From Sphingomonadales bacterium (GTDB lineage Bacteria; Pseudomonadota; Alphaproteobacteria; Sphingomonadales; Sphingomonadaceae), in contig JAXDOX010000036.1 in NCBI GenBank assembly GCA_034668625.1, positions 62,019-126,018 of the forward strand: a DNA stretch of 64,000 bases. Reading direction: 5' to 3'. The notes under the pieces were generated by a model. The model searched no databases. It saw only the letters and a list, made by a program, of their open reading frames with translations, and was not told where the DNA came from. Of this stretch, positions 1-64,000 are shown piece by piece; position 1 is the stretch's first letter; each line of letters begins with the position of its first letter. The position numbers were made by a program, and so were the translations under genes.

Positions 1-705
1 GGCGAACGCGAATGCCTCCACCTCGTGCCTGAGGTCGTTGCCGGGTCCGGAGCTATTGCCGATGAGGCTGCGATCGCGCTGGAGGCTGCCGGACGTGAAG
101 AGGCTTGTCCCGGCGGCGGAGCCAGCCCATTCGAAGGCGGGTTCTCGCGCGCCGTCGGTCACGGCGAAGAATTCCGCCTGGCCGCCGTGCTGGTACAGCC
201 CGTTCTTCGTCGTGACGCTGATCACACCGCCGGGGGCGAAGCCGAATTGCGCCGGCAACGTCCCGGTGATCAGGCGGGTGGTCTGAGCCAGCCGCGAGCT
301 CAAATGGTCGGCCGGATCGGAGAGGGCAACGGGAAGGATGACGTCGTTGATCCGTACCTGCAGGGCACGCGATCCGCGAAGCGTGAGGCCGCCGGGCGAC
401 AGACTGCCGCCGGGCGCCTGCAAGAGCGTGGCCGCGACGCTCCCGGTCTCGCCTCCGGGTCTGTCCTCGATCGTCTCGTTGTCGAGTTCGTAGACGGTCG
501 CTCCGAGCGCGGCATCGATCTGCGTCCTCGCCGCATCCAGGCGGCGCGCGGTGACGATGAGCGGCGTCTCTGGTCGCCCCTCATCCTCCTCGTCACCGTC
601 CGCATCGTCTTTCTTGGGCTGCTCGGGGACCGCGTCGGCCCGCCTGGCCTTTGCCTCGTCGGAGTCGGCCTGCGCGTAGACGAAGGCGGCCGGAAGCGGC
701 ATCAT
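1..705 (-). CDS. TonB-dependent receptor, N-terminal part (gene runs off the left edge)
   Basis: Hand translation of the minus strand from ATG at 705-703 (GGAG about 11 nt upstream) gives MMPLPAAFVYAQA...PLIVTARRLDAART...TLPAQFGFAPGGVISVTTKNG. This is a plug-domain pattern. The frame stays open to position 1. It is absent from the ORF track because no stop lies in the window. Confidence 0.6.
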   Translation of the reverse strand, partial: MMPLPAAFVYAQADSDEAKARRADAVPEQPKKDDADGDEEDEGRPETPLIVTARRLDAARTQIDAALGATVYELDNETIEDRPGGETGSVAATLLQAPGGSLSPGGLTLRGSRALQVRINDVILPVALSDPADHLSSRLAQTTRLITGTLPAQFGFAPGGVISVTTKNGLYQHGGQAEFFAVTDGAREPAFEWAGSAAGTSLFTSGSLQRDRSLIGNSSGPGNDLRHEVEAFAFA

Positions 706-740
706 CAATGTCGTCACTCCGGGAGGCTAACTCTGGGGAC

Positions 741-760
741 CGCCGCCGTCTCCGGCGGCG
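741..760 (-). terminator. GC-rich hairpin just downstream of grxD
   Basis: cgccgccg-tctc-cggcggcg, a perfect 8-bp stem, lies 3 nt after the grxD stop. There is no clear T-tract. Confidence 0.35.
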
Positions 761-762
761 CG

Positions 763-1086
763 TCACGCAATGACCTGCTTGTCCTTGAACAGCTTCTCGA
801 GCTCGCCGGCTTCGTACATCTCCATCATGATGTCGGAGCCGCCGACGAACTCGCCCTTGACGTAGAGCTGGGGGATGGTCGGCCAGTCGGAATAGGCCTT
901 GATGCCCTGGCGGATCTCCGGGTCCTGGAGGACGTCCACGGTCTCGAAGCCCACCCCCAGGTGGTCGAGGATGGCGACGGCGCGGCTCGAGAAGCCGCAT
1001 TGCGGGAAGAGGACGGTGCCCTTCATGAACAGGACGACGTCGTTCGAGCCGACAATCTCGTCGATGCGGGCGTTGGGGTCGGTCAT
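763..1086 (-). CDS. grxD: Grx4-family monothiol glutaredoxin
   Basis: Internal ATG of ORF 763..1233. [12 protein letters not shown]...LFMKGT..FPQCGFS...[16 protein letters not shown] carries the CGFS active site. Confidence 0.9.
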
Positions 1087-1096
1087 TTCAAAACTC

Positions 1097-1330
1097 CTAA
1101 TCGGGGACGGAGGTCTTGAGCTGGAGGGCGTGGAGCTCGCCGCCCATGCGGCCGCCAAGCGCCCGGTAGACAAGCTGGTGCTGGGCGCGCAGCGGCAGGC
1201 CGCGGAAACTTTCGGCGACGACGCGGGCGGCATAATGGTCGCCGTCGCCGGCGAGATCGGTGATCTCCACCCGGGCGTCCGGAATGCCGCCGCGGATCAG
1301 GGCTTCGATCTCGGCCGCCGCCATCGCCAC
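1097..1330 (-). CDS. BolA family protein
   Basis: 77-aa ORF immediately upstream of grxD. It has the BolA-like pattern (..[18 protein letters not shown]...[10 protein letters not shown]) and the conserved bolA-grxD pairing. Confidence 0.8.
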
Positions 1331-1334
1331 CGGC

Positions 1335-1661
1335 TCAGCTCCCCGCCTGCATCAGCTGGCGGCGGGCCTCGACCGTCTTGTGCTCGAGCGCCTCGCGGAT
1401 TCGCGCCTCGTCGCACTCGACCCCGGCCGAAATGAGATCGCCCAATATCTTGCGGATGACGTCCTCGTCGCCCGCTTCCTCGAAATCGGCGCGGATGACG
1501 TCCTTGGCATAGACTTCCGCCTCGGTCTCCGAGAGGCCCATCAGCCGCGCCGCCCAGCCGCCGAGCAGCCGGTTGCGCCGTGCGTGGATGCGGAACTGCA
1601 TCTCCTCGTCGCGGGCATATTTGGTCTCGAAGGCCCTCTCGCGGTCGTCGAACGTGGTCAT
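1335..1661 (-). CDS. DUF1476-family protein (ATPase inhibitor zeta-subunit-like)
   Basis: 108 aa. MTTFDDRERAFETKYARDEEMQFRIHARRNRLLGGWAA... is typical of this alphaproteobacterial family. Confidence 0.75.
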   Translation of the reverse strand: MTTFDDRERAFETKYARDEEMQFRIHARRNRLLGGWAARLMGLSETEAEVYAKDVIRADFEEAGDEDVIRKILGDLISAGVECDEARIREALEHKTVEARRQLMQAGS

Positions 1662-1740
1662 GCCGGCTCCCTTTGCTCTGCGGGAGTCAGATAGGCGGGG
1701 GCGGGGGGCGGCGCAATGTTTCGCTCCTCCCCGGGAGGAG

Positions 1741-2736
1741 CTACATCGTCACCACCAGCTTGCCCACCGCCTTGCGCGCGGCCATCCAGGCGATCGCCTC
1801 GCCGGCCTGGTCCAGCGGCCAGGTCCTGCTGACCTTGGGAGCGATCTTGCCTTCGCGCCAGAGGCGGAACAGGGTTTCGATATGGGCGGCGTTCGCCTTC
1901 GGGTCGCGCGCCGCGAAGGCGCCCCAGAAGACTCCGCAGACGTCGCAGCTCTTGAGCAGGGTGAGGTTGAGCGGCAGCTTCGGGATGCCGGCCGGGAAGC
2001 CGACGACCAGATAGCGCCCCTGCCAGGCAATGGCGCGGAGCGCCGGCTCGGCATAGTCGCCGCCGACCGGATCGTAGACCAGGTCCGCGCCGGAAGGACC
2101 GACCGCATCCTTGAAGAGCTGGCCGAGCGCCTTCGACCCCTCCTTGTCGAAGGGCCCTTGCGGATAGACCAGGACCGCGTCCGCCCCGGCCGCCCGGGCG
2201 ACATCGGCTTTCCCCTCCGATGAAACCGCCGCCACCACACGCGCGCCATAGGCCTTGCCGAGCTCCACCGCGGCAAGGCCGACGCCGCCGGCCGCGCCGA
2301 GCACGAGCAGGGTTTCCCCCGCCTTCAGCCGCCCGCGGTCGAGCAGAGCGTGGATCGACGTGGCGTAGGTGAGGATCAGTGCCGAGCCTTCCTCGAAGCT
2401 GCGCTCCTCGGGCAGAAGCAGCGCCGTCGCGGCATTCACCACCACCTTCTCAGCGAGCCCGCCATGGCCGAGCATGGCGATCAGCCGGTCGCCGGCCGCC
2501 CAGCCCGAAACGCCCTTCCCCACCGCTTCGACGATCCCGGCGATCTCTCCGCCCGGCGCGAACGGCCGCGGCGGCTTGAACTGGTATTTGTCCTCGATGA
2601 TCAGCACGTCCGGATAGTTGATCGCGCAGGCCTTGACGCGGACGAGCAGCTGCTCCGGCCCGGCCGCCGGATCGGGCAGTTCGGTGAGGACGAGCGTCTC
2701 CGGCCCGCCGGGCGCTTCGGAGAGGAGGGCGCGCAT
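1741..2736 (-). CDS. NADPH:quinone oxidoreductase family (medium-chain dehydrogenase/reductase)
   Basis: Start taken at the internal [15 protein letters not shown].... It contains GGEIAGIVEAVG and the nucleotide-binding LVLGAAGGVGLAAVE motif. Its ATG overlaps the scoB stop (TGATG). Confidence 0.85.
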   Translation of the reverse strand: MRALLSEAPGGPETLVLTELPDPAAGPEQLLVRVKACAINYPDVLIIEDKYQFKPPRPFAPGGEIAGIVEAVGKGVSGWAAGDRLIAMLGHGGLAEKVVVNAATALLLPEERSFEEGSALILTYATSIHALLDRGRLKAGETLLVLGAAGGVGLAAVELGKAYGARVVAAVSSEGKADVARAAGADAVLVYPQGPFDKEGSKALGQLFKDAVGPSGADLVYDPVGGDYAEPALRAIAWQGRYLVVGFPAGIPKLPLNLTLLKSCDVCGVFWGAFAARDPKANAAHIETLFRLWREGKIAPKVSRTWPLDQAGEAIAWMAARKAVGKLVVTM

Positions 2737-3371
2737 CAGCCCTCGTACTGCGCCGTGGTTTTGGCTTTCACCTCGTCCGCGCTCACCCCCGGCGCCAGCT
2801 CGATCAGGCGGAACGCGCTCTGATGGTCGGGCCGCTGGAAGACGGCGAGGTCGGTGACGATCATGTCGACGACGTTCCTGCCGGTGAGCGGCAGGGTGCA
2901 TTCCGGGATGAACTTGGGATCGCCGTTTTTCGAAACATGCTCCATGGCGACGATGATCTTCTTGACGCCGGCGACGAGGTCCATCGCGCCGCCCATGCCC
3001 TTCACCATCTTGCCCGGGATCATCCAGTTGGCGATGTCGCCTTTTTCCGACACCTCCATCGCGCCGAGCACGGTCAGGTCGATGTGGCCGCCGCGGATCA
3101 TCGCGAAGCTCTGCTCGGAGCCGAAATAGCTCGACGAAGGAAGCTCCGAGATGGTCTGCTTACCGGCATTGATCAGGTCCGGATCGACCTCGTCGTCATA
3201 GGGGAAGGGGCCGATGCCGAGCATGCCGTTCTCGCTCTGCAGCGTCACCTCCATCCCCTGCGGGATGTTGTTGGCGACCAAAGTCGGGATGCCGATGCCG
3301 AGATTGACGTAATAACCGTCGCGCAGCTCCCTGGCGGCGCGGGCGGCCATTTCGTCCCGGGTCCAGGCCAT
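2736..3371 (-). CDS. scoB: 3-oxoacid CoA-transferase subunit B
   Basis: 211 aa with [10 protein letters not shown]...QSENG.LG and ...GMGGAMDLV motifs. Overlaps scoA by 1 nt. Confidence 0.9.
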
Positions 3372-4078
3372 TATGCCGCCTCCCGCTGGCGAACGGTGCG
3401 GAACTCGATCTTCTTGTCGTAGGGGGCGCCGACGATCATCCGCTTCACGTAGATCGAGGGGAGGTGGACGCAGTCGGAGTTCAGCGAGCCGACCGGAACG
3501 ATCTCCTCGACCTCGGCGACGCAGACCCGGCCTGCGGTCGCCATCGGTTGGTTGAAGTTCCGCGCCGTCTTGCGGAACACCAAATTCCCCGCCTCGTCGG
3601 CCTTCCAGCCCTTGATGACGGAGAGGTCCGCGCGGATGCCGCGCTCGAGCACATAGTCCTCGCCGTCGAAGACTTTGGTCTCCTTGCCCTCGGCGACGAT
3701 CGTGCCGACCCCGGTCTTCGTATAGAAGCCTGGAATGCCGGCGCCGCCGGCGCGGCAGCGTTCGGCGAGCGTCCCCTGCGGGCAGAATTCGACCTCGAGC
3801 TCGCCGGCCAGATATTGCCGCTCGAACTCCTTGTTCTCGCCGACATAGGACGAGATCATCTTCCTGATCTGGCGGGTGCGAAGCAGCTTGCCGAGCCCCT
3901 CATTGTCGATGCCGGCATTGTTGGAGACGATGGTCAGGTCCTTGACCCCGCTGTCGCGGATCGCGTCGATCAGCCGCTCGGGGATGCCGCAGAGGCCGAA
4001 GCCGCCGGCGCAGATCGTCATGCCGTCGCTGAGCAGCCCCTCGAGCGCAGTAGCGGCATCGGGATAGATTTTGCGCAT
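3371..4078 (-). CDS. scoA: 3-oxoacid CoA-transferase subunit A
   Basis: 235 aa with [16 protein letters not shown]...SNNAG and ...[20 protein letters not shown] motifs. Confidence 0.9.
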
Positions 4079-4176
4079 TCGCCGCTCCTCAAGCCGTGCC
4101 GCGCCGATAGAGGCGACGGCCGAGTCCGGTCAACTTGAATTGCGGTTCAGGTTTCCTCCCGACCGGAGAGGAGCGC

Positions 4177-4476
4177 TTACCCCCTCAGCTTGGCGAGGAC
4201 GCCCTGGAGCTGCATGGCGTTGGACATGTCGCCCTCGATCTTGAGCTTGCCCTGCATGAAGGCGGTCATTCCGTCCAGCTTGCCGTCGCGCATGTCCTCC
4301 CAGTCGCTCCACGCGACCTTGATGGTCGTGTCGGCGGGCCCGTCTTCCTCGGTGGCGCGGCCGGCGACTCCGTCGAGCAGGACCACGCCCCCGTCGCCGA
4401 AGTCGAGCTTCACGCGCTTGCCGGGCAGCCAGGCCTGCTTGTCGTTCATTGCTGCGGCCATTTCGCTCTTGGTCAT
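4177..4476 (-). CDS. SCP2 sterol-binding domain protein
   Basis: 99 aa. The C-terminal ...GKLDGMTAFMQGKLKIEGDMSNAMQL pattern is typical of SCP2. Confidence 0.7.
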   Translation of the reverse strand: MTKSEMAAAMNDKQAWLPGKRVKLDFGDGGVVLLDGVAGRATEEDGPADTTIKVAWSDWEDMRDGKLDGMTAFMQGKLKIEGDMSNAMQLQGVLAKLRG

Positions 4477-4577
4477 TCGGGTCCTCCGATGTGGGTGCGC
4501 CCGCTCTAGTTTACGTAAACGTCATGCTCAAGCCCCTGCCCTCGACGCCATGGCGCGCGAGCATTAGGGGCGGGGCG

Positions 4578-6785
4578 ATGGATGCCGCCGAAGCCGTTCA
4601 CCAGAAATTCGTCGCGAAAGTGCGGGCGGCGAAGCTGCCGCGCCGAACCTCCACCCTTCGGCCGGCGGAGGTGGGCCTTGCTTCCGAGACCCTGGTCGAA
4701 ACGTTCTACAGCCAGTGCGCCAGCCGCCAGCTCGATCGCCTCTCGCGCCGCCTCCAGGCCCGCGGCGAAGGCTTCTACACGATCGGCAGCTCCGGCCACG
4801 AGAACAATGCCGCGGTCGCCGAGGCCTTCCGGCTCACCGACATGGCCTTCCTCCACTATCGCTCCGCCGCCTTCCAGATCCATCGCGCGGCGAAGCTGCC
4901 GGGGCAGTCGCCGTGCTGGGACATGCTGCTGAGCTTCGCCGCCTCGGCGGAGGACCCGATCTCGGGCGGCCGCCACAAGGTCCTGGGCTCGAAGCCCCTG
5001 TTCATCCCGCCGCAGACCAGCACCATCGCCTCGCACCTCCCCAAGGCGGTCGGCGCCGCCTTCAGTCTCGGAATCGCCCGGACGCTCAAGCTCGAGGACA
5101 CGGCGATGCCGCCCGACGCAATCATCCTCGCCAGCTTCGGCGATGCGTCGGCCAATCATTCGACCGCCCAGGGCGCGATCAACTGCGCCCAATGGGCCGC
5201 CTATCAGGGCAGCCCGATGCCGATCGTCTTCCTCTGCGAGGATAACGGCATCGGCATCTCCACCCGCACCCCGTCCGGATGGATCGAAGCGGCGTTCAGC
5301 GGCCGGCCCGCGCTCGAATATGTGCGCTGCAGCGGCTTCGACATGGTCGACGCCTATCGCGGCGCGCTCGAAGCCGCCCGCCACGCCCGCACCCGCCGCC
5401 GCCCCGTCTTCCTCCACATGGACTGCGTGCGGCTCTACGGCCATGCTGGCTCGGACGTGCAGACCGCTTACATGGACAAGGCGCGGATCGAGGACGACGA
5501 GGAACGCGACCCGCTACTCCACAGCGCCGCCCTGCTGGTCGAGGAGGGAATCCTCAGCGAAAGCCAGATCCTCGACATCTACGACGAGACCGAAGCCCGG
5601 CTCGACCGAATCGCCGCCGAGGCGATCGCTCGCCCCAAGCTGTCCACCTCCACCGAGGTGATGGCGAGCATCGTTCCGCCGAAGGCGCCCCGCGCGACCG
5701 CCAACACGCCCGATCCGGAGCAGCGCTCGGCCCTCTTCGCCCGCGACTCCGCGATGATGGAGAAGCCCCAGCATATGGCGCGCCTCTTGAGCTGGGCGCT
5801 CGCCGACATCCTGCTCGCTCACCCCGAAGTCTTCGTCGCCGGCGAGGACGTCGGCCGGAAAGGCGGCGTCTACAACGTCACCGCCAAGCTTCATGAGCGC
5901 TTCGGCCCGGTCCGGGTCATTGACACTCTGCTCGACGAGCAGAGCATCCTCGGCCTCGGTATCGGCGCGGCGCACAACAATTTGCTCGCCATCACCGAGA
6001 TCCAGTTCCTCGCCTACGTCCACAATGCCGAGGACCAGCTTCGCGGCGAGGCGGCGACGTTGAGCTTCTTCTCCTGCGGCCAATATACCAATCCGATGGT
6101 CGTGCGCATCGCCGGCCTCGGCTATCAGAAGGGCTTCGGCGGCCATTTCCACAACGACAACAGCCTGGCCGTCTTCCGCGACATTCCCGGCCTGATCCTC
6201 GCCTGCCCGAGCAACGGCGCGGACGCGGTGGAGATGCTGCGCGAATGCGTCCGACTCGCGCTCGAGGAGCGCCGCGTCGTCGTCTTCGTCGAGCCGATCG
6301 CCCTCTACATGACCCGCGACCTCCACGAGGAAGGCGACGGCCTGTGGACCGCCCCTTACGCCGCGCCGGGCGAGGCCAAGCCGATCCCGCTCGGAACGCC
6401 TGGCGTCCACGGCGACGGCACCGACCTCGCCATAGTCAGCTACGCCAATGGCTATTACCTCTCCCGCCAGGCGGAGAAGATCCTGCGCGAGCGGCACGGG
6501 CTCGGAGTCCGGGTCGTCGACCTGCGCTGGCTCGCGCCGCTCAACGCGGACGCCCTGCTCGACGCGGTCGCCGGCTGCGGCCATGTCCTGATCGTCGACG
6601 AATGCCGGCGCACGGGCTCGCAGAGCGAGGCGTTGATGGCTTTGTTCGCCGAACGCGACCCCGGCACGCCGGTGCGGCGCCTCACCGCCGAGGACAGCTT
6701 CATCCCGCTCGGCCGCGCCGCGACAATCACCCTGCCGAGCCGCGACTCGATCGTCGAGGCGGCGCTGGAGACGGTGCGTGGCTGA
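4578..6785 (+). CDS. TPP-dependent 2-oxoacid dehydrogenase E1 component, fused alpha+beta
   Basis: The N-terminal half resembles E1-alpha (..GSSGHENNAAV.., FGDASANHSTAQGA). The C-terminal half resembles transketolase-like E1-beta (..VFVAGEDVGRKGGVYNVT..RVIDT.L.E). The start is ambiguous between ATG 4524 and ATG 4578. Confidence 0.8.
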   Translation: MDAAEAVHQKFVAKVRAAKLPRRTSTLRPAEVGLASETLVETFYSQCASRQLDRLSRRLQARGEGFYTIGSSGHENNAAVAEAFRLTDMAFLHYRSAAFQIHRAAKLPGQSPCWDMLLSFAASAEDPISGGRHKVLGSKPLFIPPQTSTIASHLPKAVGAAFSLGIARTLKLEDTAMPPDAIILASFGDASANHSTAQGAINCAQWAAYQGSPMPIVFLCEDNGIGISTRTPSGWIEAAFSGRPALEYVRCSGFDMVDAYRGALEAARHARTRRRPVFLHMDCVRLYGHAGSDVQTAYMDKARIEDDEERDPLLHSAALLVEEGILSESQILDIYDETEARLDRIAAEAIARPKLSTSTEVMASIVPPKAPRATANTPDPEQRSALFARDSAMMEKPQHMARLLSWALADILLAHPEVFVAGEDVGRKGGVYNVTAKLHERFGPVRVIDTLLDEQSILGLGIGAAHNNLLAITEIQFLAYVHNAEDQLRGEAATLSFFSCGQYTNPMVVRIAGLGYQKGFGGHFHNDNSLAVFRDIPGLILACPSNGADAVEMLRECVRLALEERRVVVFVEPIALYMTRDLHEEGDGLWTAPYAAPGEAKPIPLGTPGVHGDGTDLAIVSYANGYYLSRQAEKILRERHGLGVRVVDLRWLAPLNADALLDAVAGCGHVLIVDECRRTGSQSEALMALFAERDPGTPVRRLTAEDSFIPLGRAATITLPSRDSIVEAALETVRG

Positions 6786-7821
6786 GCGCGAAGCACTGCT
6801 GGTCGTCAGCCCCGGCCGGGGCACCTACGGCAAGGCCGAGCTCGGCTATCTGAAGCGATTCCACGCCGACAAAGCCGGCATGATCGAGGCCTTCGATGGG
6901 ATCCGGGCGGCGCGGGGCGAGCCGACGCTGTCGGAGCTCGACGGCGCCGCGAAATTCAGCCCGGCGCTGCATACGCGCGGCGACATCGCCTCGCCGCTCA
7001 TCTTCGCCTGCTCCTGGGCGGATTTCCTCAGCATCGACCGCTCGCGCTTCGCCATCGCCGCGGTCACGGGCAATTCGATGGGCTGGTACACCACCCTCGC
7101 CTGCGGCGGCGCGGTCGAGGCGGAGCGCGGCTTCGAGATCGTCGACGCAATGGGCTCGAACAGCCAGGCGGGCGAGGCCGGGGGTCAGGTCCTGCTCAGC
7201 CTGGTCGACGAGGAATGGCGCGAGGTGCCGGGCCTGCGCGACTCGGTGCTGGGCCTCGCCCGGTCGATCGGCGCCCGCCCCGGCTCGGCCCTCTATGTCT
7301 CGATCGAGCTCGGCGGAATGATCGTCTTCGCGGGCAACGAGGCGGGGCTCGCCGCCCTCCTGGCCGAGGCGCCGCCGACGCCGGGCCGGGAGCCGCTCCG
7401 ACTCGTCAACCATGGGCCTTTCCACACGCCGATGATGCGGCAATCGTCCGAGCGCTCCTTCGCCGGCCTTCCCGCCGCCTGGTTCGGATCTCCGGCCGTG
7501 CCGATGGTCGACGGAAGTGGGCGCATCTGGCGGCCTTTCGCCAGCGCGCCGGACGCCTTGTGGCGCTATACGTTCGGCACCCAGATCCTCGAGACCTACG
7601 ATTTCACCCGCGCCCTCCAGGTGGCGGTGCGCGAGTTCGCTCCGGACCGCATCGTTCTGCTCGGGCCGGGCGACACGCTGGGCGGCGCCATCGCCCAGGC
7701 GCTGATCGCGATAAGCTGGAAGGGGCTGAGCTCCAAGTCGGACTTCCAGGCGATGCAGTCCGAATCGCCCTTCCTCCTGTCGATGGGCCGCGAGGACCAA
7801 AGAACGCTAGTCACCGGCTGA
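6778..7821 (+). CDS. FabD-like acyltransferase (malonyl-CoA:ACP transacylase superfamily)
   Basis: GTG start overlapping the E1 stop by 8 nt. It has the nucleophile-elbow motif GNSMGWY (GxSxG). Confidence 0.65.
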   Translation: MAEREALLVVSPGRGTYGKAELGYLKRFHADKAGMIEAFDGIRAARGEPTLSELDGAAKFSPALHTRGDIASPLIFACSWADFLSIDRSRFAIAAVTGNSMGWYTTLACGGAVEAERGFEIVDAMGSNSQAGEAGGQVLLSLVDEEWREVPGLRDSVLGLARSIGARPGSALYVSIELGGMIVFAGNEAGLAALLAEAPPTPGREPLRLVNHGPFHTPMMRQSSERSFAGLPAAWFGSPAVPMVDGSGRIWRPFASAPDALWRYTFGTQILETYDFTRALQVAVREFAPDRIVLLGPGDTLGGAIAQALIAISWKGLSSKSDFQAMQSESPFLLSMGREDQRTLVTG

Positions 7822-8008
7822 TCCCGCGCCGCCGCCCGGCGCCTCTCCATCTTCCCTGCACCAAATCCCCACGGACGACCGAAACCCTCGCCACACGCCA
7901 GGCGCTAAACCGGCGGCGGAGATTGGCCGTTCTGAAGGGAAGCTCATCCTGCTCGGGCCTGATAAAACAGGGCGCCAGGCGTTTCTTCTGCGCCGCCAGA
8001 AGGCGCCG

Positions 8009-8389
8009 CTGAACCCGCCGTCGCCTGATCTTCGGCCGGCCAAGAACCAGCCGTTCGCCGCCCGCCTTGGCTTCGCCTGGCGCGGGATCGCGACGGTCGC
8101 GCGGCGGGAGAAGAGTTTCCGCGCCCAGGCGGCGCTCGCCGTCGTGGCGGCAGCGGGCGCGGCGGCGCTGCGCCTGTCGCTCGCCTGGTTCGCCCTTATC
8201 GTCCTCGCCTCGGCCCTCGTTCTCGCGCTCGAGGCCGTGAACGGGGCGCTCGAATATCTGATCGACCACCTCCACCCCGGTCATGCGGCGGAGATCGGCC
8301 GCGCCAAGGACGCCGCCGCCGGTGCCGTCCTCATCGCCAGCCTGGGCGCGACGACCGTCGGGGCGCTGGCGCTGATATCGGCGGTGTAG
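8009..8389 (+). CDS. dgkA: Diacylglycerol kinase (prokaryotic DgkA family); start codon unresolved
   Basis: The ORF track starts at GTG 8144. The conserved N-terminal amphipathic helix (FAARLGFAWRGIATVARREKSFRAQ) is encoded in frame upstream (8063 onward), with no ATG/GTG/TTG available there. CTG 8009 preceded by AGAAGG is the best candidate start. The C-terminal part carries LEAVNGALE...GRAKDAAAGAVL. Confidence 0.6.
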   Translation: MNPPSPDLRPAKNQPFAARLGFAWRGIATVARREKSFRAQAALAVVAAAGAAALRLSLAWFALIVLASALVLALEAVNGALEYLIDHLHPGHAAEIGRAKDAAAGAVLIASLGATTVGALALISAV

Positions 8390-8521
8390 AGCCTCTCCCC
8401 TCTCCAAGGGGAAAACCGCTCGCGCACCGACGGGACCTGGCCCACAGACCCGTTCGGGCTGGGAATGCTGTCCGTTCCCCTTTGCCCCTCCGCCGAGCCC
8501 GTCTATATCCCGGCGACCACC

Positions 8522-9742
8522 ATGCGTCTCATGACAGCCACAGACCGTTATCTCGCCCGGCTCATCTTCGTCCCCCTGGTCTCGACTTTGACCCTGGCGG
8601 CGATGCTGCTGCTGCTCGACAAGATGCTGAAGCTGTTCGACATCGTCATCACGACGGGCGGGCCGGTCGGCATCGTCTGGAAGATGCTGGCGAACCTGCT
8701 GCCCGAATATCTCGCGCTCGGAATCCCGATCGGCCTGCTGCTCGGCACCCTGCTCGCCTTCCGCAGGCTGGCCCTCTCCTCCGAGCTCGACGCGCTGCGC
8801 GCCGTGGGCCTGGGCTATACGCGGCTGCTCAAGGTCCCTTATCTCTACGCGGCGCTGCTGCTGGCGCTGAACGTGCTCATCGTCGGCTACGTCCAGCCTC
8901 ATTCCCGCTACGGCTACGAGCATCTCCGCTTCGAGCTGCGTTCGGGCGAGCTCGGCGCCTCGATCAAGGTCGGCGAGTTCACCAATCTCGGCAAGCACAT
9001 GACCCTGCGCGTCGAGCGCAGCGAGAAGGAGGGACGGCTGCTCCACGGAGTCTTCGTCCGCGCCGAGCTGAAGGGCGGCAAGACGATCGCGGTGACCGCC
9101 GACCACGGCACCTTCCTCGCCACGGAGGATCCGGACACCATTAAGCTCCGCCTTGCCAACGGCCGGCTGGTCCACAACGCGCCGGATTACAGGGCGCCGC
9201 GGGTGCTGACCTTCGACATCCAGGACCTTCCGATCAACCTGCCGGCGATCGCGCAATTCCGCGCCCGCGGCGGCAAGAGCGAGGAGCTGACCCTGCCCGA
9301 GCTGATCAAGATCGGGGAATCGAAACGGGTCGCGCGCCGGACCGCCAATGCCGCCCGCGCCAATTTCCACATGCGCCTGGTCGAGATATTGATGATGCTG
9401 CTGATGCCGCTGCTCGCCGTCGCGCTTGCCGTGCCGCCCAAGCGCAGTACGTCCGGCCTCGGCATCTTCATCGCCATCGCGATGGTGGTTTCCTATCACA
9501 AGGTGAACCAATATGCCGAGCGGATGGGCGAGCTCGGCCGGGTCCACCCGGTGATCGCTTTGTGGACTCCTTTCCTCATTTTCTCAGCGCTCATCGTCTG
9601 GATGTACTGGACGCTCGCCTACAAGCCCGGCGGCCAGCCGATCGGCGCGCTCGAACGCGGCTTCTCCAAGCTCGCCAAGCTGATCGGGCGGATCCTGCGC
9701 CTCGGCCAGCGCCGCGACCCGGTGGCGGTGCCGGCCGGATGA
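8522..9742 (+). CDS. lptF: LPS export ABC transporter permease LptF
   Basis: Internal ATG giving MRLMTATDRYLARLIFVPL.... YjgP/YjgQ-type topology. Stop overlaps the lptG start (ATGA). Confidence 0.85.
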   Translation: MRLMTATDRYLARLIFVPLVSTLTLAAMLLLLDKMLKLFDIVITTGGPVGIVWKMLANLLPEYLALGIPIGLLLGTLLAFRRLALSSELDALRAVGLGYTRLLKVPYLYAALLLALNVLIVGYVQPHSRYGYEHLRFELRSGELGASIKVGEFTNLGKHMTLRVERSEKEGRLLHGVFVRAELKGGKTIAVTADHGTFLATEDPDTIKLRLANGRLVHNAPDYRAPRVLTFDIQDLPINLPAIAQFRARGGKSEELTLPELIKIGESKRVARRTANAARANFHMRLVEILMMLLMPLLAVALAVPPKRSTSGLGIFIAIAMVVSYHKVNQYAERMGELGRVHPVIALWTPFLIFSALIVWMYWTLAYKPGGQPIGALERGFSKLAKLIGRILRLGQRRDPVAVPAG

Positions 9743-10836
9743 TCAACCTCCAATTCTTCCCGTCGAAGCGGATCGCCTGGTACATGGCGCGGATGTTCCT
9801 GCTGCGCTCGCTGGCGGTGCTGGCGGCTTTGGTCGTCATCCTCCAGATGCTCGACCTGCTCGGCGAGACCGGCAAAATCCTCGTCCATCCCGGCAATGGC
9901 GACGCTGAGCTGTGGCGCTACGTCTCGCTGCGCCTGCCCCAGCTCATTTCCCGCTTCACGCCGTTCGCGGTGCTGCTCGGCACCTTGATCACGCTCGCCA
10001 CCTTGAACCAGAACAGCGAGGTGGTGAGCATGAAGGCGGCGGGCATCTCGGCCCACCAGATCATCGCGCCTTTGATCCTCGCCAGCCTCGGCATCGCCGC
10101 CCTGAGCTTCGCGTTCAACGAGCGGGTGGTGACGCGGGCGACGGACACCCTCTCCAGCTGGCAGGAGGTGGATTACGGGACGGTCCCGCGCGACAACGGC
10201 ATCCGCCCCAACGTCTCGATAAGATGGGGCGACGACCTCATCTTCGTGAAGCAGGTGGTGGGCGCCGGCGAAGCCACGCAGTTGAGGGGCGTCACCCTCT
10301 ACGACCGCCAGGGCGAGACCCTGAAGCGGATCGTCTCGGCCGAACGCGGGGTCCGCCAGGGCCGTGGCTGGCGGCTCGACAAGGTCACCAGCTTCGACGT
10401 CGATGCCGGCGCGCAGACCGTGGCGCCCAGGCTCCTCTACGGCCAGGGCCTCGATCCCGCCCAATTCACCCTCGCCAAAGTCAATGCCGACGAGCAGGAT
10501 CTTCGCACCTTGCGCGCCTCGATCCGCGAGCTGAAGCTCAGCGGCCGCGCCACCTCCGAGCTCGAATCCGGCCTCTGGCACAAGATTTCCGGGCCGCTGT
10601 CGGTGGTGCTGATGCCCTTGCTCGGCGCCGTCGCCGCCTTCGGCCTCGCCCGCTCGGGGCAATTGTTCATCCGCGCGGTGATCGGCATGGCGCTCGGCTT
10701 CGCTTATTTCGTCGCCGACAATTTCGCCCTCGCGATGGGCAATCTCGGTGCCTATCCGCCGCTGGTCGCCGCCTGGGCGCCCTTCCTCCTCTTCCTGCTC
10801 ATCGGCGAGACGGTGCTGATCCGGACCGAGGAGTGA
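9739..10836 (+). CDS. lptG: LPS export ABC transporter permease LptG
   Basis: Internal ATG giving MINLQFFPSKRIAWYMARMFL.... Paired with lptF. Confidence 0.85.
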   Translation: MINLQFFPSKRIAWYMARMFLLRSLAVLAALVVILQMLDLLGETGKILVHPGNGDAELWRYVSLRLPQLISRFTPFAVLLGTLITLATLNQNSEVVSMKAAGISAHQIIAPLILASLGIAALSFAFNERVVTRATDTLSSWQEVDYGTVPRDNGIRPNVSIRWGDDLIFVKQVVGAGEATQLRGVTLYDRQGETLKRIVSAERGVRQGRGWRLDKVTSFDVDAGAQTVAPRLLYGQGLDPAQFTLAKVNADEQDLRTLRASIRELKLSGRATSELESGLWHKISGPLSVVLMPLLGAVAAFGLARSGQLFIRAVIGMALGFAYFVADNFALAMGNLGAYPPLVAAWAPFLLFLLIGETVLIRTEE

Positions 10837-12335
10837 CGGGGGAAGCCGTCACCCGCTCCGAGGTGGCGAGAGGCGCCGGCCTGGTCGGCCTCTCCCGCTC
10901 GGCCGCGCTCATCGAGGCGGTCGCGCAGCCGCTGTTCATCTGGCTCTACGGCCTCGCCGGCTACGGCATCTACGTGGTGCTGTGGGGGGCGATCAACCTC
11001 GCCGAGAATGTCGTCGACCTGTCGCTGACCTCGGCGCTGCAGCGGATCGTGCCGAACGAGGACGAGGAGGAGGCGCATGCGGCGGTCAAGGCCGCCCTGC
11101 TCGCCGCGGTCATCCCCGCCGCCCTGATCGCGCTCGCCGTGACCCTGAACGCCGAGGCCGTCGCCGGCCTGTTCCACGCGGCCCCCGCCGACCGCGCCAT
11201 CCTCCCCCGCGCCGTCGCACTCTTCGCCTGGGGCCTGCCGCTGTGGACCTTCGTCGAGGTCTCGACCTCGGCCGCCCGCGCCCGCCGCGCCTTCGGGCCG
11301 GAGATCCGCCTCCGTCTGTTCTGGGAACAGATCGCCCGGATCCTGTTCGCGCTGGGCTTCTTCGCGCTCGGGGCGGGGAGCCTCGGCCTCGTTCTCGCCC
11401 ATCTCGCCAGCCTCACCCTCACCGCGGCGCTGTGCGTGCCGCTGCTCGGCCGCTTCTACGATTTGAAACGGCTCATCCGCGCGCCGCTCGGGCGGGCCCA
11501 TTTCCGGCTGCTGCTGGCGACCGGCCTCGCCTTGCTTCCAGCCAACGTGGCCCGCCGGCTGCTGACAGACGCACCGGCCTTGGTCGTCAACCTGCTCCTC
11601 CCCGGCGCGCGCGGAGCGGTCGCCGCCGGGCTGTTCGAAATCGCCCGCAAGCTCGCCACCCTGCCGCTCGCCGTCCGCCAGGCCTTCCAGTACGTAATGG
11701 CGCCGCTCGCGGCCCACCAGGCGCGGGCCGACCGCGCGAAGATCGCCCCGCTCTACCATTTCGCCAGCCGCGTCTCGACCGCTCTGGTGGTGCCGCTCGC
11801 CGGCCTGCTCGCCTTCGCCGGCGCCGACTTCCTGTCGATCTACCGGCCCGAGGCGATGGCAGCGCTGCCTTTGCTCTACATCCTCGTCGCCGCCCGCGCC
11901 GCCGAGGCGATCGTTGGGCCCGCGACCCCGATTGTCGAGATGGCCGGCCACCGCGCCTTGCCGCTGATGAATTCGGCGATCGGAGTCGCGACCTGGATCG
12001 GCCTCAGCCTGGCGCTTGTGCCGCTTTGGGGCGAAGCGGGGATGGCGGTTGCGGTCGGCGCCGCCACCGTCGTCATCGCTTATGCGGCGACGATCGAGCT
12101 CCAGGTCAGCGACGGCCTCTCGCCGTTCGACCGGAAGTTATTCCTCGGGCTCGCCGTCGCTCTCGCCGGGGTGGCGCTGATGTCGGGCGCCGAGCGCCTG
12201 TTCCACGGGCCTGCCCGCTTCGCCGCCGTCCTCCTCCTATGGGCCGCGACCAGCTGGTCGGCGCTCCGCCTAGGCCTCACCCGCGGCGACCGGGAGTCGC
12301 TCGGCGGCCTCTCCCGCCTGCTGCGGCTCGCCTGA
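10833..12335 (+). CDS. Polysaccharide biosynthesis / oligosaccharide flippase family membrane protein
   Basis: GTG 10833 overlaps the lptG stop (GTGA). About 500 aa and highly hydrophobic, with a multi-TM pattern like the MOP/Wzx-like family. The upstream 300 codons of ORF 9912..12335 are read-through inside lptG and are rejected. Confidence 0.65.
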   Translation: MTGEAVTRSEVARGAGLVGLSRSAALIEAVAQPLFIWLYGLAGYGIYVVLWGAINLAENVVDLSLTSALQRIVPNEDEEEAHAAVKAALLAAVIPAALIALAVTLNAEAVAGLFHAAPADRAILPRAVALFAWGLPLWTFVEVSTSAARARRAFGPEIRLRLFWEQIARILFALGFFALGAGSLGLVLAHLASLTLTAALCVPLLGRFYDLKRLIRAPLGRAHFRLLLATGLALLPANVARRLLTDAPALVVNLLLPGARGAVAAGLFEIARKLATLPLAVRQAFQYVMAPLAAHQARADRAKIAPLYHFASRVSTALVVPLAGLLAFAGADFLSIYRPEAMAALPLLYILVAARAAEAIVGPATPIVEMAGHRALPLMNSAIGVATWIGLSLALVPLWGEAGMAVAVGAATVVIAYAATIELQVSDGLSPFDRKLFLGLAVALAGVALMSGAERLFHGPARFAAVLLLWAATSWSALRLGLTRGDRESLGGLSRLLRLA

Positions 12336-12476
12336 GGCCCGGGAGCCACGCGGCCTTGCGCCGCCGAAACGGGGGCGACAGCGCCCTCAATCTGCCATAT
12401 TGAGATTCCAAACGGCGCCCACATATGGGGGATGCGACCCGCGGCACGCCAACGCGCTGAAAAACCAGAGGAAGAG

Positions 12477-13292
12477 ATGAAGATCGCCCAAAGCCTGCGC
12501 CCGAGCTTCTGGAGACGGGAGCATCATCTGGACAAGATGAATCTCAAGGAGCTCATCCTCGCATACTTCCAGTATCCGGCAATCCTTGCCTATCTCGCCG
12601 CCGCCGCCGCCGCGATCGCCTTCGACGCCGTCCGCCCCGCGCCGCTCGCCCCGACCCTCGCCGCGATCGCCGCAGCGACCTTGGTCTACCCGCTCGTCTG
12701 GTATCTGCTCCACCGCTGGGTGCTGCACAGCCGCTGGATGTGGCGCCACCGCCTGCTCGCCTCGACCTGGAAGCGCATCCATTACGACCACCACCAGGAC
12801 CCCAACCATTTGGAAGTGCTGTTCGGCGCCCTCCACACCACGCTGCCGACCATCGCGCTCGCCACCCTCCCCATCGGCTATGCGATCGGCCTCGCTTTCG
12901 CCCCCCACCAGCCCGACGCGGCCCTGGGCGCCGCGGCCGTGGCCTTCGCCACCGGCCTCCTCACCACCTGCTTCTACGAATTCTGCCACTGCATCCAGCA
13001 CCTCGCCTACAAGCCCAAGAACAAGTGGCTTGCGGAGATGAAGCGCCAGCACATGGCCCACCATTTTCACGACGAGACCGGCAATTACGGCATCACCAGC
13101 TTCTTCTGGGACCGCCTGCTCGGCACCTATTACGACCGCAAGGACCGCCCCAAGAAGAGCCCGACGGTGTTCAACCTCGGCTACACGCCGGAAGTGGCGG
13201 AGGAGTACCCGCACGTGGCGCGGCTCAGCGGCGGGGTCGCCACCGACCATCCGCGCGAGCGGGTGCGGGCCAAGGCGACGGCGGAGCGATAG
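12477..13292 (+). CDS. Sterol desaturase / fatty acid hydroxylase family protein
   Basis: ATG 12477 is preceded by gaggaagag. Histidine boxes are present: HRWVLH, HYDHHQDPNH, HMAHHFH. Confidence 0.8.
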   Translation: MKIAQSLRPSFWRREHHLDKMNLKELILAYFQYPAILAYLAAAAAAIAFDAVRPAPLAPTLAAIAAATLVYPLVWYLLHRWVLHSRWMWRHRLLASTWKRIHYDHHQDPNHLEVLFGALHTTLPTIALATLPIGYAIGLAFAPHQPDAALGAAAVAFATGLLTTCFYEFCHCIQHLAYKPKNKWLAEMKRQHMAHHFHDETGNYGITSFFWDRLLGTYYDRKDRPKKSPTVFNLGYTPEVAEEYPHVARLSGGVATDHPRERVRAKATAER

Positions 13293-13725
13293 CCCCCGCC
13301 CCCACGCCGCGCCCGAACGCGCCTCGGTCCCTGAAAGTGACCGGCCAGGATCCCCCGCCCCGCCAAGTGGCGCGCCTGAATCAAGACCCCAAGGCGTCGG
13401 GGATTCTGCTGCGGCCCAGCCGGGCCAGGCGCGAGGCCCGAAAGTGGCGCGGGGGAGGGTTGCGCTTAAATCACGAGCCGATGCGCTTGTTCGACGAGCG
13501 TGCGGCACAAGGCGACGCCGCTTTCGGGTCCCGTTACGACCGCAAGGACCGCCCGACTGGCCGGTCCCGGATAGTGACCGCGAAGGGATGTCGATGCCCC
13601 GCACCGGGTGCGGCAGTTACCGCGAAGGGATTGCGAACCGGAGAGGCGGCGGCGGGACGTGGCCGGTCACTGATTGTGACCGCGAAGATCGTGCCTCGTC
13701 GGCGCGTCGACCGCGGCGGCGAAGA

Positions 13726-13862
13726 GCGGCGGCGGGTGCCGGCCGCGAGGGCGAGACCTTCCGCCTCCTCCTCCCCCGCCGCGAAGCCAGGCCCGGCCTC
13801 CTCCTCGACTTCGACGCCATCGCGAAAACCCGGTCTTCGGGGCGCGGTGGCGAGGGGTGGAG
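13726..13862. repeat. Imperfect direct repeat, copy 1
   Basis: Shares long identical blocks with 13985..14109: gcggcggcggg, gcgagaccttccgcctcctcct and ctcgacttcgacgccatcgc. Confidence 0.7.
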
Positions 13863-13984
13863 GGTTCGTCTTGAAGTGGTACTTCAAGCCGGGTTGGGCG
13901 GTCACTATTGAGGACCGGCCAAGATTTTCCGCCGCGTTTTTCCCCGTACCCACGTCCCGGGTCTTTGAGGACTCCGGCTGCTGC

Positions 13985-14109
13985 GCGGCGGCGGGCTGGC
14001 GGCGAGACCTTCCGCCTCCTCCTGCCGCGAAGCCCGCCCCGGTATGCTTCTCGACTTCGACGCCATCGCCGAAAACCCCGCCTTCGAGACGCGGTGGCGG
14101 GGGGTGGAG
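13985..14109. repeat. Imperfect direct repeat, copy 2
   Basis: See copy 1. It ends about 20 bp before the GC drop that opens the dcm island. Confidence 0.7.
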
Positions 14110-14232
14110 CGGGAGCAGGAGGGAGATTTAGATATCCACAGGAAAGTCCCGTAACATCCCAGATTTAGTTGCTGGGCCTGATTTTGACGGCTACATCTCC
14201 GCGATGGTGCATCTCCAGCGCTCGCGACACCG

Positions 14233-15288
14233 ATGCTTCTGAGTCTGTTCTGCGGCTGCGGTGGGCTCGATATTGGCTTAGAGAAGGCCGAGCTCAGAGT
14301 CGGACTAGCATACGAGCTTAGAGGTTCCGCCGTCCGGTCGTACAACAGGAATCTGGGGGACGGAAACGTCGCGCGCGTGGGCGACGTGCGGTCGCTCACG
14401 TTAGCTAAGTTGGATGAAGACTTCGGGTCCGTCTTCCAGCCTCGGGGCGTCGTGGGCGGCCCGCCTTGTCAGAGCTTCTCAAGAGCGAATGCCTTGCGAA
14501 AGGCGCCGGATGCACGAAGCGAATTGGTGCGAGAATTTTTTTCGCTCGCCTTAGCGCTGCACCGTCGGTGCGAACTTGACTTCATCATAATGGAGAACGT
14601 TCCGGAGGTAGAGCAGGCTGACGGTGGGCGCCTTCTCGAGCGAGAGTTAAATCGCCTGCGGCGCGCCGGCTTTAGCGTTCGCAAAATGCATCTAAACGCC
14701 ATAAATTTCGGCGTTGCGCAAAGCCGCGAGAGACTATTTGTTACTGCCGTAAATCGAAACAAGGCTGCAGGTACGTTGCGTAGTCCTCCGATCGATAAGG
14801 AGCGCAGGACGGTATGGGACGCGATTGGGGGGCTCCCTGAACCAATCCATTTTGCGGAGGTCGCGAAGGCTGGAGCACCTATCCACCCAAACCATTGGTG
14901 CATGACTCCTCGATCCCGGCGGTTTTCTGATGGGAGCCTCACTCCTGGCTACAGTCGGGGGAGGAGTTTCAAGACGTTGGCCTGGGACCAACCAAGTCCG
15001 ACTGTCTCCTATGGACACCGTGAAGTTCATGTGCACCCAAACTGCCGACGCCGCCTAAGCGTATACGAGGCAATGTTGCTTCAAGGCTTTCCGGCGGATG
15101 TGATACTTGATGGGACACTGTCGGATCAGCTATCTCAAGTGAGCGAAGCGGTGCCACCGCCGCTCGCCGAGCAGGTCGCATTAGCAGTGACGAGCGCTCT
15201 TACGGGTCTTGCTGATCAAGTGCTTCCAGCGCGCCAACTGAGTATCCAACCTCCTGCAGAAGAAGCCGCGTTTCAGCTTTCAGCCTAG
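14233..15288 (+). CDS. dcm: DNA (cytosine-5)-methyltransferase
   Basis: All the canonical C5-MTase motifs I checked are visible: I LFCGCGGLDIGL, IV GGPPCQSFS, VI ENV, VIII QSRERLF, IX RRLSVYEAMLLQGFP, X SEAVPPPLA. Confidence 0.92.
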   Translation: MLLSLFCGCGGLDIGLEKAELRVGLAYELRGSAVRSYNRNLGDGNVARVGDVRSLTLAKLDEDFGSVFQPRGVVGGPPCQSFSRANALRKAPDARSELVREFFSLALALHRRCELDFIIMENVPEVEQADGGRLLERELNRLRRAGFSVRKMHLNAINFGVAQSRERLFVTAVNRNKAAGTLRSPPIDKERRTVWDAIGGLPEPIHFAEVAKAGAPIHPNHWCMTPRSRRFSDGSLTPGYSRGRSFKTLAWDQPSPTVSYGHREVHVHPNCRRRLSVYEAMLLQGFPADVILDGTLSDQLSQVSEAVPPPLAEQVALAVTSALTGLADQVLPARQLSIQPPAEEAAFQLSA

Positions 15289-16411
15289 CGAAGAGCTCGT
15301 TATCGTTCGCGAGCATTCGGTCAAGGTCTTCCATCTGCCGGACCTTTTGCAGCGCCCGGACCGAATAGTCCTCTTGAGGTCCACCTGGGGCCGGCGTGAT
15401 GTTCACTGCGCCGTAAACATCAGCCAGGCCGGGCGGCGGCGGCAGGAACTCGAAAACGAGAGAGGCCATTGAGGCTCTGTTGTCACCCTCGGGAGTGGTT
15501 GAGTAGCAGTACGCGTCATGGACCTTTACTTGCCAGTGCCGCCCTTGCGCGTTCCGTAACAACCACTTGGATAAGCCGAGCACTACGAACTTTAGGAATC
15601 CCGGTCCTCCACCGGAAGCGCCAGCAAGAGCGTCGTCCAGGGCTTGCTCAGGCTCTCCCATGCATGCGGGCGCCTCTCTTGCAAATCTGTCGTTCGCAGC
15701 CGCATTTGCTCTAATTACCTCGGCGAAGGTATTGAGTAACCTTTGAGATATCGTATTCGTCCGCGCGTCGGTTGTAACGTAGAGAAGCCAAGGGTCCACC
15801 GTCTTAGAAAGTTGCAGCTCGACTAGCCGGTGCACCGCGTCAATAATTCTATTGCCCTTATCCTGAGATGGGAGGCCGATAGAGCCACACGCATCAACGT
15901 TCACAACGTGATAGGGCGCACCCTTAGCAACCTCTCTATAGGCTTGGCTTTTCCAAGAACTGATCTCTTCCAGCTTGTAAGGCAACGTTAAAGAACGGTC
16001 GGTAATATATCCGGCCTTTACAAGCGCTTCTTCACGTACTCGCGCGCGCGCCATTACAGAATTGCTTTCCTCTTCTGCAAGGAAACTGGTTGATGTGAGT
16101 TCCACGCTCTCGTAAGCGCAGAGGTCCGCTAACATACGCACATCCAAATAGTCGATCCCCGCTAGTGTGAGATACTTCACCTCAAGTCGGCTGGCGCCGG
16201 GGTTCCAATGGGCTTTTAGATACCTGACAAGTTCCGCAGCGCGGTTGAGCCACTGCCTCTCACGTACGGCTTGTTTCCTAGGACGGTGCCACGGCTGCAA
16301 CGTATCCAAGGGGATCGGGACAGCGAGTTGATCCACGTCTTCCGGAAGGAGGTCCTCCTCCGAAAACGCGTCGGCAAAGTCTTCTGCGTCGTCCGCTGCC
16401 TCCTCCGACAC
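15200..16411 (-). CDS. Hypothetical protein, partner of the GHKL ATPase (no recognisable domain)
   Basis: 403 aa. GTG start overlaps the ATPase stop (TAGTG). Strongly acidic N-terminus (MSEEAADDAEDFADAFSEEDLLPEDVD). Its 3' end overlaps the dcm 3' end by 89 nt, convergently. Confidence 0.6.
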   Translation of the reverse strand: MSEEAADDAEDFADAFSEEDLLPEDVDQLAVPIPLDTLQPWHRPRKQAVRERQWLNRAAELVRYLKAHWNPGASRLEVKYLTLAGIDYLDVRMLADLCAYESVELTSTSFLAEEESNSVMARARVREEALVKAGYITDRSLTLPYKLEEISSWKSQAYREVAKGAPYHVVNVDACGSIGLPSQDKGNRIIDAVHRLVELQLSKTVDPWLLYVTTDARTNTISQRLLNTFAEVIRANAAANDRFAREAPACMGEPEQALDDALAGASGGGPGFLKFVVLGLSKWLLRNAQGRHWQVKVHDAYCYSTTPEGDNRASMASLVFEFLPPPPGLADVYGAVNITPAPGGPQEDYSVRALQKVRQMEDLDRMLANDNELFARLKAETRLLLQEVGYSVGALEALDQQDP

Positions 16412-18291
16412 TACTCGTCTACCGTATTTAGAAGATCACGGATCAATGGAACGCGCTCCGAAAGTGGCAGGCTTGACAAGACTCCATAGGACTCCAAAAC
16501 AACAGCCATCGCAACGGCCTTTGCTCTGGAGCCAAGCGGGATCAGATTTCGCCAGTCTAGATCGACCCCTGCTACTTCGCGAGGCATTACAGTAACATCC
16601 GGCGCTGAAACCGGTGGGTCTGACTCCGCGCCTTGGCGCCGTATCCACACCGCAAGAGCGTTTTCTACGAGTTGCGTTGCTGCCCTCTTGGAAGATTCTT
16701 GTCGTTCGGTTTCGAGGTCTTGGTCGGCGATCTTCTTGAGTCTGTTGACGAGCAGCCTCAGCGCACGATGTAGCCATCTCTGGATAAAAAGAAAGTGAGG
16801 ATGGCTATAGTTAAAGGATTCCCGATCAATGTTGATAGCAGGGTCCAGGCCCTCGTGAACGAATATCTCGGCCGTTATTTGCCGCAGTCTAGTCTGCTCA
16901 GAAACTTGATATCGGAGGAAAGATTGGTCAAATAGGGTACCACTCGCTCCGTGTATACGAATTAGGACGCCGGTGGTGTCCTTCGGCACGATCTTGCTAT
17001 TCCAGTAGAGATAAGCCTCAAAGCGCAGATTACCGCCCGCACGCTCTAGCGCAGTTCTGGAAAATGCTCGCCCAACCTTGCCTATCAGCATTACCGGATG
17101 TTTTAGCCTAGACTTGCGCCGCAAGGTATCCGGCAATCTGATTGGTCGCTGTAAGTGGATACCGTCAATGATGATCTCGAAGCCACCAAGAGGGTCCTTT
17201 AATCCTGCCTCAAGGGAAAAATGCTTCCGAACAGTTTCTTCGGAACCTATTGTGACTGGAAGCGCTTGAGCCTTGGTTTCACTAATCGATAGAAAGTCGA
17301 TGCCACTACTTCCAGTCTTGTCAAACGGATGCGTGTCAACGTACGGCAACGGCAACCCTAGACTTAACTGCCAGATCATCCGTAGGTATTCGTCAAAGTG
17401 TTCTAGGTCGGCTGGCTTCGTAGCCTTTTCTGAGCCAACCTCAGCAGCCTCTATGAGCCGAAGGAATCTTTTCGCCTCTCCCTCGTCCTGCTTCCACGGA
17501 AGCGCGGGCGGTATGCCGTCTGGGTGCGACTTCAGTAAGCCGGGCGGGAGTCCAATATGGTAGATTGGTGGATCCCGCACCGGCTTTCCATCCGGCCCCT
17601 TCTGCTCCGCCGCCTGCCAGCGAAGCACGCTCTGCAGCGCGCGACGGACTTCTGGACGTAGAGAGTAGAGAATGACGGTCGTGCCGTGCGAGTCGATTTC
17701 CCGTTTGGGAACCGGCTCTGCTTTGATTTTAACACGGCCGGCGGCGTAACGACGCCCCTTCGGCAGGTCCCGAAGCGCCTTTTCATTATGAGTTCGCAGG
17801 AGCACTGTCGCCGACGTTCTTGTGAGTTCCCCTCGCGCTTTAGTGATGATCTGAAAGTGTTGTGTGAGCTGAGCAACCGCGAAAAGGCCTATGCCGATCT
17901 TTCCGATTAGAGGCCGTCCGCCGGGACTGAAATCAGGGTTCCCCGGATCGACCGTTTCCAGCTCCGCACCCGAACTTGTACGCTTGGAGCTGCCACCAAT
18001 GCTCTTCACGACGTAAGCGACGGTGTCGGGCCGCATACCATTGCCATTGTCTCGAACAACGACTTGCGAGAAATCAGGGGCGCCGGTTTCTATGACTACC
18101 CGTGTTGCGTCGGCATCATAGGCATTAGCGATCAGCTCCCGATAGGCCGCCCATGGTTCACGGTAAATTCCGTCCGTGACGCGCGCAATAATTCTCTCAT
18201 TTGTCGAGAGTTCCGTCTCGACTACTTCGCCTGTTTCGGCGCTTTGACGAATGCGACTTGCTAGCGTCTCGATTTCGGCGCGATCAGCCAC
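16411..18291 (-). CDS. GHKL-superfamily ATPase (MutL/MORC/Hsp90-like Bergerat fold) with a long uncharacterised C-terminal region
   Basis: GTG start with AGGAGGGG 5 nt upstream. N box ELIANAYDA, G1 box VRDNGNGM, G2 box GKIGIGLFA. I recognise nothing in the roughly 400 aa downstream. Confidence 0.8.
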   Translation of the reverse strand: MADRAEIETLASRIRQSAETGEVVETELSTNERIIARVTDGIYREPWAAYRELIANAYDADATRVVIETGAPDFSQVVVRDNGNGMRPDTVAYVVKSIGGSSKRTSSGAELETVDPGNPDFSPGGRPLIGKIGIGLFAVAQLTQHFQIITKARGELTRTSATVLLRTHNEKALRDLPKGRRYAAGRVKIKAEPVPKREIDSHGTTVILYSLRPEVRRALQSVLRWQAAEQKGPDGKPVRDPPIYHIGLPPGLLKSHPDGIPPALPWKQDEGEAKRFLRLIEAAEVGSEKATKPADLEHFDEYLRMIWQLSLGLPLPYVDTHPFDKTGSSGIDFLSISETKAQALPVTIGSEETVRKHFSLEAGLKDPLGGFEIIIDGIHLQRPIRLPDTLRRKSRLKHPVMLIGKVGRAFSRTALERAGGNLRFEAYLYWNSKIVPKDTTGVLIRIHGASGTLFDQSFLRYQVSEQTRLRQITAEIFVHEGLDPAINIDRESFNYSHPHFLFIQRWLHRALRLLVNRLKKIADQDLETERQESSKRAATQLVENALAVWIRRQGAESDPPVSAPDVTVMPREVAGVDLDWRNLIPLGSRAKAVAMAVVLESYGVLSSLPLSERVPLIRDLLNTVDE

Positions 18292-18314
18292 TCAGCCCCT
18301 CCTGAGCGGCGACG

Positions 18315-18779
18315 CTAGGACAGATGCTTGTCGGCATCAACATTTTGGTTCGCCACAGACGGCGGCGGTGCCGAGGCGAGAAAATCCCGAAGCCGCCTCT
18401 TGAGTGCCGCCGAATCAGCCGTTTCGCAATCCCATATGGTTAGGACGCGCCACCCGGCGGTCTCGAGCGCTGCTCGGCTCCTCTCGTCCCTCGCAACAGT
18501 CGCCGCAAATTTCGGCTCCCAGTATTCCTGTCGGCTTTTTGGGTCGGAGCAATCCGGGCATCCCGCGTGCCGATGCCAAAAGCAGCCATGAACGAAAATT
18601 ATGGCTCGCATTCCAGGAAACACCAAATCCGGCTTCCCAGGAAGGTCCCGGCGATGCAACCGGAAGCGAAAGCCCAACGCATGAGCTGTCCGCCGTACCG
18701 CGAGTTCGGGCTTTGTGTCTTTCGATCGGATCCGCGCCATGTTGGCACTTCGTCTCTCGGGAGATAGGCGCTCAGCCAC
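18315..18779 (-). CDS. vsr: Very short patch repair endonuclease
   Basis: RRSANMARIRSKDTKPE, ...DLPGKPDLVF...AIFVHGCFWHRH..C and ...YWEPKF..N..RD are hallmark Vsr motifs. Confidence 0.9.
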   Translation of the reverse strand: MAERLSPERRSANMARIRSKDTKPELAVRRTAHALGFRFRLHRRDLPGKPDLVFPGMRAIIFVHGCFWHRHAGCPDCSDPKSRQEYWEPKFAATVARDERSRAALETAGWRVLTIWDCETADSAALKRRLRDFLASAPPPSVANQNVDADKHLS

Positions 18780-18806
18780 TATGGATCCAAAGCGGCAAAG
18801 CGCTCT

Positions 18807-19028
18807 TCAATTACCAATCCGTTCGCCGCTGCGGGCGTAATAGCGTTCCGGGCAGCCCAAATGGTTTTTGCCCATGTGCCCTTCCAGACGAAAGGTCTTA
18901 CCATTTGCAAGCCGGCTGCGGAGCTCTCCCTGCGTCTCCAGCGGCACCAACACTCCGCCGCCGCCTTGATAGCGAAGATACCACGTACCATCGACTTCGA
19001 AGACGGTTCCGAAGATTTCACTTTCCAT
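18807..19028 (-). CDS. Small hypothetical protein (73 aa)
   Basis: ATG 19028 lies 2 nt after the XRE gene stop, with GGAGGG 5 nt upstream. Sequence begins MESEIFGTVFEVDGTWYLRYQGGGG.... No recognisable family. Confidence 0.45.
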   Translation of the reverse strand: MESEIFGTVFEVDGTWYLRYQGGGGVLVPLETQGELRSRLANGKTFRLEGHMGKNHLGCPERYYARSGERIGN

Positions 19029-19029
19029 C

Positions 19030-19254
19030 CTACCCTCCAAACAGCTCCCCCGCCCCGACCCCCAACGCCTCAGCGATCCGCCGGATGTTGATCAGGCTGA
19101 CATTCTTCTCCCCCCTCTCGATCGCGCCGAGGTAGGAGCGGTCGAGGCCGCTGGCGAAGGCGAGGGCTTCCTGGCTGAGGCCGCGGGCCTTGCGCAGGGC
19201 GCGCATGCGGGCGCCGAACGCCCGCTTGATCTCGTCCTGGCCGGTGCGGTCCAT
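19030..19254 (-). CDS. XRE-family helix-turn-helix regulator (R-M controller-protein-like size and position)
   Basis: 74 aa. FGARMRALRKARGLSQEALAFASGLDRSYLGAIERGEKNVSLINIRRIAEAL is a classic HTH_XRE pattern. Confidence 0.85.
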   Translation of the reverse strand: MDRTGQDEIKRAFGARMRALRKARGLSQEALAFASGLDRSYLGAIERGEKNVSLINIRRIAEALGVGAGELFGG

Positions 19255-19339
19255 GCCCGGACGGTCGGGCGTTTGCGGACTATGGGTCCACCTTCAATGA
19301 TTCCCATATGGAGCGATTCGGGCTCCGAAATGGACCCTT

Positions 19340-19804
19340 TCACCCCACCAGCCGCGCCGCCTCGGCGGCTTCGAAATGCGCGTGCATGGCCGCGGCGCCG
19401 TCCGGCGTGAGGCGGGCGTGGACGCCGTTTTCGGCCTTCGGATCGGGGACCCGTTCGGCCCAGCCGGCCGCAGTGAGCCGGCCCAGCCAGCGGGCGACGG
19501 TGGCGGGGGCGAGGCGGGCTTCCACCGCGAGGCGGTTGATGCGGACGCCGGGCTCGCCGGCGAGGCGGGCTCGGTAGAGCTCGAGCAGCAGGCTCCAGCC
19601 GGGATGGGAGAGGTCGAGGCCGAAGGTCGCGGCGCGGGCGCGGCGGGCGCCGATCGCCAGGGCGACGTTGAGCGCGGTCGGCGGGCCGGGGGCGGCGGCC
19701 TCGCGGCGGGCGGCGTCGCCCTCGGCATAGGCGCCGAGCAGCCGGGAGATGTGGTCGAGATCGTCGGCGAGCTCTTCGAGGAAGGTCCTGTCCGGCTCTG
19801 CCAC
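19340..19804 (-). CDS. Winged-helix (MarR-like) transcriptional regulator
   Basis: Start placed at GTG 19804 (VAEPDRTF...), preceded by GGGGAA and a TATAGT-like box. The wHTH core is INRLAVEARLAPATVARWLGRLTAAGWAERV. The longer ORF-track start (19993) would run through the palindrome and promoter-like sequence. Confidence 0.55.
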   Translation of the reverse strand: MAEPDRTFLEELADDLDHISRLLGAYAEGDAARREAAAPGPPTALNVALAIGARRARAATFGLDLSHPGWSLLLELYRARLAGEPGVRINRLAVEARLAPATVARWLGRLTAAGWAERVPDPKAENGVHARLTPDGAAAMHAHFEAAEAARLVG

Positions 19805-19847
19805 GATTCCCCGCTTAGCGCAATTTTGCGGACTATAATACCCTGTT

Positions 19848-19872
19848 TCCCTCGAAATGGCATTTCGAGGGA
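19848..19872. promoter_or_regulatory. Perfect palindrome in the divergent MarR-like / 3xHTH intergenic region (candidate operator)
   Basis: tccctcgaaat-ggc-atttcgaggga, with 11-bp arms. It sits about 10-35 nt upstream of the TATAGT-like box of the MarR-like gene. Confidence 0.4.
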
Positions 19873-20023
19873 GGGACGGAAGAAGGTGGATGCCGGGTCC
19901 CTGATTTTCATCAGGGCAGGCAGGCCCGGCATGACGGAGTGGGGGTGCGCGGCCCAGTGAGGCAGGGCCGCGTTCCTCATGCGTTCTTTTCATTTTCCTA
20001 CAGGGGGCGGGTTGTGGGATAGG

Positions 20024-20992
20024 ATGAGGGTGAACGATTCGCCCCCTGCCCCGGCGCCCGACGCCGCCTCGCGCCGCTCGCGCAAGCGGCCGGTGCCCTG
20101 CGACGCGGCGGCGCGGGGGCGGTTCGTCGCAGGGCTGGCGCGGGGGCTGCCGGCGGTGCGGGCGGCGGCGGCGGCGGGATGCTCAATCGCGACCTTCAAC
20201 AAGAGGCGGCTGGCCGATGCCCGCTTCGACCTCGCCTGCGCGAAGGCGGCGCGGGGCGGCGCCTGGGCGGAGCGGGCGCCGGGGCCGCCGACACGCTGCG
20301 ACGCCGCCGCGAAGCTCGCCTTCCTCGCTGGCCTCGCCGAAGGGCTGACCCTGAACGAGGCGGCCGCACGCGCCGGGTGCGCGCTCTCGACCTTCTATTG
20401 GAACCGGTGCCGCGACCCCCTGTTCCTCGCCGCCTGGAACAATGCGGCGGAGGCGGCGGTGGCCGGGCGGCCCGCCGGGGCTCGCAAGCCGCGGCGGCTG
20501 CGCTTCGACGCGGCGCGGCGGGCGCGCTTCCTCGCCGCGCTCGGCGAGGATTGCTGCACGAGCGGCGCGGCGCGGCGGGTGCCGATCGACGCCTCGGCCG
20601 TCTACCGCCGGCTGCAGCGCGACCCCGATTTCGCACGGGCGAACGGCGCGACGCTACAGGCGGGCTATGCGAGGCTCGAGAGGCTGGCGGAGGCGGAGCT
20701 GGAAGCGGCGGCGGCGCGGCTCGCCGCCTCGGCCGACACGCGCCACGAGCGCGAAGTGCCGCCGCCGGGCGACTTCGACACGATCATGCGGCTCCTCGCG
20801 CGCTACGACCGGCCGCTCCCGAAGCCGCGGCGGGACGGGTCGCGGCCGCGGCCGGCGATGAGCCACTTCGAGCTGATCGAGGCGCTCGGGCGGAGGCTGG
20901 AGAAACGCTTTCCGCGCCCCTCCCCGGAACAGAAGGGCAAGGATCGAGGCGGTGGCGTCGATCGCCCGAGCGATCTATATCGCTTGGACTGA
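20024..20992 (+). CDS. Hypothetical protein with three tandem HTH-like repeats
   Basis: Three ~55-aa repeats of the form (R/P)xDAAxxxxF(L/V)AGLAxGxxxxxAAxxAGxxxxTFxxxRxxDxxF. Start chosen at ATG 20024. Confidence 0.5.
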   Translation: MRVNDSPPAPAPDAASRRSRKRPVPCDAAARGRFVAGLARGLPAVRAAAAAGCSIATFNKRRLADARFDLACAKAARGGAWAERAPGPPTRCDAAAKLAFLAGLAEGLTLNEAAARAGCALSTFYWNRCRDPLFLAAWNNAAEAAVAGRPAGARKPRRLRFDAARRARFLAALGEDCCTSGAARRVPIDASAVYRRLQRDPDFARANGATLQAGYARLERLAEAELEAAAARLAASADTRHEREVPPPGDFDTIMRLLARYDRPLPKPRRDGSRPRPAMSHFELIEALGRRLEKRFPRPSPEQKGKDRGGGVDRPSDLYRLD

Positions 20993-21108
20993 TTGGAATT
21001 TTCGATCACCATGAGCGTCCATCCGCCCACCATCCGGCAACTGCAATATCGGAGCTTGCGCTCCGCCTTCCCCCGGAAGGCGGGCGAACCGTCCGGGGGA
21101 CGGTTCGG

Positions 21109-22059
21109 ATGACTTCGTATTTGCCCACCATCCGCCAACTGCAATATCTCGTGGCGCTCCGCCAGCAGGGCCATTTCGGCCGCGCCGCCGAAGCCTGCTA
21201 CGTCACCCAGTCGACGCTCTCGGGGGGGCTGAGGGATTTGGAGGCCCTGCTCGGAGTTCCGCTGGTCGAGCGGACGCGCCGCGTCGTCCGCTTCACCGCA
21301 TTGGGCGAACGGATCGCCGACAAGGCGCTCGCTGTGCTGCGCGAGGCGGACGAGCTGGCCGAGCTGGCGCGCGCGGAAGGCCAGCCGCTGCACGGCGAGC
21401 TGAGGATGGGCGTCATCCCGACCATCGCGCCCTTCCTGCTGCCGGCGATGCTGCCGCCCCTCCGCGCCGAATGGCCCGACCTCAAGCTCTACCTGCGCGA
21501 GGAGACCAGCCACGCCGCCTGCGAGGCGCTGCACCGGGGCCAGCTCGACTGCGTGCTCCTCGCCCTCCCCTTCGCCTGCGGCGACGTCGATTCGCTGGCT
21601 TTGTTCGACGATCCCCTGTTCGTCGCCTTCCCGGGCGGCGAGGCGCCGGCGGGCGCGCGTGTCGAGGTGGACTCGATCGACGAGACGAGGATGCTGCTCC
21701 TCGAGGACGGCCATTGCCTCAAGGACCATGCTTTGTCGGCCTGCAACCGGCCCGACCTGCGCGCGCATGCGGCGATGATGGGCACCTCGCTCCACACCCT
21801 CGTCCAGATGGTCGACAACGGCCTCGGCGTCACCTTCCTGCCGCTGATGGCGATCGAGGCGGGGATACTCGAGGGCACCCGGGTCGAGGCAAGGCCGCTC
21901 CGCTCCGACCACGGCTTCCGCCGCATCGCCCTGATCTGGCGCCGGTCGAGCCCGCGCGAGAGCGAGTTCGAGCTGCTCGCCGCCGCCGTCCGCCGGATCA
22001 TCGGCGAGCTCAGTCGAGGCCGGGAAGCCAGCGGTCGAGCGGCACCGGCCTTATCGTGA
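21109..22059 (+). CDS. oxyR: LysR-family hydrogen peroxide-inducible regulator
   Basis: MTSYLPTIRQLQYLVALRQQGHFGRAAEACYVTQSTLSGGLRDLE.... Redox cysteine context LLEDGHCLKDHAL. Lies next to katG. Confidence 0.85.
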   Translation: MTSYLPTIRQLQYLVALRQQGHFGRAAEACYVTQSTLSGGLRDLEALLGVPLVERTRRVVRFTALGERIADKALAVLREADELAELARAEGQPLHGELRMGVIPTIAPFLLPAMLPPLRAEWPDLKLYLREETSHAACEALHRGQLDCVLLALPFACGDVDSLALFDDPLFVAFPGGEAPAGARVEVDSIDETRMLLLEDGHCLKDHALSACNRPDLRAHAAMMGTSLHTLVQMVDNGLGVTFLPLMAIEAGILEGTRVEARPLRSDHGFRRIALIWRRSSPRESEFELLAAAVRRIIGELSRGREASGRAAPALS

Positions 22060-22185
22060 CTGCGGGCAGGGCGCGGCCGAGCTCGGCGCGATGATGCATG
22101 ATCCAGCCGAGGCGGAAGCCGCGGCTGTCGAACGCTGCTTCGTCGCTTCGCGCCCCGCAATGAAGGCAGTGACGGCGATCAGGCT

Positions 22186-24495
<2,310 letters not shown>

Positions 24496-24743
24496 TCACC
24501 GCCGGCGGCGCGGTTGGTGCGACTGATTCCCGCGCCCGCGGCGACTATATCGGCCGGGCGCTGCCCAGCCCCGTGGGTGCCCTCCGCCCAGCGGCGGTTT
24601 TTGCTTGGCTAAAATAAACTGGGTTAAAAGGATAAATAAAGCCTAATAATTTCGTTGACAGCCACAAGTATTGGGCAGATGCCTCTTGGTATCCGCATGG
24701 GTCGGCGTAGTCTAATCCGGCTCTTTTACCGACAGGAACAGCG

Positions 24744-24980
24744 ATGCCACCGGCAGCCAGGCGCACCGAACGCGCCCTCATCGTCATTCTTATCGCCGCC
24801 TTGCCGGCGCTCGCCATCGCCAGCGAAACGATCAACTATACGTATGACGCCAAGGGCCGGCTGGTGAAGGTCGAGCATAATGGCAGCGTCAACAACAACC
24901 TCGTCGCCAACTACACCCACGACAAGGCAAACAACCGCACCAATCTCAACGTCTCGGGTTCGCCCAACCCGCCGCCCTAG
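24744..24980 (+). CDS. Small secreted YD-repeat protein
   Basis: 78 aa. Signal-like N-terminus (ALIVILIAALPALAIA) followed by a single YD repeat (YTYDAKGRLVKV). AGGA lies 6 nt upstream. Confidence 0.5.
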   Translation: MPPAARRTERALIVILIAALPALAIASETINYTYDAKGRLVKVEHNGSVNNNLVANYTHDKANNRTNLNVSGSPNPPP

Positions 24981-25065
24981 ACGCAGGCTGCTTGGGCGGC
25001 GCCCCGCCCGCGTGGACGATACCGGCTCGGCGCGGAGCCGGAACCGATTATCCAGGGAGAAGAGG

Positions 25066-28000
25066 ATGAATCGCCGTTTCGCTCGCGCGGGCGCTTATGC
25101 CTGCGCGCTTCTGGCGACCACCGCGCTGGCCGCACCCGCCGCGGCGCAAAGCGGCCAGACCGCCGAGCCCTACCGGCGCGCGATCGACGGCAACGGGGTC
25201 AATTTGATCGACGGCTCCTTCCCGTTCACGTTCAGCGAGGGGAGGATCGGCTCCGGCCTCGGCGCCGTCTCGGTCGAGCGGCACGGCAACGGCGCCTATG
25301 GCGCGAGCAACTGGCAGAATTACTTCCTCACCCAGACGGTCTCCGGATCGACGACGACCGTCTCGGTGGTCCTCGGCGACTTTTCCGAGACCTTCGCCTC
25401 GACGAGCGGGGGCGCCTTCACGCCGGCCTCGGGGGACGGCTCGATCCTGACCGGAAGCCACGGCGACTACAGCTTCACCGCGAGCGGCGGCACAATCGTC
25501 ACCTTCGGCGCCCCCGCCGACGACCAATTTGGCGCCTCCAATTTGTGCAGCCATGCCGGCGCCAACCAGAACGGCTGCGCGTCGCTGGCCGGCTCGGTCA
25601 CCGCGCCCAGCGGACTCACCACCAATTTCACCTGGGAGATGGCCTCGCTCTGCGCGAGCAGCTACAATCCGGACGGCAGCCTCGACTGCAGCTACGCCTG
25701 GCGCCTCTCGGGCGCGAGCAACGGCGCCGGCTACGGAGTCGCCTTCGGCTACGTGACGGACAGCATCGCCTTCCACTCGCTGCCCGCCACCAACTGGTAC
25801 AAGCGTGCCGGCGCGACCCTGAGCAATTCCAACGTCTCGGGCGCGACCCGCTCGATCGCCTACAGCTACGTCTCCTCGACCGTCACCGACGTCACCGACG
25901 CCGGCGGGCGGACCTGGCGGATCACCGCCGACAGCGCCAACCGGATCACCGGAATCCGCTACCCCGGCTCGTCGTCCGACGACGTCACGGTCGCCTACAC
26001 GACCGGCGGCACGGTCTCCTCGGTCACCCGCGCCGGCGTGACCACGACCTATTCGCGCAGCGTCTCGGGCAGCATCGCGACGACGACCATCACCGACGCC
26101 GCCAGCCACAGCTCGACCGCCGTGGCGGACACGTCGAAGGCGGCGATCACCTCCCTGACCGACGCCCTGAGCAGCACCACCAGCTACACCTACGATTCGA
26201 GCGGCCGCGTCACCCGCACCACCTACCCCGAGGGCAATTACGTCAACCTCACCTACGATGGGCGCGGTAACGTCACCGAGACTCGGGGCGTCGCCAAATC
26301 GGGCTCAGGCCTCTCCGACATCGTCTCGACGGCGAGCTACGATTCGAGCTGCACCAACGCCGTCACCTGCAACCAGCCCAACAGCACCACCGACCCCCGC
26401 GGCAACACCACTGATTTTACCTACGATTCGACTCACGGCGGAGTCACCAGCGTCACCGCCCCGGCGCCCACCAGCGGCGCCACGCGCCCTCAGACCCGTT
26501 ATGCCTACAGCGTCGCCGGCGGCGCCTACCGCATCACGGCGGTCTCGGCCTGCCGCAGCTCGAGCAGTTGCGCGGCGGGCAGCGACGAGGCGAAGGCGGC
26601 GATCGCCTACGATTCGAACGGCAACGCCACGTCGGCGACCAGCGGCGACGGCACCGGCGCGCTCGCCGTGACAACGGCGATGACCTATGACGGCAACGGC
26701 GACCTGCTGACTGTCGACGGCCCTCTCTCCGGCACGACCGACACGGTGCGCTACCGCTACAACGGCGCCCGCGAGGCGATCGGCGTGGCCGGGCCGGATC
26801 CGGACGGCACCGGCTCGCTCCACAATCCGGCGGCGCGCACCACCTATGACGGCGCCGGGCTAGTCACCAAGGTCGAGCAGGGAACCGTCAACAGCCAGTC
26901 GGACAGCGACTGGTCTGCGTTCAGCGCCTCGCAGGAGGTCGACACCGGCTACGATTCCTACCATCGCCCGGTGACTCAGAGCTCGATCTCGGGCTCCACC
27001 ACCTACGGCGTTTCGCAGACCAGCTACGACAGCCTCGGGCGAGTCCAGTGCGCGGCCCAGCGGATGAACCCTTCCGCCTGGTCCTCGCTTCCTTCCGACG
27101 CCTGCACCCTGCAGACCGCGGGCAGCGACGGGAACGATCGGATCGTCAAGACCACCTACGACAATGCCGGGCAGGTCACCCTCGTGCAGAGCGCCTATGG
27201 CGTGACCGGCACGCAGGCGGACGAGGTCGCCACGGCCTTCACCTCGAATGGCGCGGCCTCGAGCGTCACCGACGCGGAAGGCAACAAGACCAGCTATGTC
27301 TATGATGGGTTCGACCGCCTGTCGCAGACCCAGTATCCGAGCACGACCAAGGGCGCGGGGACGAGCAACAGCTCGGACTACGAGCAGCTCTCCTACGACG
27401 CCAACGGCAACGTCACCTCGCGCCGCCTCAGGGACACCCACAGCATCAGCTACACCTACGACGCCTTGAACCGGTTGACGGTCAAGAGCGTGCCCGCCTC
27501 ACCGGGCGGCGCCAGCGCCTACAGCGTCTATTACGGCTACGAGCTCGGCGGCCCGATGACCTACGCCCGGTTCGGCTCGACCAGCGGCAGCGGCGTCACC
27601 AATACCTACGACGCGCTCGGGCGGACGACGTCGACCAGCACCGACATGAGCGGATCGGCCCGCACGCTCTCCTTCCAATACGATGCCGCCTCCAACCGGA
27701 CCCGGGTCACCCATCCCGACAGCGCCTATGCGGCGTATCTCTATGACGGGCTGGACCGGCTGTCCGCGGTTTGGGAGCTGACCAACATCGCGATCGCCAC
27801 CTACGGCTACGACGCCGCCGGCCGGCGCGCCTCGGCCAGCTTTTATGGCGGCGCCTCCAGCGCCAACGGCTACGACAATGTGTCGCGGCTCACCAGCCTC
27901 ACTCACGACCTCGCCGGCACGAGCTACGACCAGACCCTCGGGTTCAGCTACACCCCGGCGAGTCAGATCAAGCAGAACACGCGCTCGAACGACGCCTACG

Positions 28001-29379
28001 CCTGGAACGGCCATTACAACGTGACCCGCGCCTACACGTCGAACGGGCTCAATCAATATACGGCCTCGGGCTCGGCGACGCTCAGCTACGACGCCAACGG
28101 CAATCTCAGCTCCGACGGCTCGACCTCCTACGTCTACGACGACGAGAACCGGCTGGTCGGCGCGAGCGGCGGCCATGCCGCCAGCCTCGCCTACGACCCG
28201 CTCGGTCGCCTCTGGCAGGTGTCGAGCACGGCGGGTGGGACGACGCAGTTCGTCTATGACGGCGACCGCCTCACGCTCGAATATAACGGCTCCGGGACGA
28301 TGCTGCGCCGCTACGCCTGGGGCGAGGGCGAGGCGGCGCCGGCCGGCTGGTACGAACTGGGCGGGATCGGCGGGGCGCTGGTGCGGCGAGGCCTGATCGC
28401 GGACGAGCGCGGCAGCATCACCGCGTTCGCCGACCAATATGGCAACGAGCTGGGCGTGCTCGGCTACGACGAATACGGCATACCCAATGCCGGCAATCTC
28501 GGCCGGTTCGGCTATACCGGCCAGGCTTGGATACCGGAACTTGGCATGTGGTATTACAAGGCGAGAATCTACTCCCCCACGCTCGGCCGGTTCATGCAGA
28601 CGGACCCGATCGGCTACGGGGACGGGATGAACTGGTATGGGTATGTGGGTGCCGATCCCGTGAATTTGGCCGATTCGAGCGGCCTCACGATGATGACAGG
28701 CACTCGTATCGTGCCTTCCGGTCAAAATGGTGGGATTTGTATGACCTGTAGTGGTGGGAGCCTTTACGCTAACGGAAGTAACGCCAATGCTCAAAAGCAC
28801 GCCGCAGCTAACGCGGGTACAGTACCTCCCAGCAGTACGTCAACATCACCACCGATTTCATTGAAACCAGGCTACACCGGGCCAGGACTTTATGAAACCG
28901 TTTATCATATGTCGGACGATACCTATCGCTATTCAGACTCCTACTGGCTAGACCATGGTAGTGCTTTTGATCATAACTTCTTTCTTACAGGGGGCTCCTA
29001 TATTGGATCAACTCAGCGTGATAGCGAAGGATATGAATTCGTTGGGAAGGGAATAATTGGCGGGCGTAGCATATTCTATTTCGCAACTATATTTCAGTTG
29101 CCGCCTAATACCATCTCTATAAAAATTAGTACGTATGCAGCAGGCGTCCTGAACGGAAACCCTTGGTGGGCATTTTCTCCCGTTGGGAGCTTCGACGCAC
29201 AGGTCCGAAGCTGCCCCGTGTGTTTCCCAAGCACTTATCCTATCGTAACTGTCACGGGGCAGCCCCGGACTACTCGCTTCCAGATCACATTTCATGCCTC
29301 TCAAATCGGCATAATCGGAGGAGACGATACACTGCCGAACACATTTTATAAAATATGGGCTCGAAGAGGTGGCCAATGA
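25066..29379 (+). CDS. RHS repeat protein / polymorphic toxin with Sec signal peptide
   Basis: ATG 25066 is preceded by gggagaagagg. Signal peptide MNRRFARAGAYACALLATTALAAPAAAQ. There are dozens of YD repeats. The RHS core ends YTGQAWIPELGMWYYKARIYSPTLGRFMQTDPIGY...DPVNLADSSGL at 28686. A roughly 230-aa unrelated C-terminal domain follows. Confidence 0.9.
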   Translation: MNRRFARAGAYACALLATTALAAPAAAQSGQTAEPYRRAIDGNGVNLIDGSFPFTFSEGRIGSGLGAVSVERHGNGAYGASNWQNYFLTQTVSGSTTTVSVVLGDFSETFASTSGGAFTPASGDGSILTGSHGDYSFTASGGTIVTFGAPADDQFGASNLCSHAGANQNGCASLAGSVTAPSGLTTNFTWEMASLCASSYNPDGSLDCSYAWRLSGASNGAGYGVAFGYVTDSIAFHSLPATNWYKRAGATLSNSNVSGATRSIAYSYVSSTVTDVTDAGGRTWRITADSANRITGIRYPGSSSDDVTVAYTTGGTVSSVTRAGVTTTYSRSVSGSIATTTITDAASHSSTAVADTSKAAITSLTDALSSTTSYTYDSSGRVTRTTYPEGNYVNLTYDGRGNVTETRGVAKSGSGLSDIVSTASYDSSCTNAVTCNQPNSTTDPRGNTTDFTYDSTHGGVTSVTAPAPTSGATRPQTRYAYSVAGGAYRITAVSACRSSSSCAAGSDEAKAAIAYDSNGNATSATSGDGTGALAVTTAMTYDGNGDLLTVDGPLSGTTDTVRYRYNGAREAIGVAGPDPDGTGSLHNPAARTTYDGAGLVTKVEQGTVNSQSDSDWSAFSASQEVDTGYDSYHRPVTQSSISGSTTYGVSQTSYDSLGRVQCAAQRMNPSAWSSLPSDACTLQTAGSDGNDRIVKTTYDNAGQVTLVQSAYGVTGTQADEVATAFTSNGAASSVTDAEGNKTSYVYDGFDRLSQTQYPSTTKGAGTSNSSDYEQLSYDANGNVTSRRLRDTHSISYTYDALNRLTVKSVPASPGGASAYSVYYGYELGGPMTYARFGSTSGSGVTNTYDALGRTTSTSTDMSGSARTLSFQYDAASNRTRVTHPDSAYAAYLYDGLDRLSAVWELTNIAIATYGYDAAGRRASASFYGGASSANGYDNVSRLTSLTHDLAGTSYDQTLGFSYTPASQIKQNTRSNDAYAWNGHYNVTRAYTSNGLNQYTASGSATLSYDANGNLSSDGSTSYVYDDENRLVGASGGHAASLAYDPLGRLWQVSSTAGGTTQFVYDGDRLTLEYNGSGTMLRRYAWGEGEAAPAGWYELGGIGGALVRRGLIADERGSITAFADQYGNELGVLGYDEYGIPNAGNLGRFGYTGQAWIPELGMWYYKARIYSPTLGRFMQTDPIGYGDGMNWYGYVGADPVNLADSSGLTMMTGTRIVPSGQNGGICMTCSGGSLYANGSNANAQKHAAANAGTVPPSSTSTSPPISLKPGYTGPGLYETVYHMSDDTYRYSDSYWLDHGSAFDHNFFLTGGSYIGSTQRDSEGYEFVGKGIIGGRSIFYFATIFQLPPNTISIKISTYAAGVLNGNPWWAFSPVGSFDAQVRSCPVCFPSTYPIVTVTGQPRTTRFQITFHASQIGIIGGDDTLPNTFYKIWARRGGQ

Positions 29380-29723
29380 AATGTACAATCAGCCTCGCTC
29401 TCATCATTGCAATGCCCTGCCTGTTGTCAGGCAACACTGCGTCTCATAAATCAATAGTTCATAGTATAGGACTGATATTTCGTGGAACAGATACGAACCA
29501 CGACGGATGCTTGTCCAGAGCAGAGTGGAAAACGGCAGCAAACAAGTCGATCGCGAGACGTGAATCGCGCGGCGCTCCGGTAGGAGGGCTGCTGGAATCC
29601 TATATGGATGCGTTCGTGCAGCTGGATAAGAACGGCGACGGATGCCTCACGCGCCAAGAGTATATTCGTGCCGCCCAAAGGAACATGGACGAATGGAACA
29701 GACACTGGAATGACTTACCTTAG
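29376..29723 (+). CDS. Secreted EF-hand protein; candidate immunity protein for the RHS C-terminal toxin
   Basis: ATG overlaps the RHS stop (ATGA). Signal peptide MKCTISLALIIAMPCLLSG. Two canonical EF loops: DTNHDGCLSRAE and DKNGDGCLTRQE. Same low GC as the toxin tip. Confidence 0.6.
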   Translation: MKCTISLALIIAMPCLLSGNTASHKSIVHSIGLIFRGTDTNHDGCLSRAEWKTAANKSIARRESRGAPVGGLLESYMDAFVQLDKNGDGCLTRQEYIRAAQRNMDEWNRHWNDLP

Positions 29724-29844
29724 ATGCTTCCTGCGGCTGATGCCGAGGTCGCGGCGGGTGCGGTTTGTACAAAGATCGATTGGAACCGGCGGCGTCGACG
29801 TCAGCCACTGAGCGACGCACCGCAGGCACCGAGTGCCCCTTCCT

Positions 29845-31188
29845 TCAGCCCGGCGCCCCCGCTCCGCAGGGCAGATCGAGCACCGCGCGCAGGCCGGGCC
29901 CATTGTCCTCGAGGCGGAGCTCGCCGCCGTGGAGGTGGGCGACGGCTTCGGCGAGGGCGAGGCCGAGGCCGGCGCCGGCGGTGGTGCGCGAGGTGTCGAG
30001 GCGGCCGAAGCGGCGGCGGGCCTCGGCCTCGGCTTCGGGCGGGATGCCGGGGCCGCGATCCGCCACGCCGAGGCGCAGCCGTCCGTCGGCGGCGCTCGCG
30101 AACAGGATGATCTCGCCCCCGGCCGACGCGTAATTGAGCGCATTGTCCATGAGGTTGGTGAGGGCCTGGGCGAGGAGCTGGCGGTGGCCGAAGAAGCCGG
30201 CCGGGGCACCGCGCGAGTCGGTGCCGAGCGCGACTCCTCGGTCCTCGCCGATCGGCTCGTACATCTCGGCGAGCTCGGCGACGAGGCCGGCCGGATCGAG
30301 CGGGGCGAACTGGTTGCGGCTGGTCATCGCCTCGGAGCGGCCGATCTCCAGCACCGTGGTGAGGATGCGCATCAAGGCGTCGGCTTCGTTGATGACCCCG
30401 CCGAGCAGGGTCTCGCGCTCCTCGTCCCTGGCGCCGAGCGCCGCGTCGACCCGGGCGCGCAGCCGCCCGACCGGCGAGCGCAGATCGTGGGCGAGGGAAT
30501 CGGTCAGCATTCGAAGCTCGCCCATCAGGGTGCCGATCCGCTCCAGCATGGTGTTGATCTGCCGGGCGAGCGCGTCGAAGGCGTCGCCGCTCCCGGACAA
30601 GGGCACGCGGTGGCTGAGGTCGCCGCCGCCGGTGATCCGGTTGGCGACTCCGGCGATCTCGTCGACGCGCAGGCCGACGTAGCGGGCGATGGCGAGGCCG
30701 CAGACCAGGCCGAGCAGGATCGAGATGATCACGGCGATGACCAGAGAGCGCTCGATCGTCTTCAAAAGCGACAGCCGCTCGCCATAGCCGCGGCCGCTCA
30801 AGAGGAAGGCGCCGCGGCCGAGCGGGCGCACCTGAAACCCCGCCTCGATCGGGGCGGGGGCGCCGCGCAGGATCACCTGCCCGGTCTGGAGGCCTTCGTG
30901 GAAGTGCTTGTCGGGTGCCGGCAGCGCGGCGACGTTCCCCACCAGGCCCCGGCCGCCTGCGTCGATGATCGCGGCGAGATATTGCGGGTCGCGCACCTTC
31001 AGCGTGTCGCCGATCGCCCGGGCAAGCGCCGGGCGGCCGCCCGAATCGTAGACGTCGGAGAGGATCGAGGCTTCCTGGCCGACGGCGACCCGCAGCGCCC
31101 GGGCGTCGTCGGTGTGGGTGCGCCAGTAGATGAAGCCGATCACCGCGAGGTTCGCGGCGAAAGCGAGCAAAGCCGAAAGCAGAGCCAC
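29845..31188 (-). CDS. Sensor histidine kinase (HAMP + HisKA + HATPase_c)
   Basis: H box SLAHDLRSPV, N box LTNLMDNALNYA, G boxes DRGPGIP and GAGLGLAL. Start is uncertain: GTG 31188 is the first canonical start after the RR stop, but the conserved N-terminus (LTIRVSITLRVALL) extends upstream to a CTG at 31218 overlapping the RR stop. Confidence 0.8.
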   Translation of the reverse strand: MALLSALLAFAANLAVIGFIYWRTHTDDARALRVAVGQEASILSDVYDSGGRPALARAIGDTLKVRDPQYLAAIIDAGGRGLVGNVAALPAPDKHFHEGLQTGQVILRGAPAPIEAGFQVRPLGRGAFLLSGRGYGERLSLLKTIERSLVIAVIISILLGLVCGLAIARYVGLRVDEIAGVANRITGGGDLSHRVPLSGSGDAFDALARQINTMLERIGTLMGELRMLTDSLAHDLRSPVGRLRARVDAALGARDEERETLLGGVINEADALMRILTTVLEIGRSEAMTSRNQFAPLDPAGLVAELAEMYEPIGEDRGVALGTDSRGAPAGFFGHRQLLAQALTNLMDNALNYASAGGEIILFASAADGRLRLGVADRGPGIPPEAEAEARRRFGRLDTSRTTAGAGLGLALAEAVAHLHGGELRLEDNGPGLRAVLDLPCGAGAPG

Positions 31189-31214
31189 TCTCAGCGTTAT
31201 GGAAACGCGGATAG

Positions 31215-31907
31215 TCAGGCGGAGGCTCCGAGCCGGTATCCGGCGCCCCTCACGGTGTGGAGGATCGGCTGGTCGAACCCCTCCTCCAGCTTGCGCCGCA
31301 ACCGGCTGACATGGACGTCGATGACGTTGGTGCCGGGATCGAAATGATAGTCCCACACCTGCTCGAGCAGCATTGTGCGGGTGACGACGCGGCCGGCATT
31401 GCGGGCGAGATATTCGAGCAGCCGATATTCGCGCGGCTTGAGGTCGATCCTGCGCCCGCCGCGCTTCACCGTGCGGGCGAGCGGGTCGATCTCGAGGTCG
31501 CCCACGGAGAGCCGGAGGTCCGCGGCGCCGCCGGCCCGCCCGTCGCCGCGCCGCAGCAAGGCGTTTGCGCGGGCGAGTAGCTCGCCGAAGGCGAAAGGCT
31601 TGACGAGATAATCGTCCGACCCGGCTTCGAGCCCCTCGATCCGGTCGCTGACCGAGGCCAAAGCGGAGAGGATCAGAACCGGGGTCGACACGCCCGCCGC
31701 GCGCAGTCCCTTCAGGACGCCGATCCCTTCGAGCCCGGGCACCATTCGGTCGAGGATGATGAGGTCGAAGCTGCCGTCGGTGGCGCGGAACAGGCCGTCG
31801 CGCCCGTCGGCGACATGCTCGACATTATGCCCCTCCTCGCCGAGGCCGCGCATCAGATAGGTCGCGGTCTCCTGGTCGTCCTCCACGAGAAGGATCTTAC
31901 GGCCCAT
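31215..31907 (-). CDS. OmpR-family response regulator
   Basis: MGRKILLVEDD...DLIILDRMVPG... receiver domain plus a winged-helix output domain (..LKPREYRLLEYL...TVRGAGYRL). An alternative ATG lies at 31940. Confidence 0.9.
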   Translation of the reverse strand: MGRKILLVEDDQETATYLMRGLGEEGHNVEHVADGRDGLFRATDGSFDLIILDRMVPGLEGIGVLKGLRAAGVSTPVLILSALASVSDRIEGLEAGSDDYLVKPFAFGELLARANALLRRGDGRAGGAADLRLSVGDLEIDPLARTVKRGGRRIDLKPREYRLLEYLARNAGRVVTRTMLLEQVWDYHFDPGTNVIDVHVSRLRRKLEEGFDQPILHTVRGAGYRLGASA

Positions 31908-32158
31908 CTGAACAGCTCCGATATCGACTGCGCTCGCCATGGGCCTTCTGCCAAAAAAAGTGCCGCCCGGCGACAGGGGATCGCCGGGCGGCGCGCACGA
32001 GGGAGTTTCTGCGGCATCGCGCGCCAGCGGGATTTCTGGCGGCGCGAGACCTGGGTTCGTGCGCTTCTCGGTTCGGGCCGGGTCTAGGGCGCGGCCGTTC
32101 ACGGCGGCGTGGAAGGCGGATTAAAGCTTTGTCATGAATCCGCGGGGGCACGCGGGCC

Positions 32159-32725
32159 TCAATCCATGTGGCGAAGGCCGGTGCGCAGATAATCCCAGCC
32201 GGTGATCCCGGTCAGCGCCGCCGCCGCCCACAGGCAGGAGAGGCCGACGAGCTGCACCCAGGGCCATTGCGGCAGCGCGCCGGCGAGGATCAAGGCGCCG
32301 AGCGCGACGAACTGGAGCGTCGTCTTCCACTTGGCCAAGTGGCTGACCGGCAGCGACACCTGTAGGCTGGCGAGGAATTCCCTGAGGCCCGACACCGCGA
32401 TCTCGCGAATGAGGATGACGAGGGCGGGGATGATATTGATGCCGTCGATGATCGGCTCGCCGCTCTCGGCGCGGCTCGAGACCAGCATGACGATCACCGC
32501 CGCGACCATGATCTTGTCGGCGATCGGATCGAGGAAGATGCCGAGCTTGGAGACGGTGCCGCGGGCGCGGGCGACATAGCCGTCGAAATAATCGGTGATG
32601 CCGACCAGCGCGTAGAGGCCGAACGTCACCGCATAGTCGAACCAGCCCGGGCGCCAGAGCAGGAAGACGAGCAGCGGCACCGCGACGATCCGCGACAAAG
32701 TGAGGAGGTTCGGCAAGGTCAGCAT
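32159..32725 (-). CDS. pgsA: CDP-diacylglycerol--glycerol-3-phosphate 3-phosphatidyltransferase
   Basis: LPNLLTLSRI and the CDP-alcohol phosphatidyltransferase motif DYFDGYVAR....SKLGIFLDPIADK. Confidence 0.9.
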   Translation of the reverse strand: MLTLPNLLTLSRIVAVPLLVFLLWRPGWFDYAVTFGLYALVGITDYFDGYVARARGTVSKLGIFLDPIADKIMVAAVIVMLVSSRAESGEPIIDGINIIPALVILIREIAVSGLREFLASLQVSLPVSHLAKWKTTLQFVALGALILAGALPQWPWVQLVGLSCLWAAAALTGITGWDYLRTGLRHMD

Positions 32726-32858
32726 GGCAGCGGCGACCCCTTAGCCCCATGGCGCGTCCCTGTGAAAGAGCGGATCGGCGTTTGACGGCAGCGCGTTAGC
32801 GGCTATGACCCGCGCTCCGATGCCGTCCGACCGCCAGCCACCGAGATTCTGAAGCGCC

Positions 32859-34157
32859 GTGCAGGATTCGATGCACCTGATGCGCAAGCGGCGATTCCTG
32901 CCGCTTTTCGTCACCCAATTCCTCAGCGCCTTCAACGACAATTTGTTTCGCACCGCAATGGTGCTGCTCGTCATCTACGGCATCTACGGCGACGAGACCC
33001 AGGAGGCGACGTTCAGCGCCGTCGCCGGAGCTCTGTTCATCGCCCCATTCTTCCTCCTCTCGGCCCTGTCCGGCCAGCTCGCCGACGCGATGGACAAGGC
33101 GCGGATCGTGCGCTGGGTGAAGACGGCCGAGATCTTCATCATGTGCGCGGGGGCGGCCGGCCTCCTCCTCCAAAACGTGCCGCTGCTGCTCGTCGCGCTG
33201 ACCGCGATGGGGGTCCATTCGACCTTCCTCGGCCCGATCAAATACGCGATCCTGCCGCAGCATTTGCAGGCGGACGAGGTGCTCGGCGGCACCGGGCTGG
33301 TCGAAGCCGGGACCTATATAGGCATATTGGGCGGGACGATCCTGGGCGGTCTGCTCGTCCTCAAGGGTCCCGACGGCGCCTACCATGCCGGCTGGGCGGC
33401 GCTGGCGGTGCTGCTCGTGGCGCTGATCGGCCGGGTCGCCGGACAGCTTGTCCCGCCCGCACCGCCGGCGCCCGACGCGCCGGTGGCGGAGATGGACTGG
33501 CACATCGTCCGCTCCTCGATCGCCTTGGTCAACGGGACGATGCACATCCCCCGCCTGTTCCTCGCCATCGCCTCGATCAGCTTCTTCTGGGCGATGGGCG
33601 CGATCCTCGCCGCCCAATTCCCGCCTTTGGTCAAGAACGTGCTCGGCGCCAACCAGGGCGTCGCCACCCTGTTCCTCGCCATCTTCTCGGTCGGGGTGGC
33701 GACCGGATCGGTGCTGATCAACCGGCTGCTCAAGGGCCGCGTGCTGGCCAAATACGCGCCCGCCGCGGCGATCGCGATGGGCCTGTTCGTCGTCCACCTC
33801 TACTGGAACGTGCGCAACTGGCCGGAGCCCGGCGACGATCTTATCAACCTCCACAATTTCATCGTGACCCCCCGGGCCGCATGGGTGATGATCGACCTGT
33901 TCGGAGTGGCGCTGTCGGGCGGCATGTTCGTGGTCCCGCTCTACGCCTTCCTCACCACCACCGTCCCCAAATCCGAGACGGCCCGCACCGTCGCGGCCAA
34001 CAACATCGTCAATTCGGGGGCGATGGTGCTCTCGGCGATCATCCTCACCGGCCTCGTCCAGCTCGGCGTCTCGGTGGCGGAGAGCCTGCTGATCGTCTCG
34101 GTCGCGAGCCTCGGCGCCGCCTGGCTCGGCTACAAGCTCCACTGCGCCTGCGACTGA
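32859..34157 (+). CDS. MFS transporter, lysophospholipid transporter (LplT)-like
   Basis: RRFLPLFVTQFLSAFNDNLFRTA...LSGQLADAMDKARI... This is a 12-TM MFS pattern resembling LplT or the transporter half of Aas fusions. Confidence 0.75.
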   Translation: MQDSMHLMRKRRFLPLFVTQFLSAFNDNLFRTAMVLLVIYGIYGDETQEATFSAVAGALFIAPFFLLSALSGQLADAMDKARIVRWVKTAEIFIMCAGAAGLLLQNVPLLLVALTAMGVHSTFLGPIKYAILPQHLQADEVLGGTGLVEAGTYIGILGGTILGGLLVLKGPDGAYHAGWAALAVLLVALIGRVAGQLVPPAPPAPDAPVAEMDWHIVRSSIALVNGTMHIPRLFLAIASISFFWAMGAILAAQFPPLVKNVLGANQGVATLFLAIFSVGVATGSVLINRLLKGRVLAKYAPAAAIAMGLFVVHLYWNVRNWPEPGDDLINLHNFIVTPRAAWVMIDLFGVALSGGMFVVPLYAFLTTTVPKSETARTVAANNIVNSGAMVLSAIILTGLVQLGVSVAESLLIVSVASLGAAWLGYKLHCACD

Positions 34158-34583
34158 CCAGGTGAAGCCGGCGCGATCGCCGGCCCAAGCTTCCAGAGCG
34201 ACTCGGCCGGACTGTGTGTGGCCCCGATTTGCTTCCATTACGTCGCCGTAATCGCTTGCATTGAAGCAGAGCTGCTAATCGGTACCAACCAGGCGGCCAT
34301 CTTATCGGCATGAGCCAAGCTTCTTCTGCTTTAGTTCAAACAGAACAAGAGTCTAGCCAAGATAATATAACAGCCGCTCTACTAAGGCTTTACAACAGTT
34401 GGTTCTTGGCGCAAGATTACCTCGGGCATGGACTCGCCGAAATGGCGCGGCAGATATAGCCATAATGAGTTGAATCTAGGAAGCAGACTGGGCGTTATTC
34501 ACCTAAGCTCGCTTTTCTCGAAGCAGAATGGAAGCCGACCCGCGCGCCGCACTGTCCTTACCCAAGTGGACCACGTAGCCGGC

Positions 34584-35201
34584 ATGGAGGACGCGATGGA
34601 CATTTTCGGGCGCAAGGCATGGATCTTTCTCGCGGGCGCGGGCGGGGCGGCGCTGCTCTTCTCCAGCGCCAGCGGACCGGAAGGCGGTTCGGCCTCGGCT
34701 CAGACCAGCGTGAGGTTCTGTACTTCCGCCCTTTCGGCGACTGGGCACGGCAAGCTGCAGGGGGTGGCAGCTGATCTTGCCAAGGCGAACTGGAACAATC
34801 ATCGGCCTTCCGGAACCTACTTGTTCCACAAATCCGATAATCAGGACGTGACCTGTCACCACGACGGGCGCCCCGCGATGTTACGCCAATGGACCTGCAT
34901 TGCGACCGCCGAGCCCTGTTCGGGTGACGACACCGTCACGAACACTGGGGGCACGGGGACAAGCCCGCCGCTCTGCCAGAGTCGCTTCTCGGCCACAGGC
35001 GACGACGCGAAGTTACAGACCTGGGCCGAGAATCGTGCCGTCGCCGCCTGGCAGTCCGTTGCGCTCAGCGCCTACGGAGGCAATTATCAGGCCTGGGGCA
35101 ATGCCCAAGGCCGGGACACCACCTGCCATAACAACGGGCTGGGCCCCCTCCAAAGGCGCTGGACCTGCGTTGCGACCGCGACCCCCTGTCGGACGCCGTA
35201 A
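34584..35201 (+). CDS. Secreted cysteine-rich protein with two internal repeats
   Basis: Signal-like AWIFLAGAGGAALLFSSA. Two ~75-aa repeats: C.S..SATG...LQ....A...W....TCH..G.....WTC.ATA.PC. Preceded by an AT-rich patch. Start is ATG 34584 or 34596. Confidence 0.5.
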   Translation: MEDAMDIFGRKAWIFLAGAGGAALLFSSASGPEGGSASAQTSVRFCTSALSATGHGKLQGVAADLAKANWNNHRPSGTYLFHKSDNQDVTCHHDGRPAMLRQWTCIATAEPCSGDDTVTNTGGTGTSPPLCQSRFSATGDDAKLQTWAENRAVAAWQSVALSAYGGNYQAWGNAQGRDTTCHNNGLGPLQRRWTCVATATPCRTP

Positions 35202-35340
35202 GTTGATTGGACCTCCAGCACCTTCGTCCTGATCGCGAGGCGGAGCGATGATTTCGACGGGGTGAACGGGGCGGCGTGCCCGTCCCACACCACGCGGCTG
35301 ATCGCAACCAGGAGCGGAAGTCCCCGCCGGGGTCGAGTTG

Positions 35341-35508
35341 TCAGGCGAACAAGGTGGCGAAGAAGACGAGGCCGCCGGCGAAGGCGGCCGCGAACAGACA
35401 CAGCTCGTCCCAACCCTCAAGCTTCGGCTGGGACGGATCCACCGCCCAGGCGCGCGCTGTCGCGGAGCGGGCGGGGGCGCGGGCGACGAGGGGGGCGAGG
35501 CGGTTCAT
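35341..35508 (-). CDS. Possible small membrane protein (55 aa), below the ORF-track length cutoff
   Basis: Hand translation gives MNRLAPLVARAPARSATARAWAVDPSQPKLEGWDELCLFAAAFAGGLVFFATLFA*. Third codon positions are very G/C-rich, which is consistent with coding. No clear SD. Confidence 0.3.
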   Translation of the reverse strand: MNRLAPLVARAPARSATARAWAVDPSQPKLEGWDELCLFAAAFAGGLVFFATLFA

Positions 35509-35714
35509 GGCGGCCGGTTAACGCCGTCTTTACCCTTCCCTTCAAGCCCCGCGCCGAGCCTTTCGCGCCGCTGTCCCGGCCCGGCACAGGGGCAGGATTA
35601 AATCTGCGCAATGTTAACGCAGGTTAGTCGGTTTTTCCGTGTGGCCTCAGCACCTTGATGGAACCGTGATGGCGCCGTAACGTTGCGCCGGAAACACAGG
35701 GGAGCAAGGTCGCG

Positions 35715-37526
35715 ATGCCGAGCGCGCGTGGCGTGAGATTGAATGCGCTCCTTGCCGCAACCCTCTTCCTCCCGCTCGCTTCCCCGCTCGCCGCGCAGCA
35801 TAACGGCGCCCGCCCGGCCGCCGCCGCCTCGCCGGCCGAGGACGGGCAATGGACGATGCCGTCCAAGAATTATGCGAGCACGCGCTACAGCGGTTTGAAC
35901 GAGGTCAACCGCGCCAATGTCGGCCGCCTGAAGCTCGCCTTCACCTTCGACACCCACAACCGCAAGGGCCAGGAAGCCGCGCCTTTGGTCGTCGGCTCGA
36001 TGATGTACATCACGACGCCCTACCCCAACCACATCTGGGCGCTCGACCTCGCCCGCGGCGGCAGGCCGGTCTGGGTGTTCCGTCCCCACCCGCAGCCCGC
36101 CGCGCAGGGCGTCGCCTGCTGCGACGTCGTCAACCGCGGCGCGATCTATGCGAACGGCCGCATCTTCTTCACCACATTGGACGGCGAAGTGTTCGCGATC
36201 GACGCCAGGAGCGGCCACCAGGTCTGGCGCACCAAGCTCGGCGACATCTCGAAGGGCGAGACGATCACCATGTCGCCGCTGGCCGCGGAAGGGAAGGTGC
36301 TGGTCGGCAATTCGGGCGGCGAGATGGGCGTGCGCGGCTGGCTGACCGCGCTCGACGCCGGCTCCGGCCGCATCGCCTGGAAGGCCTGGTCGACCGGGCC
36401 GGACAAGGACGTGCTGATCGGCCCCGCTTTCCACCCTTATTACGCCTCGGATCGAGGCAAGGACCTCGGCGTCCACACCTGGAACGCCGAGCAGTGGAAG
36501 ATCGGCGGCGGCACCACCTGGGGCTGGATCAGCTACGACCCGCAATTGAAGCTGATCTATTACGGCACCGGCAATCCGGGCCCCTGGAACGCCGCGCAGC
36601 GGCCCGGCGACAACAAGTGGACGACCGGAGTTTTCGCCCGCGACATCGCCACCGGCCAGGCACGCTGGTACTACCAGTCGAGCCCGCACGATCTGTTCGA
36701 CCATGACGACATCAACGAGCAGGTGCTGCTCGACCTGCCGATCAACGGCCGGATGACCCCGGTCCTCGTCCGGCCGGCGCGCAACGGCTACATGTACGTG
36801 ATCGACCGGCGCACCGGGCAGGTCTATTCGGCCGACCCCTACGGCTTCATCAACGCGATGAGCGGCGTCGACCTCAGGACCGGCCGCCTCCAGATGGTGA
36901 AGGACAAGGAGCCAAGGCCCGGCCGGGTCACCCGCAACATCTGCCCGACCGCGTCCGGAGCCAAGGACTGGAACCCCTCCTCGTTCAGCCCGCGCACCGG
37001 CCTTCTCTACGTGCCCCACGAGAATCTGTGCATGGACGAAGGGGTGATGGAGGCGAATTATATCGCCGGGACGCCCTATGTCGGCGCGGACGTCAAGATG
37101 TATGCCGGGCCGGGCGGCAATCGCGGCGTCTTCACCGCCTGGGATCCGGTGCGGCGCAAGGCGATGTGGGAGATCAAGGAAGATCTGCCGCTCTGGTCCG
37201 GAGCGCTTTCGACCGGCGGCGACGTCGTTTTCTACGGAACCATGGACGGCCTGTTCAAGGCGGTCAGCGCCCTCGACGGCAAGCTGCTCTGGCAGGTCAA
37301 GCTCGACAGCGGCATCATCAGCCAGCCGGTCACCTATCGCGGGCCCGACGGGCACCAATATGTCGCGGTGCTGAGCGGGGTCGGCGGCTGGTCGGGCGCG
37401 ATCGTCTCCGCCCAGCTCGACGGCCGCGACCCCACCGCCGCTTTGGGCTTCGCCAACGCCGTCCGCGACCTGCCCCGCCGCACCCAGCCGGGAGGGAAGC
37501 TCTATGTCTTCGCCCTCCCGCATTAG
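35715..37526 (+). CDS. PQQ-dependent methanol/ethanol-family dehydrogenase, predicted lanthanide type (XoxF/ExaF/PedH-like)
   Basis: Signal peptide, vicinal disulfide VACCDVVNRG, W-rich propeller motifs, and PHDLFDHDDINEQ with the D-x-D arrangement. Confidence 0.9.
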   Translation: MPSARGVRLNALLAATLFLPLASPLAAQHNGARPAAAASPAEDGQWTMPSKNYASTRYSGLNEVNRANVGRLKLAFTFDTHNRKGQEAAPLVVGSMMYITTPYPNHIWALDLARGGRPVWVFRPHPQPAAQGVACCDVVNRGAIYANGRIFFTTLDGEVFAIDARSGHQVWRTKLGDISKGETITMSPLAAEGKVLVGNSGGEMGVRGWLTALDAGSGRIAWKAWSTGPDKDVLIGPAFHPYYASDRGKDLGVHTWNAEQWKIGGGTTWGWISYDPQLKLIYYGTGNPGPWNAAQRPGDNKWTTGVFARDIATGQARWYYQSSPHDLFDHDDINEQVLLDLPINGRMTPVLVRPARNGYMYVIDRRTGQVYSADPYGFINAMSGVDLRTGRLQMVKDKEPRPGRVTRNICPTASGAKDWNPSSFSPRTGLLYVPHENLCMDEGVMEANYIAGTPYVGADVKMYAGPGGNRGVFTAWDPVRRKAMWEIKEDLPLWSGALSTGGDVVFYGTMDGLFKAVSALDGKLLWQVKLDSGIISQPVTYRGPDGHQYVAVLSGVGGWSGAIVSAQLDGRDPTAALGFANAVRDLPRRTQPGGKLYVFALPH

Positions 37527-37530
37527 GAAT

Positions 37531-37655
37531 CTCCCCTCCCTGCGCGCAGGGAGGGGGTGGGGGTGGGTGCCGCCGGAGGCGGCCGAAACTCCGCTTCCGA
37601 CAGCTCGCTCCGCTCGCTACCCACCCCTAACCCCACCCGTGCAGGGAGGGGGATT
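37531..37655. repeat. G-rich nested palindromic (REP-like) element
   Basis: Hairpin cccctccctg-cgcg-cagggagggg (37533..37556). Imperfect long inverted repeat gggggtgggggtgggt / acccacccctaaccccaccc. Second copy of gcagggaggggg at 37641. Confidence 0.5.
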
Positions 37656-38166
37656 CCGCGCCCGCGCCCACGCTTTGCTCCTCGCCCTGGCCGCCTGCGA
37701 CCGGGAGCAGCGGGATCTGAACGGGCAGCCGAAGTCCGAGACCAAGTCCTTCCTCGCCTCCGGGGATCCGCGGGCGAAGGAATATGAGAATAACGCCTTC
37801 GCCATCGCCCAGGGCCAAAGGCTCTACATGCAGCTCAACTGCGTCGGCTGCCATTTCCACGGCGGCGGCGGCATGGGGCCCCCGCTGATGGACGACCAAT
37901 GGCTCTATGGCGGCCGGATGGAGGACATCGTCGCCACCATCCTCTACGGCCGGCCCAACGGCATGCCGGACTGGCGCAACAAGATCACCGAGCAGCAGGC
38001 GTGGCAGCTCGCCGCCTATGTCCGCTCTTTGTCGATGCAGCCGCGCGAGGACGCCCTCTCCTCCCGCGCCGACTCGATGAGCACCACCGAGCCCCAGACC
38101 CTCGACGAGCGGCGGGCGGTCAAGCCGGAGGACATGTCGCCGCCGCCGTCGGAGGAGCGCAACTGA
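37639..38166 (+). CDS. c-type cytochrome (lipoprotein-like signal)
   Basis: GTG 37639 gives (M)QGGGFRARAHALLLALAAC (lipobox LAAC). Haem site CVGCH. The longer ATG 37504 start would translate the REP element. Stop overlaps the coxB start (TGATG). Confidence 0.7.
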   Translation: MQGGGFRARAHALLLALAACDREQRDLNGQPKSETKSFLASGDPRAKEYENNAFAIAQGQRLYMQLNCVGCHFHGGGGMGPPLMDDQWLYGGRMEDIVATILYGRPNGMPDWRNKITEQQAWQLAAYVRSLSMQPREDALSSRADSMSTTEPQTLDERRAVKPEDMSPPPSEERN

Positions 38167-39179
38167 TGCGCCGCGCGGCTCTCGCCTTGCCGCTGCTGCT
38201 CGCCGGCTGCGAGGGCATCCAGGCCGTCGGCCACCCGGCCGGCCGCGACGCCATCCTGATCGACCGCCTGTTCGTGGTGTTCGAGATCGTCACCGGCATC
38301 TTCTTCGTGCTGACCATGGCCTTCCTGTTCGCCGCCTACTGGCGCCGGCGCGGCCATCGCGAGGACGGGCTGCCCGACGATCTGGCGGCACCCTCGAAAT
38401 CGCCGCTGCTGCGCACGGCCCTGTTCATGTGGACCGGAGCGGTGATCCTGTCGCTGATCGGGCTGGCGCTCGCCAGCTTCTTCACCGACCGAGGCCTCGC
38501 CCATCCGAACCCGGAAAACCGCCCGGTCGTCAGCATCGAGCTCACCGGCAACCAATGGTGGTGGGACGTCGTCTACCATTTCCAGGACCCGTCGAAGGAC
38601 TTCCGCACCGCCAACGAGCTGCATCTGCCGCTCGGCACCCCGGCGATGGTCTACCTGAAGTCGAACGACGTCATCCACAGCTTCTGGGTGCCCAACCTCG
38701 CGGGCAAGCAGGATCTGATCCCCGGCCGCGTCAACGACATCGTCCTGGTGCCGCAGCGGCTCGGCCAGTATCGCGGCCAGTGCGCGGAATTTTGCGGGCT
38801 GCAGCACGCCCACATGGCCTTCGACGTCATCGTCGACACGCCCGCCGACTACCAGCGCTGGGTGGCGCGGCAGGAGCAGACGGCGCAATTGCCGACCGAC
38901 CCGCGGGCGATCGCCGGCTACAAATTCTTCATGACCCGGCAGTGCAGCTCGTGCCACGCCATCGCCGGGACCGAGGCGGGCGCCACGATCGGGCCCGATT
39001 TGACCCACGTCGCCACCCGCAAGAGCATCGCCGCCGGCACGCTCGCCAACGGCATCGGCCCCTTGCACGCCTGGGTCGCCGATCCGCAGGGCGTCAAGCC
39101 GGGCAACAACATGCCCTATGTCGGCCTCGACGCCGACGAGCTCCACAACGTCGTCGCTTATTTGGAGACGCTGAAGTGA
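38166..39179 (+). CDS. coxB: Cytochrome c oxidase subunit II fused to a C-terminal cytochrome c domain (caa3-type)
   Basis: CuA site HSFWVP...CAEFCGLQHAHM. C-terminal haem site CSSCH. Confidence 0.9.
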   Translation: MRRAALALPLLLAGCEGIQAVGHPAGRDAILIDRLFVVFEIVTGIFFVLTMAFLFAAYWRRRGHREDGLPDDLAAPSKSPLLRTALFMWTGAVILSLIGLALASFFTDRGLAHPNPENRPVVSIELTGNQWWWDVVYHFQDPSKDFRTANELHLPLGTPAMVYLKSNDVIHSFWVPNLAGKQDLIPGRVNDIVLVPQRLGQYRGQCAEFCGLQHAHMAFDVIVDTPADYQRWVARQEQTAQLPTDPRAIAGYKFFMTRQCSSCHAIAGTEAGATIGPDLTHVATRKSIAAGTLANGIGPLHAWVADPQGVKPGNNMPYVGLDADELHNVVAYLETLK

Positions 39180-39195
39180 CCGTCCGCCTCCATGT

Positions 39196-39279
39196 GTCAT
39201 CCCAGCGAAAGCTGGGATCCATGCTGCCGACGATCCCCGCGACGGAGTCCGCAGGGATTCCAGCTTTCGCTGGAATGAC
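39196..39279. mobile_element. 84-bp MITE-like nested palindromic element, copy A (intergenic coxB-ctaD)
   Basis: The termini gtcatcccagcgaaagctgggatcc ... ggattccagctttcgctggaatgac are inverted repeats, and each is itself a hairpin. Same length and architecture as 44442..44525. Confidence 0.6.
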
Positions 39280-39300
39280 GGGAAAGGGGGAGGCGCGCGC

Positions 39301-41226
39301 ATGACCGTGCTGTCGGGCCAGGACCTGCCCCGCGACGGCGAGATGCTGCAGGGCGCAGCGCTCGCCGCCCGGCTCGAGCGGGCCTGGGGCGACGCGCCGG
39401 GCTTCTGGGGCTGGCTGACCACCACCGACCACAAGCGCATCGGCCTGCGTTACATCGTGACGGCAATCGTCTTCCTCGGCCTCGGCGGCATCCTGTCGCT
39501 GGTCATGCGCGTCCAGCTGGCGACGCCGGAGAGCGGGCTGATCTCGGCCGACCGCTACAACCAGCTCTTCACCATGCACGGCACGACGATGATGTTCCTC
39601 TTCGCCGTGCCGGTGATGGAGGCGATGGCGGTCTTCCTCGTCCCGCTGATGATCGGGACCCGCAACATCTCCTTCCCGCGGCTCAACGCTTTTTCCTACT
39701 GGATGTACCTCGCGGGCGGCGTGATGCTGTGGGTCGCGTTCGTGCTCAATATCGGCCCCGACGCCGGCTGGTTCGCCTACACGCCGCTGTCCGGCCCGCA
39801 ATTCTCGCCGGGCAAGCGCGTCGACATCTGGGCGCAGATGATCACCTTCACCGAGGTCGCGGGGCTCGCCGTGGCGGTGGAGCTGGTCGCCGTCATCCTC
39901 AAGCAGCGCGCGCCGGGCATGACGCTGGCGCGCATGCCGCTGTTCGTCTGGGGGGCGCTGGTCACCGCCTTGATGGTGATCTTCTCGCTCCCCTCGGTGG
40001 CGCTCGCCTCCAGCTTCCTGATCTCCGACCGCCTGGTCGGCACCCATTTCTACAACCAATACGAGCATGGCGACGCCTTGCTCTGGCAGCACCTCTTCTG
40101 GTTCTTCGGCCATCCCGAGGTCTACATCATCTTCCTCCCCGGCGCGGGCTTCGTCAGCCAGATCACCGAGACGTTCACGCGGCGGCCGGTCTTCGCTTAC
40201 CCGGCCATGGTCCTCGCGCTGGTCGCGACCGGGCTGCTCGCCTTCGGAGTCTGGGTCCACCACATGTTCGCGACCGGCCTGCCGCGCATGGGCTACGCCT
40301 TCTACACGGCGGCGAGCATGGCGGTGGCGATCCCGGCCGGAATCCAGATCTTCTGCTGGATCGCGACGATCTGGGACGGGCGGCCGCAATTCAAGGTGCC
40401 GTTGCTCTACGTCGTCGCCTTCATCGTCACCTTCGTCATCGGCGGCCTCTCCGGGGTGATGCAGGCGAGCGTGCCGATCGACCTCCAGGTCCACGACACC
40501 TATTTCGTCGTCGCCCATTTCCACTACGTCCTCATCGGCGGCGCCGTTTTCCCGTTGCTCGGGGCCTGGACCTACTGGTTCCCCAAGGCGTGCGGGCGGA
40601 TGATGTCGGAGGGACTCGGCAAGATCAGCTTCTGGATGGTGTTCCTCGGCTTCCAGGTCGCCTTCTTCCCGATGCACGTGCTTGGCCTGATGGGGATGCC
40701 GCGGCGGGTCTACACCTACCCGGCGGGCATGGGCTGGGACGAGATGAACTTTCTCTCGACGATCGGCGCCTTCATCGTCGCCGCGGCGATCCTCCTGTTC
40801 CTCGTCAACGCGGTCAATTCCTGGTTCCGCGGGGCGATTGCCGGAGCCAATCCATGGGACGCGCCGACCCTCGAATGGGCGACCTCGTCGCCGCCGCCGC
40901 AATATAATTTCGAGCACATCCCCGTGGTCACCAGCCGCACGCCTTTGTGGGACAACCGCGCCGCCCTGCCGGTAATGACCGGGCTCCGGGTCGACGACCG
41001 CGAGCTGCTGCTCACCACCGTCATGGACGCGAGGCCGGAAGGGCGCGAGCCGTCGCCGCTGCCGACCGTCTGGCCGTTCGCCGGGGCGATGGCGACGATG
41101 TGCATGTTCATCTCCTCGATCTTCACCCCCTGGGCGGTGGTGATCGGCACCTTCCCGATCGCCGCGGCCCTCATCGCGTGGTTCTGGCCGAAGGGCCCGC
41201 CGAGCGTGGAGCCGGTGATCGAATGA
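39301..41226 (+). CDS. ctaD: Cytochrome c oxidase subunit I (A-type haem-copper oxidase) with C-terminal extension
   Basis: TTDHKRIGLRY, WFFGHPEVYIIFLPGAGF, HHMFATG. 641 aa. Confidence 0.95.
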   Translation: MTVLSGQDLPRDGEMLQGAALAARLERAWGDAPGFWGWLTTTDHKRIGLRYIVTAIVFLGLGGILSLVMRVQLATPESGLISADRYNQLFTMHGTTMMFLFAVPVMEAMAVFLVPLMIGTRNISFPRLNAFSYWMYLAGGVMLWVAFVLNIGPDAGWFAYTPLSGPQFSPGKRVDIWAQMITFTEVAGLAVAVELVAVILKQRAPGMTLARMPLFVWGALVTALMVIFSLPSVALASSFLISDRLVGTHFYNQYEHGDALLWQHLFWFFGHPEVYIIFLPGAGFVSQITETFTRRPVFAYPAMVLALVATGLLAFGVWVHHMFATGLPRMGYAFYTAASMAVAIPAGIQIFCWIATIWDGRPQFKVPLLYVVAFIVTFVIGGLSGVMQASVPIDLQVHDTYFVVAHFHYVLIGGAVFPLLGAWTYWFPKACGRMMSEGLGKISFWMVFLGFQVAFFPMHVLGLMGMPRRVYTYPAGMGWDEMNFLSTIGAFIVAAAILLFLVNAVNSWFRGAIAGANPWDAPTLEWATSSPPPQYNFEHIPVVTSRTPLWDNRAALPVMTGLRVDDRELLLTTVMDARPEGREPSPLPTVWPFAGAMATMCMFISSIFTPWAVVIGTFPIAAALIAWFWPKGPPSVEPVIE

Positions 41227-41843
41227 GCGCCCTTCCTCCCAAATTCGAGGGCGATCTCGCCCACCTCCCGACCCACGGTTTCGGGCCGAAGAGCCTGACC
41301 TGGTGGGGAGTCGTCGCCTTCTTCGCGATCGAAGGCACCGGCTTCGCCCTCGCGATCGGCGCCTATTTCTTCCTCGAGGGCCTCGAGGACAATTGGCCGC
41401 CCGACCCGTGGCTGCCGCCGAAGCTGCTCGCCGGCACCCTGTTCACGATCCTCATCCTCCTCAGCGAGATCCCGAACACCATCGTCAAGCGCGCGGCCGA
41501 GCGGCACGACCTCGCCACGGTCAAGCGCTACATGCTGATCCTGTTGCCCGTCTTCGCCGGGCTGCTGGTCCTGCGCGGCTTCGAGTTCGCGTCATTGAAC
41601 GTCTGGTGGACCGACAATGCCTACGGCTCGATCCTCTGGGCTCTGCTCGTCCTCCACACCACCCATATCGGCACCGACATGGTCGACAGCGGCGTGCTGA
41701 CGGCTTTGATGTTCACCCGTCATTCGGCCGAGGAGCGGCGGATCGTCGACGTCTCCGAGAACGCCATGTACTGGCGCTTCGTCTGGCTGTGCTGGCTGCC
41801 GATCTACGCGCTCATCTACTGGGTGCCGAGGTGGGTGGCATGA
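41223..41843 (+). CDS. Cytochrome c oxidase subunit III family
   Basis: ATGA overlap with ctaD. Multi-TM, with ..WALLVLHTTHIGTDM.. and ..ENAMYWRFVWLCWL.. typical of subunit III. Confidence 0.8.
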   Translation: MSALPPKFEGDLAHLPTHGFGPKSLTWWGVVAFFAIEGTGFALAIGAYFFLEGLEDNWPPDPWLPPKLLAGTLFTILILLSEIPNTIVKRAAERHDLATVKRYMLILLPVFAGLLVLRGFEFASLNVWWTDNAYGSILWALLVLHTTHIGTDMVDSGVLTALMFTRHSAEERRIVDVSENAMYWRFVWLCWLPIYALIYWVPRWVA

Positions 41844-42169
41844 AGCGGGAGACCCGCGACAATCTGCTCGCCTGGACGGCGCTGGCCACCGGCGCCTTCG
41901 CCTGGTTCGGCTCGCAGCAGCTCGGGTCGAACTGGGTGTTCGCCGGCTGCAGCCCGGGCGACGGGCTGTTCGCATTGCTGATCAGCCTGATCGCGCTGGC
42001 CTTGATCGTCGGCGGTGGGTTCCTCTCGCTGCGCGTCTGGCGGGGCGGCGACGACGAGGCGCCGCGCTCGTTCGTCGCGCTCGTCGGAATCCTCACTTCG
42101 GGCCTTCTCGCCATCGCCGTGATCCTGCAGGGCGCGGCGGGCCTGATCATTCCGAGCTGCTTCGGATGA
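41840..42169 (+). CDS. Small membrane protein of the oxidase operon (subunit IV-like position)
   Basis: ATGA overlaps at both ends. 109 aa with 3 predicted TM segments. Confidence 0.55.
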   Translation: MKRETRDNLLAWTALATGAFAWFGSQQLGSNWVFAGCSPGDGLFALLISLIALALIVGGGFLSLRVWRGGDDEAPRSFVALVGILTSGLLAIAVILQGAAGLIIPSCFG

Positions 42170-43047
42170 AGCGCCTCGCCGCGTCCCTTCTGCTCATCCT
42201 CCCGGCCGCCGCCTCGGCCCATGGCGGCGGAGGGGAAGAAGGCTGGAGCCCGGAACCGGCGGTGGTAGTGCCGCTGCTGCTGATCGCCGGTCTCTACGGC
42301 GCCGGCTTCGCCCGCCTCTGGGCCCGCTCCGACCAAGGGCGCTCGGATCTCAGGCAAGGCGCGGGCCTGTTCGCCGCCGGCTGGCTTGTCCTCGCCGGGG
42401 CGATCGCCTCGCCGCTCCACCAGGCCGGCGAGCGCTCCTTCACCATGCACATGATCGAGCACGAGCTGATCATGCTCCCGGCGGCCCTGCTCCTCGTCCT
42501 CGCCCGGCCGGGCCCGGTCCTGCTCTGGGCCTTTCCAGCCCCCGCGCGCGGCGCCTTTGGAGCGGTCGCCCGTTCGGGCAGGGGGCTGTGGGTCCTCGCC
42601 TCCACGCCGGTGGCGGCGACCATCCTCCAGGGCGCGGCGATGTGGCTCTGGCACATGCCGCCTTTGTTCGACCGGGCGCTCGACAGCGAGGCCTGGCATA
42701 TCGCCCAGCATGTCTCCTTCCTCGCCACCGCTTTGCTCTTCTGGTGGGCGATGGCGCACGGCCGGGCGGGGCGGCACGGCTACGGCCTGGTCGCCATGTG
42801 CCTGTTCGTCACCACCCTGATCGGCGGCGCGCTCGGTGCCTTGATGGCCTTCTCGGCGAGCCCCTGGTATTTCGGCTATGCGGCGATGGGCATGACCCCC
42901 GCCGGCCTCAGCCCGGCCGAGGACCAGCAGCTCGCCGGCCTCATCATGTGGATACCGGGCGGGGTCTTCCACGCCGCCGCAGCGCTCTTCTTCCTCTACC
43001 AGTGGCTCAGGGCGAGCGAGGTCGGCCATGCCGTCGCAGCGGAATAA
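42166..43047 (+). CDS. ctaG: Cytochrome c oxidase assembly protein (caa3 CtaG family)
   Basis: ...FTMHMIEHELIML... and ...HIAQHVSFLATALLFWW... are typical of the membrane CtaG family. Confidence 0.8.
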   Translation: MKRLAASLLLILPAAASAHGGGGEEGWSPEPAVVVPLLLIAGLYGAGFARLWARSDQGRSDLRQGAGLFAAGWLVLAGAIASPLHQAGERSFTMHMIEHELIMLPAALLLVLARPGPVLLWAFPAPARGAFGAVARSGRGLWVLASTPVAATILQGAAMWLWHMPPLFDRALDSEAWHIAQHVSFLATALLFWWAMAHGRAGRHGYGLVAMCLFVTTLIGGALGALMAFSASPWYFGYAAMGMTPAGLSPAEDQQLAGLIMWIPGGVFHAAAALFFLYQWLRASEVGHAVAAE

Positions 43048-43444
43048 GCCCCTCTTCATCACCTCGCTCGTCGCCGGTGCGGTCGCGCTGGCGATGCTCG
43101 GCTTCTACGCCGACAGCCGCTACGAGGCCGCCGACCTCCAGGCGAAGGTCGAGGCGATGACGATGGGCAAGGTCGCCGCCGGCAGGCAGGCCTTCGGCAA
43201 ATATAATTGCGGCGGCTGCCACACCATCCTCGGAATCTCCGGCGCCAACGGCACGGTCGGGCCGCCGCTCGACGGAGTCGCCGCCCGCGGCATCATCGGC
43301 GGGCGGCTCGCCAACAAGCCCGACAATATGATGCTGTGGATCGCCCATCCGCAGCAGGTCTCGCCCGGCACCGCAATGCCCGATCAGGGCGTCACGGCGC
43401 AGGACTCGCGCGACATCACCGCCTTCCTCTATACGAGGACATGA
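43028..43444 (+). CDS. Membrane-anchored c-type cytochrome (quinoprotein-dehydrogenase-associated type)
   Basis: N-terminal TM segment and haem site CGGCH. ...MMLWIAHPQQVSPGTAMP. Overlaps ctaG by 20 nt. Confidence 0.8.
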   Translation: MPSQRNKPLFITSLVAGAVALAMLGFYADSRYEAADLQAKVEAMTMGKVAAGRQAFGKYNCGGCHTILGISGANGTVGPPLDGVAARGIIGGRLANKPDNMMLWIAHPQQVSPGTAMPDQGVTAQDSRDITAFLYTRT

Positions 43445-44415
43445 TCCGCGCCGCGGCCCTGCTCATCCTGCTAGCCGCCCCCGCCGCCGCGCGCGCCGAC
43501 ACGCTCTACGTCTCGGACGAAGGCGATAATGTCGTCCACGTCATCGACTCGGCGAGCCTGAAGGAGACCGGGCGGCTCGACGTCGGCAAGCGCCCGCGCG
43601 GCATCGCGCTGTCGCCGGACAAGCATATTCTCTACGTCGCGGCCAGCGACAGCAACGACATCGCCGCGGTCGACCTCGCCACCGGCAAAATCGTCGCCCG
43701 CCTCCCCTCCGGCCCCGACCCGGAGACCTTCGCCCTCTCGCCCGACGGCAAGCGGCTCTACGTCGCCAACGAGAACGACAATCTGATGTCGATCGTCGAC
43801 ATCGCGTCCGCGACGACGATCGCCGAGGTGCCGGTCGGCGGCGAGCCCGAAGGCACCGCGGTGAGCCCCGACGGCCGCCTCGCCATCCAGGCCGCCGAGA
43901 GCAGCTCCAGCGCCCATCTCGTCGACGCCGCGACCGGCAAGGTCCTCGCCAACCTCCTCGTCGACCAGCGCCCGCGCTTCGTCGCCTTCACCCCCGACGG
44001 CGCCCGCTTCTGGGTCTCCTCCGAGCTTCGCGGCACCATCTCCGTCTTCGACACCGCCTCGCGCAAGCTGGTCGGCAAGATCGACTTCCAGGCGGCGAAG
44101 CTCACCGACGGCAAGGACCCGGAGATATTCGTCCAGCCGGTCGGAATCGCCTTCACCCGCGACGGCAAGCGCGCCTTCGTCGGCCTCGGCCGCGCCAAAT
44201 TGGTCGCCGAGGTCGATCCCGCGACGCTCGCCATCGTGCGCACCTGGCCCGCCGGCTGGCGCGCCTGGAACGTCGCTCTCTCGCCCGACGAGACCCGCCT
44301 CTACAGCGCCAACGGCCTCAGCGGCGACGTCACCGCGATAGACGTCGCCGCGAACAAGGTGATCGGCACCGTCCATGTCGGCGGCAAGCCCTGGGGAATC
44401 GTGGTCGCGCCATGA
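43441..44415 (+). CDS. PQQ-dependent catabolism-associated beta-propeller protein (YVTN repeats)
   Basis: Signal peptide, then repeated ..P.G.A.SPDG..LYVA.. blades. ATGA overlaps at both ends. Confidence 0.85.
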   Translation: MIRAAALLILLAAPAAARADTLYVSDEGDNVVHVIDSASLKETGRLDVGKRPRGIALSPDKHILYVAASDSNDIAAVDLATGKIVARLPSGPDPETFALSPDGKRLYVANENDNLMSIVDIASATTIAEVPVGGEPEGTAVSPDGRLAIQAAESSSSAHLVDAATGKVLANLLVDQRPRFVAFTPDGARFWVSSELRGTISVFDTASRKLVGKIDFQAAKLTDGKDPEIFVQPVGIAFTRDGKRAFVGLGRAKLVAEVDPATLAIVRTWPAGWRAWNVALSPDETRLYSANGLSGDVTAIDVAANKVIGTVHVGGKPWGIVVAP

Positions 44416-45287
44416 TCCTCGCCCTCCTCCTCGCCCTTCTCGTCATGCCAGCGCAGGCTGGCATCCATGCCGACTCATCGGCACTGCACGGAGTCGGCAT
44501 GGACCCCAGCCTTCGCTGGGGTGACGGGGGAGGAACTGTCCGTCGCGAGCTCAGGGTCTGCGCGGACCCCAACAACCTGCCTTTCTCGAACAGCAAGCTC
44601 GAGGGGTTCGAGAACAAGCTGGTGGCGCTCCTCGCCAGGGATTTCGGCGCCCGAGTCAGCTACACCTGGTGGGCGCAGCGGCGCGGCAACGTCCGCAACA
44701 CGCTGAACGCGGGCCTGTGCGACCTCATCCCCGGCGTCGGCAGCAGCGTCGACATGCTGCTCACCACCCGGCCTTATTACCGCTCGACCTACGTCGCGGT
44801 GACCCGGGCAGACCGCCATCTCGACATAACCGGCTTCGACGACCCCCGCCTCGCCGCCTTGAAGATCGGAGTCCAGCTGATCGGCGACGACGGCGCCAAC
44901 ACTCCGCCCGCCGACGCCTTGGCAAAGCGCGGCATCACCGCCAACGTGCGCGGCTATATGGTCTACGGCGATTACGACAGCCCGGCCCCCCAGGCCGATA
45001 TCCTGAAGGCCGTCGCCACGGGCGAGGTCGACGTCGCCTTCGTCTGGGGACCGGTGGCCGGCTATTTCGCGCCCAGGCAGGCGGCGGCGCTCAAGCTCAC
45101 TCCGCTCGCCGAGAGGTTCGACGGGCCGCAGCTCCCCCTCGCCTTCGACATCTCGATGGGCACCCGCCGCGCCGACCGGGCGCTGCGCGAGGAGGTCGAA
45201 ACGGCGCTGGAACGCCACAAACCGGAGGTGAAGGCCCTGCTCGCCGGCTACGGCGTGCCGTTGGTCGAGGACGACACCGCGCCGTGA
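44412..45287 (+). CDS. Quinoprotein dehydrogenase-associated periplasmic substrate-binding protein (MoxJ/XoxJ-like)
   Basis: LRVCADPNNLPFSN... is the hallmark of this family. The N-terminus contains the in-frame 84-bp element (see findings). Confidence 0.8.
   Translation: MILALLLALLVMPAQAGIHADSSALHGVGMDPSLRWGDGGGTVRRELRVCADPNNLPFSNSKLEGFENKLVALLARDFGARVSYTWWAQRRGNVRNTLNAGLCDLIPGVGSSVDMLLTTRPYYRSTYVAVTRADRHLDITGFDDPRLAALKIGVQLIGDDGANTPPADALAKRGITANVRGYMVYGDYDSPAPQADILKAVATGEVDVAFVWGPVAGYFAPRQAAALKLTPLAERFDGPQLPLAFDISMGTRRADRALREEVETALERHKPEVKALLAGYGVPLVEDDTAP
44442..44525. mobile_element. 84-bp MITE-like element, copy B, inside the SBP coding frame
   Basis: gtcatgccagcgcaggctggcatcc ... ggaccccagccttcgctggggtgac, with a central 10-bp stem atgccgactc/gagtcggcat. 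84 nt is 28 codons, translated as ..VMPAQAGIHADSSALHGVGMDPSLRWGD... Confidence 0.6.
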
Positions 45288-46942
45288 GCGCCGCCCTCGA
45301 GCGGGCGCTCGCCGAGGCGAAGCAGGACCCGGCCCTGCTCCGCGCCGCTTTGGCTTTGGTCGAGAACGACCTCCCCGTCGCCGAGTCGATCCTCCGGCCG
45401 CACCTCGCCGCCTCCCCGTTCGACGTCGCGGCGATCCGCATGCTCGCCGAGGTCGCCGGCCGGATCGGCCGCTACAAGGACGCCGAGGCCCTGCTCCGCC
45501 GCGCGCTGGAGCTGGCGCCCGATTTTACCGCCGCCCGCGCCAACCTCGCCACCGCCCTCTACCGGCAGAACCGTCCCGCCGAAGCGGTGGACGTGCTGGA
45601 CGGAATCACCGACGACGAGCCCGATTATCTCGGCCACCGCAATCTGAAGGCGGCGGCTTTGAGCCGCATCGGCGGCTATGAGGAAGCGATCCGCCTTTAC
45701 GAAGAGGTGCTCGCCCGCCGGCCCGGGCAGCCCAAGGTGTGGATGAGCTTCGGCCATGTCCTGAAGACCGTCGGCAGGACCGCGGACGGAGTCGAGGCCT
45801 ACCGCCGCGCCATCCGGATCGCGCCCACCCTGGGCGAAGCCTGGTGGAGCCTCGCCAACCTCAAGATTGTGAAGCTCGGAGCGGAGGACGTGGCCGCGAT
45901 GGAGGCCGCACTGGCTTCCCACGGGCTCGCCGAGCCCGACCGCCTCCACCTCCACTTCGCCCTCGGCAAGGCGCTCGAGGATGCCGGCGAGCCCGAGCGC
46001 GCCTTCCGTCACTATGAGGAGGGCAACCGCATCCGCCGCACTTCAATCGACTATGACGCCGACGAGGTCACCGCCCATGTCGACCGCTCGATCGCCCTCC
46101 TCACCCCCGCTTTCTTCGCAGCGAGGAGCGGCCAGGGCTCGCCGGCGCCCGATCCGATCTTCATCCTCGGCATGCCGCGCGCCGGCTCGACTTTGGTCGA
46201 GCAGATCCTCGCCAGCCACAAGCTCGTCGAAGGCACGATGGAGCTGCCCGACATCCCCGCCCTCGCCCGCCGCATGGCCGGGCCTCGGGAGGAAGGCGGC
46301 GATGATCGCTACAGGGAGAGACTTGCGGCCCTGTCGGGCGATGCGCTGCGGGCGATCGGCGAGGACTATCTCGATCGCACCCGTGTCCAGCGGCGGGAGG
46401 GCCGGCCCTATTTCATCGACAAGATGCCCAACAATTGGGTGCATGTCGGCCTGATCCACCTCATCCTGCCCAAGGCGAAGATAATCGACGCGCGGCGGCA
46501 CCCGCTCGATTGCTGCGTCTCCAATTTCCGCCAGCATTATGCCCGCGGCCAGGGCTTCAGCTATTCGCTCACCGACATGGGCCGGTACTATGCGGATTAC
46601 GTCCGGCTGATGGCCCATATCGACGCAGTGCTGCCGGGCCGGGTGCATCGGGTGATCCACGAGCGGCTGCTCGACGATCCCGAGCGCGAGGTCCGCGCCC
46701 TGCTCGCCTATCTCGGGCTCGATTTCGACGCCGCCTGCTTGGCCTTCCACGAAAACAAGCGGGCGGTGCGGACCGCCAGCTCCGAGCAGGTGCGCCGGCC
46801 GATCAACCGCGAAGGGGTCGGCCAGTGGCGCGCCTTCGAGCCCTGGCTGGAGCCGCTGAAGGACGCGCTCGGCCCCGTGCTCGATTCCTATCCGGAGGCG
46901 CCGGCGGAGTGGCCGCGAAGCCACAGCATCGCCGCCGCCTGA
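45284..46942 (+). CDS. TPR-repeat + sulfotransferase family protein
   Basis: GTGA overlap with the SBP gene. N-terminal TPR repeats. The C-terminal part has the sulfotransferase PAPS-binding-like motif ILGMPRAGSTLVEQIL. Confidence 0.75.
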   Translation: MSAALERALAEAKQDPALLRAALALVENDLPVAESILRPHLAASPFDVAAIRMLAEVAGRIGRYKDAEALLRRALELAPDFTAARANLATALYRQNRPAEAVDVLDGITDDEPDYLGHRNLKAAALSRIGGYEEAIRLYEEVLARRPGQPKVWMSFGHVLKTVGRTADGVEAYRRAIRIAPTLGEAWWSLANLKIVKLGAEDVAAMEAALASHGLAEPDRLHLHFALGKALEDAGEPERAFRHYEEGNRIRRTSIDYDADEVTAHVDRSIALLTPAFFAARSGQGSPAPDPIFILGMPRAGSTLVEQILASHKLVEGTMELPDIPALARRMAGPREEGGDDRYRERLAALSGDALRAIGEDYLDRTRVQRREGRPYFIDKMPNNWVHVGLIHLILPKAKIIDARRHPLDCCVSNFRQHYARGQGFSYSLTDMGRYYADYVRLMAHIDAVLPGRVHRVIHERLLDDPEREVRALLAYLGLDFDAACLAFHENKRAVRTASSEQVRRPINREGVGQWRAFEPWLEPLKDALGPVLDSYPEAPAEWPRSHSIAAA

Positions 46943-47022
46943 CGTTGCGAAAGCAAAATGAATTGACGGCGCGGCCCCGCGGGGGTCACGCTCGCCTCCT
47001 GACGCAGCTTCTGGGGGAATGT

Positions 47023-49572
47023 ATGCGCTCGACCGGCCTTCGCACCGCGCTTCTCGGCCTCCTCGCCTCGACCGTCTTCACCGGCACGGCCTACGCCCAG
47101 GGCGGCACTTCGCAGGCGCCGACGCCGCCCACGCCGCCCTCCGGCAGCAATGCCGGCCAGACCGATGACGAGATCGTCGTCACCGCCCAGAAGCGCGAGG
47201 AAAACCTCCAGGACGTGCCGATCAGCATCCAGGCGCTCGGCACGCGCAGGCTCGAAGAATTGAACGTCTCCAACTTCAACGACTACACCAAGCTGACTCC
47301 GAGCGTCTCGTTCCAGACCGCGACTCCGGGCAGCACCAACGTCTACATTCGCGGCGTCGCTTCGGGCGGCGACGGCAACCATTCGGGCTCGCTGCCCTCG
47401 GTCGGCGTCTATCTCGACGAGCAGCCGGTCACCACGATCGGCGGCACGATCGACGTCCACATCTACGACATCGCCCGAATCGAGGTGCTGCGCGGGCCCC
47501 AGGGCACGCTCTACGGCGCCTCGTCGGAAGCCGGCACGATCCGCATCATCACCAACAAGCCCGACACCAACAATTTCTACGGCGGCGCCGACGCCGAGAT
47601 CAACACGGTGAGGAAGGGCGGCATCGGCGGCAAGGTCGAGGGCTTCATCAACGCCCCGCTCTCGTCGCGCGCCGCGCTGCGCGTCGTCGGCTGGTACGAG
47701 CATGACGCCGGCTATATCGACAATATCGCCGGCACCCGCCGCTTCCTGCCCCAGCCGGGCGGAATCACCGTCAACAACGCGGCTCTGGTCAAGAAGGATT
47801 TCAACGACGTCGACGTCGCCGGCGGCCGCGCCGCGCTCGGCATCGACCTCGCCGACAATTGGACGGCAACCTTGGCCGTGCTCGGCCAGGACCAGCATGC
47901 CCACGGCTCGTTCGGCTACGATCCCACCCTCGGCGATCTCAAGGTCCAGCATTTCTACCCCGACCGCAGCCACGACCGCTTCGGCCAGGCGGCGCTCACC
48001 ATCGAGGGCAAGGTCTCCAACTGGGACCTGACTTATGCCGGCGCCTATTTCATGAGGAAGATCAATACGTCGAACGACTATACCGATTACGCCGAGGCCT
48101 ATGACAATCTCTATTCGAGCTACGGCGGCCTCGCGGGCTATTTCTACTTCCTCGACAATGGCGGGAACACGATCAACCCGTCGCAACACATCATCGGCCG
48201 CGACAAGTTCACCAAGATGAGCCACGAGCTGAGGATCGCCTCGCCGGCGGACAAGCGCCTGCGCTTCGTCGGCGGGCTGTTCTACCAGCGCCAATATCAC
48301 CGCATCCACCAGGATTATCAGGTGACCGGCCTCGGCAGCGCCGTCTCGGTGAACGGCTTCCCCGGCACGCTCTGGCTCACCCAGCAGGATCGCGTCGACA
48401 AGGATTATGCGGCGTTCGGCGAGGCGAGCTTCGACATCCTCTCCAACCTCACCTTCACCGGCGGCATCCGCGCCTACAAATACGACAATTCGCTGATCGG
48501 CTTCTTCGGCTTCGGCCGCAATCCGGGCGCCGGCTTCACCGCCCATCCGTTCAACGGCGCGGGCAGCTCGCGCACCGGCGTCATCCAATGCTTCACGACG
48601 ACCGGTGCGACCCTGCGCAACAACATCACCGGCACCTTGCTGCCGCCGGCGGTGCCGGGCTCGCCCTGCACCGACCTCGGAGTCTTCGCCAATGGCAAGG
48701 TGGTGCCAAAGTCGACCAAGGGCGACGGCTTCACCCACCGGCTCAACCTGACCTGGAAGATCACGCCCGACCATATGGTCTACGCCACCTGGTCGAAGGG
48801 TTTCCGCCCCGGCGGCATTAACCGTCGCGGCGACATCGACCCCTATCAGGAGGACACGCTCACCAATTACGAGCTCGGCTTCAAGTCGACGATCGGGACG
48901 ATGCGATTGAACGGCGCGGTCTTCCTCCAGGATTGGAAGAAGTTCCAATTCTCCTTCCTCGGCGCCAACAGCTTCACCGAGATCCACAACGGGCCCGACG
49001 CCCGGATCAAGGGCGCCGAGCTCGACCTCAGCTGGCGGCCCATGCTTGGCCTCTCTTTCACGGGCAGCGCCGCTTACACCGACGCCAAGACCAAGCGGAA
49101 CCTCTGCGGCTTCGACGATCCGAACTTCACCTGCACCGCGCCCGGGCCGCAGGGCCAGAGCAACTACATCTCCGCCCCCAAGGGCACCCGCCTCCCCGTC
49201 ACTCCGAGGTTCAAGGCGAGCGCCCAGGCGCGCTACGAATTCCCGGTCGGCGACGGCGCCAAGGCCCACTTGCAGGCCGTGGTCTCGCACCAGAGCTCGG
49301 CCTCGGCCGACATCCGCACGCTGATCTTCGACCCGCTCGGCAATCGGGTGAACCCGGCGGCGGGGCTCGGGCGGCTCAAGGCCTATACGATGGCGGACTT
49401 CGCGGTGGGCATCGACTGGAAGAAGTTCACCGCCGAAATCTACGTCGAGAACGCGTTCGACGAGCGGGCGCAGCTCACCCGCTACCAGGAATGCGGCCAA
49501 TGCGCGCAGCGGCCCTACATCGTCCCCTACGCGCCCCGCACGATCGGGCTCAGGATCGGCACGAAGTTCTGA
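47023..49572 (+). CDS. TonB-dependent receptor
   Basis: Signal peptide, plug (DEIVVTAQKREENLQDVPISI...), and C-terminal ...RTIGLRIGTKF ending in aromatic F. Confidence 0.9.
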   Translation: MRSTGLRTALLGLLASTVFTGTAYAQGGTSQAPTPPTPPSGSNAGQTDDEIVVTAQKREENLQDVPISIQALGTRRLEELNVSNFNDYTKLTPSVSFQTATPGSTNVYIRGVASGGDGNHSGSLPSVGVYLDEQPVTTIGGTIDVHIYDIARIEVLRGPQGTLYGASSEAGTIRIITNKPDTNNFYGGADAEINTVRKGGIGGKVEGFINAPLSSRAALRVVGWYEHDAGYIDNIAGTRRFLPQPGGITVNNAALVKKDFNDVDVAGGRAALGIDLADNWTATLAVLGQDQHAHGSFGYDPTLGDLKVQHFYPDRSHDRFGQAALTIEGKVSNWDLTYAGAYFMRKINTSNDYTDYAEAYDNLYSSYGGLAGYFYFLDNGGNTINPSQHIIGRDKFTKMSHELRIASPADKRLRFVGGLFYQRQYHRIHQDYQVTGLGSAVSVNGFPGTLWLTQQDRVDKDYAAFGEASFDILSNLTFTGGIRAYKYDNSLIGFFGFGRNPGAGFTAHPFNGAGSSRTGVIQCFTTTGATLRNNITGTLLPPAVPGSPCTDLGVFANGKVVPKSTKGDGFTHRLNLTWKITPDHMVYATWSKGFRPGGINRRGDIDPYQEDTLTNYELGFKSTIGTMRLNGAVFLQDWKKFQFSFLGANSFTEIHNGPDARIKGAELDLSWRPMLGLSFTGSAAYTDAKTKRNLCGFDDPNFTCTAPGPQGQSNYISAPKGTRLPVTPRFKASAQARYEFPVGDGAKAHLQAVVSHQSSASADIRTLIFDPLGNRVNPAAGLGRLKAYTMADFAVGIDWKKFTAEIYVENAFDERAQLTRYQECGQCAQRPYIVPYAPRTIGLRIGTKF

Positions 49573-49577
49573 AGCCA

Positions 49578-49690
49578 ACCCCTCTCCCCGGCGGGGAGAG
49601 GGTAGGGAGAGGGGGCTCGGCGGCCGAGATAGGGCGCGTAAGCCGAACCCCCTCACCCCCAGCCCTCTCCCCCACGGGGAGAGGGGGCAC
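49578..49690. repeat. G-rich nested palindromic (REP-like) element
   Basis: Hairpins ccctctcccc-ggc-ggggagaggg (49580..49602) and ccctctcccc-cacg-ggggagaggg (49663..49686) flank a central ctcggcggccgag palindrome. Confidence 0.5.
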
Positions 49691-49769
49691 CTTTTCCCCC
49701 TTTCCCCTGCTGCGGAACGCGTGCATGCGCGCCACGTTGCCCGCGCGTGCGGGAGTCCTGGGATAGATC

Positions 49770-51092
49770 GTGACCTTCGGAAAGCTGTTCATCTTCGAGC
49801 AAGCCGGCCGCTCCCATCGCGCCCGCGACGTGACCGCCTCTCCTTCGCCGAAGCTCAGATTGATCGCCGCCTCGCTGCTGCTCGCGCTTGCCGCCTGCGG
49901 CTCGGGCGGCGCCGACGATTCCGGCGGCGCAGCCGGCAAGGGCGGCCGCGGCGGGCGCGGCGGCGGCGGCACGCCGGAAGCCGGCTACGTCGTCGTTCAG
50001 CCGACCAACGTCCCGATCACCGCCGAGCTCGCCGGCCGCACCAGCGCCTACCAGGTGTCCGAGGTCCGGCCTCAGGTCTCCGGCGTCATCCGCGCGCGGC
50101 TGTTCACCGAAGGCTCGATCGTCCGCGCCGGGCAGACGCTCTACCAGATCGACCCGTCCCTCTATCAGGCCTCCGCCGCCCAGGCGCGCGCCAACCTCGC
50201 CAGCGCCCAGGCGAACCGCGCCGCGGCGCAGGCGCGGGCCAACCGCTACGCCCCGCTCGCCCGCATGCAGGCGGTCAGCCAGCAGGAATATACCGACGCC
50301 CGCGCCCAGGCCCAGCAGGCCAATGCCGCCGTCGCACAGAACCGCGCGTCGCTCGAGACGGCGTCGATCAACCTTCGCTACACTCGCGTGCCCGCCCCGA
50401 TCACCGGCCGGATCGGCCGCTCGCTGTTCACCACCGGCGCGCTCGTCACCGCTGCCCAGGCCGACCCGCTGACCACCATCCAGCGGCTCGACCCGATGTT
50501 CGTCGACATCCAGCAGTCGAGCGCCGAGTTGCTCGCCTTGCGGCGCGCGGTCGCCGCCGGCGGCGTCGCCCCGAGCCGCGCCAAGGTGGCCCTCACTCTC
50601 GAGGACGGCAGCGACTACGGCTTCACCGGCACGCTCGAATTCGCCGAGGCGATGGTCGATCCCGCCACTGGCAGCGTCACCCTGCGCGCCACCTTCCCCA
50701 ACCCGCAGGGCCTGCTGCTGCCGGGCATGTACGTCCGCGCGAAGCTCGTCCAGGAGACCATCTCCAACGCCTTCCTGGTCCCGCAGGCCGGCCTGTCGCG
50801 CGATCCCAAGGGCAATGCGACGGTGATCGTCGTCGGCCCCGGCAACCTCGCCATGACCCGGATGGTGACGGCCGAGCGGACGGTCGGCGACAAATGGGTG
50901 GTCACCGCCGGGCTCAAGGCGGGCGACCGGATCATCGTCGAGGGCCTGATCAAGGTGAAGCCGGGCCAGAAGGTGAAGCCCGTGCCCGCCGGCTCGCCGC
51001 AGCGCCAGCCCGGCGCGGGCCGCGGCGGCGCGGGCGGCTATGGCGGCGGGGGCCGCGGCGGACGGGGCGCGGCCGGCGGCGCGCAGGGTTAG
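49770..51092 (+). CDS. RND efflux periplasmic adaptor (membrane fusion protein)
   Basis: Lipobox LLLALAAC and the AcrA/MexA-like core (..YVVVQP..V....ELAGR..A....EVRPQVSGVI..). The alternative GTG 49830 gives a more typical lipoprotein signal. Confidence 0.88.
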   Translation: MTFGKLFIFEQAGRSHRARDVTASPSPKLRLIAASLLLALAACGSGGADDSGGAAGKGGRGGRGGGGTPEAGYVVVQPTNVPITAELAGRTSAYQVSEVRPQVSGVIRARLFTEGSIVRAGQTLYQIDPSLYQASAAQARANLASAQANRAAAQARANRYAPLARMQAVSQQEYTDARAQAQQANAAVAQNRASLETASINLRYTRVPAPITGRIGRSLFTTGALVTAAQADPLTTIQRLDPMFVDIQQSSAELLALRRAVAAGGVAPSRAKVALTLEDGSDYGFTGTLEFAEAMVDPATGSVTLRATFPNPQGLLLPGMYVRAKLVQETISNAFLVPQAGLSRDPKGNATVIVVGPGNLAMTRMVTAERTVGDKWVVTAGLKAGDRIIVEGLIKVKPGQKVKPVPAGSPQRQPGAGRGGAGGYGGGGRGGRGAAGGAQG

Positions 51093-51101
51093 CGGGCGCC
51101 G

Positions 51102-54100
51102 ATGATCTCCCGAATCTTCATCGATCGCCCGATCTTCGCGTGGGTGATCGCGATCGTGATCATGCTCGGCGGGATCGGCGGCATATTGTCGCTTCCGGTC
51201 GAGCAATATCCCGACATCGCGCCGCCTTCTGTGAACATCCGCGCCAACTACCCCGGCGCGTCGGCGGAGACGGTCGAGACCAGCGTCACCCAGGTGATCG
51301 AGCAGCAGCTGACCGGGATCGGCGGCCTGCTCTATTTCAGCGCCAACTCGAACGCGTCGGGCGGAGTCGGAATCACCGCCACGTTCGACAAGTCGGTCGA
51401 TCCTGACATCGCCCAGGTCCAGGTCCAGAACAAGGTCCAGCAGGCCCTCCCGCGCCTGCCCCAGCAGGTCCAGCAGCAGGGCCTCGTCGTCACCAAGTCC
51501 AATCAGGACTTCCTGATGGTCGTCTCGGTCTATGACGAGAGCGACCGGATGTCGTCGGCCGACGTCTCGGACTATCTCGCCACCAACCTCCAGGACCCGC
51601 TCGGCCGGGTGCCCGGAGTCGGCGACATCAACGTGTTCGGCTCGCAATATGCGATGCGGATCTGGCTCGATCCCTACAAGCTCGCCAGCTTCTCCTTGAT
51701 CCCGCGCGACGTCGTCCAGGCGATCCAGGCGCAGAACACCCAGGTCGCCGCCGGCCAGATCGGCGGCCAGCCCGCGCCGCCCGAGCAGATGCTGAACGCG
51801 AGCGTGACCGCGCGCTCCCGCCTGTCGACGCCCGAGCAGTTCCGCGCGATCATCCTCAAGACCCAGCCGGACGGCTCCAACGTCACCCTGAAGGACGTCG
51901 CCCGGATCGAGCTCGGCAGCGAGAATTACGGCAATCTCTCGCGCCTCAACGGCCATCCCGGCGCCGGCATCGCAATCCAGCTCGCCCCCGGCGCCGATGC
52001 CCTCAAGACCGCCAGGCTGGTCCGCGCCGAGGTCGACGCCCGCGCCAAATCCTTCCCGCAAGGCTTCCGCTACGCCTACCCCAACGACAGCACCGCCTTC
52101 ATCAAGCTGTCGATCCACGAGGTGGTGAAGACCTTGCTCGAGGCGGTGCTGCTGGTCGTCATCGTCATGTTCGTCTTCCTGCAGAGCTGGCGGGCGACCC
52201 TGGTGCCGGCGATCGCCGTGCCGGTCGTGCTGCTCGGCACGTTCGGCGTGCTCGCCGTGTTCGGCTTCACTATCAACACCCTGACCCTGTTCGGCCTCGT
52301 CCTCTCGATCGGCCTCTTGGTCGACGACGCCATCGTCGTCGTCGAGAATGTCGAGCGGCTGATGGAGGAGGAGGGCCTCTCGCCGCATGACGCCACCGTG
52401 AAATCGATGGACGAGATCCAGACGGCCTTGATCGCCATCGCCCTCGTCCTCTCCGCCGTGTTCCTGCCCATGGCCTTCTTCGGCGGCTCGGTCGGCGTCA
52501 TCTACCGGCAATTCTCGATCACGATGGTCTCCTCGATGATCCTGTCGGTCATCGTCGCCCTCGTCCTCTCACCCGCCCTCACCGCGACCCTGCTCAAGCC
52601 TCCGAAAAGCGCGGCGGAGAGGGCGTCGGAGGAAGGCAGCTTCACCGGCTACGCCCACCGCCTCGGCGCCGGCTTCAACGCCTGGTTCGGCCGCAGCCGC
52701 GAGCGCTACCGGGCCGGCGTCGCCTGGACTATCGGGCGGGCGCGGCCGATGATGCTGGTCTACGTCGTGCTGACCGCCCTCCTGGTCTTCGTGTTCTTGC
52801 GGCTGCCGACCAGCTTCCTCCCGAGCGAGGACCAGGGCTCCGCCCAGCTCCAGTTCACCCTCGCCCCCGGCGCAACCCAGGCCCGCACGCTCGAGGCGGC
52901 CAAGGCGGTCGAGCGCTATTTCATGGGCAAGGAGAAGAAGAACGTCACCGCACTCTTCACCGTCATCGGCGGCAATCAGGCCGGCTCCGGCCAGAATGCC
53001 GGCCGCGGCTTCCTCGCTCTGGCGCCCTGGGACGAGCGCAAGGGCAAGGAGAACAGCGCGCTTGCCATCACCCAGCGCGCCACCCGCAGCCTCGGCGTCC
53101 TGCGCGACGTCCAGTTCTTCGCCCTGAACCCGCCGCCGGTGCGCGGCCTGGGCCAATCCACCGGCTTCACTATGGAGCTTTTGAACACCGGCTCGCTCTC
53201 GCGCGACGATTTCAAGGCCGCCCGCGACCGCATCCTTGCCGCGGCGATGGCGGACCCCGCGCTGGCCTCGGTCCGCCTGTCGACGCTCGAGGACAATCCG
53301 ACGCTGCAGGTCGACGAGGACCAGGCCAAGATCGGCGCATTGGGCCTCTCCCAGGCCGATGTCGATTCGACCCTGTCGGCCGCCTGGGGTGGCAATTACG
53401 TCAACGATTTCATCGACCGCGGTCGGGTCAAGCGGGTCTACGTCCAGGGCGACGCGCCCTATCGCAGCCGCCCCGAGGACCTCGCCAGCTGGTTCGTCCG
53501 CTCGACCAACGGGCAGATGGCGCCTTTCTCCTCCTTCGCCAGCACCAGCTGGGGCCGCGCGCCGTCAAGCCTCGGCCGGTTCAACGGAGTTCCCTCCTAC
53601 GAATTCCAGGGCCAGGCGGCGGAAGGCCACAGCTCGGGCGAGGCGATGGACAAGATGGCCTCGCTCGCCGCTCAGGAGCCGGGAGTCGGGGTCGACTGGA
53701 GCGGTCTCTCCTACCAGGAGAGGCTGTCGGGCGGGCAGGCACCCTATCTCTATGCCTTGTCGCTGCTCGTCGTCTTCCTCTGTCTCGCCGCCCTCTACGA
53801 GAGCTGGTCGATCCCCATTTCGGTGCTGATGGTGGTGCCGCTCGGCCTGCTCGGTGCCGCGCTCGCGGTGGCGATCCGCGGCCTCGACAACGACGTCTAT
53901 TTCCAGGTCGGGCTGCTGACAACCATGGGCCTTTCCGCCAAGAACGCCATCCTGATCGTCGAATTCGCCGAGCTCGCCGAGAAGGAAGGCCAGACTCCGG
54001 TCGCCGCCGCCATCGAGGGCGCCCGGTTGCGCCTGCGGCCGATCCTGATGACCAGCCTGGCCTTCGTGTTCGGCGTGCTGCCGCTCGCCGTCTCGACCGG

Positions 54101-54272
54101 TGCCGGCGCGCGCAGCCGGGTCGCCATCGGCACGGCGGTGATGGGCGGCATGATCGCCGCGACGATCCTCGCCATCTTCTTCGTGCCCCTGTTCTTCGTG
54201 CTCGTCCGCCGCCTGTTCTCGCGGCGGCGCGAGACTTTGGTACTGACCGAGCGGGAGGCGCCGGCCCTGTGA
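51102..54272 (+). CDS. RND multidrug efflux permease (AcrB/MexB family)
   Basis: MISRIFIDRPIFAWVIAIVIML.G......LPVEQYPDIAPP... 1056 aa. Confidence 0.95.
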   Translation: MISRIFIDRPIFAWVIAIVIMLGGIGGILSLPVEQYPDIAPPSVNIRANYPGASAETVETSVTQVIEQQLTGIGGLLYFSANSNASGGVGITATFDKSVDPDIAQVQVQNKVQQALPRLPQQVQQQGLVVTKSNQDFLMVVSVYDESDRMSSADVSDYLATNLQDPLGRVPGVGDINVFGSQYAMRIWLDPYKLASFSLIPRDVVQAIQAQNTQVAAGQIGGQPAPPEQMLNASVTARSRLSTPEQFRAIILKTQPDGSNVTLKDVARIELGSENYGNLSRLNGHPGAGIAIQLAPGADALKTARLVRAEVDARAKSFPQGFRYAYPNDSTAFIKLSIHEVVKTLLEAVLLVVIVMFVFLQSWRATLVPAIAVPVVLLGTFGVLAVFGFTINTLTLFGLVLSIGLLVDDAIVVVENVERLMEEEGLSPHDATVKSMDEIQTALIAIALVLSAVFLPMAFFGGSVGVIYRQFSITMVSSMILSVIVALVLSPALTATLLKPPKSAAERASEEGSFTGYAHRLGAGFNAWFGRSRERYRAGVAWTIGRARPMMLVYVVLTALLVFVFLRLPTSFLPSEDQGSAQLQFTLAPGATQARTLEAAKAVERYFMGKEKKNVTALFTVIGGNQAGSGQNAGRGFLALAPWDERKGKENSALAITQRATRSLGVLRDVQFFALNPPPVRGLGQSTGFTMELLNTGSLSRDDFKAARDRILAAAMADPALASVRLSTLEDNPTLQVDEDQAKIGALGLSQADVDSTLSAAWGGNYVNDFIDRGRVKRVYVQGDAPYRSRPEDLASWFVRSTNGQMAPFSSFASTSWGRAPSSLGRFNGVPSYEFQGQAAEGHSSGEAMDKMASLAAQEPGVGVDWSGLSYQERLSGGQAPYLYALSLLVVFLCLAALYESWSIPISVLMVVPLGLLGAALAVAIRGLDNDVYFQVGLLTTMGLSAKNAILIVEFAELAEKEGQTPVAAAIEGARLRLRPILMTSLAFVFGVLPLAVSTGAGARSRVAIGTAVMGGMIAATILAIFFVPLFFVLVRRLFSRRRETLVLTEREAPAL

Positions 54273-55672
54273 GGAAGCTCGCTCTCCTGCTCGCTGCCGC
54301 CTCGCTCGCCGGCTGCACCACCCTCGAGCCCAAATATGGCCGGCCCGAGCCGCCGGTGCCGTCGAGCTGGCCGGTCGGAAACGCCTATTTGCGCCAGAGC
54401 GAGGCGGCGCTGCCGACGCTCACCTACAAGGACGTGTTTCGGGACCCCAGGCTGCAGACGCTGATCGAGCGCGCGCTGGTCAACAACCGCGACCTGCGGA
54501 TCGCCGCCGCCAATATCGCCTCGGCCCGCGCTCAATATCGCGTCCAACGCTCCGAGCTGCTGCCTCATGTCGACGCGGGCGGCGGCGTGAACGTCGGCGG
54601 CGGCGGCGGCCAGGGCACCCACGCCCGCTATTCGCTCGATGCCGGAGTCAACAATTTCGAGCTCGACCTGTTCGGCCGCATCCGCAGCCTAAGCCATTCC
54701 GCGCTCGACCAGTATCTTGCCACCGAGGCGGCGGCGCGGGCGACCCGCCTGTCGCTGACCGCCGAGATCGCCACCGCTTACTTCACCCTCGCCTCCGACC
54801 GTTCCCTGCTGCGCATCGCCCAGGAGACCGAAGCCAATGCCGCCCGCTCGGTCCAGCTGACCGGCGCCCGGCTCCAGGGCGGCATCGCCTCGCGGATCGA
54901 CCTCAGGCAGGCGCAGACCATCCTCGAGCAGGCGAAGAGCGACGTCGCCAGCCAGACCACCGACGTCGCCCAGGACCGCAACGCCCTGCAGCTCCTCGTC
55001 GGCGCTCCGATCGAGGATGCGCTGCTGCCAGCCTCGATCGAGAGCGTCGACTCCCTGATCGCCGAGGTGCCGGCGGGCTTAAGCTCCGAAATCCTGCTCC
55101 GACGCCCGGACGTGGTCGAGGCGGAGTATCAGCTGATCGCCGCCAACGCGCGGATCGGCGCCGCCCGCGCCGCCTTTTTCCCGCGAATCTCGCTGACCGG
55201 CCTGCTCGGCCTCGCCAGCACCGCTTTGACCTCTTTGTTCACCGGCGGCGCCTTCATCTGGAGCGCCGGCGCCAGCGCCTCGCTCCCCATCTTCGACGCC
55301 GGCGCCAACAAGGGCAACCTCGCTTACGCCCGCGCCCAGCGCGAATTGTTCCTCGCCCGCTACGAGCAGATTATCCAGACCGCCTTCCGCGAAGTCTCCG
55401 ACGCACTCGCCCGCCGCGGCACGATGGCGGCGCAGTTCGGCGCCCAGAGCCGCCTTGTCGCCGACGCCGAGGACAATTACCGCCTCACCGAAGCGCGCTA
55501 TCGCGAAGGCATCGAGAACTTCCTCGCCACCCTCGTCGCCCAGCGCACCCTGTATTCCGCCCAACAAAGCCTGACGCGGACGCGGCTGGCGCGGGCGGTG
55601 AACCTAGCGGATCTGTATCGGACGCTCGGCGGCGATGCGCTGATCGATACTGGAACGTTCTCTCCGCAATAA
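54269..55672 (+). CDS. Efflux outer-membrane factor lipoprotein (NodT/OprM family)
   Basis: Lipobox LAGC and two TolC-like repeats. ATGA-type overlap with the permease gene. Confidence 0.9.
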   Translation: MRKLALLLAAASLAGCTTLEPKYGRPEPPVPSSWPVGNAYLRQSEAALPTLTYKDVFRDPRLQTLIERALVNNRDLRIAAANIASARAQYRVQRSELLPHVDAGGGVNVGGGGGQGTHARYSLDAGVNNFELDLFGRIRSLSHSALDQYLATEAAARATRLSLTAEIATAYFTLASDRSLLRIAQETEANAARSVQLTGARLQGGIASRIDLRQAQTILEQAKSDVASQTTDVAQDRNALQLLVGAPIEDALLPASIESVDSLIAEVPAGLSSEILLRRPDVVEAEYQLIAANARIGAARAAFFPRISLTGLLGLASTALTSLFTGGAFIWSAGASASLPIFDAGANKGNLAYARAQRELFLARYEQIIQTAFREVSDALARRGTMAAQFGAQSRLVADAEDNYRLTEARYREGIENFLATLVAQRTLYSAQQSLTRTRLARAVNLADLYRTLGGDALIDTGTFSPQ

Positions 55673-55779
55673 GTGCTTAGTCTGACGGGCAATTGTTGAG
55701 ATGACCCGCCGCCCTTCCCCCCAGGTTTCATTTCAGGCTATCTTGCGAGACTCATGATTGCCAGGCTGGGGGGACGAGC

Positions 55780-57195
55780 GTGGCCAAAGTTGCCGGTAAC
55801 GCGACAAAGCAGGGCTCTTCGGAAGTCACGGCACCGCCTTCGCTGTTATCGTCCTTCGCCTGGCTGATTCCGTCCTTTGCCGCATTTCTCATTGCCAACG
55901 GGTTCATTGTCCAATCGGCTCAGGAAGACCTGCTGGGCTTGGCGATCTACGCGCGCAATTCCCAATCGTATCTCAATACTTCGGCAGATTTCATTCGTGA
56001 CGTCACGATTGGACTGATCGACGGCATCTATCGTTGGCACCTTCCGGAGATCGTCAGGACGCATCCGCGGCTATTCCTCGCAGCGGCATCGGCTGCCGCG
56101 GCGATCACGTTGCTATGCTGGGCTCCCGCGACGCACAGCGCGGTCTGGCTGACCCGTCTCGCCGAGCGGTTCGGCCACTGGTCTAGAGCCCGGGTGACGG
56201 GTGTCGGCAAGGCGACGACCCAACCGCCTGGCCCCGAGAAGCCGGACGGGAAAGAGCCACGCATCCCCGCGCGCCCGAGGCGCGACTTGGTAACCCACCG
56301 CTTGCGCAAACAACCCTCCGCGACGGCGCGAAACCTGCTTTCGGACATTCCCCCGCTGATTGTGCTGGCGCTTGTCCTCATGCGGGTTGCGGTCGTCGAC
56401 GTCCCGATCCTTCGGATCGGAGGACTCGCAACCCGGAGCGAGGGCAGTTGCTGGTCGCTGGCGGCCGACTCCGCTCCCTCCCCGGGCCGGACCCCGGACG
56501 TCCCACCCGGCCTCAGCGACGACGAGAAGCAGTGCCCTGCGATCGCCTCCGCGAAGGGATATGACAGGATCGCTTGGAACCAGGCCCGCAAGGTGGCCGC
56601 CGAAATCGTTTGCTCGCGCGGGTCAACCATCCTGCCGCGCCTGCAACCGGTCTTCTCGGAGCGGCAGGAATGCCAAAGCGTCATGACCAAGGGCACGCTG
56701 GGCGAGGTCAACGAAGCCCGCTCACGGATCCGCGACCTTGGCCGTGACGAGTTCTACGCCGATCTGCTGCTGACCATCGTCACTTGCATCCTGGCGCTGG
56801 CCTCTTGGTACAATTCCCGGACAGCGTTGTTTCCAAAGCTGGCTGTCTCAATCGCGCTGATTTCTTCGCTGACTGTCCCCTATGTCTATGGCAAGGTGGC
56901 GGCTCCTGAGGAATTCGACTTGGGCGAACTCCGCATCACTCCGACCTTGGCGGATAAGTACAATGAACTTGGCAACTTTGTCAGCGAGCACGGATGGATT
57001 CAAGGATTCATCGTGCAACGTGACCAAGGCAATATCGAACTGCTGGCAATTCGCAGATTCGACTGCGGGACGGACACCCAGAAAGCATGGGCCAGCCTTT
57101 CGATGATTCCCACGTCGCAAGTCCTATCGTTTGATGAAGTCCGTCGCATCGACATCATCGGGTGGCTGATCGACGAGCAACACAAATGCAAGTAG
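55780..57195 (+). CDS. Hypothetical membrane protein
   Basis: 471 aa, GTG start, about 5 hydrophobic segments, visibly lower GC than the flanks. No recognisable motif. Confidence 0.5.
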   Translation: MAKVAGNATKQGSSEVTAPPSLLSSFAWLIPSFAAFLIANGFIVQSAQEDLLGLAIYARNSQSYLNTSADFIRDVTIGLIDGIYRWHLPEIVRTHPRLFLAAASAAAAITLLCWAPATHSAVWLTRLAERFGHWSRARVTGVGKATTQPPGPEKPDGKEPRIPARPRRDLVTHRLRKQPSATARNLLSDIPPLIVLALVLMRVAVVDVPILRIGGLATRSEGSCWSLAADSAPSPGRTPDVPPGLSDDEKQCPAIASAKGYDRIAWNQARKVAAEIVCSRGSTILPRLQPVFSERQECQSVMTKGTLGEVNEARSRIRDLGRDEFYADLLLTIVTCILALASWYNSRTALFPKLAVSIALISSLTVPYVYGKVAAPEEFDLGELRITPTLADKYNELGNFVSEHGWIQGFIVQRDQGNIELLAIRRFDCGTDTQKAWASLSMIPTSQVLSFDEVRRIDIIGWLIDEQHKCK

Positions 57196-57207
57196 AGGAG
57201 AAGGCAA

Positions 57208-58065
57208 ATGGCGCGTTTCGCTTCTGCAGCCATCGGTTCCATCGCCGCCGCGCTGCTTGTCTTCCTTCCGGGGAGCGCGCAGGCACAAGCGGCGCATTTC
57301 CGCCGGCCGACTTTGACCTTTTTTCCGGCCGGCAGGGTGCTCGATATTCCCGCCAGCGGCGTCCTTAGCGCCAGTCTGGACGGGATTGCGCTCACACGAT
57401 TGCCGCGTGTCCCGGCGGCCGCACTGAAGGCGCTCCGCGGGGGGTTCGAACTGCGTGTGTTTCGCATTAGCAACCCGCAATCGTTGCCGACCGCGTGGAA
57501 GAAGAACCTGGACCGCGATTGCGACGTCTATTTGAGCCTTGTGATCAAGAATGTACGCTTCAACGCATCGACCGCGGTCACACCGCACCTGACCCGCGCC
57601 TGGCTGTCGCGGGACGCGCAGGGACACGAAACCGACGGTTTCTTCCTTGTAGTGCTGGAGGCGGTCACACGCGACGATCCGCACAAGCTGGACCAATGGG
57701 AGATTTTCCGGGTGAGCAAGACGACGGCGGCGAACTACTTCGCCAGGGGAGTCGTACTGGAGGTGGCGGTGCCCAGAGGCTCCGGCAGACCGGTCCTGTA
57801 TCCGGACTACGAGCTTGAAATAAAGAACCGGCTGAACGCGGTGGCGGGGCAGGTCTCCGCCAGCTACGATTGTTATAAAATGAACCCGGTGCAGCTCGCT
57901 TCGCTCGACGGATCTCGTCTGGCGCTCGACCAATGCGCGGCCAGCTCGCCATCCGCTTCCGCACTGACCCAGCAGGCAGGTGCCCGCAGCGAGTCCACCG
58001 AGGCCGGATCGCTAGACTTGCCCTGGGCCCTCCGGGTTGAGTCAGGCAACGATAACGACCCGTAA
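57208..58065 (+). CDS. Hypothetical secreted protein
   Basis: 285 aa. SD GGAGAAGG. Signal peptide MARFASAAIGSIAAALLVFLPGSAQAQA. Lies 12 nt after the previous gene. Confidence 0.5.
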   Translation: MARFASAAIGSIAAALLVFLPGSAQAQAAHFRRPTLTFFPAGRVLDIPASGVLSASLDGIALTRLPRVPAAALKALRGGFELRVFRISNPQSLPTAWKKNLDRDCDVYLSLVIKNVRFNASTAVTPHLTRAWLSRDAQGHETDGFFLVVLEAVTRDDPHKLDQWEIFRVSKTTAANYFARGVVLEVAVPRGSGRPVLYPDYELEIKNRLNAVAGQVSASYDCYKMNPVQLASLDGSRLALDQCAASSPSASALTQQAGARSESTEAGSLDLPWALRVESGNDNDP

Positions 58066-58280
58066 TCGGAGCCCGATCGTCTTGGGCGACGAGCGAACGT
58101 TCACGCACTCGCTTGGCGGCCATATGGAGGAACCGGAAGCCCGGCGGCAGCCGGGTTGAGGCCTACGATGCCGCCGCAACGTCGCGGAGCCGATGCGCGA
58201 ACGTCTCATGGAATCGCGCGGCAGCGCGGCGGGCTGTGGGAGAGGCCTAAGCCTGTATTCCCCTTACATTTTAACTTGAA

Positions 58281-58356
58281 TGGTGGAGCCGAGGGGGATC
58301 GAACCCCTGACCTCTGCAATGCCATTGCAGCGCTCTCCCAGCTGAGCTACGGCCCC
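58281..58356 (-). tRNA. tRNA-Ala (anticodon GGC)
   Basis: The reverse complement reads GGGGCCGTAGCTCAGCTGGGAGAGCGCTGCAATGGCATTGCAGAGGTCAGGGGTTCGATCCCCCTCGGCTCCACCA. It has a cloverleaf, a G3:U70 pair, the anticodon loop AT-GGC-AT and an encoded CCA. Confidence 0.92.
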
Positions 58357-58438
58357 GAACCTTTTCGCGCCCCTGGGAGGGCGTCGCGGCGCCGATTTAC
58401 GGAAGGCGCCGAGCTTTAGCAAGAAGCTCCATCGGGCC

Positions 58439-58463
58439 CCCATCGAAGTATCACTTCGATGGG
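58439..58463 (-). terminator. Hairpin downstream of the FYDLN_acid gene
   Basis: cccatcgaagt-atc-acttcgatggg, an 11-bp perfect stem 4 nt after the stop. No strong T-tract. Confidence 0.4.
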
Positions 58464-58467
58464 ATTC

Positions 58468-58791
58468 TTAGACCTCCTCGTCGTCGCCGGCCGCGCCGGG
58501 GACTCCGATGTCGTCGTCGCCGCCGAGATCGACCTCGTCGTCCGGATTCTCCTCGGCATCCTCGTCGATGGCGAGCTCCTCGGCGGCCAGGTCGACGTCC
58601 GGCTTGTCGTCGACCTCGACCTCCTTCTTCGGCACATCGAAGGGCAGCGGCTGCTTCGACTTGAGCACCGGCTCCGGATCCCAGGCGATCCCGCAAGCGA
58701 GGCAGGTCACGGGGTCTTCCTTGCCGAGATCGTAGAAGCGCGTGCCGCATTTCGGGCAGGTCCGCTTCGTGCCCCATTCAGCCTTCACCAT
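58468..58791 (-). CDS. TIGR02300/FYDLN_acid family protein
   Basis: MVKAEWGTKRTCPKCGTRFYDLGKEDPVTCLACG, followed by an acidic tail. Only the last 107 codons of ORF 58468..59685 are credible. Confidence 0.8.
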   Translation of the reverse strand: MVKAEWGTKRTCPKCGTRFYDLGKEDPVTCLACGIAWDPEPVLKSKQPLPFDVPKKEVEVDDKPDVDLAAEELAIDEDAEENPDDEVDLGGDDDIGVPGAAGDDEEV

Positions 58792-58915
58792 GGGTGAGAA
58801 ATCTCCGGTCGAAAAGATGTGAAAAACGGCCGCGGGCCGCGAGGTCGCCGCGCCTTGCCACATGGGTAGGCCGCTGTCAAAAGCCAAGCCCATGCGTGGA
58901 GAGGCGGCCGGGCCG

Positions 58916-60202
58916 ATGCAATTTTCCGCCTCGGCGCCGCTTCGAGGCGAGGCGCGGATACCGGGCGACAAGTCGATCTCGCACCGCGCGCTGATGCTCG
59001 CGGCGATGGCGCGCGGCCGCAGCCGCATCATTGGTCTTTCGGAAGGGCGGGACGTCGAATCGACCGCGGCGGCGCTGCGCGCGATGGGCGTAAGAATCGA
59101 CCCGGCGGGCGAGGCGTGGACCGTCGACGGGGTCGGCACCGGCGGGCTGCTCCAGCCCGAGGCGGCGCTCGAAATGGGCAATAGCGGCACCTCGGCGCGG
59201 CTGCTGATGGGCCTCGCCGCGAGCCACCCCATTATCGCGGCCTTCACCGGCGACGCCTCCGTCTCAGCCCGCCCGATGGGGCGCGTGATCGGGCCTCTCT
59301 CCAGGCTCGGCGCCGACATCGCGCCAAGCCCCGGCGGACGGCTGCCCCTTCTGCTGCGCGGCGCCTGCCCCGCAATGCCCCTCGAGCACCGGATGGAAGT
59401 CGCCTCAGCCCAGGTCAAATCGGCGATCCTGCTCGCCGCGCTCAACATTCCCGGCGTCACGACAGTGATCGAGCCGGTTCCCACCCGCGACCATAGCGAG
59501 CGGATGCTGCAAGCGTTCGGGGCCGAGATCGCGGTGGAGGGCGAGCGGATCACCCTGCACGGCGAGGCGGAGCTTCGGCCATGCGAGGTGGCGGTGCCCG
59601 GCGACCCTTCCGCGGCCGCCTTCCCGCTCGTCGCGGCCCTGCTCGTTCCCGGGTCGGAGGTTCGAATCGACAACGTCGGCGTCAATCCGGGCCGCGCCGG
59701 CCTCTTCCAGCTGTTGCGGGAGATGGGGGCCGATTTCTCTTGGTCGAACCCGCGGGATGTAGGGGGCGAGCCGGTCGCCGAACTGTCGGCCCGCGCTTCC
59801 GTGCTTCGCGGCGTCGACGTCCCGCCCGACGTCGCGCCGGCGATGATCGACGAATTCCCGATCCTGTTCGTCGCCGCCGCCTTCGCTCAAGGCATGACGC
59901 GAACCAGCGGCCTCGGCGAGCTCCGGGTCAAGGAATCGGACCGGCTTGCGGCGATGGCGCAAGGCCTGCGGGCGATCGGCGCCCGCGTCGAGGAGCTGGA
60001 AGACGGGCTCATCGTCCACGGCAGCGGCGGCGAGCCGCTCGCCGGCGGAGCGACGATCGACCCCGGCCTCGACCATCGCGTCGCCATGGCGTTCGCGGTG
60101 GCTGGCCTCCATTGCCGCCGCCCGGTAATCGTCGCCGACATGGCCGCCGCCGACACCAGCTTCCCGGGTTTCGCCGCCATGCTCGCCGGCCTCGCGCGAT
60201 GA
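58916..60202 (+). CDS. aroA: 3-phosphoshikimate 1-carboxyvinyltransferase
   Basis: LRGEARIPGDKSISHRALMLAA...GNSGTSARLL.G... Alternative upstream ATGs at 58862 and 58892. Confidence 0.9.
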   Translation: MQFSASAPLRGEARIPGDKSISHRALMLAAMARGRSRIIGLSEGRDVESTAAALRAMGVRIDPAGEAWTVDGVGTGGLLQPEAALEMGNSGTSARLLMGLAASHPIIAAFTGDASVSARPMGRVIGPLSRLGADIAPSPGGRLPLLLRGACPAMPLEHRMEVASAQVKSAILLAALNIPGVTTVIEPVPTRDHSERMLQAFGAEIAVEGERITLHGEAELRPCEVAVPGDPSAAAFPLVAALLVPGSEVRIDNVGVNPGRAGLFQLLREMGADFSWSNPRDVGGEPVAELSARASVLRGVDVPPDVAPAMIDEFPILFVAAAFAQGMTRTSGLGELRVKESDRLAAMAQGLRAIGARVEELEDGLIVHGSGGEPLAGGATIDPGLDHRVAMAFAVAGLHCRRPVIVADMAAADTSFPGFAAMLAGLAR

Positions 60203-60822
60203 TCGTCGCCGTCGACGGCCCCGCGGCGAGCGGCAAGGGCACGATCGCCAAGGCGCTCGCCCGCCGCTTCGGCCTGCCGCACATGGACACCGGCCTCCTC
60301 TACCGCGCGGTCGCGCTCAACCTCTTGCGCTGGGACGGCGACCCGGAGAGCGAGTTCGCCGCAGTGCGCGCCTGCGACTTCTCGCAGACGGATTTCAACG
60401 ATCCGGAGCTGCGCACCGAGGCGGTCGGCGGCATCGCCTCGCGAATCTCCGCTTATCCGCTCGTCCGGCAGGCGCTGGTCGAGCGCCAGCGCGCCTTCGC
60501 TACCCAGCAAGGCGGCGCGGTGCTCGACGGCCGCGACATCGGCACCGTCGTCGCGCCTGCGGCGGAGGTGAAATTGTTCGTGACCGCGAGCCCCGAGGTC
60601 CGCGCCCGCCGCCGCTTCGAGGAGCTCGTCCGCGCCGGCCGTCCCGCCCATTACGACGACGTGCTCGCCGACATAAACGCCCGCGACGAGCGCGACAGCC
60701 ACCGCGCCGCCGCGCCGCTCGCGAAGGCCGACGACGCGGTGCTTCTCGACACCAGCGAGATGGGGATCGATCAGGCGATTGAAGCGGCGGCCGCTGCGGT
60801 GGAGGCGCGGCGGGACGCCTAG
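60199..60822 (+). CDS. cmk: (d)CMP kinase
   Basis: MIVAVDGPAASGKGTIAKALA..FG..H.DTG.LYRAVA. ATGA overlap with aroA. Confidence 0.9.
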   Translation: MIVAVDGPAASGKGTIAKALARRFGLPHMDTGLLYRAVALNLLRWDGDPESEFAAVRACDFSQTDFNDPELRTEAVGGIASRISAYPLVRQALVERQRAFATQQGGAVLDGRDIGTVVAPAAEVKLFVTASPEVRARRRFEELVRAGRPAHYDDVLADINARDERDSHRAAAPLAKADDAVLLDTSEMGIDQAIEAAAAAVEARRDA

Positions 60823-61122
60823 CTATTCGTTGCTTCCGAGCAGGCTCATCCAGTCGCGAGAACCGTGCACCACGTGCGCCACCTCCACGTGATCGGCCAT
60901 CACGAAAAACAGGATGAGGTAATGTGCGTGGGTGCGCTTGCGTATCTCATACCCTCCCAGGTTCCGTACAAGTGGATAGCGTTTTGGCTGTGAGCCGAGG
61001 TTGAGACACTTCTCGCGCAGCTCCCGAACGAAACTGGCGGCCCGAGACGGATTTTCCGCCGCGATCCACGCGGCGATTTCGTCCAGATCGCGCTCTGCGC
61101 TACGCGTGATCCTCACCCTCAC
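60823..61122 (-). CDS. parE: Type II toxin-antitoxin system ParE/RelE-family toxin
   Basis: 99 aa. RITRSAERDLDEIAAWIAAENPSRAASFVRELREKC..L...P...P.. and ..YLILF...D.VEV..V.HG.RD. Confidence 0.85.
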   Translation of the reverse strand: MRVRITRSAERDLDEIAAWIAAENPSRAASFVRELREKCLNLGSQPKRYPLVRNLGGYEIRKRTHAHYLILFFVMADHVEVAHVVHGSRDWMSLLGSNE

Positions 61123-61382
61123 CGGGACGAAGATTCCGCCGTCGCCGAATATTTCGCGATCAGTCGATCGAATACGACATCGGCATCTTCAGACCGTCCA
61201 GCCACCGCGTCGTCGATGCCCTTCTGGATTTCGGCCTCGAGCTTCGCCCAGGCGGCCTCGCGTTCCTGGACGAGGCGGACGCCTTCGCGCAGGACCTCGC
61301 TGCGCGAGCCGTAGCGGCCTCTCTTCACCGCCTCGGTGATGAACGCTTCGAGCTGCTCGCCGAGATTGACGCTGCTGGCCAT
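61119..61382 (-). CDS. parD: Type II antitoxin ParD (CopG/RHH-type)
   Basis: 87 aa. MASSVNLGEQLEAFITEAVKRGRYGSRSEVLREGVRLVQERE. GTGA overlap with parE. Confidence 0.8.
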   Translation of the reverse strand: MASSVNLGEQLEAFITEAVKRGRYGSRSEVLREGVRLVQEREAAWAKLEAEIQKGIDDAVAGRSEDADVVFDRLIAKYSATAESSSR

Positions 61383-61434
61383 ATGCCGCCTCCCATTACA
61401 ATAACTATTATCATAGGCGCGGCGAAGCGCCGGT

Positions 61435-62742
61435 TCAATCGACCTCGGCGAGCAGCTCGTTGACCCGCCGCTCGGCGTCGGCAAGGGCGCGGGCGGGCGT
61501 TTTCTGGCCGGTGTTGGAGGCGGCCATTTCCTCGCCGACCAGGCCTTCGATCGCCGACTGGCGCTGCACCTCGGTGGGGAGCGGCCGCCCGATCGCGGCC
61601 AATGGGGCGATGTCGGCGCGGTGCGGCAGCGCCTTGAAGCGCGGGTCGTCGAGCACCGCCTGGAAAGCGGGGATGTGGCCGGTCCGCGCCCAGTCGTAAT
61701 TGTGGGCGGCCATGAAGCGGAAGAAGCGGGCGATGGCCGAACGCTGCGCTGCCGTCCGCTTGCGGGCCGGCACGACCCAGCTGTGGCCGCTGACGAACTC
61801 GACCGGCTGCCCCCACAAATGCGGGTAAGGAAAGACCGCATAGCTCTTGTAGAGCGGCCGGCCCGGAGTCTCGGCCTCCTGCTCGAACGAGCCGATCATC
61901 CAGGTGCCGGTCGGATAGATGCCGCCCTCGCCGCTCACGAAGGCGGCGATGGCGGCCGGCGTGTCCATGTTCTGCGAGCCGAGCCGCTCGGCGTTGATGC
62001 GCCGGAAGAAGGCCGCGACGCGAATCCCTTCGGGCGTCGCCAGGCGGATATGCTTCGAGTCCGGGAAGAGCTTCGCGCCCAGCGCCATCATGTAGGTATA
62101 TTGGTTGCGCGCCGCATAGGCGGGGTCGCCGACATTGCTCTGGATCAGGTACGGTTTGCCGGTGCGCGCCTGGAACTGGCGCGCCTGCCGGATCAGCTCT
62201 TCGGGCGAATTGGGCAGCACCGGCTTGCCGTCCTTCATCAGCCCCGCCTTGGCGAAGAGGGCGGTGTTGACGTGGAACAGGCCGCCATGCGTGTCCCAGG
62301 GAAGGCCGTAGATGCGGCCGCTTATGGTGACGCCCCGCCGACTCGCTTCGGTGAAGGCGGCCGGGCTGAGGCCGGCTTCCTTAAGGTAGGGCTCGACCGG
62401 CTCGAGCAGGCCCTTGGCGGCATAATCGGTGATGACGCCCTCGTGCATGGTGACCAGGTCGGGCGGATCCCGCGCCGCCATCTGCGCGGTGAGCTGCGGA
62501 TAGCCCGGCCAGGCGACGACGTTGACGTCGATTTTGAGGTCCGGATTCTCGGCGTTGAAGCGGTTGATGAGGGCGGTGATGATGCCGCACTCGCCCTCGG
62601 CCTTGGCGAGATCGGCGTGCGCGCCGTATTGCGCCCCGCATTCGCCGAAGAAGCGCTGCAGATAGATGTGCGTCTTGTGGTCGCCCGGCGCGCAGCTGCC
62701 GAGCGCGAGCACAGCGAGAAGGCCGGCCAGGAGCCGCCTCAC
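61435..62742 (-). CDS. Carbohydrate ABC transporter substrate-binding lipoprotein
   Basis: GTG 62742 overlaps the permease stop (GTGA). Lipobox LALGSC. Family 1 extracellular solute-binding pattern. Confidence 0.85.
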   Translation of the reverse strand: MRRLLAGLLAVLALGSCAPGDHKTHIYLQRFFGECGAQYGAHADLAKAEGECGIITALINRFNAENPDLKIDVNVVAWPGYPQLTAQMAARDPPDLVTMHEGVITDYAAKGLLEPVEPYLKEAGLSPAAFTEASRRGVTISGRIYGLPWDTHGGLFHVNTALFAKAGLMKDGKPVLPNSPEELIRQARQFQARTGKPYLIQSNVGDPAYAARNQYTYMMALGAKLFPDSKHIRLATPEGIRVAAFFRRINAERLGSQNMDTPAAIAAFVSGEGGIYPTGTWMIGSFEQEAETPGRPLYKSYAVFPYPHLWGQPVEFVSGHSWVVPARKRTAAQRSAIARFFRFMAAHNYDWARTGHIPAFQAVLDDPRFKALPHRADIAPLAAIGRPLPTEVQRQSAIEGLVGEEMAASNTGQKTPARALADAERRVNELLAEVD

Positions 62743-63575
62743 CGGACCGCCGTCCCCGCCATCGCCCGCACGATCTGCTTCTGGAACACGATGTAGACGA
62801 TGAAGATCGGGATCGAGGCGAACACCGCCTGGGCCATCAGGAAGCCGAGGCCGCTGGTCTGGGCGTAGTTCATCTGCGCGGCGGCGAGGCCGACGGTCAG
62901 GGTGTACATGTCGCTGTGCGTCGCCGAGATGAGCGGCCACCAATAATCGTTCCAGCTGCCGAGGAAGGTGAAGACGGCGAGGGTCGACTGGGCCGGGACG
63001 GTCAGCGGCAGGATGACCTTCCAGAAGATCGTCCAGCGCGAGGCGCCGTCGAGCATCGCCGCCTCGTCGAGGTCCCTGGGGATGCCGCGCATGTAGGTTG
63101 TCATGAAGAAGACGCCGAACGGCCCGATCAGCCCGGGCAGGATCAGGCCGGGATAGCTGTTATGGAGGTGCAGCCAGGCGAACAATTGGTGCTGCGGCAG
63201 GATCACCGCCTGGCTCGGCACCGCGAGGCCGAGGAGGACGATGACGAACAGGGTGCGCCGGAACGGGAAATCGAGCCGGGCGAAGCCGTAGCCCGCCAGG
63301 CTGGCGAGGATCAGCACCCCCGCGGTCGTCCCCAAAGCGACGATCGCGCTGTTGAGCAGCCAGCGCATCGTCCCGCTGTTGCCGACGATGGCGGCGTAAT
63401 TTTCGAGCGTATAGGGCGGGTGAAGCGCCGCGCCGCTATGGCCGACCAGCTCGGCATTGTGCTTGAGCGAGAGGAGCAGGGTCCAGGCGAGCGGCGCGAC
63501 CATGATCGCCGCGCCAAGCACCAAAGCCGCCCAGCCCAGCGGCGTCAGCCGCCCCCGTTCGAGACTAGCGGCCAT
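62739..63575 (-). CDS. Carbohydrate ABC transporter permease
   Basis: Internal ATG giving MAASLERGRL.... EAA loop: IPRDLDEAAMLDGASRWTIFWKVILPL. Confidence 0.9.
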   Translation of the reverse strand: MAASLERGRLTPLGWAALVLGAAIMVAPLAWTLLLSLKHNAELVGHSGAALHPPYTLENYAAIVGNSGTMRWLLNSAIVALGTTAGVLILASLAGYGFARLDFPFRRTLFVIVLLGLAVPSQAVILPQHQLFAWLHLHNSYPGLILPGLIGPFGVFFMTTYMRGIPRDLDEAAMLDGASRWTIFWKVILPLTVPAQSTLAVFTFLGSWNDYWWPLISATHSDMYTLTVGLAAAQMNYAQTSGLGFLMAQAVFASIPIFIVYIVFQKQIVRAMAGTAVR

Positions 63576-64000
63576 CGCGGCCCTCCGTCGCCCGCGCGGT
63601 CGACCAATATTGGGCGAAGGTGACGGCGAGGATGATGAGGAACAGGATCTCGGCCGCGGCGCTGGCATAGCCGAGCTCCCAGCGGCCGAAGGCGGTCTCG
63701 AACAGGAACAGGACCGCGGTGCGCGAGGCGCCGCTCGGCCCGCCGGCGGTGAGCAATTGCGCCTGGCCGAACAGCTGCAGCTGCGCGGCGGTCTGCAGCA
63801 TGACGACGAGGACGAGGGTGCGACGGAGCGACGGCAATGTGATCCGCCAGAAGGTCGTCCAGCGGGTCGCGTCGTCGAGCGCGGCGGCCTCATACATGTC
63901 CTGCGGGATCTGCTGCAGCCCGGCGAGGAACAGCAGCATCGGCAAGCCGACCGACCACCAGATGGTGGTGACGGCGATCGCCGGCAGCACGAGGCCCGGC
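63565..64000 (-). CDS. Sugar ABC transporter permease, C-terminal part (gene runs off the right edge)
   Basis: EAA loop IPQDMYEAAALDDATRWTTFWRITLPSL. The frame is open to the window end. Confidence 0.85.
   Translation of the reverse strand, partial: PGLVLPAIAVTTIWWSVGLPMLLFLAGLQQIPQDMYEAAALDDATRWTTFWRITLPSLRRTLVLVVMLQTAAQLQLFGQAQLLTAGGPSGASRTAVLFLFETAFGRWELGYASAAAEILFLIILAVTFAQYWSTARATEGRDGR

Follow-up and report, generated by a model that had tools for sequence, protein, structure and literature searches.

A low-GC island in a Sphingomonadales bacterium that joins a paraMORC-type GHKL ATPase and a methyltransferase-fold partner to Dcm and Vsr: a candidate restriction-modification module

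Operons in which GHKL ATPases of the paraMORC type accompany Dcm methylases and Vsr were described in 2008 by Iyer, Abhiman and Aravind (PMC2292703), whose work is purely computational and predicts that MORC and paraMORC ATPases act in restriction-modification (R-M) operons together with Dcm, Vsr, HNH nucleases and SNF2 helicases. One member of this assemblage, paraMORC3, has been validated as the Shedu-type protein VcSduA, which carries a fused PD-(D/E)xK nuclease (PMC12137116), and R.HgiDII is a GHKL-bearing Type II restriction endonuclease, with no fold assigned to its C-terminal domain (PMC2441816). The “two-component-like” genes HEF_HK and Response_reg_2 are likewise associated with R-M systems (Bellieny-Rabelo 2021, PMC8011034). 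Further points of comparison are the MutL-MutH/Vsr proteins of E. coli and the BREX and DISARM systems.

The window analysed here is a stretch of 64,000 nucleotides from a Sphingomonadales bacterium (contig JAXDOX010000036.1). A lower-GC stretch had been noticed in it from the letters alone, and the trough was recovered: the island has a GC content of 0.568, compared with 0.677 in the remainder of the window, and the lowest-GC 5-kb segment within the 64 kb begins at position 14101. The six open reading frames described there were confirmed, with their junctions, and the features of the island are as follows.

14233 to 15288, plus strand: Dcm, a C5-cytosine DNA methyltransferase of 351 aa, the presumed self-marking enzyme (PF00145, E=5.6e-40)
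15200 to 15288, no strand assigned: 3'-3' overlap of 89 bp between the convergent Dcm and partner genes (ORF coordinates)
15200 to 16411, minus strand: partner protein of the PP_RS20740 family, 403 aa (NF047698, 288.8 bits, cut-off 200, residues 18-393)
16411 to 16415, minus strand: TAGTG stop/start overlap of the ATPase and partner genes, indicating translational coupling (read directly)
16411 to 18291, minus strand: GHKL ATPase of paraMORC type, 626 aa (HATPase_c_3, E=1e-13)
18315 to 18779, minus strand: Vsr, a very-short-patch T:G mismatch endonuclease, accessory (TIGR00632, 144.8 bits, cut-off 97.85)
18807 to 19028, minus strand: 73-aa ORF, the first low-GC gene of the operon (dN/dS 0.11 against the L078 orthologue)
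19030 to 19254, minus strand: XRE-type controller (C) protein, 74 aa (PADLOC Control_protein PDLC03664, E=2.8e-24, full length)
19277 to 19289, minus strand: C-box-like palindrome GGACCCATAGTCC, centred 29 nt upstream of the ATG of the C gene (read directly)

The GC3 of the island genes is 0.56-0.63, while that of the flanking host genes is about 0.9; the XRE gene, in contrast to the other genes of the operon, is host-like (0.93). All six genes are intact in L078, a syntenic metagenomic orthologue, and the comparison indicates purifying selection on every one of them (dN/dS 0.04-0.22). Judged by composition, the low-GC island is horizontally acquired. The triad of Dcm, ATPase and partner genes lies close to contig ends in 11 of 13 prophage-type contigs from IMG/VR, and this position, the low GC and the low GC3 together count as evidence of mobility in favour of an R-M-type reading.

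The gene order points the same way. The controller matches HTH_3 (E=4e-17), and an HTH protein encoded ahead of the R genes, with a putative palindromic C-box upstream, is the arrangement of controllers in Type II R-M systems. The palindrome GGACCCATAGTCC is identical in L078, GACTCATAGTC stands upstream of the XRE gene in L028, and we take GGACCCATAGTCC to resemble the published GACT...AGTC C-boxes. The controller match, the conserved palindrome and the C-first order fit an R-M design and, together with the C5-MTase found in nearly all related loci, uphold the R-M-type cassette layout of the original prediction. We put at roughly one half the probability that the island is a C-protein-controlled, paraMORC-type R-M module.

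Dcm would supply the cognate methyltransferase of such a C-protein-regulated Type II system, and its catalytic motifs are present. As first claimed, it is a complete C5-MTase: it scores 123 bits against TIGR00675 (cut-off 100.65), FxGxGG, PPCQ, ENV and QxRxR are readable in its translation, and motifs I, IV, VI and VIII do not vary across alignment A3. M.HaeIII is its closest solved structure (1e-26). Among the defence models of PADLOC, it also matches the methylases DrmMII of DISARM and DruM of Druantia. The island resembles BREX and DISARM in combining a methylase self mark with ATPases and proteins of unassigned chemistry; it differs in having no other BREX, DISARM or Druantia component, and the ATPase and partner match none of the PADLOC models of these systems. 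In PADLOC-DB v2 there are matches to the methylase, to Vsr and to the controller and, beyond these, just two weak ones of the ATPase, both to REase_II; the 403-aa protein has no match there, and no signature non-methylase component of a known system was detected. The module class was predicted in 2008; the ATPase-partner pair itself has no defence-database model. The view that this gene combination has no characterised mechanism stands insofar as our literature searches returned no paper giving one for the pair; systems of this kind, nevertheless, have been known since the 2008 study (PMC2292703), and GHKL-bearing restriction enzymes such as R.HgiDII have been recorded (PMC2441816).

The 626-aa protein was confirmed to have the Bergerat-fold N-terminus ascribed to it, both by HATPase_c_3 and by the motifs ELIANAYDA, VRDNGNGM and GKIGIGLFA. 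Its ATP-binding residues E52, N56, D81, G83, G85, G130, G133 and G135 are invariant among 33 ATPase homologues, and GHKL motifs I-IV are intact, as in paraMORC and MORC proteins. Beyond this part, the AF2 model (pLDDT 82.2) shows a transducer domain, an extended helix at residues 498-553 and, at the C-terminus, a helical domain, and Foldseek aligns it over more than 500 columns with MORC2 (1.5e-9), Hsp90, TopoVI-B, MORC3 and MutL. The S5-like transducer, which had been named as a fold to look for, is modelled C-terminal to the GHKL domain, where it corresponds to MORC2, MORC3, the MutL fragment LN40 and TopoVI-B. The motif GhXhhpXXRhl in the S5 domain separates MORC proper from paraMORC, and inspection by eye of region 400-500 of alignment A2, made without a reference alignment, gave no convincing match. 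The likeness to paraMORC and MORC proteins lies in the GHKL and S5-like transducer domains with intact ATP motifs; the protein is paraMORC-type, could not be mapped to a numbered paraMORC family, and has no counterpart of the PD-(D/E)xK nuclease fused to paraMORC3/VcSduA.

The closest named match of the N-terminal GHKL domain, a weak one, is the R.HgiDII/BbrUII family (NF050001); this nearness to restriction enzymes, like that to the REase_II models of PADLOC, speaks for an R-M module, as do the fold matches of the ATPase and its intact ATP motifs. A full BbrUII/HgiDII enzyme was rejected: the score is 53.7 bits where 550 is required, and only positions 25-182 of the 659 in the profile match. 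The two systems have in common a methylase partner and a nuclease domain without an assigned fold; however, HgiDII is a single polypeptide, whereas here the function would be split over two co-translated proteins, and the 403-aa partner has no similarity to the family. MutL was likewise rejected as an identity for the ATPase, since the TIGR00585 profile gives 36.3 bits against a cut-off of 180, covers residues 45-95 only and finds no MutL C-terminal dimerisation domain.

The 403-aa partner, thought at first to be unassignable, has a named family and a recognisable fold. It exceeds the cut-off of NF047698 (the PP_RS20740 family), and PF28273 is carried by all of its homologues among those listed. 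Its AF2 model (pLDDT 83.7) shows the topology of class I methyltransferases, namely a seven-stranded Rossmann-type fold with a C-terminal β-hairpin. Methyltransferases are the top Foldseek matches in the PDB, which also returns GRAS-domain complexes, and most of the named matches in BFVD; E values reach 5.6e-5 (PDB) and 4.2e-6 (BFVD), with TM-scores of just ~0.3. The partner models as a class-I methyltransferase fold and not as a known nuclease. Residues conserved in at least 90% of 69 sequences, most of them in 69 of 69, are W41, H42, K46, Q47, R50, Y80, G85, D87, D90, S140, N171, D173, Q200, T213, W283, Y303 and D364. The invariant polar residues cluster at the C-terminal ends of β1 and β4, and the conserved residues are identical with or without an adjacent nuclease gene.

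In methyltransferases that bind SAM, GxGxG constitutes motif I and an acidic residue at the end of β2 belongs to motif II. The partner has no canonical GxGxG, the sequence after β1 being P84-G85-x-D87-x-x-D90, and no invariant acidic motif II residue, β2 ending at the invariant G109-F110. Even at E<=10, none of 33 family members matches any of the methyltransferase families in Pfam; hhalign of the family against the Dcm alignment gives a probability of 0.2%, that is, no profile similarity to C5-MTases; and a PDB sequence search with the partner gave no match. Given these motifs and the missing profile similarity, both SAM binding and base flipping are conjectural. The loop after β4 contains C175, which three of the 69 members replace by Thr, and this speaks against a covalent mechanism through Cys. 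We consider it highly improbable that the partner is an enzyme that draws on the ATPase to introduce or convert a DNA modification in concert with Dcm, in an epigenetic and not a defensive role. The methyltransferase fold, the invariant polar cluster resembling an active site and the failure to find a nuclease would suit this idea; against it stand the absent or altered SAM-binding motifs, and C-protein control, asymmetric decay and association with nucleases and helicases, all of which indicate a conflict system.

The ATPase and partner genes are adjacent in all 73 loci compared, with a gap of at most 5 nt in 68 of the 73 and a median of a 4-nt overlap, and these loci span Proteobacteria, Actinobacteria, Acidobacteria, Bacteroidota, Verrucomicrobia and Chloroflexi. 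The distance matrices of the two proteins correlate with a Spearman coefficient of 0.89. In the window itself an AGGAGG precedes the ATPase GTG by 6 nt. The co-translation predicted from the TAGTG junction thus extends, on the evidence of gene position and co-divergence, to an obligate pair.

A C5-MTase is linked to the pair in nearly all loci (profile search), so that the methyltransferase linkage sought through homologues of the 403-aa protein is conserved. Two fixed layouts occur, convergent (30 loci) and co-directional (27 loci), and in 26 of the 30 convergent loci the Dcm and partner genes overlap, by a median of 37 nt. The distances of Dcm correlate with those of the pair at 0.48-0.63; once shared history is allowed for, the partner-Dcm partial correlation is ~0.05-0.17 (hand calculation), which means that the partner does not co-vary with Dcm beyond that history. 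All three genes are intact in 54 loci. In at least five (L010, L017, L021, L023 and L071) the ATPase or the partner is broken while Dcm is intact, and the reverse, a damaged Dcm beside an intact pair, is seen only in L064; such asymmetric decay would be predicted for a pair that does harm in the absence of its methylase.

Four Streptomyces loci depart from the methylase linkage: they carry HNH-ATPase-partner operons, the HNH gene encoding a nuclease, and have no methylase gene in the surrounding 10 kb. A strict logic of attacking unmethylated sites does not fit them, except where the host is shielded by a methylase encoded elsewhere. They favour the reading that the pair senses foreign cytosine modification, as Type IV systems do, with the linked Dcm having another specificity or role, and a methyltransferase fold could read a flipped modified base. 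Nevertheless, in the great majority of loci Dcm lies beside the pair and is inherited with it, decay favours keeping it, and a 5mC methylase of its own beside a 5mC-dependent effector would be self-destructive; we find this reading very doubtful.

In methylase-less loci or in larger clusters, the pair is accompanied by HNH, NaeI-like or NOV_C nucleases and by an SNF2 helicase. The neighbourhoods of MORC and paraMORC genes are reproduced here (methylases, Vsr, HNH or RE-fold nucleases, SF2 helicases), the operon partners being those that PMC2292703 names, namely cytosine methylases, Vsr, HNH nucleases and SNF2 helicases. The sporadic, laterally mobile distribution is a further likeness, and our actinobacterial clusters fit the operons pictured in that work, the excerpts of which do not describe an obligate methyltransferase-fold partner of the PP_RS20740 family. 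In L070, L054 and L067 the pair adjoins a complete Dcm and NaeI-like R-M pair, and may thus be an accessory and not the restriction enzyme itself.

Neither HMM searches nor Foldseek with the AF2 models detected a PD-(D/E)xK, HNH, GIY-YIG, PLD or half-pipe nuclease in the 626-aa or the 403-aa protein, a result that counts against the R-M module. The original statement that no restriction endonuclease motif occurs anywhere in the island holds for both large proteins, but not for Vsr, which has a restriction-endonuclease fold and is the sole protein of the island that does; a restriction endonuclease of recognised fold, such as a C-protein-regulated Type II system would have, was not found in either large protein. 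Many triads elsewhere also have no nuclease gene. On this basis the partner might load a MORC-like clamp on unmethylated DNA, which would block replication or transcription or compact the DNA with no cleavage. We judge this quite unlikely. DNA-bound MORC2 is among the best fold matches, the long helix and the helical C-terminal domain of the modelled ATPase would suit dimerisation, and BREX is presented, in the abstract of PMC9122589, as a system that depends on a methylase and has no nuclease; still, the argument is one from absence of evidence alone, GHKL-type restriction enzymes such as HgiDII do cut DNA (PMC2441816), and nucleases often accompany the pair. The logic of such exclusion is shared with BREX and with eukaryotic MORCs.

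A broader version, which seems to us rather unlikely, is that the triad provides nuclease-free, methylation-guided immunity, in which a repurposed methyltransferase fold would probe cytosines for the self mark and load a MORC-like, ATP-driven clamp on unmarked DNA, and the clamp would either block or compact that DNA or pass it to any available nuclease. In a variant, the partner would be a new restriction enzyme built on a methyltransferase fold, acting for example by base excision or through a new metal site. If the broader version is true, the triad would be the prokaryotic ancestor of the link between MORC ATPases and DNA methylation in eukaryotes.

Vsr aligns at 1e-24 with its E. coli counterpart (1cw0), has retained the motifs LPGxPD and HGCFWH and, with its catalytic Asp, zinc ligands and score above the cut-off, is a Vsr endonuclease. 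The island thus shares with E. coli MutL-MutH/Vsr a GHKL and transducer fold and a Vsr combined with a discriminating methylation mark. It has no MutS, and its ATPase falls far below the MutL model cut-offs and lacks a C-terminal dimerisation or endonuclease domain. A non-cutting pair could sense the state of the DNA and activate a separate nuclease, here Vsr, possibly in repair of T:G mismatches linked to 5mC. Such licensing, which we hold to be unlikely, would agree with the position of Vsr, which shares an operon with the ATPase gene and precedes it by 23 nt, with the stimulation of E. coli Vsr by MutL (cited in PMC2292703), with the fold match to the N-terminal 40-kDa fragment of MutL, with the HNH, NaeI-like or NOV_C nucleases adjoining the pair in other loci and with the unchanged conserved residues of the partner whether or not a nuclease is adjacent. 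However, only 31 of the 76 related loci have a Vsr gene, at variable positions, and the other 45 lack one within 10 kb; many triads have no nuclease gene; C-protein control and asymmetric decay suggest a product harmful without methylation, unlike a repair helper; and the MutL model gives only 36 bits against 180, with no MutL C-terminal domain. Vsr is therefore optional across ATPase-partner loci, which disfavours, as a general function, the second reading of the original prediction, a MutL-like helper of Vsr. Its first reading, an effector directed against unmarked DNA, is the better supported of the two, although no nuclease was found for it.

In the R-M module that we prefer, Dcm would methylate the target cytosines of host DNA as the self mark, and Vsr would mend T:G mismatches arising from 5mC deamination and so limit mutagenesis, as housekeeping for the element. 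Like the controllers of classical C-regulated R-M systems, the XRE protein would delay and set expression of the minus-strand operon. The 626-aa ATPase and the methyltransferase-fold protein of 403 aa, made by coupled translation, would form an obligate complex and act as the effector. Gene content, folds, coupling, linkage and decay pattern are observed, whereas sensitivity to methylation, DNA binding and a damaging step are inferred for this pair: the methyltransferase-fold subunit may read DNA at Dcm sites, probably probing the base in the conserved D87/D90/N171/D173 pocket, the ATPase dimer may then close on DNA in an ATP-dependent manner, as MutL, MORC and TopoVI-B do, and unmethylated foreign DNA would be damaged or blocked. 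The damage could come from a catalytic site of the pair that escaped recognition or from a nuclease licensed by the pair, which here would be Vsr or a host enzyme and elsewhere an HNH, NaeI-like or NOV_C nuclease.

The XRE gene and the 73-aa ORF, taken at first as parts of the module, turned out to be local additions that are not conserved with it. The ATG of the ORF lies one base past the XRE stop, with GGAGGG inside the last XRE codons; its product matches nothing in the HMM libraries searched. The HEF_HK/Response_reg_2 genes recall the island in that a HATPase_c_3 protein and a second conserved protein lie beside a C5-MTase and Vsr; neither protein of the window matched PF19191 or PF19192 (Pfam scan, E<=0.1), and the HEF_HK-type combination of a HATPase_c_3 protein with a histidine-kinase-like HATPase_c occurs not in the window but in L079. 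Only two homologues of the 73-aa ORF were found among 5.8 billion proteins, and in L079 a homologue leads a different GHKL operon behind another XRE gene, followed by the HATPase_c_3 protein and the histidine-kinase-like HATPase_c.

All six genes of the original prediction were recovered, with their coordinates, in the ORF list of the window:

14233-15288, plus strand: Dcm C5-methyltransferase, 351 aa
15200-16411, minus strand: partner of the ATPase, 403 aa
16411-18291, minus strand: GHKL ATPase, 626 aa
18315-18779, minus strand: Vsr, 154 aa
18807-19028, minus strand: small ORF, 73 aa counted from the ATG, 77 aa from an upstream TTG
19030-19254, minus strand: XRE controller, 74 aa

Direct reading of the junctions confirmed the TAGTG overlap, in which the stop codon of the ATPase and the start codon of the partner have one base in common, and the tight XRE/small-ORF junction, where the small-ORF ATG lies one base past the XRE stop with GGAGGG ahead of it. 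The ATPase GTG stands 23 nt after the Vsr stop and has AGGAGG 6 nt upstream, and the convergent Dcm and partner genes overlap by 89 bp. The island is of lower GC, as predicted (0.568 compared with 0.677 elsewhere in the window); of all 5-kb stretches in the 64-kb window, the one beginning at 14101 has the lowest GC, and GC3 is 0.56-0.63 in the island genes against ~0.9 in KatG and a desaturase-like neighbour. A syntenic metagenomic orthologue (L078; 86% nucleotide identity, same KatG/LysR flank) has all six genes intact, with dN/dS values of 0.04 for the ATPase, 0.07 for the partner, 0.11 for Dcm, 0.11 for the small ORF, 0.18 for XRE and 0.22 for Vsr, and because of this conservation we take all six ORFs, the small one included, to be real genes. 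Just left of the island, an intergenic repeat cluster (13300-14130) contains direct repeats of ~57, 40 and 29 nt with a spacing of ~246 nt and several inverted arms of 24-38 nt containing GGTCAC; the tract is ~450 bp longer than in L078 and could be a REP/MITE-like array at the insertion site.

Dcm is a complete C5-methyltransferase whose closest solved relative is M.HaeIII. Vsr is authentic, scoring above the TIGR00632 cut-off and keeping the catalytic and zinc motifs when aligned with E. coli Vsr, and XRE matches the models of restriction-modification (R-M) controller proteins over its full length (E=2.8e-24). The palindrome GGACCCATAGTCC, 29 nt upstream of the XRE ATG and identical in the metagenomic orthologue, resembles published GACT...AGTC C-boxes and is a candidate C-box; L028, one of the related loci, has GACTCATAGTC upstream of its own XRE. 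XRE genes are rare among the related loci, and the window is an intact, C-regulated example of the system, with Vsr.

The two large proteins were modelled with AlphaFold2 on alignments of 33 sequences. All GHKL ATP-binding motifs of the ATPase are invariant in 33 homologues. Its model (pLDDT 82) is matched by Foldseek, over more than 500 aligned columns, to MORC2 (1.5e-9), Hsp90, TopoVI-B, MORC3 and MutL LN40, and the modelled architecture is a GHKL domain with a transducer, as had been looked for, after which come a helix of 55 residues and a C-terminal domain that is also helical. Among named families, the BbrUII/HgiDII restriction enzymes come nearest, with a match confined to the N-terminus and far below the cut-off; scores against MutL models are also far below their cut-off, and the plasmid search gives only weak N-terminal matches, on four plasmids.

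The original prediction left the 403-aa protein unassigned. The partner does belong to a named family, NCBIfam NF047698 “PP_RS20740 family” (score 288.8 bits, cut-off 200), equivalent to Pfam PF28273; the literature searched contains no functional work on this family or on the gene combination. In that literature, its namesake in P. putida KT2440 appears only among the genes mutated during experimental evolution of furfural tolerance, annotated as a hypothetical protein. In an exhaustive search of representatives, the family resolves into ~719 clusters (50% identity). Nearly all of these are proteins of ~400 aa that stand alone, and none of them offers a fusion as a functional hint; neither PLSDB (plasmids) nor INPHARED (phages) contains a match. 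The partner model (pLDDT 83.7) has the β-α-β topology and terminal β-hairpin typical of class-I methyltransferases, which are the top PDB hits and most of the named BFVD hits (rRNA m5C, small-molecule, DNA N6A and cap enzymes), at E-values down to ~5e-5 and ~4e-6 with modest TM-scores of ~0.3; the PDB search also returns GRAS-domain complexes. Because of this topology and these matches, the predicted fold of the partner is a methyltransferase fold.

PDB profile, hhalign and Pfam searches reveal no sequence-level link between the partner and any methyltransferase family, and neither the GxGxG motif of canonical enzymes nor the acidic residue of motif II is conserved among 69 sequences with identities down to ~25%. 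The residues that are conserved in at least 90% of this set, most of them in 69/69, form an N-terminal block (PWHxPRKQxxRxxQW), P-G85-x-D87-x-x-D90 after β1 and N171-x-D173 after β4, together with S140, Q200, T213, W283, Y303 and D364, and they are the same in the Dcm-linked, HNH-linked and eight-gene contexts. From these alignments, the chemistry of the partner is probably not ordinary SAM-dependent methyl transfer; that the system performs a second-step DNA modification is highly improbable. The partner was also considered as a diverged paralogue of C5-methyltransferases, and hhalign against the Dcm alignment gave a probability of only 0.2%. The NIDACGS loop after β4 recalls motif IV of m5C methylases; catalysis by a covalent cysteine was dropped as the leading idea because C175 is Thr in 3/69 members.

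Searches for a cryptic nuclease in either protein with Pfam, NCBIfam, PADLOC, PHROGs, PDB sequence profiles and Foldseek against PDB and BFVD found none, and the predicted lack of a restriction-nuclease motif therefore holds for these two proteins at the HMM, profile and fold levels. PADLOC returns two weak REase_II matches to the ATPase and nothing to the partner, and none of its named multi-gene systems is matched by either protein. A clamp acting with no nuclease at all has in our judgement a rather small probability.

Related loci, 77 in all, were collected by scanning one genome per species for peptide patterns; since these patterns were exact, the survey samples the family and does not list every member, and ORF starts are longest-ORF calls. 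The hosts belong to Alpha- and Gammaproteobacteria, Actinobacteria, Acidobacteria, Bacteroidota, Verrucomicrobia and Chloroflexi. In 73/73 loci with both genes, that of the ATPase immediately precedes that of the partner, with a gap of at most 5 nt in 68 of the 73 (median, a 4-nt overlap), in keeping with the proposed co-translation, and the pairwise-identity matrices of the two proteins are correlated (Spearman 0.89). Hand-calculated partial correlations of ~0.05-0.17 between partner and Dcm are not informative about co-variation beyond common ancestry. With a profile search, Dcm is present near the pair in nearly all loci. Thirty have the convergent layout of the window, with 3’ ends overlapping in 26/30 (median 37 nt), and 27 have a co-directional Dcm-ATPase-partner operon. 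Of the three neighbours that the original prediction asked about for the 403-aa gene, the ATPase is adjacent wherever both genes are present and Dcm is there nearly always, but Vsr is found in only 31/76 loci, in varying positions. The reading in which the ATPase and partner are a MutL-like matchmaker or helper of Vsr in T:G repair is weakened because Vsr is optional, and we regard it as unlikely.

Decay of the loci is asymmetric: the ATPase or partner is broken beside an intact Dcm in five (L010, L017, L021, L023 and L071), and Dcm is damaged beside an intact pair in L064 only, although some of the broken genes may be assembly errors because many loci come from MAGs. Insertions of 1-2.3 kb interrupt the ATPase gene of L017 (6944-9234) and both the ATPase and partner genes of L071 (6813-8044, 8897-9953), with Dcm adjoining and intact in each.

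These results point, with a probability of about 0.5, to an R-M-type module in which self DNA carries the Dcm mark and DNA without it is the target of the ATPase-partner complex. This reading is favoured because of the near-obligate methylase linkage, the C-protein control and the decay asymmetry, which also uphold the R-M-type layout predicted earlier, and because of the proximity of the ATPase N-terminus to a restriction-enzyme family and the horizontal mobility. Vsr would keep mutation down, as it usually does alongside 5mC, the methyltransferase-fold subunit would interrogate target sites, and the ATPase dimer would work as MutL, MORC and TopoVI-B do, as a clamp or switch driven by ATP. 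The damage could come from an unrecognised catalytic site in the pair, from a separate nuclease that the pair licenses (here Vsr or a host enzyme, elsewhere HNH, NaeI-like or NOV_C proteins), or from blocking without a nuclease.

Two sets of actinobacterial loci depart from the common layout. In four Streptomyces loci without a C5-methylase within 10 kb, a gene for an HNH endonuclease abuts the pair; three loci from Nocardioides and Terrabacter have a shuffled eight-gene set (Dcm, NaeI-like REase, HNH, a 485-aa protein with a weak ParB-like N-terminal match, SNF2 helicase, the RE-fold protein NOV_C, ATPase and partner):

L040, 6738-11176: Streptomyces, HNH and pair
L048, 6742-11176: Streptomyces, HNH and pair
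L050, 6756-11176: Streptomyces, HNH and pair
L035, 7906-12024: Streptomyces, HNH and pair
L054, 39-11077: eight-gene set
L067, 904-11095: eight-gene set
L070, 784-11089: eight-gene set

The Streptomyces version may be a modification-dependent variant. These Dcm-less loci are the sole support for the reading of the whole system as a modification-dependent sensor, which is very doubtful. The HNH protein has ~351 aa in L040, L048 and L050, and its 250 N-terminal residues match nothing. In L054 and L067, the 485-aa, SNF2, NOV_C, ATPase and partner genes form an overlapping co-directional run.

R-M-associated GHKL ATPases were predicted computationally in 2008, and that study (PMC2292703) reported MORC/paraMORC neighbourhoods with SNF2, HNH and methylase genes, which the eight-gene sets mirror. 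GHKL-bearing restriction enzymes are listed in REBASE-based surveys (PMC2441816), and in those such as HgiDII the nuclease domain is likewise without an assigned fold (PMC2441816); one paraMORC family, paraMORC3, was validated in the form of the Shedu-type VcSduA, which has a nuclease fused to it (PMC12137116). The system in the window differs in that its effector is split over two co-translated proteins, the second with a predicted methyltransferase fold, in that neither protein carries a recognisable nuclease, and in that neither matches a named multi-gene PADLOC system. A 2025 review of R-M biology does not mention GHKL, MORC, MutL or Vsr. Of the GHKL ATPases predicted in R-M operons since 2008, none of the kinds without a fused nuclease has a known mechanism, and these loci offer a compact three-gene model with an obligate two-protein effector, spread over ~700 clusters at 50% identity, many phyla and prophage-type contigs, and missing from PADLOC. 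Its solution could reveal a new DNA-attacking or DNA-blocking chemistry on a methyltransferase fold. It could also show how an epigenetic mark is linked to a clamp of the MutL/MORC type, a question relevant to how eukaryotic MORC function arose. The system would also be a barrier to reckon with when transforming environmental Alphaproteobacteria, Pseudomonas (PP_RS20740 is a gene of P. putida KT2440) and Actinobacteria.

Eleven of the 13 IMG/VR prophage-type contigs (L080-L092) carry Dcm, ATPase and partner as a co-directional triad near the contig end, usually 1-7 kb from it, as would be expected of cargo carried at the edge of a prophage. Three of the contigs (L086, L090 and L092) have another C5-methylase-like ORF, a weaker match, next to the triad on the opposite strand.

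The small ORF is found in no other locus of the 77-locus survey, and a search of 5.8 billion proteins gives just two homologues. The product of one, with 68% identity, is encoded on an 8.5-kb Logan contig (SRR19019131; L079, 2073-8334), where it also follows an XRE gene, whose product is 40% identical to that of the window, and heads a different GHKL operon for proteins of 465, 827 (HATPase_c_3 plus a histidine-kinase-like HATPase_c) and 569 aa, with no methylase visible on the contig. The 73-aa protein may serve GHKL-type cassettes specifically, as their leader or co-regulator. A compositional boundary falls exactly at the XRE/small-ORF junction (19028-19032), with GC3 stepping from 0.93, which is host-like, to 0.61; the step is 0.83 to 0.58 in L078 (3182-3629) and 0.87 to 0.67 in the unrelated L079 island (2073-2539). 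The step suggests that the controller gene may have a history different from that of the cassette, or may lie at a point of cassette exchange. The genes upstream of XRE in the window (19340-19993, minus strand) and in L079 (1480-1977), of ~155-217 aa and host-like GC, have a common short motif, P-x-W-x-x-x-LELY (single-comparison E=8e-4), which hints at a three-gene regulatory neighbourhood conserved between the two.
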